The translations under genes and the position numbers were made by a program. DNA of 33,442 nucleotides from positions 71,701,161 to 71,734,602 of the forward strand of contig NC_068990.1 of the NCBI RefSeq assembly GCF_001194135.2. The letters run 5' to 3'. Below the pieces are notes generated by a model that searched no databases, had not been told where the DNA came from, and saw only the letters and a list, made by a program, of their open reading frames with translations. The stretch comes from Octopus bimaculoides (Eukaryota). Below, piece by piece: positions 1 to 33,442 of this stretch; positions within the stretch are counted from its first letter, which is position 1, and the number at the start of each line of letters is the position of its first letter.

Positions 1-375
1 ACACATACACACACATATGTACATACATATATACACACACCTATATGCACATACATACACACACATATATGTGCACACAGACACAGACATATATATGCAC
101 ATACATATACATACACATATATATGTGCACCTACATATATACACACACATATATATATATATACATATGCACATATATGTATATATTCACACATATACAT
201 ATATAGACGCATATGTACATGAACATACATAAACAGATATGTGCATATATACACAAATACATATATAAGCATATGTAAAAATGTACTGTATACATACACA
301 TACAGGCACACACCTACACAGACATGCAGACACATACATACATATGCAGACACATACATGCACATGCAGACACAT
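1..375. repeat. Degenerate (CA/TA)n microsatellite and low-complexity tract
   Basis: Alternating purine-pyrimidine runs such as acacatacac and atatatacac. Confidence 0.95.
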
Positions 376-771
376 ACAAATGCATAATGAACAAAGAGAT
401 TCAAAGAAAACTTTCTAGTGACAATGGTTGAATAATTGTGCTAAAAGATGTAAAGAATATAAAGGAAGATATGGAGAATATTTCTAGAGAATTTCTCATC
501 TCAAACAATGAGTGAGCGTAGAAAACAACAAAATAAAGATTTAGAGATTTGAATAAATCTTGATGAAGGAAGTTGAGAAGATGAAAGAAGAGATTTCTAT
601 ATCTAAATAAACCTTTCCCTCCCTCCCTACCCTCTCTCACTCACAATATACATAATGTACACACGCAAATATACATAATATACACATGCACACATGCGTG
701 TTTTCCATATTTTATATTAGATTCATATGTGAACAATACATACATACACATATGTATAAAATAAATATATA

Positions 772-839
<68 letters not shown>
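772..839. repeat. (GT)n(AT)n compound microsatellite
   Basis: Seen directly. Confidence 0.95.
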
Positions 840-843
<4 letters not shown>

Positions 844-874
844 CAAACGCATATAAAAAAAGTGGAGTTGTTAG

Positions 875-2400
875 TACCACATTTATTCCATGGTTTACAT
901 CTGTTTCATTTAAAAACACACACGGCAGAACAGAGAAGTCAGCTCAAAACACCAATCCTTCAAAGATTTCCTGCAGAAAAGGTCCCAATGCCAGAATTTT
1001 CAGCTAAGATTCAAGTCTTTGTTAGATTTAAGGTTTTGCACTGGTATTTGGAATTTCATCTCAAAATCTTCAGCTAATTCTGCAATGGGAATTATGCTGT
1101 TGGCATATAAGAGTTTTCACAGACAACAGGTCTTAAAGTTCTCAGTCATGGCCTAAAAAGCTATAACTCCACTGCCTCAGAAAAGCTGAGAACTGAGCTT
1201 TGGTATACATCAATCTGTGCAGTAAAACCCAAGCTGGACTAATTGTAAACTATCACTTTGCTAACAACACCACTGTACATGACTTGCATGCCATTCACAA
1301 GCTAGTTTTTTAAGTGCTCAAACTACAGAGTATAGAATCCTGTTAAAAACTTTAAGGTTAACAAAAGCCATGTGGCAAACTTCTAGCTAGTATTTCTTCA
1401 GTAGTTGACTCACTAGGAAGCAGGAAACTCTAGTACTTTATCCTCAAACAAACCCAAATTTCATCTCATCCAGGTTAATTCTTTTCTTAATCAGTTGTAA
1501 CTTTAGTAACCTGAACCGTCAAATTGATATCTTTGTAACTGACTCACCCTCCAGAGTAGTGGTTCTTGACAGGGGTCCATATCACTCCTGAGGTTTCATA
1601 TAAGACTTTTAGTGATCCACTCAACAAAATAGTAAATTTGGGATCCACAACAGTATTTTAAGGGCCCCTGAAGAAATTTTGCTTTAGATGTATGTATTGA
1701 TATGTATTGCAAGAAACAGCTGGGTTTCGTTCTTTAGAATTTTACATAGTTCTAGTGAAAAACAAAATAGGAATTTTGAAAGAAGTTTCTATAAAACTAG
1801 TTTTGAAACATTGAATGGTTATGGGGTCCACCAGAATTAAATGATAACCAAAGGGGTTCACAAATAAAAAAAATGATTGAGAGCCCCTGCTATAGAGCAT
1901 CTCTTTTCCTTTTGACAAATTGATGATGACACTGCAATTCTTCTTATAGGGTATGAAACCTTCTGATATTCTTTAACTGACTGAGAAAGTGACATTTGCA
2001 CATGACCTTCTTTGGCAAATACTTCAAGCATTTTGCTGGCTGTTCATAATGACCAGCTGCCTTCCTTCATATCCTTAAATACCTTTCAAATGTATATTTG
2101 TCAACTTGAATGACTGCTTCCCTTCCCCTCTCTCTCATGCATTCTGCTCCTTCAACAATTTCTTGTAATGGCATTACAATGCCTTTGACAACATTAGTGA
2201 AAGAAAGTATTCTACTATAATTCTGTACACACTCCTCTCTCGTGTATGATGCCTATTTTTCCTCTTGTTCACTGCCTTGCATTTCATTGTGTTTTCCCTT
2301 AGAATAAAAATGAACTTGAAAATTTTTTTATTAATTACTTGAAATGATCTCCCCAGCTCTTCAAGAATGATAAACAATTACAGTCAGGATTTTGTTTCCC
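875..2400 (-). mobile_element. Decayed RTE-clade LINE, reverse transcriptase region, with many stops and frameshifts
   Basis: Minus-strand translation patches follow RTE ORF2 order: WGDHFK, VEGAE, KDMK, RINLDEMKFGFV (QFGF motif), MAFVNL (FVDL motif), YQSSVLS (QGSVLSP motif), KLLYANS (LLYADD motif), IAELAEDFEMKF. Confidence 0.8.
1557..1889. mobile_element. hAT-type MITE inserted in the RTE remnant
   Basis: Ends tagtggttcttgac and attgagagcccctg resemble the hAT TIR CAGTGGTTCTCAAC. Flanked by an imperfect 8-bp duplication, ctccagag (1549-1556) and ctatagag (1890-1897). The RT sequence resumes across the insertion. Confidence 0.7.
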
Positions 2401-2440
2401 TGTCTCCAACTAAGACAATAAATTTGAAATCAATGATGCA

Positions 2441-2512
2441 CAGCATTTAATACATGCCATTATGTACAGCATTTAATACATGCCATTATGTACAGCATTT
2501 AATACATGCCAT
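2441..2512. repeat. 26-bp tandem repeat, 2.8 copies (cagcatttaatacatgccattatgta)
   Basis: Identical units start at 2441, 2467 and 2493. Confidence 0.95.
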
Positions 2513-2562
2513 CTATAAGCATATAAGCACTTGTGCTGTCAAAGACAGCTCAGTTTATGGTG

Positions 2563-2940
2563 GGTGCAGGAATAGCTGTGTGGTTAAGTAGTTCACTTGG
2601 TAACCGCATGGTTTTGGGTTCAGGCCCACTGTGAGGCATTTGGTAAATATCTGTCACTATAACCCCAGGCCAACCAATGTCTCATGAGTGATTTAGGAAA
2701 TGGAAACTGTTTACAAGCCCATCATGTATATATTATATATTGTTTATGAGTATATGTTTGTCTTTAATCTCTTGACATCTGGTGTTGATTTGTTAGTAAC
2801 CCATAGCATGATGGTTCAGCAAAAAGAGTCCAAAAGAATAAGTGCCTGACTTTAAAATAAATAATGGGGATGACTTGTTTGACTAAACACATCAAAATGG
2901 TGACTCCAGCATGGCAACAGTCCAATGACTCAAATAAGTA
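2563..2940 (+). mobile_element. tRNA-derived SINE, family A (informal name)
   Basis: A-box-like tagctgtgtggttaag and B-box-like gggttcaggcc; body and 3' tail homologous to copies at 21251 and 24520. Confidence 0.75.
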
Positions 2941-4360
2941 GTTGCAAGCAGACACAGGCACATTCTTGGCCCTCACCTCACCATTCTTGGACCCAATAAA
3001 AGGAGAGGGATTATTTCAGATGAGTGCATCTACATGTGTATACATATGTCTGTCTGTCTGTCTATCTGTCTATCTATCTATCTATCTTAGCACAAACATA
3101 AATACACACATGTATATATCTACAGACATGTGCATGCAAGCACACACACATACATAGATCATATATAAGAACAGGAAGCTGGTACAATGGTGTAAAGTGT
3201 ACAAAGATGTGACAACGACAGAGGGAAAAACATTATCTCGTAAGCGAATTGTCTCAAAACGAACTGATTACGCATTTTATAAGCCATTCCTTGGGTAATA
3301 AACAGTTATACATGAATAGTGGGGGAAGGGTGGTGGTGGTGGGAAGAGAGCAAGGAAAGGGAGTTATTGATAATGAGACATTATATATTAATGAAATTGC
3401 TTACAGGAAAATTAACGAGACTTTCTAAGCAGCAGCACTAGCAGTGTTTGTAGTTGATCAATTCAAAGCTAAATCTAAACATTCTTGTTCAATGTATTGA
3501 GAACTGATATAAATATAGAAAACAGAGAAGTTCCTAATATATTGTAATTTGTAAGTAAATGGATCTTCATCAATTTCAGCGATGATCAACTAATCTACCT
3601 GTTCACTAAATGAATGCATAAATAGCTGAATATTCCACAGGTAGGTATATCTTTAATCCTTTTGCAGTACCATTAAATTCCATGGTTATTCCAGTAATGT
3701 GGTTAAATATCTACCAAAAACGGAACTGGTATTTTCTGCAGGTCAAATTGCCTCAGTGAACTTGACATAACTCAAAAACAACAAAAACAGTTTCAAACAT
3801 GACATTCCTTAACAAAAGATAGATTGGTATATAAAACTGCCTCCCACAGTTAAGGTTGATGAAATTTTGAGTGGATATAATCTGCTTTCCATAATAAAAG
3901 GGTGAAGAGGATTTTCAGGCAGAACCAATGAGTCATGTATACTTGACACGGGTTCATATTTTGTGTTAAAGGTACAATCCAGTTAACAAACTTCCACAGT
4001 TTCCATAGTCTCAATTTCAGTAAGAGAGCTTACACTGACTTACAGCTGCAGTAAATGATATACTCTCCCTCATGGCTGTTAAACAAACTTCTTAATTGCA
4101 GAGTTATTATGAGTTGTCAGCTAGCTAAATGATTAATTATTTGTGAGGACACTGTATTTCATTATGCAACTATAATATACTATAGGTATATTAAAGACTT
4201 TATAAGTAAATACTGTGCCCTACTGTGTTAGCAGTGCTATTAAATCACTTTTTAAGCTCATCTCTACAGATTTTCTATAGAAATTACAGCCAGTACTGAT
4301 TTCTTATAACGTTTTGTATCCAAATACATCTAATGTAAACAATGCAATCAAAGACAGAAA

Positions 4361-4431
4361 AATGGGTAACGGGTGTATATGCCATATTTCAGGAGTTCTT
4401 GCTCCTTCATCAGTGCCACATCCAACCCATT
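4361..4431 (-). ncRNA. Type I hammerhead ribozyme motif with complete core
   Basis: Minus strand reads aatgggt-tggatgtggca-CTGATGA-aggag caagaa ctcct-GAA-atatg g catat-A-cacc-cgtt-acccatt. All core nucleotides are present, with a 5-bp stem II, palindromic stem III, AUA triplet and 7-bp distal stem I. Proximal stem I is partly mismatched. Confidence 0.7.
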
Positions 4432-4496
4432 AACTATTCACCAACTCATTGCTTAAACAGCCACTAAATATAGTGGTGTAACACTATTGGATGGTT

Positions 4497-4555
4497 AATG
4501 GGTTGGATGTGGTGCTGAAGAAGGAGCAAGAATTCCTGAAATAAGTATATACAAC
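4497..4555 (+). ncRNA. Second, more degenerate hammerhead motif (inverted copy)
   Basis: ggtg-CTGAAGA-aggag caagaa ttcct-GAA-ataagtatat-A-caac. Forms an inverted repeat with 4385-4440 (50/56 identical by manual alignment). Confidence 0.55.
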
Positions 4556-4564
4556 TCCTCTCAA

Positions 4565-4613
4565 GGCATCCAACCCATGTCAGCATGGAAAATAGACGTT
4601 AAATGATGATGAT
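4565..4613 (+). mobile_element. RTE-LINE 3' tail fragment ending in (TGA)n
   Basis: ccaacccatgtcagcatggaaaatagacgttaaatgatgatga matches the 3' end of the RTE at 21210-21245. Confidence 0.7.
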
Positions 4614-4727
4614 AACCTTAAACTAGCTAAATGAATAGAAGGTGAGCTGTCAAGCCAATGGAAGAAGCTCTATGTAGATGCTTAATCAGCTGGAAATGGC
4701 AACAAAATTTTAACTTCATTATGCTAC

Positions 4728-4870
4728 ATCATCATCATCATTGTTTAATGTCTGTCTTCCATGCTGGCATGGGTGGGAGGGTTTGACAGGAGCTGGCGAG
4801 GCAGAAGCCTGCACCAGACTGTTTTGGCAGGGTTTTTACAGCTGGATGCCCTTCCTAACACCAACTACCA
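4728..4870 (-). mobile_element. RTE-LINE 3' tail fragment
   Basis: (CAT)n then ttccatgctggcatggg and cagctggatgcccttcctaac; homologous to 33233-33442. Confidence 0.75.
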
Positions 4871-5444
4871 AGCATAAAAAGAAAGGAGGATAGTATAACT
4901 AGGACTAAATTTTTCCATGTTTTTAAAAAAGAGTGACACAGAGCAATGATGAAGAAATAACCTTTCATCTTGGGTTTAGATATCAACAAAAACTATTGTA
5001 TGTTATATACATTATATAACACCACACAATATTAAGCATTACCTTTTGATATACCGAAGAATAAAACAATCATCAAAGCTTTAAAAGAATGTACTCAAAA
5101 TTTTGTCATCACATTTATTGATGGTGTAGGTCAGGCATGGGCAACTTTTATTGAGAAGTGTGTTGCATGAGACATGGCTTGTCATCAGGCAGGCCACACT
5201 ACTGAAAAAATACACCCCACAGTGCAGAAGAAACCTCGTCAGGTGACATAACATGTTTCTAAGTTACATTTCACTCATAGGTGTAACTGGATGATATTGG
5301 TAGTATTGGTGTATTGGTAGTAGACAGTTCTGAAATACATTGATGGAGCAAAATAACTGTGGTGTGTATTCAGAGCTCGACACATATTTGAGTGTGTCTG
5401 TATGTTTATTTACATTTTCCCTTCTCCAAAAATCAATGAGCTAC

Positions 5445-5631
5445 AAGAAATGACATAGGAGATAAGTTGATTACATTGTCCCTAGTGATCAACTGGTACT
5501 TATTTTATTGACACCAAAAGGATGAAAGGTGATGTTGACCTTGGTGGAATGTGAAGTCAGAACATAAAGACGGATGAAATGCCACCAAGCATTTTGCCTT
5601 ATGTGCTAATGGTTCTGCCAGTTCACCACCT
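5445..5631 (-). mobile_element. SINE family B copy
   Basis: Reverse complement of the aggtggcgagctggcagaa...ataagtaccag family seen at 12635. Confidence 0.7.
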
Positions 5632-6054
5632 TTGTTGATATAAATATTAAAACAAAAATGAAACAAAAAAATGTTCTAGTTGAAAGGTAAGGTTACAATA
5701 ACAACATGAATAACAACCTAGATGTTTAGGCCTTTAATTAACTAAAGTAAAAAAAAAAAATCTGGAGAAACTTAATACAAGTTATTTCTGCATGATTGGT
5801 GATGCAACAATGCTAATAATAAATATGTGTCCAAATAAAATTGTCTTTGCTTTTTAGGATCACACACCACCCATGCTGAATAAAGCTTAGTAACATGTAC
5901 CATGCTTTTTATATTTGTTTTAGGTGCCTGTGTAGTCCTGAGCATATGTAGATACTCATCTGCCTGTCTCACCATTTGATCCAATAGAAGAGAGAGAGAG
6001 AAAGAGAGAGAGAGAGCTGCATCAGCGCTCAAATGATAGTCATTTTCAGCTCAG

Positions 6055-6165
6055 CAGACTGGAGTAGTATGAAATGATGTACCTTGCTCAAGGACACAAA
6101 CATGCTACTAGGTTCAAGAATTGAACTCATGATATTAAGATCATGAACTGAACACCCTAACTGCC
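6055..6165 (-). mobile_element. Partial tRNA-derived SINE (family C head)
   Basis: ccttgctcaaggacaca and aattgaactcatgat are the reverse complement of the head of the copy at 18435. Confidence 0.55.
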
Positions 6166-6229
6166 AGGTCAGGCCAGGCACCTTCACGGTGGTTACGTAA
6201 AATAAGTGAAAGTAAATGATGTTACTTAC

Positions 6230-6261
6230 TTTGCTTGGCGTTGATTGTTCTTGCATTTGGC
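6230..6261 (-). CDS. Candidate 32-nt coding micro-exon of the same minus-strand gene, (G)QMQEQSTPSK
   Basis: Strong acceptor ctttctctatatttttag| and consensus donor |gtaagt. Open with phase-1 entry, matching the phase-1 exit of the PDZ exon. Low-complexity linker-like peptide, no homology recognised. Confidence 0.55.
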
Positions 6262-6946
6262 CTAAAAATATAGAGAAAGACATTATGTAACAAGAGAGAG
6301 ATATTCTATAATTAGGCAAATTATCTTGAGTAATAAGTTAAGTCAGTTTCTTATAGACTAAAAAATAAGGGCAAATGAAGAAGCCTCTACATGATCACTT
6401 GAGGTTCCTGAAATAACAACAAAACATCCCTTAAATAGTTTCACCATCGACTCAAAAAACAAAAAAATGATAAGGACACATTAGATGATGTCCACAATAA
6501 ATGGTTTCTGCAACTAGAAGTTCTTCCTAAAGCCAGAAACTTTAGAGAATGTACTGGGTGCTTAATTTTGCAGCACTGGCAAAAGAGATTACTAGAATAA
6601 GGACCAAACTGAAAGAAGTCAAAATCCCTCTTGACTGAATGAGAGCGTAGTAGTGAGTGAGGTGGTTTTATGCCTGGTGTGAGAGGTTAAAATATGATAG
6701 AAGAACAGGTGTCTTGCTGTAGATACAAGGCCAATCACCATATTATGGTGGGTAGGCATAATTAGAGTGGTATTGGGAAGGGAAATAAGATTGTAGTGAC
6801 AAAATGCCAAGGCACATGAAGGTGAGTTGAAAGTAGAATGGAGACTGGAGATTGAGAAGGATGTGTGGGTAAAGTTTGGAAATGTGAGAGGAAGGTGACA
6901 ACAAGCGATTAGAAACAGGGGTCACAGCATGGCCAATAACATATAC

Positions 6947-6990
<44 letters not shown>

Positions 6991-7429
6991 AAAATAAATA
7001 ACTCAGAGTGACTGGTGGATGTATGTGAACAACATAGACAAATACAGGTATATCAAACACTGTACAACATAAATTCTTGACTTATTAAAATTATCTCTGC
7101 CTCTAGAGGATGTGTCACACTTACCAAATGTAAATTGAGAATAACTTTATATGAGAAGGGGGGATAATCTTAAGTAGAACGATTTTCTCCAGAATTTACA
7201 TGTCATTAAGGGAAAAGATTGGTTTATTGGAGACAAGTCAACATTCATGGATATGTGATTCTGCCTCAATACTTATATCTAGCAGCCAAAGGATATAGGT
7301 ATATATACAAAAAGAGAACATATTTATGACCTGGTGTGTGCGTGCGTGCGTGTGTGTCTCTTCCTCTTCTCTTGGAAGTTGCACTCTGATTGTAAACAAT
7401 GTCACCATTCATAGAGATAGTGTTTCTTG

Positions 7430-7620
7430 TTCCTAGTCTTTCATGAAAACATTTCCAACCATTGAGCTGTTCATTGTTCAACGGTTTTGAGGAAATATTA
7501 TCTTGTATGGAAACAGGTGAGGGTTGTCTGCAGGAAGAGTTTCCAGCCATAAAAAAACCCTGCCATAACAGGTTTCATCAAGTCAATGTAGCATGGAAGA
7601 GTCGACATCAAAATTATGAT
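7430..7620 (+). mobile_element. Degenerate LINE-type 3' tail repeat
   Basis: caggaagagtttccagccataaaa and gcatggaagagtcgacatcaaaattatgat resemble the RTE tail consensus seen elsewhere in the window. Confidence 0.5.
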
Positions 7621-8602
7621 ATGTTATATATGGATGTTTGAGTGGATTCCAACTTGATTTAATCAGAAATCAAACATGGAAAGAGATAACTGTAAAACAT
7701 TCAGACCAGAACCATCAAATTTTGCATTAGACTCTCCATCATTTATTAAGCTAACAACTTATGTGAAAGATATAAGCTAGAAGTCTATTAAATGAAGGCA
7801 ATATTATCTAAGCTTTAAGCACTAACTATTTCCAGTTTGATCAGCTTGAAGTGAAATAAGTGAATAATTTACAAGTAGCAATCTTATCTTTTTTGGTATA
7901 AGACTATTCACAATGTTTACACTTTAGCACTGTTAAAAATTCAATTAAAACAACCAGGTAGCCACATTCAATACATTGATTAACAACATGTTTTCATCAC
8001 ATCTCAGAATGAACATGGCTGCTGTATTGTAATTAACGAACACAAGTTATTATTGAGCACTTGATGACCTTTCCTTTGAAGCAGTCGACTTGCATAACCT
8101 TTTTTTTTTGTAATTGATATCAACATGTCATGAAATAAGATCCTGTTTGATACCGTTGAACAGACAACTGGTTATTGAAAATGTGAAAATTAAATAAACT
8201 GAAATATTAATAGAATATGTGACAGTAAAAGTGAAAACAATAAAATAAATAAATGTAAAACATAAAGATTTTCACTTTAGTTTGATTTCTTTTGATTAGA
8301 TATGAAGTTGAATTTTGTTGGAGAGTATAGAAAGTCAGATCAACCTTAGTATAGCACTGGTATATATTTTAGCAAACTCAATGAGATTTGAACTGCAAAT
8401 ACCAACAGATACTAAACATGAAACAATAAAATATTCTATGAAAATGACTACATCATATGATGAAGAAAGAAAGAGAAACAAAAACTGAGCAAGTCTAAAA
8501 GAGGGTGAGTGGAGGTAAAAAGAATAACCGGAAGAAGACAAAAAGAAATAAGAAAAAAGAACAAGTAGATTAAGAATATGTGTGTGGGTGTGTGTGTGCG
8601 TG

Positions 8603-8865
8603 AGATCATAATCAGCATCATTTAACATCCATTTTCTGTGCTGGCATAAGTTGGATGGCTTGACAGGCGTTGACAAGGTCTGGGTTTGCACCAGGTTACA
8701 TAGTCTGTATGGCATGGTTTCTACAGCTAGATGCCCTTCCTGATGCAAACCATTTTAGAGTGTATTGGGCGTTTTTTAGATGGCACCATCACCAGTGCTT
8801 TTACATAGCATCACCACCAGTGCATTTTATGTGGCATCATATCACCAGTACTTTTTATGTGGCAC

Positions 8866-8868
<3 letters not shown>
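8603..8868 (-). mobile_element. RTE-LINE 3' UTR/tail fragment
   Basis: tttaacatccattttctgtgctggcat, ctacagctagatgcccttcc and ttttatgtggcaccag are homologous to 21060-21245 in reverse. Confidence 0.7.
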
Positions 8869-8946
<78 letters not shown>

Positions 8947-8949
<3 letters not shown>

Positions 8950-10182
8950 GGGATGGACAAAATAATGGAGACACTTAGCATCATAGCAGCATAATTTTGA
9001 AATATCTATAAAACCATCGAAAGCTTGTTTATTTTTGTTTTTTGATTTATTATTAGTGTTGCTTAATATGTTTTACTAAAATTGCTGTTTCTTTTCAGAT
9101 ATCATCAGAAAAAGGTAATTAAAATTCATTCAAATGACAGATCTATCGGACTTTCAAAGAGGTCAAATTGTTGGTGCTCGTATGGCAGGTGCTAGCATAA
9201 TGAAAACAGCCGAAATGTTTGGTGTATCAAGAAGTACTGTCTCAAAAGTAATGACAGTCTTTGAGAAAGAGGGAAAAACCTCCTCATCAAAACAAAACAC
9301 CAGAAGAAAACCAAAACTTTCAGATAGGGACCGTCGGATGCAAATTGTTAGAAAGGATCACAAAAATACAGCTCCCAAAATTACTGCAGAGCTTAATGGC
9401 TACCTCGAGAACCCAGTTTCCACAATAACTGTTCACTGGCAGTTGCACAAAGCTGGATTTCATGGGAGGGCTGCAATCAGAAAACACGTTGCAAAGTGAT
9501 CAGAGTGGAGTAAAAACCTACAGAATTAGTCCCTGGAGTAGTGGAAGAATGTTATTTTCTTGGACAAGTCATCCTTTACTTTATTTCTGACCACCAGCCG
9601 AGCATGCGTGTGGAGACAGCTAAAAGAAGCATTTGACTCAGACTGCCTTCTTCCAACATGGAGGAGGATCTCTGATGATCTGGAGGGTTATATCTTGGAA
9701 ATCTGCCAGCCCAGTGGTTTCTCTTCATAGCAAAATGAATAATCAAGACTATTTAAGCATTTTATCTGATCAAATTCATCCTACGGTTGCAGAACTGTTT
9801 CCAGAGGGAAATGCAATCTTTTAGGATGATAATGCACTAATTCACACAGCTAAAGTTGTTACTGAATGGCACGAGGAACATTCTGGTAAAGTTGAACATC
9901 ATATCTGGCCAGCACAGTCCCCAGATCTCAATAATATTGAGCATTTATGGTGCATTTTAGAAAAACAAGTAAGGAGTTAATATCCTCCACCATCATCACA
10001 AGAACTGGAGACTGTTTTAGCTGAAGAATGGACAAAAATTCCTTTCGAAACAATTCAAACTTTGTACGAATCTATACCTCGTAGAATTCAAGCTGTAATT
10101 ACTGCCAAAGGCAGTTGTACTCCATGTTTAAATAAATTTGTTTGAAACTTTAAGGTGTTTCCATTATTTTGTCCAACCCCTG
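8947..10182 (+). mobile_element. Full-length inactive Tc1/mariner element (1236 bp), DD36E spacing
   Basis: 30-bp TIRs caggggatggacaaaataatggagacactt and caggggttggacaaaataatggaaacacct (27/30 identical), with a TA target dinucleotide on both sides and an internal transposase. Confidence 0.95.
9134..10144 (+). pseudogene. Tc1-like transposase pseudogene with several stops and frameshifts
   Basis: HTH region MTDLSDFQRGQIVGARMAGAS..GRAAIRK; catalytic motifs VIFLDKSSF, HGGGSLMIW, *DDNALIH, WPAQSPDLNNIEHLW and C-terminal SIPRRIQAVITAKG. Confidence 0.92.
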
Positions 10183-12634
10183 TATATACACATCTACCTA
10201 TGTAAGTATTTGTTACAATCTTAATTTTACATATTGTTTGTAATTACTATTATTGTTACAATTCTGACGATGTAAGGAGTTTTCTCTCAAATGCTGGTGA
10301 AAGAAATTTGCACTTTATTTCAATATCTTCTGCTTCACATTTATGTCATACATTGATTTCTTTGGTAAATAAAAGATTGGGGAAGTAATGACATTCATGC
10401 CTGTTACTAGAATAAAAAGGACATAAGTGAAGCACATTGAACTGAGATTCAGCATGGAATCACAGTCACCAGGACTTGCTTCAAATTCTAACAGAGGCTG
10501 TATTTTACATGGTCACTTATTCCATTCATTGATCACCATTTTACAAGAAAAATATGTTTCGAGAATCTTCAACTGTTTTTAAGAAATAGCTATTGCACAA
10601 GCCAGTCTTTTATCTTTTCTTTTTATCAATCAAAGGACTGCGTCCATGCCAGGGACCTGAGACTACATGGTGGCAAAGCTAGCTTCTTAACCACACAGTC
10701 ATACCTGTGCTTAGGCACTGCATTATTAGTTTTTTTTTTTTAGATATTGAGGAACAGAAATTATTATTAAATATCAAATAAGACGGGTCTTTTATGCAGT
10801 CCCTCAATTTTGTTAAATATAGCTGCATAAATGCCTTCAACAAACTTCCTACTGTCTTTATATTAGGGCCATGTGATTTAGTTTCAACATCATGACAACA
10901 TGTTGCACACTAAAAATAAAAAGGCCACAGATAGAATGCTGATCAAAGACATCTTCAGTCAGTTAACTCGGTGACGTAGTTTTACTCCAATACACCTGTT
11001 ATGTGTAACTAGTAGGAAGACTCACCAACAGCAATTTACCAAGCAACAAATTAAATATTTATTACTCCCAAAATTTATCTTAAAAATATGAAAACATTGA
11101 TCAAAAGCAATGGGAAGAGGCTCACTAGCATATTCATTGTCATTGGGTTAGATGCAGATGTCTCATATAGAACACTACTATTAGCAACTACTTTTGGTCC
11201 ATCACATGTCTTTAATGCTGCAGTTGAGGTAGAGGGTTACTGTGCCCACACCTGAATGGAATGAAATGCTGAAATACCATAATTTTCATTGGTCAATTAT
11301 ATTTTGAATCTTGTGACATTTGAAATGTTCAAGCGAGTTGGGCCACAAGTAAGATTTTGCCACTGTTGGCATCTCATTTCCTCAAGTATCAGATGATATC
11401 CAGGAAGGAGACCTAGCTGGCCTAGCACTTCAGCCTCAAAATCACCTGAAGTACTGCCACAAATGTTCTGAGTGGCCTTAAAAATTATTAGAGAGGAAAA
11501 TCCTTGGTGCAATGTATAATGAAGGGAGTGTACATGCTTTTTTTAAATATTTATTTACTTGTTTTTATTTCAACTCAATTTTTACCATTTTTGCTTTTAC
11601 TTTGGCAAATTGGGATTACTAAAGACTTTTAAATGAGACGTCATGAGCTAATCCTCTCAGGTTCATAGCTCATAACGAACTTGTCTATTCTTTAGGCACA
11701 GTCAAAATATTTTCATCTCTTCAATGGAATTGCTTGCTAATTGCTAAATTATTGGTTGGTGTACTGCTGTTGTGAACATTGTGGAATTGCCGTTGGTGAA
11801 TATTATACACATGCACACATATATTGTGTCACTGAAGACTAGGTCTATGAATACACTTGTGCTATATTCCAAGCAAGAAAGCCTATTAATTCTTCCATTC
11901 TGTAACAAGGTTTCAGGACAAAGAAAAACAAACAAACCAGCTTTTACATTCTATGCCATAATATAAAGCCAGTGAGACACTTCAATTGTCTTAAATGGCT
12001 TGTTTCGGGTTAAACAACAACAAAAATATCAATATCATTTTATAACATAAAAGCTATAATTCCTTTACTCAGCCTTTCCTTTTCATTTCTGATATCATAT
12101 ATTTTGTGAACAATGGTACCATTAGTTACAGATTTTTAATAAGCCAACTGCTGGTTCACTGCATTTCTGTTAAAATGAAAGATAACAAGGGAACTGTGCA
12201 AGAAGGGCAGAACAAATCTCAGGAAGTGATGTAGTTTTGTTTTATTGACAATTTTCTCACCAATATATTTAAATAAGTGTGTGTGTGTGTGTATACACAC
12301 TTTATTTGTGGATTAAAAGGTTACCAATGATTTTATGCAAAGGGAAATCTCTTTACAATTTTCAAGCATACCATATGGGAACCTTGATACATGTTTCCAT
12401 TTTGGATGAGAATACACAAAGTTACAGGCAACTCTATGAGATTTTGAAAAAATAAATATACAGAGCATGGGCGGTAAGTTATAAGGAAATCTAAACTGTT
12501 GTCCCCTTTCCAGTTAGCCCTGGATTTTTGCAAGGAACTACATTTACCTTGGATTAATTCTTTAATTATCTTATGTGAGAAGGCTCATGCACATTCAAAT
12601 CTATAAATATAAATGCATACACATGTACACACAA

Positions 12635-12990
12635 AGGTGGCGAGCTGGCAGAAACGTTAGCACACTGGGCGAAATGCTTAGCGGTATTTCATCTGCCGCT
12701 ATGTTCTGAGTTCAAATTTTGCTGAGGTCAACTTTGCCTTTCATCCTTTCGGAGTCGATTAAATAAGTACCAGTTACACACAGGGGTTGATATAATCAAC
12801 CTAAAACGTTTGTCTGTCCTTGTTTGTCCCCTCTGTGTGTAGTCCCTTGTGGGTAGTAAAGAAATAACACATGCACACAGACATGCACAGGCACATACAC
12901 ACAGACATACACAAATACCAGTGTTTGTGTGACACATACACACAAACAAACACACAAGCATATACACACACACACACACACACACATACG
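12635..12990 (+). mobile_element. SINE family B head with a family-A-like 3' part
   Basis: aggtggcgagctggcagaaacgttagc, gagttcaaatt (B-box-like) and taaataagtaccag. Confidence 0.75.
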
Positions 12991-12994
12991 ATAG

Positions 12995-13105
12995 GCTTCT
13001 TTCAGTTTCTGTCTAACAAATCCACTCACAAGCGTAGAGTAGGAGACTGACCCCATGATCACATAATTGGGAAGCAAGCTTCTCAGCCACAGTCACAACT
13101 GTGGC
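12995..13105 (-). mobile_element. SINE family A 5' part
   Basis: ggcttctttcagtttctgtc, aaatccactcacaag and gggaagcaagcttctcagccacagtcac are the reverse complement of the family A head. Confidence 0.6.
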
Positions 13106-13124
13106 TATATATACTGTATGTTAA

Positions 13125-13335
13125 GGCAGTGAGCTGGCAGAAACGTTAACATGCCGGGTGAAATGCTTAGTAATATTTTGTCTGTCATTACATTCTGAGT
13201 TCAAATTCTGCCGAGGTCGACTTTGCCTTTCATCCTTTCAGGGTCAATAAATTAAGTACCATTTGCATACTGGGATCAAACTAATCGACTGGCCCCCTCC
13301 CCCAAAATTTCAGGCCTCGTGCTAGAGTAGAAAAG
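13125..13335 (+). mobile_element. SINE family B copy
   Basis: aggcagtgagctggcagaaacgttaac through ggcctcgtgctagagtagaaaag. Confidence 0.8.
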
Positions 13336-14287
13336 AATATATATATTGTACTTATTCTTTCTTCCTTTCTTTTTTCTTCTTATCTATAATATAAATTGAA
13401 CATGGGCGACCGTTGTATTCTTTCTTGTCTTGAGGTTCACGGCCAAACGGCTGGGTGGATTCGCGTGAAAAATGGCACACATGTGGGGATGGGTGCATAG
13501 ATTGGAAAACACTTTGTATCTTTTCTTAGTCCCCATAGTTACCGAAAAAAATCGATTAAAACAACCTGCGTGCGTGCATGTATGTGAGTGTGTGTCACTG
13601 AAGCCATTCACACATACAAACATACATAACCACACTCTCTCTCTCGGTTTTTCCCTGTCAATCACTCACTACAAAAACTGAATGGAAAATTTCAGTTATC
13701 TCTCTCTCTTTCTTTCTTTCCTTCTCTCTCATATACACACACACTATCAACATTACTCTCTCTGTCTTGCACACCCCATCAAACAAACACACACACACAG
13801 ACATATGCATGCACATTGATTCTTCCGTCTCACGCAAACTTCAAAAGTTCAGTCATAAAACTGTCCATGTCTCTTTTCATTAGACTCCAACTTCAAAAGA
13901 TCCCCTTTCCCCAAAACACATATTAAAAAAATATTTTCACTTGTCCGGCCATTGATCGAGAGATAAAACACAAACCACCTCCTACTGACTGCAAAACTCC
14001 CGCCAAATTAGCTGCAAAAAGCACACGCACACATACACACACGTCCAATACAATAGATCTCACATACATTTTCGTCTTCAACAGGTATGTATCTATTCTG
14101 TAATATAAATTGTTTTTCTATAAGCGTATAACATTTACTTATTCCATACTTCTTCACTTAGCTTTTATCTTCACTTTTCTTAAATGAGATATGTCTGCTA
14201 TTAATTCGTACAGCTTCATTTTCTGTTAAAGCAATTCTTAACGTCAACTTCTTAATGCTTCTTTATTTTCCTATCGCCCATACTTAC

Positions 14288-14339
14288 CGAGAACAGCAAT
14301 TAAAACTTTTTCTAATGCAATTCCCCTTTCTTCGACCAT
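14288..14339 (-). CDS. Candidate alternative first coding exon MVEERGIALEKVLIAVL(G), antisense inside a Helitron
   Basis: ATG at 14339-14337 with an in-frame upstream TGA, 17 codons plus 1 nt, then consensus donor G|gtaagt (phase 1, compatible with 6230-6261). It lies within TE sequence, so it may be coincidental. Confidence 0.3.
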
Positions 14340-14435
14340 TAACACAATCAGTTCCTCACACACCTTGAACTTTCTCAGTCAAACTACATAATACGCAGAA
14401 TTGGGGCATTAATACAGTAGGGAGATTTGGCTGCT

Positions 14436-15036
14436 ATGGAAAGTTCCGAGGTGGGGGAGGAATTGCTTCGTGGAAAGATCCGAGGGGGAAATTATTCCCT
14501 GGNNNNNNNNNNNNNNNNNNNNNNNNNNNNNNNNNNNNNNNNNNNNNNNNNNNNNNNNNNNNNNNNNNNNNNNNNNNNNNNNNNNNNNNNNNNNNNNNNN
14601 NNNNNNNNNNNNNNNNNNNNNNNNNNNNNNNNNNNNNNNNNNNNNNNNAAGTTCCGAGAACAAGCTACTTCCTGTAAAGTTCCGAGGATTTCCTGGAAAC
14701 TTCCGAGGAGATGTGGAGGAATTACTTCCTGGAAATTTCCGAGGTGATGTATTTATTTCTTGGAAACTTCCAAGGAATTGGAGGGTAGGAATTACTTCGG
14801 AGAAAGTTCTGAGGAATTACGCCCTGTAAAGTTTCAAGGAAATGGTAAAAAGCGTGGAATTACTACCTGCAAAGTTCCAAGGAGAGTGAGGAAGGGTAGG
14901 TGTTATTTCCTGGAAAGTTCCATGGAAGGGGAGGAATGGAAGGAATTACTTCCTGGAAAGTTCCAAGGCAGGGAAGGAATTACTTCCTGGAAAGTTCCGA
15001 GGAAGTTGAGGAATTACTTCCTGGAAAGTTCTGATG
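14436..15036. repeat. Array of about 15 visible copies of GAGGAATTACTTCCTGGAAAGTTCCGAGG with short variable spacers; putative STAT/kappaB/ETS motif cluster
   Basis: Perfect TTCCTGGAA at 14690, 14726, 14907, 14950, 14984 and 15018, most overlapped by GGAAA(G/C/T)TTCC. Interrupted by the N gap at 14503-14648. Confidence 0.85.
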
Positions 15037-15037
15037 A

Positions 15038-15414
15038 GGGGCGCCCATTATGCTGCTGCGAAATTTGGATGCTCCAATAATGTGTAACGGCATGTGCATG
15101 ATAATCAAAATTTATACTTCCGAGTTTTACAGGCAACCATCTTGAATGGACGCTGGTCTAGATGTTCTTATAACTCCAATGTCCCTCCCTCCCTCCGAAA
15201 CAATCTACAAGTTTAAGTGGCTTCAATTTCCTATCAAACTCTCCTTTGCAATGGCAATAAATTAGGCACAGGGTCAATCATTGCAAATGGTTGGTTTAAA
15301 TCTCACGGTCAGCATTACGTTGGATGCTCCCGTGTTGGCAGGCCACAAAGTCTATACATTTGTGCATCAGAAGGGAAAACGAGAAACGTTGCCTACAAAG
15401 AAGTACTCCACTGA
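15038..15414 (+). pseudogene. Helitron RepHel Pif1-like helicase C-terminal remnant
   Basis: GAPIMLLRNLDAP.MCNG, VLQATILNG, QFPIKLSFAMAIN*AQGQSL and SHGQHYVGCSRVG..EGKTRNVAYKEVLH*, with frameshifts and one stop. Confidence 0.9.
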
Positions 15415-15565
15415 AAAGACGGCATTTCTTCACGTTTTCCAATTCACCCCAGTCATCTGCCGCCTCGAAAGCTTCTTACTTGCCGTGCCAGCCAACGTAT
15501 GTCAATGACGCACAACTTCACTCATTCAGTCTATCTCTCTTTCTCACAGTCTTTCTCTCTAACAT

Positions 15566-15597
<32 letters not shown>

Positions 15598-17004
15598 ATC
15601 CATTTCATATATCTTTTAATTTCTGCTCTCTGCAAATAAAATTTTTACGGATACAACTGCTTACAAAAATTGTGATTAATGTATAATGTTCATAAATAAA
15701 TGTTTTAATGATTATACAGACGTCCAATAGAATAGCTCTCAGAAACAGACTACATACAAATTCTTTCTTCACAACTCCTGAAGCCATTTTCTGACAGGGG
15801 GTGATGAAATTCTCATACAGCTAGAGGCTCCAATCGAAACAGGGGACCCGAAATGATAAGGTTGAGAAATGCTGTTATAGATTATGCCTAACCAAAAACG
15901 ATCACAGCCACATCATCCAAACAGGCCGGGTGAAACCGGGTTTAGCTGCTAGTTATTATATATGCAAAACCTTTCAATCTGCATAACATACAGAGGGGTC
16001 ATTTGTAAAGCATCATTCAGTGAAAGGGAACACTGAGTCACAAAAGGCTGAGAACCACTGCTTTAGATTATATATCTAATGTTGAAAAAAACATGTTACT
16101 TATATAAAAAGGTCTTTTGTTTCACTCTTTTAATTCAATGCATTATATTTAAAACAGAGTAGGGATACATTCATTGATGTACTAATTATAAAGTAAATAG
16201 TCAACGTCAATGCATTCAATATATTTCCTTAAAATAATAACCAGAAGAGAAATACACTTTCAAACTGTATTCCTTGTTATAGTAAATGTTACATAAAACT
16301 CTTCATTGCTAAAAATCCATTCGTCCTTTGAAAGCAACCAACTGTCACTCCTCCTACCAATCAAAATATTATATAAAAATACAATCTAAAATATATCTTG
16401 AATAGTTTTTAATTTAATTTAATTTTTTTCTTTTTCTTCTTTTTGCTAAGAAGACTTAATGCAAAGAAATAGAAGGAAGTGTATGTTGAAAGCTGTGTAA
16501 TTATTATGGTCTAGTGAATTATTGTCTGGTTCCAATCTGAATATAATTAGCTATATTTGGTAAGTGGGAAAGCAGAAAACCTGTATTAAAAATGAAAACA
16601 TGAAAAAAAAAAAGGGAAAATAAATAAATAAATAAATAGTTAATTCTTCGAAGATCTTTAAATAGGAAAGTTTCCAATTGATGTGGAAACTGTTCATTAT
16701 GACAAAACATTTTCCATCTAATTGGTTGCATTCCCAAGCCTTTGTAATTTTATTGTGCTATATGATGTCAAAAAGAAAGAAAAATAAAAGGAAAAAACAA
16801 AAACAAAACATTTCTGGTGCAATTATAGATGAGAAAAATTGATTCTATAAAATAAAAATAGTAAAAATTGAAACTTTGTAAATGGGGGAAAAGAAAGTAA
16901 GTATAATTCTGTGAAAGCCATCAAGAACAGCAATAATGTAATATAATGTATGTTTGTGAATGTGTGTGCATATATGTACTGTACATAACATACATGTATG
17001 TATC

Positions 17005-17388
17005 TTTTACTTGTTTCACTCATTAGACTGTGGCCATGCTTGGGCACTGCCTTGAAGCGTTGGGTTAAACAAATCAAGCCCAGAATGTATTTTTTTTAAA
17101 GCCTAGTACTTATTCTGTCAGTCTGTTTTTGCTGACACTGAGCTAGAGAGATTGAAACAAACCAACACTAGTTGTCAAGTGGGGGAGGGTCAAACATGCA
17201 CACACAACACACACAAACATCTATATATGTACAGCAGGCTTCATTCAGTTTCTGTCTACGAAATCCACTCACAAGGCCTGGAGCTATAGCACAAAACACT
17301 TGCCCAAGATGCCACATGGTAGGACTGAAGCAAAAAGTTGTGCCACTGGGAAGCAAATTTCTTACCACACAACCATGCCTGCACCTAT
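17005..17388 (-). mobile_element. SINE family A copy
   Basis: ttttacttgtttcactcattagactgtggccatgc, gtacttattc, ttcagtttctgtctacgaaatccactcacaagg and cttaccacacaaccatgcctgcacc. Confidence 0.8.
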
Positions 17389-17406
17389 ATGTATATATGT
17401 GTGTGA

Positions 17407-17442
<36 letters not shown>

Positions 17443-18008
17443 NNNNNNNNNNNNNNNNNNNNNNNNNNNNNNNNNNNNNNNNNNNNNNNNNNNNNNNNNN
17501 NNNNNNNNNNNNNNNNNNNNNNNNNNNNNNNNNNNNNNNNNNNNNNNNNNNNNNNNNNNNNNNNNNNNNNNNNNNNNNNNNNNNNNNNNNNNNNNNNNNN
17601 NNNNNNNNNNNNNNNNNNNNNNNNNNNNNNNNNNNNNNNNNNNNNNNNNNNNNNNNNNNNNNNNNNNNNNNNNNNNNNNNNNNNNNNNNNNNNNNNNNNN
17701 NNNNNNNNNNNNNNNNNNNNNNNNNNNNNNNNNNNNNNNNNNNNNNNNNNNNNNNNNNNNNNNNNNNNNNNNNNNNNNNNNNNNNNNNNNNNNNNNNNNN
17801 NNNNNNNNNNNNNNNNNNNNNNNNNNNNNNNNNNNNNNNNNNNNNNNNNNNNNNNNNNNNNNNNNNNNNNNNNNNNNNNNNNNNNNNNNNNNNNNNNNNN
17901 NNNNNNNNNNNNNNNNNNNNNNNNNNNNNNNNNNNNNNNNNNNNNNNNNNNNNNNNNNNNNNNNNNNNNNNNNNNNNNNNNNNNNNNNNNNNNNNNNNNN
18001 NNNNNNNN
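17443..18008. other. Assembly gap (N-run); others at 14503-14648, 26471-26639, 27669-27681, 28190-28468 and 32591-32689
   Basis: Runs of N. Most are flanked by microsatellites and they could hide exons. Confidence 0.99.
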
Positions 18009-18029
18009 GCATTGAGTTGCTTCTCCAAC

Positions 18030-18394
18030 ATACTGAAAATTTAGAAATAGCAGTCAAAGAACTACTGATCAATGGAACAGCCTGCTCGTGAAATTAACGT
18101 GCAAGTGCCTGAGCACTCCACAGACATGTGTACCCTTAACGTAGTTCTCGGGGATATTCAGCGTGACACAGTGTGACAAGGCTGACCCTTTGAATTACAG
18201 GCACAACAGAAACAGGAAGTAAGAGTGAGAGAAAGTTGTGGTGGAAGAGTACAGCAGGGTTCGCCACCATCCGCTGCCAGAGCCTCGTGGAGCTTTAGGT
18301 GTTTTCGCTCAATAAACACTCACAACACCCGGTCTGGGAATCGAAACTGCGATTCTATGACCGTGAGTCCGTTGCCCTAATCACTGGGCCATTG
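18030..18394 (-). mobile_element. tRNA-derived SINE family D
   Basis: Minus-strand head caatggcccagtgattagggc..gtttcgattccc (A- and B-box-like); second copy at 19035-19318. Confidence 0.7.
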
Positions 18395-18434
18395 CTCCTC
18401 CAATATATATATCTATGTATATATATACATGTAT

Positions 18435-18790
18435 GGCACATGGCTCAGTGGTTAGAGTGTCAGGCTCACAATCATGAGGTAGTGAGTTCAATTCCTGGAC
18501 CAGGCTGTGTGTTGTGTTCTTGAGCAAGACAATTTATTTCACATTACTCCAGATCACTCAGCTGTAGAAACAAGTTGTTTCGGCCAAGTTGTTTCGGCCA
18601 AGTTGTATCGGCCAAGTTGTATCGGCCAAGTTGTATCGGCCTTTGCCTTTCATTTGAATAACATCAGTCCATGGAGAAGGGAGGCTGGTATGCATGGGGG
18701 ATTGTTGGTCTTCCATAAACAACCTTGCCTTGACTTATGCTTTGGAGGGAAACTTTCTAAGTGCAATCCCATAGTCATCCAGTGAGTTGG
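18435..18790 (+). mobile_element. tRNA-derived SINE family C
   Basis: tggctcagtggttag (A box) and gagttcaattcc (B box), followed by a non-tRNA body. Confidence 0.75.
18571..18640. repeat. 14-bp tandem repeat x5 (caagttgtWtcggc) inside the SINE
   Basis: Two units of caagttgtttcggc, then three of caagttgtatcggc. Confidence 0.95.
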
Positions 18791-19034
18791 CAGCATCATT
18801 ACAGCAGCAGACAAAATAACCTTGCACTATTTGCACCACCTCTTTACATTCTCATTTGGTATAAAATCCTGCCACGGTCAACTTAGCCTCGCCCCCACTT
18901 GGGGATCACTACTATAAAGTAACAGTTGAATACTGGGGTCAATGCTGTCAACTGGTTGCTCCCCTCAGATTTGCTGAACTTGTGTCTAAATCAGAAATGA
19001 CTACTATAGCCTGGCTCTCTGTTGATTAAGATGA

Positions 19035-19318
19035 TGAATGTTCCAGTTGATCAAGAGAACAGCCTGCTTCTGAAATTCATGTGCAAGTGGCTAAGTGCTC
19101 CACAAACATGCATGCCCTTAATGTAGTTCTCAGAGAGATTCAGGTGACACAGAGTGACAAGGGTGGCTCTTTGAACATCAGATACAATTCAATTTTATTA
19201 GCTGAGTGGAATGGAGCAATGAGAAATAAAGTGTCTGGCTCAAGGACACACTGCACTACTGGGAATCAAACACATGGCCTTATGATTGTGAACTGAATAC
19301 CCTGGCCACTAAGCCATT
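19035..19318 (-). mobile_element. SINE family D, older copy
   Basis: gaacagcctgcttctgaaattcatgtgcaagtggctaagtgctccac is homologous to 18075-18120. Confidence 0.65.
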
Positions 19319-19334
19319 CACCACCTCAGAAATA

Positions 19335-19502
19335 ATTATTATAACATCCATTACTATTATTGTCATAGAAAAGATTATTATAACATCCATTACTATTATT
19401 GTCATAGAAATGATTATTACAACATCCATTACTATTATTGTCATAGAAAAGATTATTATAACATCCATTATTATTATTGTCATAGAAATGATTATTATAA
19501 CA
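19335..19502. repeat. 39-bp minisatellite, about 4.3 copies
   Basis: Unit attattataacatccattactattattgtcatagaaaWg starting at 19335, 19374, 19413 and 19452. Confidence 0.95.
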
Positions 19503-19714
19503 ATAATAATAATGGATGAAGATTGAGTGTTTAATAAGAAATTTGCTTCACAATTATGAAACCCAGGGTTAAATTGCACTATATAACATCTTAGCCAAAC
19601 ACCTCTTACTGTAGCTAAGGCTTGACCCAAGTCTATGAGTAAAATTGAGTAAACAGAATCTGTGGAAGCCCTTCAGATGGGCTGTACATTTAACATAGAG
19701 TCAACTTTGTCATA

Positions 19715-20068
19715 GGCTGTGATGTGCTCATTCTGGTTAAGAATCTGACTTTGCAACCATGAGATTTTGGGTTCAGTCCCACAGCATGGCATCTTGGGTA
19801 AACATCTACTATAGCCCCAGGCCAACCAGTGCTTTGTGAGTGAACTTGGTGGAAGCAAACTGAGAGGAAGCCTATTGAATGCAAGTGCATGTGTGTTTGT
19901 CCTGTCACATGGCAACCAGTGTTGGTTTGTTTATGTTCCCATAACTCAGTAGTTAGACAAAAGAGCCCAACAGAAGAAGTACCAAACTTAAAAGAAAGGG
20001 TTGATTTGTTTGACTAAACCTAGTATGGCCATACTTCAATGACTGAAACAAGTAAAAAATAAAGGATA
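19715..20068 (+). mobile_element. SINE family A copy
   Basis: gggttcagtcccacagcatggcatcttggg through atgactgaaacaagtaaaa. Confidence 0.75.
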
Positions 20069-20249
20069 TACATTCACTTATAAATACAGCATACACACAT
20101 GTGCATGGATGGATAGATGGATGTATAGATAGACAGACAGGTAGTTAACCAAATTTAAAACATTTAGGATTACAATTTACTGTCAAGTTTTTAGTACTGT
20201 GTTCTTTCTACTTGTTTGTACTTTAGTACAGTAAATTTATCACACAGAC

Positions 20250-20276
<27 letters not shown>

Positions 20277-20280
<4 letters not shown>

Positions 20281-21245
20281 GAGCGTAACTGTGAGAATAA
20301 GATTAGGCTGGGGAAAGTTCAGAGAGCTCCTACCCCTGCTAGCAACACAGAGCCTCTCTCTCACAATGAAAGGCAGATTGTTTGATGCCTGTGTGCGAAC
20401 AGCTATACTACACGGCAGTGAAACACGGGCTATGACAGATGAGGACATGTGTAGACTTGAGAGGAATGAAACCAGTATGCTTTGCTGGATGTGCAATGTC
20501 AGTGTGCATGTTCGACAGAGTGTAAGCATCTTGAGAAAAAAGTTAGGCATGAGAGGATTCAGATGTGGTGTACAAGAGAGACGACTGCGCTGGTATGGTC
20601 ATGTGATGCATATAGACGAGGACAGCTGTGTAAAGAAGTGCCAATCTCCAGCTGTAGAGGGAACCTGTGGTAGAGGTAGACCCAGGAAGACATGGGACGA
20701 GGTGACAATGAATCTCAGAGGCAATGATTAGTGACTGAGACCTTTGGCATTGTACTCTGCTTAAGAGGACCCATCAAGCCACGTGCACCTGTGCTGGTGG
20801 CATGTAAAAAAAAATCAACCTTTGAATGTTGGGCCCCATGGAGGTAAAATGGCCGAGTTCCTTTTGAACATTGGGCCTCATGGAGGCAGAGTGGCTGAGT
20901 TCCTTTCGAGTGGGCCTCATAGTGGTGAGGTGGCTGAGTTCCTTTTGAATGCTGGGCTTCATGGAGGCAATGACCAAGACCTTTGGCATTATGTTGTGCT
21001 TGAGAAGAAGACCCATCAAGTCAAGCAAAATAGCAGTCATGGCAGATACCAGTGTCACACAAATGGCACCCGTGCTGGTGGCACGTAAAAGCACTCTTTA
21101 CATTCTAGGAGTGGTTGTCATTAAGAAGGGCATCCAGCTGTAGAAAACCATATCAAATCAGACTGGAGCCTGGCACAGCCTTCCAGTGTACTAGCCCAGT
21201 CAAACCATCCAGCCCATGGACAATGGATGTTAAATAATGATGATG
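20277..21245 (+). mobile_element. 5'-truncated RTE-clade LINE: ORF2 C-terminus (open 20277-20731), 3' UTR and (TGA)n tail
   Basis: RIRLGWGKFRELLPLL..KGRLFDACVRTAILHGSET..QERRLRWYGHV..GRGRPRKTW are hallmark RTE C-terminal motifs. The 5' end abuts a (CA)n tract. Confidence 0.92.
20821..20970. repeat. 39-42-bp tandem repeat x3.6 in the RTE 3' UTR
   Basis: Units like tttgaa..tgggcctcatggagg...tggctgagttcct at 20821, 20863, 20905 and 20944. Confidence 0.85.
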
Positions 21246-21250
21246 TATAA

Positions 21251-21620
21251 GTGCAGGCATGGCTGTGTGGTAAGAAGTTTTCTCTCCAACCACGTGGCTC
21301 AGAGTTCAGTCCCATTGTGTCTTTTACAATAGCCTCGAGCCAATCAAAGCCTTGTGAGTAGATTTGTTAGATGGAAACTGAAAGAAGCCTGTCATATGGG
21401 CATGTGAGTGTGTCTGTGTTTGTCCACCACTGCTTGACAAATGGTGTTGGTGTGTTTATGTCCCTGTAACTTAACACTTCAGTAAAAAGACACTGACAGA
21501 ATAAGTATCAGGTTTAAAAACAGAAAATAGGTATTGGAAGTCATTTCATTCGACTAAAAATTCAAGGAAGTGCACCAGCATGACCACAGTCTAATGACTG
21601 AAACAAGTAAAGGACAAAAG
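21251..21620 (+). mobile_element. SINE family A copy
   Basis: gtgcaggcatggctgtgtggtaag, agttcagtccc, ggaaactgaaagaagcc and atgactgaaacaagtaaa. Confidence 0.85.
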
Positions 21621-22714
21621 ATATACACACACATAAATGTACAAGTCTTTTTCTTTTATTTGTCTGAATAGATGCTCAAAATCATTTTAGCTGAGATTGC
21701 TTAATATTTAAATTTTTCAGTTTAGATTGTTGTAGATTTTGAAGGAAAAAGTGGACAGGAAGAGAAATGATATAATTTTGGAGAAGTTTTTGGGAAATAG
21801 TAAAATTATTAAAAAAAAAATTAATGTTTAATTCTAATGTGCTGTTTTGTTAACTTTGTGAAATGTTAATTTAAAAAAAAATCAAACTGATTTTTGCTAA
21901 CTGAATACTACAAGTCATCATGAATTATTATGCATAATTTAATTCTCATGCCTCTACTAAATTTCAGCAAGTAAAAATATAAAAATATTAATATGCCACT
22001 TGAACAAATAGTGGAAGTACAATGTAAAGAAAAGCTTTATATCTTTTCTTTTGTTTATTTTATCTTGACCTAAAGTGATTTTATAGGAATCAACCAAGTT
22101 ATTGCAGTGTTTTGTTTTAGGCTTATTTCTTTCTCAAATAATGGTTTGAAAAACTAAAACTTTTTCCACAAGGCTAATTGTTCCATAATTTGGCATATGA
22201 AATTGGATGAGGTTATTTTTTTCCCCCCTCTGCTTATAAACTGGCTGCAAAGTTTGAAGGATTGTTCTTTATTCTTATAATGATGTTGTTGATATAAGAC
22301 TATAAATCTCATATTTATATAAGTAAACAACATTGTGATGTTCATGACTTTGCCAAGACTAACAGTTCCAACTAGGAATGAGCACTGAAGTTACTGGCTT
22401 AATTTGTTCCAAATCTTCCTCCTGTTCAGCTACCACAACCGCAACTCACCCAACCTTGTTTCTAATGATTTCTTAAGTAGTTACAAAGCTACATATTTTG
22501 GGGAGGATGTGTAGTTACCAATTTATTTGACTGATACTTCACAATGAATACCAGGCAAATAAATTGCAGTACTTGATTTGTACCTACAATTTTAGTGTAC
22601 AACAACAACAACAACAAAAATGTTGGTAAAAACAAGTCACCCTGTAAGTATAGACAGGTGAATACAAAAGAGATGGTGCAGAACCACACATGTGGATATT
22701 CATTAGTGTGTAGG

Positions 22715-22880
22715 GGAGGCAGAAGAGGAAAGCTAAACTTTTATTGCTGTTTCAAAGTGCAGCTCTTCCCAAGCATAAGATTGTCATTTCTGGAAGGGTT
22801 GAGAAGCAGCGGTTGTGATGTTGCAGATCACAGACAGCAAAATGAAGGTGGGAGTGGTTTAGAGAATTTAATTGTTTGGT
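22715..22880 (-). mobile_element. Penelope-like GIY-YIG C-terminal fragment, inverted
   Basis: Minus strand aattctctaaaccactcccaccttcat matches plus-strand aatttttcaaactactcccagcttcat near 23385. Confidence 0.5.
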
Positions 22881-22959
22881 AATGAGTAGAAATGAGTTGT
22901 TGCAATTTGATTATATTTTGCCTCCAACTAGCCACTCACACAGCTTGCCCTCATGCTTC

Positions 22960-23500
22960 ACCACCAACCATATTCCTTTTCCTCCACTGTCTCTTCTCCA
23001 ACCACTCCAGTGTACCATTTTACATTAGTTCCACATCCATCAGACCAGTCCCATTGTCTGTCACATCTTTCTTGAACAGCTTCTCCATTCTTCCAGATAT
23101 AACAACACTCTGGATGCCCATCTTATACACATCTCTTTCACCTCTTGCCACACCCAACTTGGATTACTTTCTTATTCCAGCTCCCATTGCAGAACATAAT
23201 CACTTTGTGCAGTTCTGTTCTTCTCCATCACTGACTACTTCACTTACACCACAAAAAAATGTAATCTGCTGCATTAAATGCCAAATTTGTGATTTGTTGT
23301 ATACAAGAGAAACTGTTCAGAGATTAGCAAGTTGGATCTGTGACAAAATAGCAATGAATTACTTAATCTTTTCATCTGTCATTTCAATTTTTCAAACTAC
23401 TCCCAGCTTCATGTAACTGTCAGCAGTCTCCTATAAGACCATGTGTCTGCTGCTTTATAACTCTTTCAGGAATAACAGTTAATCTTCCATCAGGGACAGC
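22960..23500 (+). mobile_element. Penelope-like retroelement remnant (GIY-YIG endonuclease)
   Basis: QKNVICCIKCQICDLLYTRETVQRLASWI matches the Penelope NVIYCI.C..C...YIGET..RL..R pattern. Confidence 0.65.
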
Positions 23501-23727
23501 TACTATTGATGTAGCAATAACTGATTAACTTCCCTCTTTGTCAATCCACACACACACACACACACACATACTGATACATGTTCATGCATGTATTTTAACT
23601 CTGTCCTGCTTCCACTCACTTCACAATCACATATACCTTGTTGAAGACAAAAATTCCCTTTTTGTCACCATCTACACTCATACACACCATTCATACATGT
23701 TGTTATGTCAATATAATTCACACTCGA

Positions 23728-23925
23728 AGGTGGTGAACTGGCAGAATGTTTCGTGGTGTTTCATCCATATTTATAGACGAAATGTTCAAATTCCACTGAG
23801 GTCAACTTTACTTTTCATCCTTTCAGGGTTGATAAAATAAGTACCAGTTGAGCACTGTGGTTGATGAAGTTGGCTTACCCTGCTCACCTGAACTTGCTGG
23901 CCTTGTGCCAAAGTTTGAAATCAAT
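23728..23925 (+). mobile_element. SINE family B copy with possible TSD
   Basis: Family B body; ataattcacact precedes it and attattcacact follows it. Confidence 0.75.
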
Positions 23926-24026
23926 ATTATTCACACTGTGATTGCTTTAGTGGCCTTATGGGTATGAAAGCAGGGACATAATAGCCAAGTGGAAGTTTCA
24001 ATTCTTACCAGGAAACACATCTTTTC

Positions 24027-24245
24027 AGGAGGCAAGCTGGCAGAATCATTAGAACGCAGAGCTAATTGCTTCGTAGCATTGCGCCTGTCTCTATGTTCTA
24101 TGTTCAAATTCTGCTGAGGTCAACTTTGTCTTTCATTACTTTCAGGGTTGATAAACCAAGCACCAGTTGAGCACTGAGGTCAACATAATTGATGTATCCT
24201 CTCCCCCCAAATTACTGGCCTTGTGCCAAAACTTGAAACCAATAT
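24027..24245 (+). mobile_element. SINE family B copy
   Basis: gaggcaagctggcagaatcattag through ggccttgtgccaaaacttgaaacc. Confidence 0.75.
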
Positions 24246-24519
24246 TACTCACACTGCTTCAACCTCCCACCTTCTCTGCTCTCTATCAAGCACTATTCAG
24301 AGGTTTTTGTTATTGGTTTTGCCAGAAATATCCATTTAGCAATAATTTGCTATGCTGGTTCTTTAAAGACATGCATATTTTTGTTCTCTGAACACTTTAT
24401 ATCTCTTCTTTACTTGTTTATTCTGACAAAAGATAAATTATTTGAAAGGTTGATCTCTTCCTTTCCCTCACAACATAATGCATTGGTTTTACATGGTAAT
24501 TATTTTATTTTACTACATC

Positions 24520-24870
24520 GGTGCAGGTAGGACTTTCTAGTAAGGAGCTTGCTTCCCAACCACATGGTTCTGGGTTCAGAGCCACCATGTGGCACCTTGG
24601 GACTGAGTCTTCTACTATAGCCTCAAGCCAACTAAAGCCTTATGAGAAGATTTGGTAGATGGAAACTGAAAGAAGCCCTTCATATATGTGTGTGTGTGTG
24701 TGTGTGTCCATAACTTAGTGGTTCAGTAAAAGAAACTAATGGCATAAGTACCAGGCTTAAAAAAAAAAACACTGGGATCAATTCATTCAACTAAAAATTC
24801 TTCAAGGTGGCGCTCCATCCAGCATGGCTGCAGTCCAATGAACGAAACAAGTAAAAGATAAAAAGATATA
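24520..24870 (+). mobile_element. SINE family A copy
   Basis: ggtgcagg, cttgcttcccaaccacatggttctgggttcag, ataagtaccagg and cagtccaatgaacgaaacaagtaaaag. Confidence 0.85.
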
Positions 24871-25329
24871 TCTTGTTTGTTATTGATCACTTATCTGGTT
24901 TAGAAATTAGCTTTGTTAACATGCTGATTTGATCTTGCAGGCCAGTGAATTAAATAAGTATTTCCTGCAATAGCCTTGGGTCGACCAATATCTTGTGAGT
25001 GAAACTTGGTAGGCAGAAACTCTGTGGAAGACTGTATTATTGTATTGTAATTTCAAAATCTGTTTATTTGCAATCTGAGTTTAACTGTGAAACTAATTAA
25101 GGTCAGCTTATGGTATGACAGCCAAAAATATCAGTCTCATGTTTGCCAATGTTATTCCTGGAGGCAAACTAGCATATCTTTTTTAGGAAAACCTTAGATA
25201 AAGTGAGTCTACGGATTATAGAAGCAGAAAGATCAGTGACCCCCACCTCCGCCAAAAAAAATCCCTGATCTGTACATCATACTCATTTGAAAGAATCTCT
25301 GTATGGATAGGAACTCTATAGTGTCTAGA

Positions 25330-25690
25330 ATAAACCTACAGGTAAACTATTAGATTAGGAATGTAGTCTGTAGTAGATGTACAGAAGGATGGTGCAGAAA
25401 CAGGACAATTACATACATAGGCAAGCAGATAAGTGAACACTGGTGGGAACTTGAGGAGGGAAAAGTTTGTCGGTGCTCTATCAACAAGCTTACTTAGAAC
25501 ATGGAGGATTAGTTGACAACATAGATGTTAGGATCTTATTAACAGAAAACAGACACAACACTCAAATAGATTACAGAAGCCACATGCATAATAGAAGATA
25601 GACAAAGCTTCAACAAAAATCATGAATGGAGTAATAATACCACTCCACTCCACCACACTATGCAACCAGATGACTAAAAACAAAATGAAA
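25330..25690 (+). mobile_element. Second Penelope-like GIY-YIG remnant
   Basis: Frameshifted patches AETGQLHT, ISEHW, ILLTENRHN and ITEATCII..SFNKNHEW fit the C-terminal half of Penelope endonucleases. Confidence 0.45.
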
Positions 25691-26002
25691 AATAATAAAT
25701 GTCATGAGTACTAACAGTGTAAGATACAAACCATTATATATACACACAAAACATATGTACATATACTAAAGGTAGAATGAGAAAGAAAAAAAACAAGATA
25801 AATAAGTAGACAGATAAAAGACATGGGTACAAACAATGTAATATACAAACCCATATACACGCACATGGGACTCACATACTAGACAGACAGACACACACAC
25901 ACACACACACACACAGAGGCAAAAACACATGCAGATAGAGATATATACCACAGAAGGACAAAATGGAATAAACAGGACAAGAGGAGGCACATGGGACAGA
26001 AA

Positions 26003-26045
26003 GTCACTGATGAGGTCACAGAATGTTTGATGAAAGAACATTGAC
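26003..26045 (+). ncRNA. Degenerate hammerhead-like motif
   Basis: gtca-CTGATGA-g gtca cagaatgtt tgat-GAAA-gaacat-tgac. Stem I gtca/tgac; the C closing stem II and U16.1 are missing. Confidence 0.3.
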
Positions 26046-26412
26046 AGGCATATATGCTAAACATAATACAAATAAAAACTAAAGTAAAGCTCAAATAAAT
26101 AGCACTTATGTTTAATTGACAAAATAAAATAATGGTCATCTCAGAGTATAACAATAATTAAGGATAGTTTTGTAGTAAATGAGGCTTCATTGTTGAGTGA
26201 GTTTGGTTTGGCTATTTCATTGGGAGTAGGTATTTATGGGGTGTGAGAGAGAAAGTGTATGTGTGTGTGTGTGAATGCATGCATGGCATCTGAAATTTAT
26301 ATGCTTGTTGATGTGTGTATGTCAGTTAAAATATTTGGGATTCTATGAACATATTGCATAGTATTTTTGATAATTAAATGGAGAGCATGAGTTGTTTGAA
26401 TTATAGATTTTC

Positions 26413-26463
<51 letters not shown>

Positions 26464-27255
26464 AGAGAGANNNNNNNNNNNNNNNNNNNNNNNNNNNNNN
26501 NNNNNNNNNNNNNNNNNNNNNNNNNNNNNNNNNNNNNNNNNNNNNNNNNNNNNNNNNNNNNNNNNNNNNNNNNNNNNNNNNNNNNNNNNNNNNNNNNNNN
26601 NNNNNNNNNNNNNNNNNNNNNNNNNNNNNNNNNNNNNNNCAGAAGACTAAAATAACTCAAATAACAAATTTAAAAAAAAAAAAGTAGCGGCCTTCACAAC
26701 AAAACACGAACTTACACACCTGAGAGCTTGCAATTCAGATAACAAATTCTATTCATTGAATTATACAAAAGTCTATTATATACAAAATATCCCAAATATT
26801 CAAGTCAACCAATTAACTTAAAGCATACACACCAACAAACTTATAATTTCCAGGTGCTCACACACACAAACACACACACACACACAAAATAACTGCTCCT
26901 ATTGAAAAAGCCATTTAAAAATCATTCAGCCATGTAACATCTACAACAGAGGCATCCTCTGTTAGTTTGACAGATAAACTCATTCACCAACAAAACATCC
27001 TTCACAAACATAACAGAACAAAAAAACTTCATAAAAGAACATCCTTAACTAGATTAATAAATCTAAAATGAATAAGCAAATTAAAAACACACCTTCACCA
27101 AAAATAAACCAACAAAATTAACCAATGACAGAAGGAGGAAAATAATAGTGAAATAGCAAATGCAAAAACAGAAAGCAATGAACGAAAACAAGCTTGAGAT
27201 AACCACACTCATATCAATGAGTATAAATATATTACCGAAATCAAATTGTAACAGT

Positions 27256-27298
27256 TCTTGCCTGAAGAATGCAGTGGCATGAAACCTGAGTTATGAGA
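27256..27298 (+). ncRNA. Minimal hammerhead-like motif, Penelope pLTR type
   Basis: tcttgc-CTGAAGA-atgc agtg gcat-GAAAC-ctga-GTT-atgaga. Perfect 4-bp stem II, wobble-rich stem I, AATAAA about 15 nt downstream. Confidence 0.45.
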
Positions 27299-27591
27299 TA
27301 ACTATTAAATTCAATAAATTATAAACATCTCTCATTTGTTTCACTCAATTCAATGATTCTGTGTGTGTGTGTGTGTGTGTGTGTGCACGCATGTGCATAT
27401 GCAGAGTTTAAATTTTTTCTTAACTGGTTGAAAATTAGAAAAGTGGCTCAATGGCTGAGAGTTTTGTGTGAAAGTTTGATAAGTACTATGCAGAACAATC
27501 TCAGCGTTTGAGTCACTTTCGTAACTTTATACTGACTAAAAAAATGGACATTTTTTATACTCATGTATTGACTACTGTTTCTCCTGTTTGT

Positions 27592-27668
<77 letters not shown>

Positions 27669-28879
27669 NNNNNNNNNNNNNTATATACAAAATCAGTATA
27701 TGACATATTAAACAAAGTTCAACAAATTCATTCATATTTATGTAATGGAGTTAGATGTTAAAATGGATCAGTGTTTATTTTTCATGTTGCTATACAATTG
27801 TTTCATACAATTCATAAATAGAAAATCGTAATACTCATATTTGTACTTGTCAGTAGCTAACAGAAAAACTAAAAAAGACGTTTGAAGTACATAGATTTTT
27901 TTTTTTCTTAGTTATTTTGGAAAACTGTGAGCATGAAAAGTAATATTCTTAAGATTATAAACCTGGAAAAGTACAGGACAAGTTATTACATCTGTAAAAG
28001 TATAGGACAAACTGTTACTTCTAGTAAAGTAAAGAATAAGAAACTTTTTACTTAAAATATTGCAGCAAAGAATGTCAGTTCTTCTAATTTATCACTCTTT
28101 ACAGTTCTCATCTTTTAAATTTAAACTGTTCAGCTAATTTGTAAGTTTGGCTAATTAGTCACTTTTTTCTGTATTTAAGGTAGTAAATTNNNNNNNNNNN
28201 NNNNNNNNNNNNNNNNNNNNNNNNNNNNNNNNNNNNNNNNNNNNNNNNNNNNNNNNNNNNNNNNNNNNNNNNNNNNNNNNNNNNNNNNNNNNNNNNNNNN
28301 NNNNNNNNNNNNNNNNNNNNNNNNNNNNNNNNNNNNNNNNNNNNNNNNNNNNNNNNNNNNNNNNNNNNNNNNNNNNNNNNNNNNNNNNNNNNNNNNNNNN
28401 NNNNNNNNNNNNNNNNNNNNNNNNNNNNNNNNNNNNNNNNNNNNNNNNNNNNNNNNNNNNNNNNNNNNATCCATGATTTTTCCAGGCATCGCTGTTATAA
28501 GATAATTAATAATGTGTCAATAATTTAGGATTTTACCTTATAAAATACTGGGTAGGGGGATACATTGGCTGCTATTTTTAGTGTGTCATTGGTTTGATTG
28601 TGTGATGAGATTTTTTTTACACATATATGTATAATATGCATATATATCATTGGCAGAAGTTAGAGAGTAAATCAAAAGCTGAGAGTTTCGTGTATTGGCA
28701 CTTATCAAACACAAATTTGTCCATTGTCACTCTGTAACTTGTGACGAAATAACTTCTAAAATACAAAATTTTGTCAAAACCATTTAATAGTAAACCCTGT
28801 TGTATGTGACACATTGTACCAGTATCGGAAATTTCAAAGAGTTTAGTTTTAAAAATTGATTAAGTAATCTGTACGTCAA

Positions 28880-29009
28880 ATTGAATAGATCCGAAATAGA
28901 TAAAAAGCAAAGTCGACCCTGGCGGAATTTGAACTCAAGATGTAAACAGAGGTGAAATACCGCTAAGCATTTCACCCAGTGCACTAACATTTCCGGCAGC
29001 TTGCCACCT
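28880..29009 (-). mobile_element. SINE family B 5' part
   Basis: aaagtcgaccctggcggaatttgaactc, gaaataccgctaagcatttc and cagcttgccacct. Confidence 0.75.
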
Positions 29010-30460
29010 TACAACGTAAGAATTTATTTTAGCAATATATTCTTTATTCTTATTGCTAAGCGTTACTTCCTTACTCTCTTACTTACTGACACGAAATTTC
29101 GTGGCATTTCACCCCATAACTTTTCTTCTAATTTTTGGTCAATGCAACTAACAACTCTGAATTCCTCATATATTTTTCTATAATTTAAGCCTAAGTAAAG
29201 TATACTTCTATTTTAAAATTAAAAAGCTTATGTTAATTGAAGGTGAATAGGTGCCTTACTATCCCTCTTGAGGTCGCAGATATTTTGATGTAACATTTTT
29301 GCTACTGAACCAAATCTCAAACTATTTATACCAAAGTGTAGCTGAGGAGGTGTCCACTTTAAAACTGATAACAGTTTGCAATTTAGTTGAGAACTGTATT
29401 AGTGGTGAAGCTTGGAAGTTGCTGCGATTGATGAAATGGTGAACTTAATATATTCAACGACTACCATGGTTGAATGATACACACACACACACATGCATAC
29501 ACACATATACATCATACATAAAATCACATATACCTATATATACATACATGTTTTTATACCTATAGGTATGAATGTGTATGTGTATAGTGAAGGAATAGAA
29601 CATGCAGTACGTTCAAACAGAAATACCCTGCCATATTTACATTCGAGCTAGTTTCCCCCTAGGACTAATGTTGTCTTTGCAGTTCATATTTCACAAGATC
29701 AGGGAACAAAATAATTGGATAAAATTTTTGAAGATGAGGGTCTCAAATGACCACAGTCAAATGACTGAAACCGGAACAAAATAAAATAAAAGAAGTATTT
29801 GTTTTATTTATCATTTTATCTTATTCCTTTTATCATTTTATTTTATTCTGCAAATGATAGAGAATATAGAACTGTTGCTACACAAACTAGCTGCATACAC
29901 TAGACATAATAAATCTCAGAAAAGATCCCACTAGAAAGCATACAAAATTGAGATAATCTGCGTGATAGCAACGGTTCTTCTCATATTGATTTCTTTCTTA
30001 AATAAAAGAACATTTCTTCAACAAGAGTAACTTTAAAACAAACAAACAAACAGCAATGACAATAAAGCACTTAATTTATAAGCAGAGGCTCATAAGAAAG
30101 TTTTGTATGAGATGCATCAGTATTCTAGTTGATTTGTAGTAGAACTGGTGCAATTCCTTCATATGCTATGCAATTGACAATGGTAACAGTAGCAATATCA
30201 GTGCTTTCTTTCATGCCTTTACAGTCAAATTTTGAAAAGATTTGCTTTATTTTATTATTATTATTTTTTGTAGAATATTTCAATAGAATTGTTAAAAACT
30301 TAAAAAGGGCGAAAAAGAATAGGAGAAGCAATAAATGAATAAATGATGATGATGATGATGATGATGATGGAATTCTTCCAAAAGGGCGATGAATTTAAGT
30401 CAATTAAGAGAGTAAATCTAACTGAGGGTTAATTAGCTGTGACTTGACATAAAGACATAC

Positions 30461-30584
30461 CCCTGTTGAGAAAATATGATGCTTGCTTGAAATGTTTCAC
30501 GGTTAATGTTAACTTCTCCCCGGCGTTCTTCAGGGCTTGTACCACTTCATCATGAGTTGCTATTTCAACACTAACACTATTAAC
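30461..30584 (-). CDS. SNTG1: Internal coding exon, C-terminal half of a PDZ domain; gamma-syntrophin-like (SNTG1/SNTG2/Drosophila Syn2 family)
   Basis: Acceptor cttatttattttcag| and donor |gtatgt flank a 124-nt open exon (phase 0 to phase 1): VNSVSVEIATHDEVVQALKNAGEKLTLTVKHFKQASYFLNR(G). The THDEVV..L.NAG...TLTVKH motif fits syntrophin PDZ domains, best the gamma class as recalled. The paralog symbol is only nominal. Confidence 0.8.
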
Positions 30585-30917
30585 CTGAAAATAAATAAGC
30601 ACTCATATATTTGTCAATAGAATGGGTATATTAATCAAAGTATACAGTATTATAGACCCGTTTCATTCAATCTTACCAATTCATTTCACACCAGATATTA
30701 GATAAATGAATATTAGATAATGGGCTGATTATCGAATACATATGCTTTTCATAGCTGGCAAGTATACCTGTAACTTAAAATCTAATGTAAAACCAATTGG
30801 TAACATTGGCTGAAATAAAACTATAATGTTGTATACTTTGATTTATATTTATATATATATATATATATATATGTTATTTTTGACTAGGCAAGAAGCAAAG
30901 AATACATATTATAAATA

Positions 30918-31997
30918 GCCATGAAATTTCAGAGGAGGGGACTACATTAACCCTAGTGTTTCACTGATACTTAATTTATCGACCCCGAAAGGATGAAAGG
31001 CAAAGTTGACCTTGGTGGAATTTGAACTTACAACATAGCAATGAGCAAAATACCGCTTAACATTTTGCCCAGTGTGCTAATGATTCTGCCAGCTTGCCAC
31101 CTTAATAATAATAATAATAATAATCCTTTCTACTATATGTACAAGGCTTGGAATTTTGGGAAGGGTGCTAGTCAATTACATTGACCCCAGTGCTTGATTG
31201 GTACTTATTTCATTGATCCCGAAAGGATGAAAGGCAATGTCGGCCATGGCAGAATTTGTACACAGAATATACAAATCAATGAAATGCTACTAAACATTTT
31301 GTGCAGCCTGCTAACAATTCTGCCAGCTCACTGCCTTAATAATAATCCTTTCTACTCTGGACACAAGGCCTGAAATTTGTGGGAAGGGAGTAAGTCAATT
31401 ACATCGACCCCAATACTTAATTTATCAATGTCAAAAGGATGAAACGCAAAGTCGACTTTGGCAGAATTTGAACTCGGAAAGTAGTGACAGGTGAAATACT
31501 GCTAAGCATATCGCCTGGCATGCTAACAATTTTGTCAGCTCGCTGCCTTCTTAATACTACTACTACTACTAATAATAATAATGATAATAATAATAATCCT
31601 TTCTACTATGGGCACAAGGCCTGAAATTTGTGAGGAGGGTGCTAGTTGATTACGCCAACCCCAGTACTTATTTCATTGAGCCTGAAAGGATGAAAAGCAC
31701 AGTCAACCTTCATGGGATTTGAACTCAGAATATAAAGAGCCAGAACAAATAATGAAAAGTATTTTATGTGACACTCTAATTATTCTAACAACAACAATAA
31801 TAATAATAATAATCCTTTCTACTATAGGCACAAGGCCTGAAATTTGAGGGTGGAAGCTAGTTAAATACAATGGTCTCAATGTACAACTGGTACTTATTTT
31901 ATCCTTGGTGGAAGTTAAACTCAGAATCTAAATAACTGGAAGAAATGTTGCTAAGCATTTTACGCAGTGCACTAATGATTCTGCCAGCTTGTCACCT
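30918..31997 (-). mobile_element. Five head-to-tail SINE family B copies separated by (AAT)n
   Basis: Copies at about 30918-31102, 31125-31336, 31347-31548, 31598-31785 and 31814-31997. Copies 2-5 begin cctttctact on the plus strand. Confidence 0.9.
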
Positions 31998-32692
31998 TTC
32001 ACTAAGTGAAAGTAGTAACAAATATTAAGATGAAATCTCCATCTTGCATTTGAGCAGCAAGGATTTGATATTGAAATTAATCCATAAATTATTCAATTTG
32101 TAAAGAGCTAACAACAATAACAAAAAGATTATATCCAAGGGTAAATTGAATAAAAAAACCCCAATAAAATCCTCAAGATAATAACCAGGGTGTGTGTGTG
32201 TATACATACACACCCACACATTTGCATCAATAATCGATACATCAAAAACAAAACAGTTTTCCAAAAAAAAAAAATAAATAAATAAAACGGAAACAAACCA
32301 CAGATGAAATAATAAGTTATGTATTGATTTATTTGCTGTTAGTCACACATTGAGATAATATCAGAAATACTAGATTGTGTGCAGTACAACATTATAAGAA
32401 GGATTTAATGGATAAGGAAATATATAAAAAACATATATATGAAGAAAAGATATTAATAGTGTAGTTTAGCAGTGGTTTTTTTTCTTTTTCTTTTGTTGTA
32501 TTTATTTCTAATCTTCTAATTGATTTTATTATTACTAAGAGAAAAAGTGCTCTCTGAACTATATTCTCATAGTTTATGTAATATATATATNNNNNNNNNN
32601 NNNNNNNNNNNNNNNNNNNNNNNNNNNNNNNNNNNNNNNNNNNNNNNNNNNNNNNNNNNNNNNNNNNNNNNNNNNNNNNNNNNNNNNNNATA

Positions 32693-32723
<31 letters not shown>

Positions 32724-32899
32724 ATTATTCATGTGCGTGTGTGCGTAAGCTCTCCTAATTTAAGGTGGTAGGTCGTGATCTGAGGGAAATTAAACATGTT
32801 ATTAAACCTGTTTGTTGTGTAACTCCTGATCAGCCTTGATTGAAGAAACCTATCATAATGAATGGTGATCCAGTCTTGACCATCTCATCTAGCCATTTA

Positions 32900-33005
32900 T
32901 CCAGAACTATCCAACATCCTTCGTTTAAGTTAGTTTACGATTTGAAGGAGACATTTGGCTCTGTTATTTTCAGCAGGCAGGGCAAGTGACCATGTAGACG
33001 CTCTC
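32900..33005 (-). repeat. Dispersed repeat, second copy near 6380-6500 on +
   Basis: Reverse complement tctacatggtcacttg...gaaaataacagagccaaatgtctcc resembles tctacatgatcacttg...gaaataacaacaaaacatccc. Confidence 0.4.
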
Positions 33006-33232
33006 TTGTTGAAGAACAAGTCCAACTGATACACATAAGCATCATCAAATGTGGAAGGAAAATACAGTTATGGAGTCATACAACAGAAAGATCGGATGAT
33101 ATTTTTGTCTGCCAGCAAGCAATTCTCTTTCTCTCTCCATCTCTATTACACTTAAGTGGAGGTGTGTGGTAGGAGTTATTTAGGAAGGGTGTGAGAGATG
33201 GTCAGAAGAAAGGCAGAAAATATTTTGGTGAC

Positions 33233-33442
33233 ATCATCATCATCATCATCATCGTTTAACGTCCGCTTTCCATGCTAGCATGGGTTGGACGATTTGACTG
33301 AGGACTGGTGAAACCGGATGGCAACAACAGGCTCCAGTCTAATTTGGCAGAGTTTCTACAGCTGGATGCCCTTCCTAACGCCAACCAACCACTCAGAGAG
33401 TGTAGTGGGTGCTTTTACGTGTCACCCGCACGAAAACGGCCA
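33233..33442 (-). mobile_element. Young, CpG-intact RTE-LINE 3' end running off the window
   Basis: (CAT)n cgtttaacgtccgctttccatgctagcatgggttggacg through ctacagctggatgcccttcctaacgccaacc. Confidence 0.85.

What the first reader, a model, noticed from the sequence alone, without database searches (positions are those of the whole stretch)
13383..15952. Helitron carrying a dense array of composite STAT/kappaB/ETS-like sites: a possible mobile immune or stress enhancer
Seen: a 2.57-kb element with Helitron termini (A|TC...hairpin...CTAG|T). Its helicase remnant is fused directly to about 15 copies of GAGGAATTACTTCCTGGAAAGTTCCGAGG (14436-15036) with variable spacers. The core is conserved while the spacers drift, unlike a simple minisatellite. 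Known: TTCCTGGAA is a STAT GAS site; CAGGAAGT (minus strand) is an ETS core; GGAACTTTCC (minus strand) is one mismatch from the Ig-kappa kappaB site GGGACTTTCC; GGAAATTTCC at 14731 is Rel-like. Helitrons are known to spread TF-site arrays (HSEs in Caenorhabditis, MSL sites in Drosophila miranda). Inference: this family could wire cephalopod genes to JAK-STAT/NF-kB signalling.
Basis: partly seen in the sequence, partly recalled or inferred. Interest (0 to 1): 0.8.

Follow-up and report, generated by a model that had tools for sequence, protein, structure and literature searches.

The report
Dead octopus Helitron with a minisatellite
This is a decayed Helitron transposon remnant in an octopus genome that abuts a tandem repeat rich in TTCC/GGAA; nothing obtainable here shows the repeat is an immune enhancer, and its decay pattern looks neutral.

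Summary
The sequence features are real. A tandem array lies at 14420-15036: 13 alignable 27-nt cores plus two partial units at a 146-N gap. It ends 1 nt before a pseudogenised Pif1-type helicase C-terminus (15038-15414). A 3' tail follows and ends CTAG|T at 15952.

An Octopus sinensis copy is 83-85% identical over 15041-15951. It loses homology exactly at the CTAG/CTAA terminus and encodes Helitron Rep plus PIF1. The 3' 915 bp is therefore a genuine Helitron remnant.

- **5' end unverified.** The motif at 13383 recurs at 14097, and no second copy supports either position.
- **Hairpin weak.** It is a 4-bp stem, no better than shuffled sequence.
- **Motifs.** There are 11 TTCN3GAA sites but no strict kappaB consensus, and all are copies of one unit.
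- **No sign of constraint.** Cores are 80% identical pairwise, no better than the dead Helitron flank. STAT-site columns are no better conserved than other core columns. The most eroded position is a CpG. The two related copies carry no array.

Whether the array travels with a family could not be tested, because no cephalopod genome search was available. Best reading: an ordinary decayed Helitron carrying or adjoining a hairpin-prone minisatellite.

The parts
13383..13398 (+). Candidate Helitron 5' terminus no. 1 (A|TCTATAATATAAATTG)
   Evidence: Read directly. TC is preceded by A. No second copy confirms it. Unverified.
13383..14096 (+). 5' segment, non-coding and microsatellite-rich ((TG)n, (TC)n, (CA)n). 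It may be part of the element or a separate truncated element
   Evidence: There are no ORFs of note in any of the six frames. There is no homology to O. sinensis loci L003/L004. A 35-nt stretch at 14034-14068 is 83% identical to 15713-15747 in the 3' tail.
14097..14112 (+). Candidate Helitron 5' terminus no. 2 (T|TCTGTAATATAAATTG)
   Evidence: It matches 13383-13398 at 15 of 16 positions. About 0.1 matches with up to 2 mismatches are expected per shuffled window. Similarity does not extend beyond about 20 nt.
14113..14419 (+). Unique AT-rich non-coding spacer between the second 5'-like motif and the array
   Evidence: No repeats, no coding signal and no homology to L003/L004.
14420..15036 (+). 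Minisatellite array. Core consensus is GGAATTACTTCCTGGAAAGTTCCGAGG. There are 13 alignable cores plus 2 partial units. Spacers are purine-rich, 0-16 nt. The array contains the assembly gap 14503-14648
   Evidence: As single-stranded DNA, 14899-15036 folds at -25.1 kcal/mol against -13.4 +/- 2.6 for shuffles, z = -4.55.
14503..14648 (.). Assembly gap (146 N) inside the array
   Evidence: Both edges lie inside repeat units.
15038..15414 (+). Pseudogenised C-terminal remnant of a Helitron RepHel protein (Pif1 2B domain to the natural stop). It has in-frame stops at 15143-15145 and 15263-15265 and a frameshift near 15300-15320
   Evidence: Translation. Pfam Pif1_2B_dom E = 6.7e-05, 23.0 bits against a cut-off of 23.9. 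Homologues at E = 3e-36, 84% identity to an O. bimaculoides 'ATP-dependent DNA helicase'. DNA identity to O. sinensis copies is 82-85%.
15415..15952 (+). Helitron 3' untranslated tail and right terminus, ending CTAG, with a (CA)n tract at 15562-15598
   Evidence: 83% identical to L002:6793-7538 (= L004:10793-11538). Homology ends exactly at the terminus.
15926..15939 (+). Weak subterminal palindrome (CCGG-GTGAAA-CCGG), 13 nt from the 3' end
   Evidence: dG -4.3 kcal/mol, z = 0.10. Not kept in L004, which reads CCGG...CCAG.

Best explanation
The locus is a dead, heavily deleted Helitron copy in an octopod genome. Only the last ~915 bp are demonstrably Helitron: the helicase C-terminus from the 2B domain onward, the 3' tail and the CTAG terminus.

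At the point where the rest of the Rep-helicase gene should continue, there is instead a ~470-620-bp minisatellite. Its 27-nt core is rich in the self-complementary pair TTCC/GGAA.

I infer that the array grows and shrinks by replication slippage or unequal exchange. The hairpins that the TTCC/GGAA units form in single-stranded DNA would favour this. Its purine-rich spacers are the most slippage-prone part. The cores are decaying at about the neutral rate, fastest at a methylatable CpG.

The matches to STAT, ETS and Rel consensus sequences are by-products of the unit's TTCC/GGAA composition, multiplied by tandem amplification.

- Shown: the anatomy, the Helitron identity of the 3' part, the junction, the decay pattern, and the folding potential.
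- Inferred: the slippage mechanism and the absence of regulatory function.
- Unresolved: whether the array lies inside a mobile unit bounded by a true 5' end at 13383 or 14097.
For: Helitron identity:
- The helicase remnant has stops and a frameshift.
- The closest proteins are octopus Pif1-like helicases.
- O. sinensis relative L004 encodes Helitron_like_N (E = 1.3e-38), PIF1 (2.1e-44) and Pif1_2B (3.8e-14).
- Homology runs over 15041-15951 and ends at CTAG|T / CTAA|T.
- There are no terminal inverted repeats.

Junction: homology to both relatives begins at 15038/15041, 1-4 nt after the last core. In the relatives, intact helicase coding sequence lies upstream instead.

Minisatellite behaviour:
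- Sub-blocks have periods of 43 and 34 bp.
- The three 3'-most cores are 93-100% identical to the consensus.
- Spacers are purine-rich with almost no C.
- Single-strand folding gives z = -4.55.
- The assembly broke inside the array.

Neutral decay:
- Mean pairwise core identity is 0.80, against 0.83-0.85 for the dead Helitron tail versus its relative.
- GAS columns score 0.81 against 0.80 for the other columns.
- The CpG is lost by transition in 7 of 13 cores and is the weakest column.
- Window CpG observed/expected is 0.28.

Precedent: Helitron-superfamily elements with central tandem repeats are common in molluscs (PMC7492417). Helitrons are known and recently active in octopus (PMC13282606).
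Against: - Cores are clearly more alike than equal-length spacers, 71-93% against 29-69%. Selection on the cores would also produce this pattern. My slippage explanation for the spacers is an inference.
- Identity between units does not fall with distance along the array (Spearman rho 0.08, p = 0.58), so simple neighbour-duplication dynamics are not evident.
- The comparison of core divergence with Helitron-tail divergence assumes the array is about as old as the family, which is unknown.
- Only one independent related insertion was available. L003 and L004 share flanks and are duplicates of each other.
- No binding, chromatin or expression data can be consulted here.
Confidence: 0.6

Rival explanations
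1. The array is a functional cluster of STAT (GAS), ETS and Rel/NF-kB sites carried by a non-autonomous Helitron family. It acts as a signal-inducible enhancer that is spread to new genes by transposition.
For: - There are 11 TTCN3GAA sites, 6 of them the palindromic TTCCNGGAA, in 471 readable bp, against 9 in the other ~31.7 kb.
- Five CMGGAAGT sites and 7 relaxed kappaB-like sites (GGRRNNYYCC).
- Cores are more conserved than spacers.
- Precedent: Helitrons carry dense heat-shock-element clusters that rewire the Caenorhabditis heat-shock response (PMC6927752).
Against: - All sites are copies of one unit, so they count as one occurrence.
- There are no strict kappaB (GGGRNNYYCC) or HGGARNYYCC matches.
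- GAS columns are no more conserved than the rest of the core.
- The CpG is decaying.
- Cores are no more conserved than dead Helitron sequence.
- The related copies L001-L004 have no array.
- There is no other copy in the 33-kb window.
- Translations of the array have no relatives among 5.8 billion predicted proteins (weak evidence).
- No gene is recognisable in the window for it to regulate.
Confidence: 0.05
2. The Helitron is simply 5'-truncated at about 15038. The array and everything upstream (13383-15036) are unrelated flanking DNA: a local minisatellite or another repeat. The 'A|TC' at 13383 is then a coincidence.
For: - Homology to the only available relatives stops exactly at 15038/15041, and nothing upstream matches 20 kb of either locus.
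- A 'TC' after an 'A' carries almost no information.
- There is no coding or structural Helitron feature in 13383-15036.
Against: - The 16-mer TCTATAATATAAATTG occurs twice on the Helitron's strand, 714 bp apart and upstream of the array. It resembles AT-rich Helitron 5' ends (my recollection, not tested).
- A 35-nt stretch of the upstream segment is 83% identical to the 3' tail.
- Non-autonomous Helitrons normally share only their termini with autonomous relatives, so lack of internal homology is expected.
Confidence: 0.25
3. The unit is a composite of two Helitron pieces. A first element starts at 13383 and lacks its own 3' end. A second starts at 14097 and carries the array and the helicase remnant. 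They were joined by tandem insertion or by read-through past a missing terminator, and may be mobilised together from 13383 to 15952.
For: - Two 5'-terminus-like 16-mers lie on the same strand.
- Partial similarity exists between 13699-14068 and the 3' tail at 15530-15747.
- Bypass of the 3' end and capture of flanking DNA is an experimentally shown Helitron behaviour (PMC4778049).
Against: - Similarity between the two 5' regions stops after about 20 nt.
- The similarity to the 3' tail is mostly microsatellite plus one 35-nt match at E = 5e-4.
- The base before 14097 is T, not A.
- No second copy was available to test this.
Confidence: 0.1

Closest known systems
Canonical animal Helitrons (e.g. 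Helibat/Helraiser; PMC4778049)
   Same: - A RepHel-derived helicase remnant.
- A CTRR 3' terminus followed by T.
- No terminal inverted repeats.
- A short palindrome about 11-13 nt from the 3' end.
- An AT-rich insertion site.
- A related copy encodes Helitron_like_N plus PIF1.
   Different: - About 95% of the coding region is missing.
- The palindrome is only 4 bp (19 bp in Helraiser) and is not significant.
- The 5' end is unverified.
- A minisatellite sits where the helicase gene should continue.
Cg_HINE non-autonomous Helentrons of the Pacific oyster, and DINE-1-like elements, which carry central tandem repeats (PMC7492417)
   Same: A mollusc Helitron-superfamily element laid out as left flank with microsatellites, then a variable segment, then a central tandem-repeat array, then a right flank.
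   Different: - No subterminal inverted repeats.
- Termini are TC...CTAG at an A|T site, not Helentron-type.
- The right flank is a helicase pseudogene.
- The unit is 21-43 bp with irregular spacers, not a satellite-like monomer.
- Family-wide presence of the array is not shown.
Helitron-borne heat-shock-element clusters in Caenorhabditis (PMC6927752)
   Same: A dense, repetitive cluster of short palindromic factor-type motifs built on GAA/TTC inside or next to a Helitron. GAANNTTC occurs 9 times in the array.
   Different: - There, thousands of copies, HSF-1 occupancy and gene induction were shown.
- Here there is one copy and no three-unit HSE.
- The relatives lack the array.
- No functional data exist.
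Ordinary GC-skewed, hairpin-forming minisatellites
   Same: - Head-to-tail units of tens of bp.
- Sub-blocks of different period.
- Purine/pyrimidine strand asymmetry.
- Strong single-strand folding.
- Assembly failure inside the array.
   Different: Cores are markedly better conserved than the inter-core spacers. This is unusual for a uniform-unit minisatellite. Here I attribute it to slippage in the purine spacers.

Membership tests
Canonical Helitron | Encodes, or descends from, a Rep (HUH) plus SF1B Pif1-like helicase protein | tested here: met
   The window carries a helicase C-terminal pseudogene at 15038-15414. The 83-85% identical O. sinensis copy encodes Helitron_like_N (E = 1.3e-38), PIF1 (2.1e-44) and Pif1_2B.
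Canonical Helitron | 3' terminus CTRR joined to a T of the host | tested here: met
   CTAG|T at 15949-15953. Homology with L002/L004 ends exactly there, and that copy reads CTAA|T. This rests on one independent comparison.
Canonical Helitron | 5' terminus TC joined to an A of the host | tested here: inconclusive
   A|TC is present at 13382|13383. A second near-identical 16-mer lies at 14097 and is preceded by T. No related copy contains either motif, so the boundary is not established.
Canonical Helitron | Short palindrome (hairpin) about 10-12 nt upstream of the 3' end | tested here: inconclusive
   CCGG-N6-CCGG lies at the right distance. However, dG is -4.3 kcal/mol, z = 0.10, 93 of 200 shuffles fold as well, and it is disrupted in L004.
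Canonical Helitron | No terminal inverted repeats | tested here: met
   The best inverted match between either candidate 5' end and the 3' end is 7 nt, which is no better than shuffles.
Helentron / HINE (tandem-repeat-carrying non-autonomous elements) | 11-12-bp subterminal inverted repeats and a 3' palindrome. Helentron-type protein with an endonuclease domain after the helicase | tested here: not met
   There are no subTIRs. The helicase ORF ends at its natural stop (15412-15414) and is followed by non-coding tail, both here and in L004. A central tandem array and left-flank microsatellites are present. The resemblance is architectural only.
Transposon-borne transcription-factor site array (as in Caenorhabditis HSE Helitrons) | Motifs match the factor's established consensus | tested here: inconclusive
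   - GAS TTCN3GAA: 11 sites.
- TTCCNGGAA: 6 sites.
- Strict kappaB GGGRNNYYCC: 0.
- HGGARNYYCC: 0.
- Relaxed GGRRNNYYCC: 7.
- CMGGAAGT: 5.
- Three-unit HSE: 0.

Cephalopod STAT and Rel specificities are not known to me.
Transposon-borne transcription-factor site array (as in Caenorhabditis HSE Helitrons) | The array is shared by many copies of the transposon family | not testable with these tools
   No cephalopod genome can be searched by DNA. The two retrievable relatives (one independent locus, duplicated) have no array. A protein-space search with the array's translation found nothing. The two metagenome scans gave nothing related: none with the 23-mer, and two unrelated chance matches with the gapped pattern.
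Transposon-borne transcription-factor site array (as in Caenorhabditis HSE Helitrons) | Motif positions are conserved above background | tested here: not met
   Within this array, GAS columns score 0.81 against 0.80 for other core columns. KappaB-like columns score 0.83 against 0.78. Cores overall score 0.80, against 0.83-0.85 for the dead Helitron tail versus its relative. A cross-copy test was not possible.
Transposon-borne transcription-factor site array (as in Caenorhabditis HSE Helitrons) | Factor occupancy and induction of neighbouring genes | not testable with these tools
   This needs wet-lab or functional-genomic data.
Minisatellite | Head-to-tail repeats of about 10-100 bp with internal variants and length heterogeneity | tested here: met
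   TRF rows with periods of 21, 43 and 34 bp. There are 13 cores with spacers of 0-16 nt.

The most novel reading that the evidence does not exclude
An octopod non-autonomous Helitron family carries, as part of its mobile unit, an array of palindromic GAS-type (TTCCTGGAA) sites that overlap GAANNTTC / kappaB-like half-site pairs. Copies near genes would act as cytokine-, infection- or stress-inducible enhancers. This would be a cephalopod counterpart of the Caenorhabditis HSE Helitrons.
Probability: 0.04. Interest if true: 0.7.

Novelty: new member of a known kind. Interest (0 to 1): 0.2.

Why it matters
As it stands, this is one more decayed Helitron with an internal or adjacent minisatellite. 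Its main use is as an annotation note for octopus repeat libraries, and as an example of an assembly gap caused by a hairpin-forming array.

It would matter only if a genome-wide search showed the array riding on many Helitron copies near inducible genes. That would give cephalopods a documented case of transposon-mediated rewiring of an immune or stress pathway.

Tried and rejected
1. **Origin of the repeat unit from the helicase coding stretch just upstream of the junction.** In the relatives this stretch reads TEFLNSQTPPELPPHELHLKDGAPIM, and the array translates as NYFLESSEE/ELLPGKF, so it looked promising by eye. Local alignment of the last three units to that region scores 7-8. Between 41% and 66% of all windows in L003/L004 do as well, and the top hits lie elsewhere. 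Rejected.

2. **Other array copies through protein space.** The 106-aa ORF across the array has no relative in 5.8 billion proteins. This is a weak negative, because octopus non-coding DNA is barely represented there.

3. **Closing the gap or finding other assemblies by exact ORF look-up.** Three window ORFs or proteins and two O. bimaculoides UniRef proteins are not on record.

4. **Metagenome scans.** The 23-mer core gave nothing. Two cores with a variable gap gave two hits. One is a bacterial 19-bp duplication and the other a 10-12-bp AAGTTCCTGGAA tandem in an unrelated small contig.

5. **Defining the family's 5' terminus.** The O. sinensis copies, with 10-kb flanks, contain neither 5' motif. 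L003 and L004 share flanks on both sides, so they give no boundary. A Rep-domain search found no further close octopus copies: the best hit is 71% identical on a 1.4-kb contig, and the rest are about 55% from arthropods and nematodes.

6. **Helentron-type subterminal inverted repeats.** None found.

7. **Heat-shock elements.** There is no three-unit HSE.

8. **Rfam.** Only sub-threshold chance hits in 12000-17400.

9. **Bacterial promoter/terminator scan.** Irrelevant for a eukaryotic sequence and uninformative.

10. **Literature search for the 15-mer core.** No paper contains it.
Full report
**What is in the sequence**

The window is repeat-dense octopod DNA. It has tRNA-type SINE copies just upstream (12634-12866 and 13123-13340), many microsatellites and six assembly gaps. 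GC content is 36% and CpG observed/expected is 0.28.

Between 14420 and 15036 lies a tandem array. The 15-mer TTCCTGGAAAGTTCC with up to 3 mismatches occurs 12 times in the window, against 0.79 expected. Eleven of the 12 matches are in the array.

Parsing by hand gives 13 alignable cores with the consensus GGAATTACTTCCTGGAAAGTTCCGAGG, plus two partial units cut by the gap. Spacers are 0-16 nt, purine-rich and almost free of C. Tandem Repeats Finder sees sub-blocks with periods of 21, 43 (3.9 copies, 75% matches) and 34 bp (2.9 copies, 89% matches).

**The gap**

The 146 N at 14503-14648 lie inside the array. The left edge ends in mid-unit (...ATTATTCCCTGG) and the right edge resumes in mid-unit (AAGTTCCGAG...). 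The array is therefore continuous across the gap, and the number of hidden units is unknown (0 to about 4).

No reading frame is involved. Periods are not multiples of three, and all frames carry stops. The segment 14899-15036 folds strongly as single-stranded DNA, at -25.1 kcal/mol against -13.4 +/- 2.6 for shuffles, z = -4.55. This plausibly explains both the assembly failure and the instability of the array.

**The Helitron part**

One nucleotide after the last core, at 15038, a reading frame begins with GAPIMLLRNLDAPIMCNG... It runs, with two in-frame stops (15143-15145 and 15263-15265) and one frameshift, to a natural C-terminus ...GKTRNVAYKEVLH* at 15414.

- It matches the Pif1 2B domain (E = 6.7e-05, just under Pfam's cut-off).
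- It matches predicted octopus 'ATP-dependent DNA helicase' proteins (E = 3e-36, 84% identity to an O. bimaculoides protein).
- Two O. sinensis loci align at 82-85% DNA identity, starting at 15038/15041.
- One of them (L002, or L004 with longer flanks) aligns through to 15951. It loses all similarity immediately after its own CTAA|T, where the window has CTAG|T.
- That copy encodes Helitron_like_N (E = 1.3e-38), PIF1 (2.1e-44) and Pif1_2B.

The 3' 915 bp of the finding is therefore a genuine canonical Helitron remnant with a verified right terminus. There are no terminal inverted repeats and no endonuclease domain after the helicase. It is not a Helentron.

**What is not established**

*The 5' end.* A|TC at 13383 is present. 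However, the same 16-mer (TCTATAATATAAATTG) recurs with one mismatch at 14097, and similarity between the two places ends after about 20 nt. Neither motif, nor anything from 13383-15036, matches 20 kb around either O. sinensis copy. A Rep-domain search found no further close octopus copies to define the family's left terminus. The element may start at 13383, at 14097, or (if 5'-truncated) at about 15038.

*The hairpin.* It is a 4-bp CCGG/CCGG stem at the right distance from the end. It is no more stable than shuffled sequence (z = 0.10) and is not kept in the relative.

**Testing the functional idea as far as sequence allows**

The quoted motif strings are there. In 471 readable bp there are 11 TTCN3GAA sites, six of them TTCCNGGAA, against nine and zero in the rest of the window. 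There are also five CMGGAAGT sites, seven relaxed kappaB-like sites and nine GAANNTTC sites. There are no strict kappaB (GGGRNNYYCC), no HGGARNYYCC and no three-unit heat-shock elements.

All of these are copies of one unit. The enrichment is one occurrence multiplied by tandem amplification. By a rough estimate from general knowledge, a random 27-mer has a high chance of matching at least one of the hundreds of six-base consensus motifs in use.

Three results argue against constraint on binding sites.

1. Mean pairwise core identity is 0.80. This is no higher than the 0.83-0.85 between the dead Helitron tail and its O. sinensis relative.
2. The nine GAS columns (0.81) are no better conserved than the other core columns (0.80). 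The kappaB-like columns are barely better, 0.83 against 0.78.
3. The weakest core column is the G of a CpG. The CpG has been lost by transition in 7 of 13 cores, in a window with CpG observed/expected of 0.28. This is the signature of methylation-driven neutral decay.

The spacers are purine runs containing fragments of the core's own ends (GGAA, GAGG; a 9-bp GGAATGGAA sub-repeat). I infer that they vary through small-scale slippage and not through relaxed selection.

**Does the array travel with the family?**

This is the decisive question, and I could not answer it.

- The two related copies carry intact helicase coding sequence where the window has the array, and contain no core motif. They share flanks and count as one independent locus.
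- No other copy exists in the window.
- The array's translation has no relatives among 5.8 billion proteins.
- Metagenome scans gave only chance hits.
- No cephalopod genome can be searched by DNA with these tools, and exact-ORF look-ups failed.

**An idea that failed**

The array's translations (NYFLESSEE, ELLPGKF) resemble the helicase segment TEFLNSQTPPELPPHELHLK that precedes GAPIM in the relatives. This suggested the unit grew out of the coding sequence at the breakpoint. Alignment statistics do not support it: 41-66% of control windows score as well.

**Comparison with known systems**

Defining Helitron features are taken from PMC4778049: 5'-TC, CTRR-3', no inverted repeats, a subterminal palindrome and A|T insertion. 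The remnant meets the protein, 3'-end and no-TIR criteria. The 5' end and hairpin are inconclusive.

In architecture it resembles the tandem-repeat-carrying non-autonomous Helentrons of oysters (PMC7492417), but it fails their terminal-structure criteria. That case rests on thousands of copies, factor occupancy and gene induction, none of which is available here. Helitrons are known in octopus, with recently active copies (PMC13282606).

**Verdict**

The structural label 'Helitron remnant fused to a tandem array' stands. The element's size, 5' end and hairpin are unverified. The enhancer interpretation is unsupported and mildly disfavoured.

The best reading is an ordinary decayed Helitron carrying or adjoining a hairpin-prone minisatellite (confidence about 0.6). 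The main structural rival is a 5'-truncated Helitron beside an unrelated minisatellite (0.25). Interest is low (0.2). A simple genome-wide BLAST would settle the matter.

Noticed in passing
window 12634-12866 and 13123-13340; L003:3081-3500: Two copies of an octopod SINE (head GGCGAGCTGGCAGAAACGTTAGCAC...) lie directly upstream of the finding. They match an inverted pair in the O. sinensis locus at 84-86% identity. A 16-nt stretch of the SINE (AACATGCCGGGTGAAA, 13148) resembles the Helitron's subterminal palindrome region (AACAGGCCGGGTGAAA, 15920) (D18). This is probably chance.
   Followed up: partly
window 9134-9499 (+): A 121-aa ORF with Tc1/Tc3-type transposase helix-turn-helix domains (HTH_Tnp_Tc3_2 E = 2.5e-07, HTH_23, HTH_28). 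It is the N-terminal fragment of a Tc1/mariner transposase.
   Followed up: partly
window 20216-20731 (+): A 171-aa ORF containing ...RRLRWYGHVMH...GRGRPRKTWDEV..., which from memory looks like the C-terminal tail of a LINE reverse-transcriptase ORF. It has no Pfam hit.
   Followed up: partly
window 19328-19502; 18571-18641; 20821-20967; 2436-2512: Other well-preserved minisatellites: 39 bp x4.5 (94% matches), 14 bp x5.1 (98%), 42 bp x3.6 (76%) and 26 bp x3.0 (98%). Tandem arrays are common in this window, so the array in the finding is not exceptional as a sequence class.
   Followed up: no
L003 (O. sinensis CM016887.1) vs L004 (VCDQ01012807.1): The two O. sinensis Helitron loci share sequence on both sides of the element at 86-93% identity. 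L003 has lost most of the Rep region and the last ~370 bp of the 3' tail. They are duplicates of a larger segment, not independent insertions.
   Followed up: partly
window 14034-14068 vs 15713-15747: A 35-nt stretch (ACGTCCAATAcAATAGaTCTCA...) of the upstream segment is 83% identical to the Helitron 3' tail. In both places it is preceded by (TC)n and (CA)n tracts. This could be a partial duplication of the tail or a remnant of a second element.
   Followed up: partly
L005:4284-4400 (metagenome contig Ga0256406_1015395): An unrelated small contig carries about 10 tandem copies of a 10-12-bp unit, AAGTTCCTGGAA(A). This shows that the TTCCTGGAA string arises in tandem repeats elsewhere by chance.
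   Followed up: no
one search hit list: The Rep domain of the O. sinensis Helitron has its nearest annotated relatives (53-59% identity) in aphids, fruit flies, spiders, hookworms and filarial nematodes, not in other molluscs (Nucella hit at 68% over 57% of the query, cuttlefish at 48%, Mytilus at 46%). A patchy distribution like this is often seen with horizontally transferred Helitrons.
   Followed up: no
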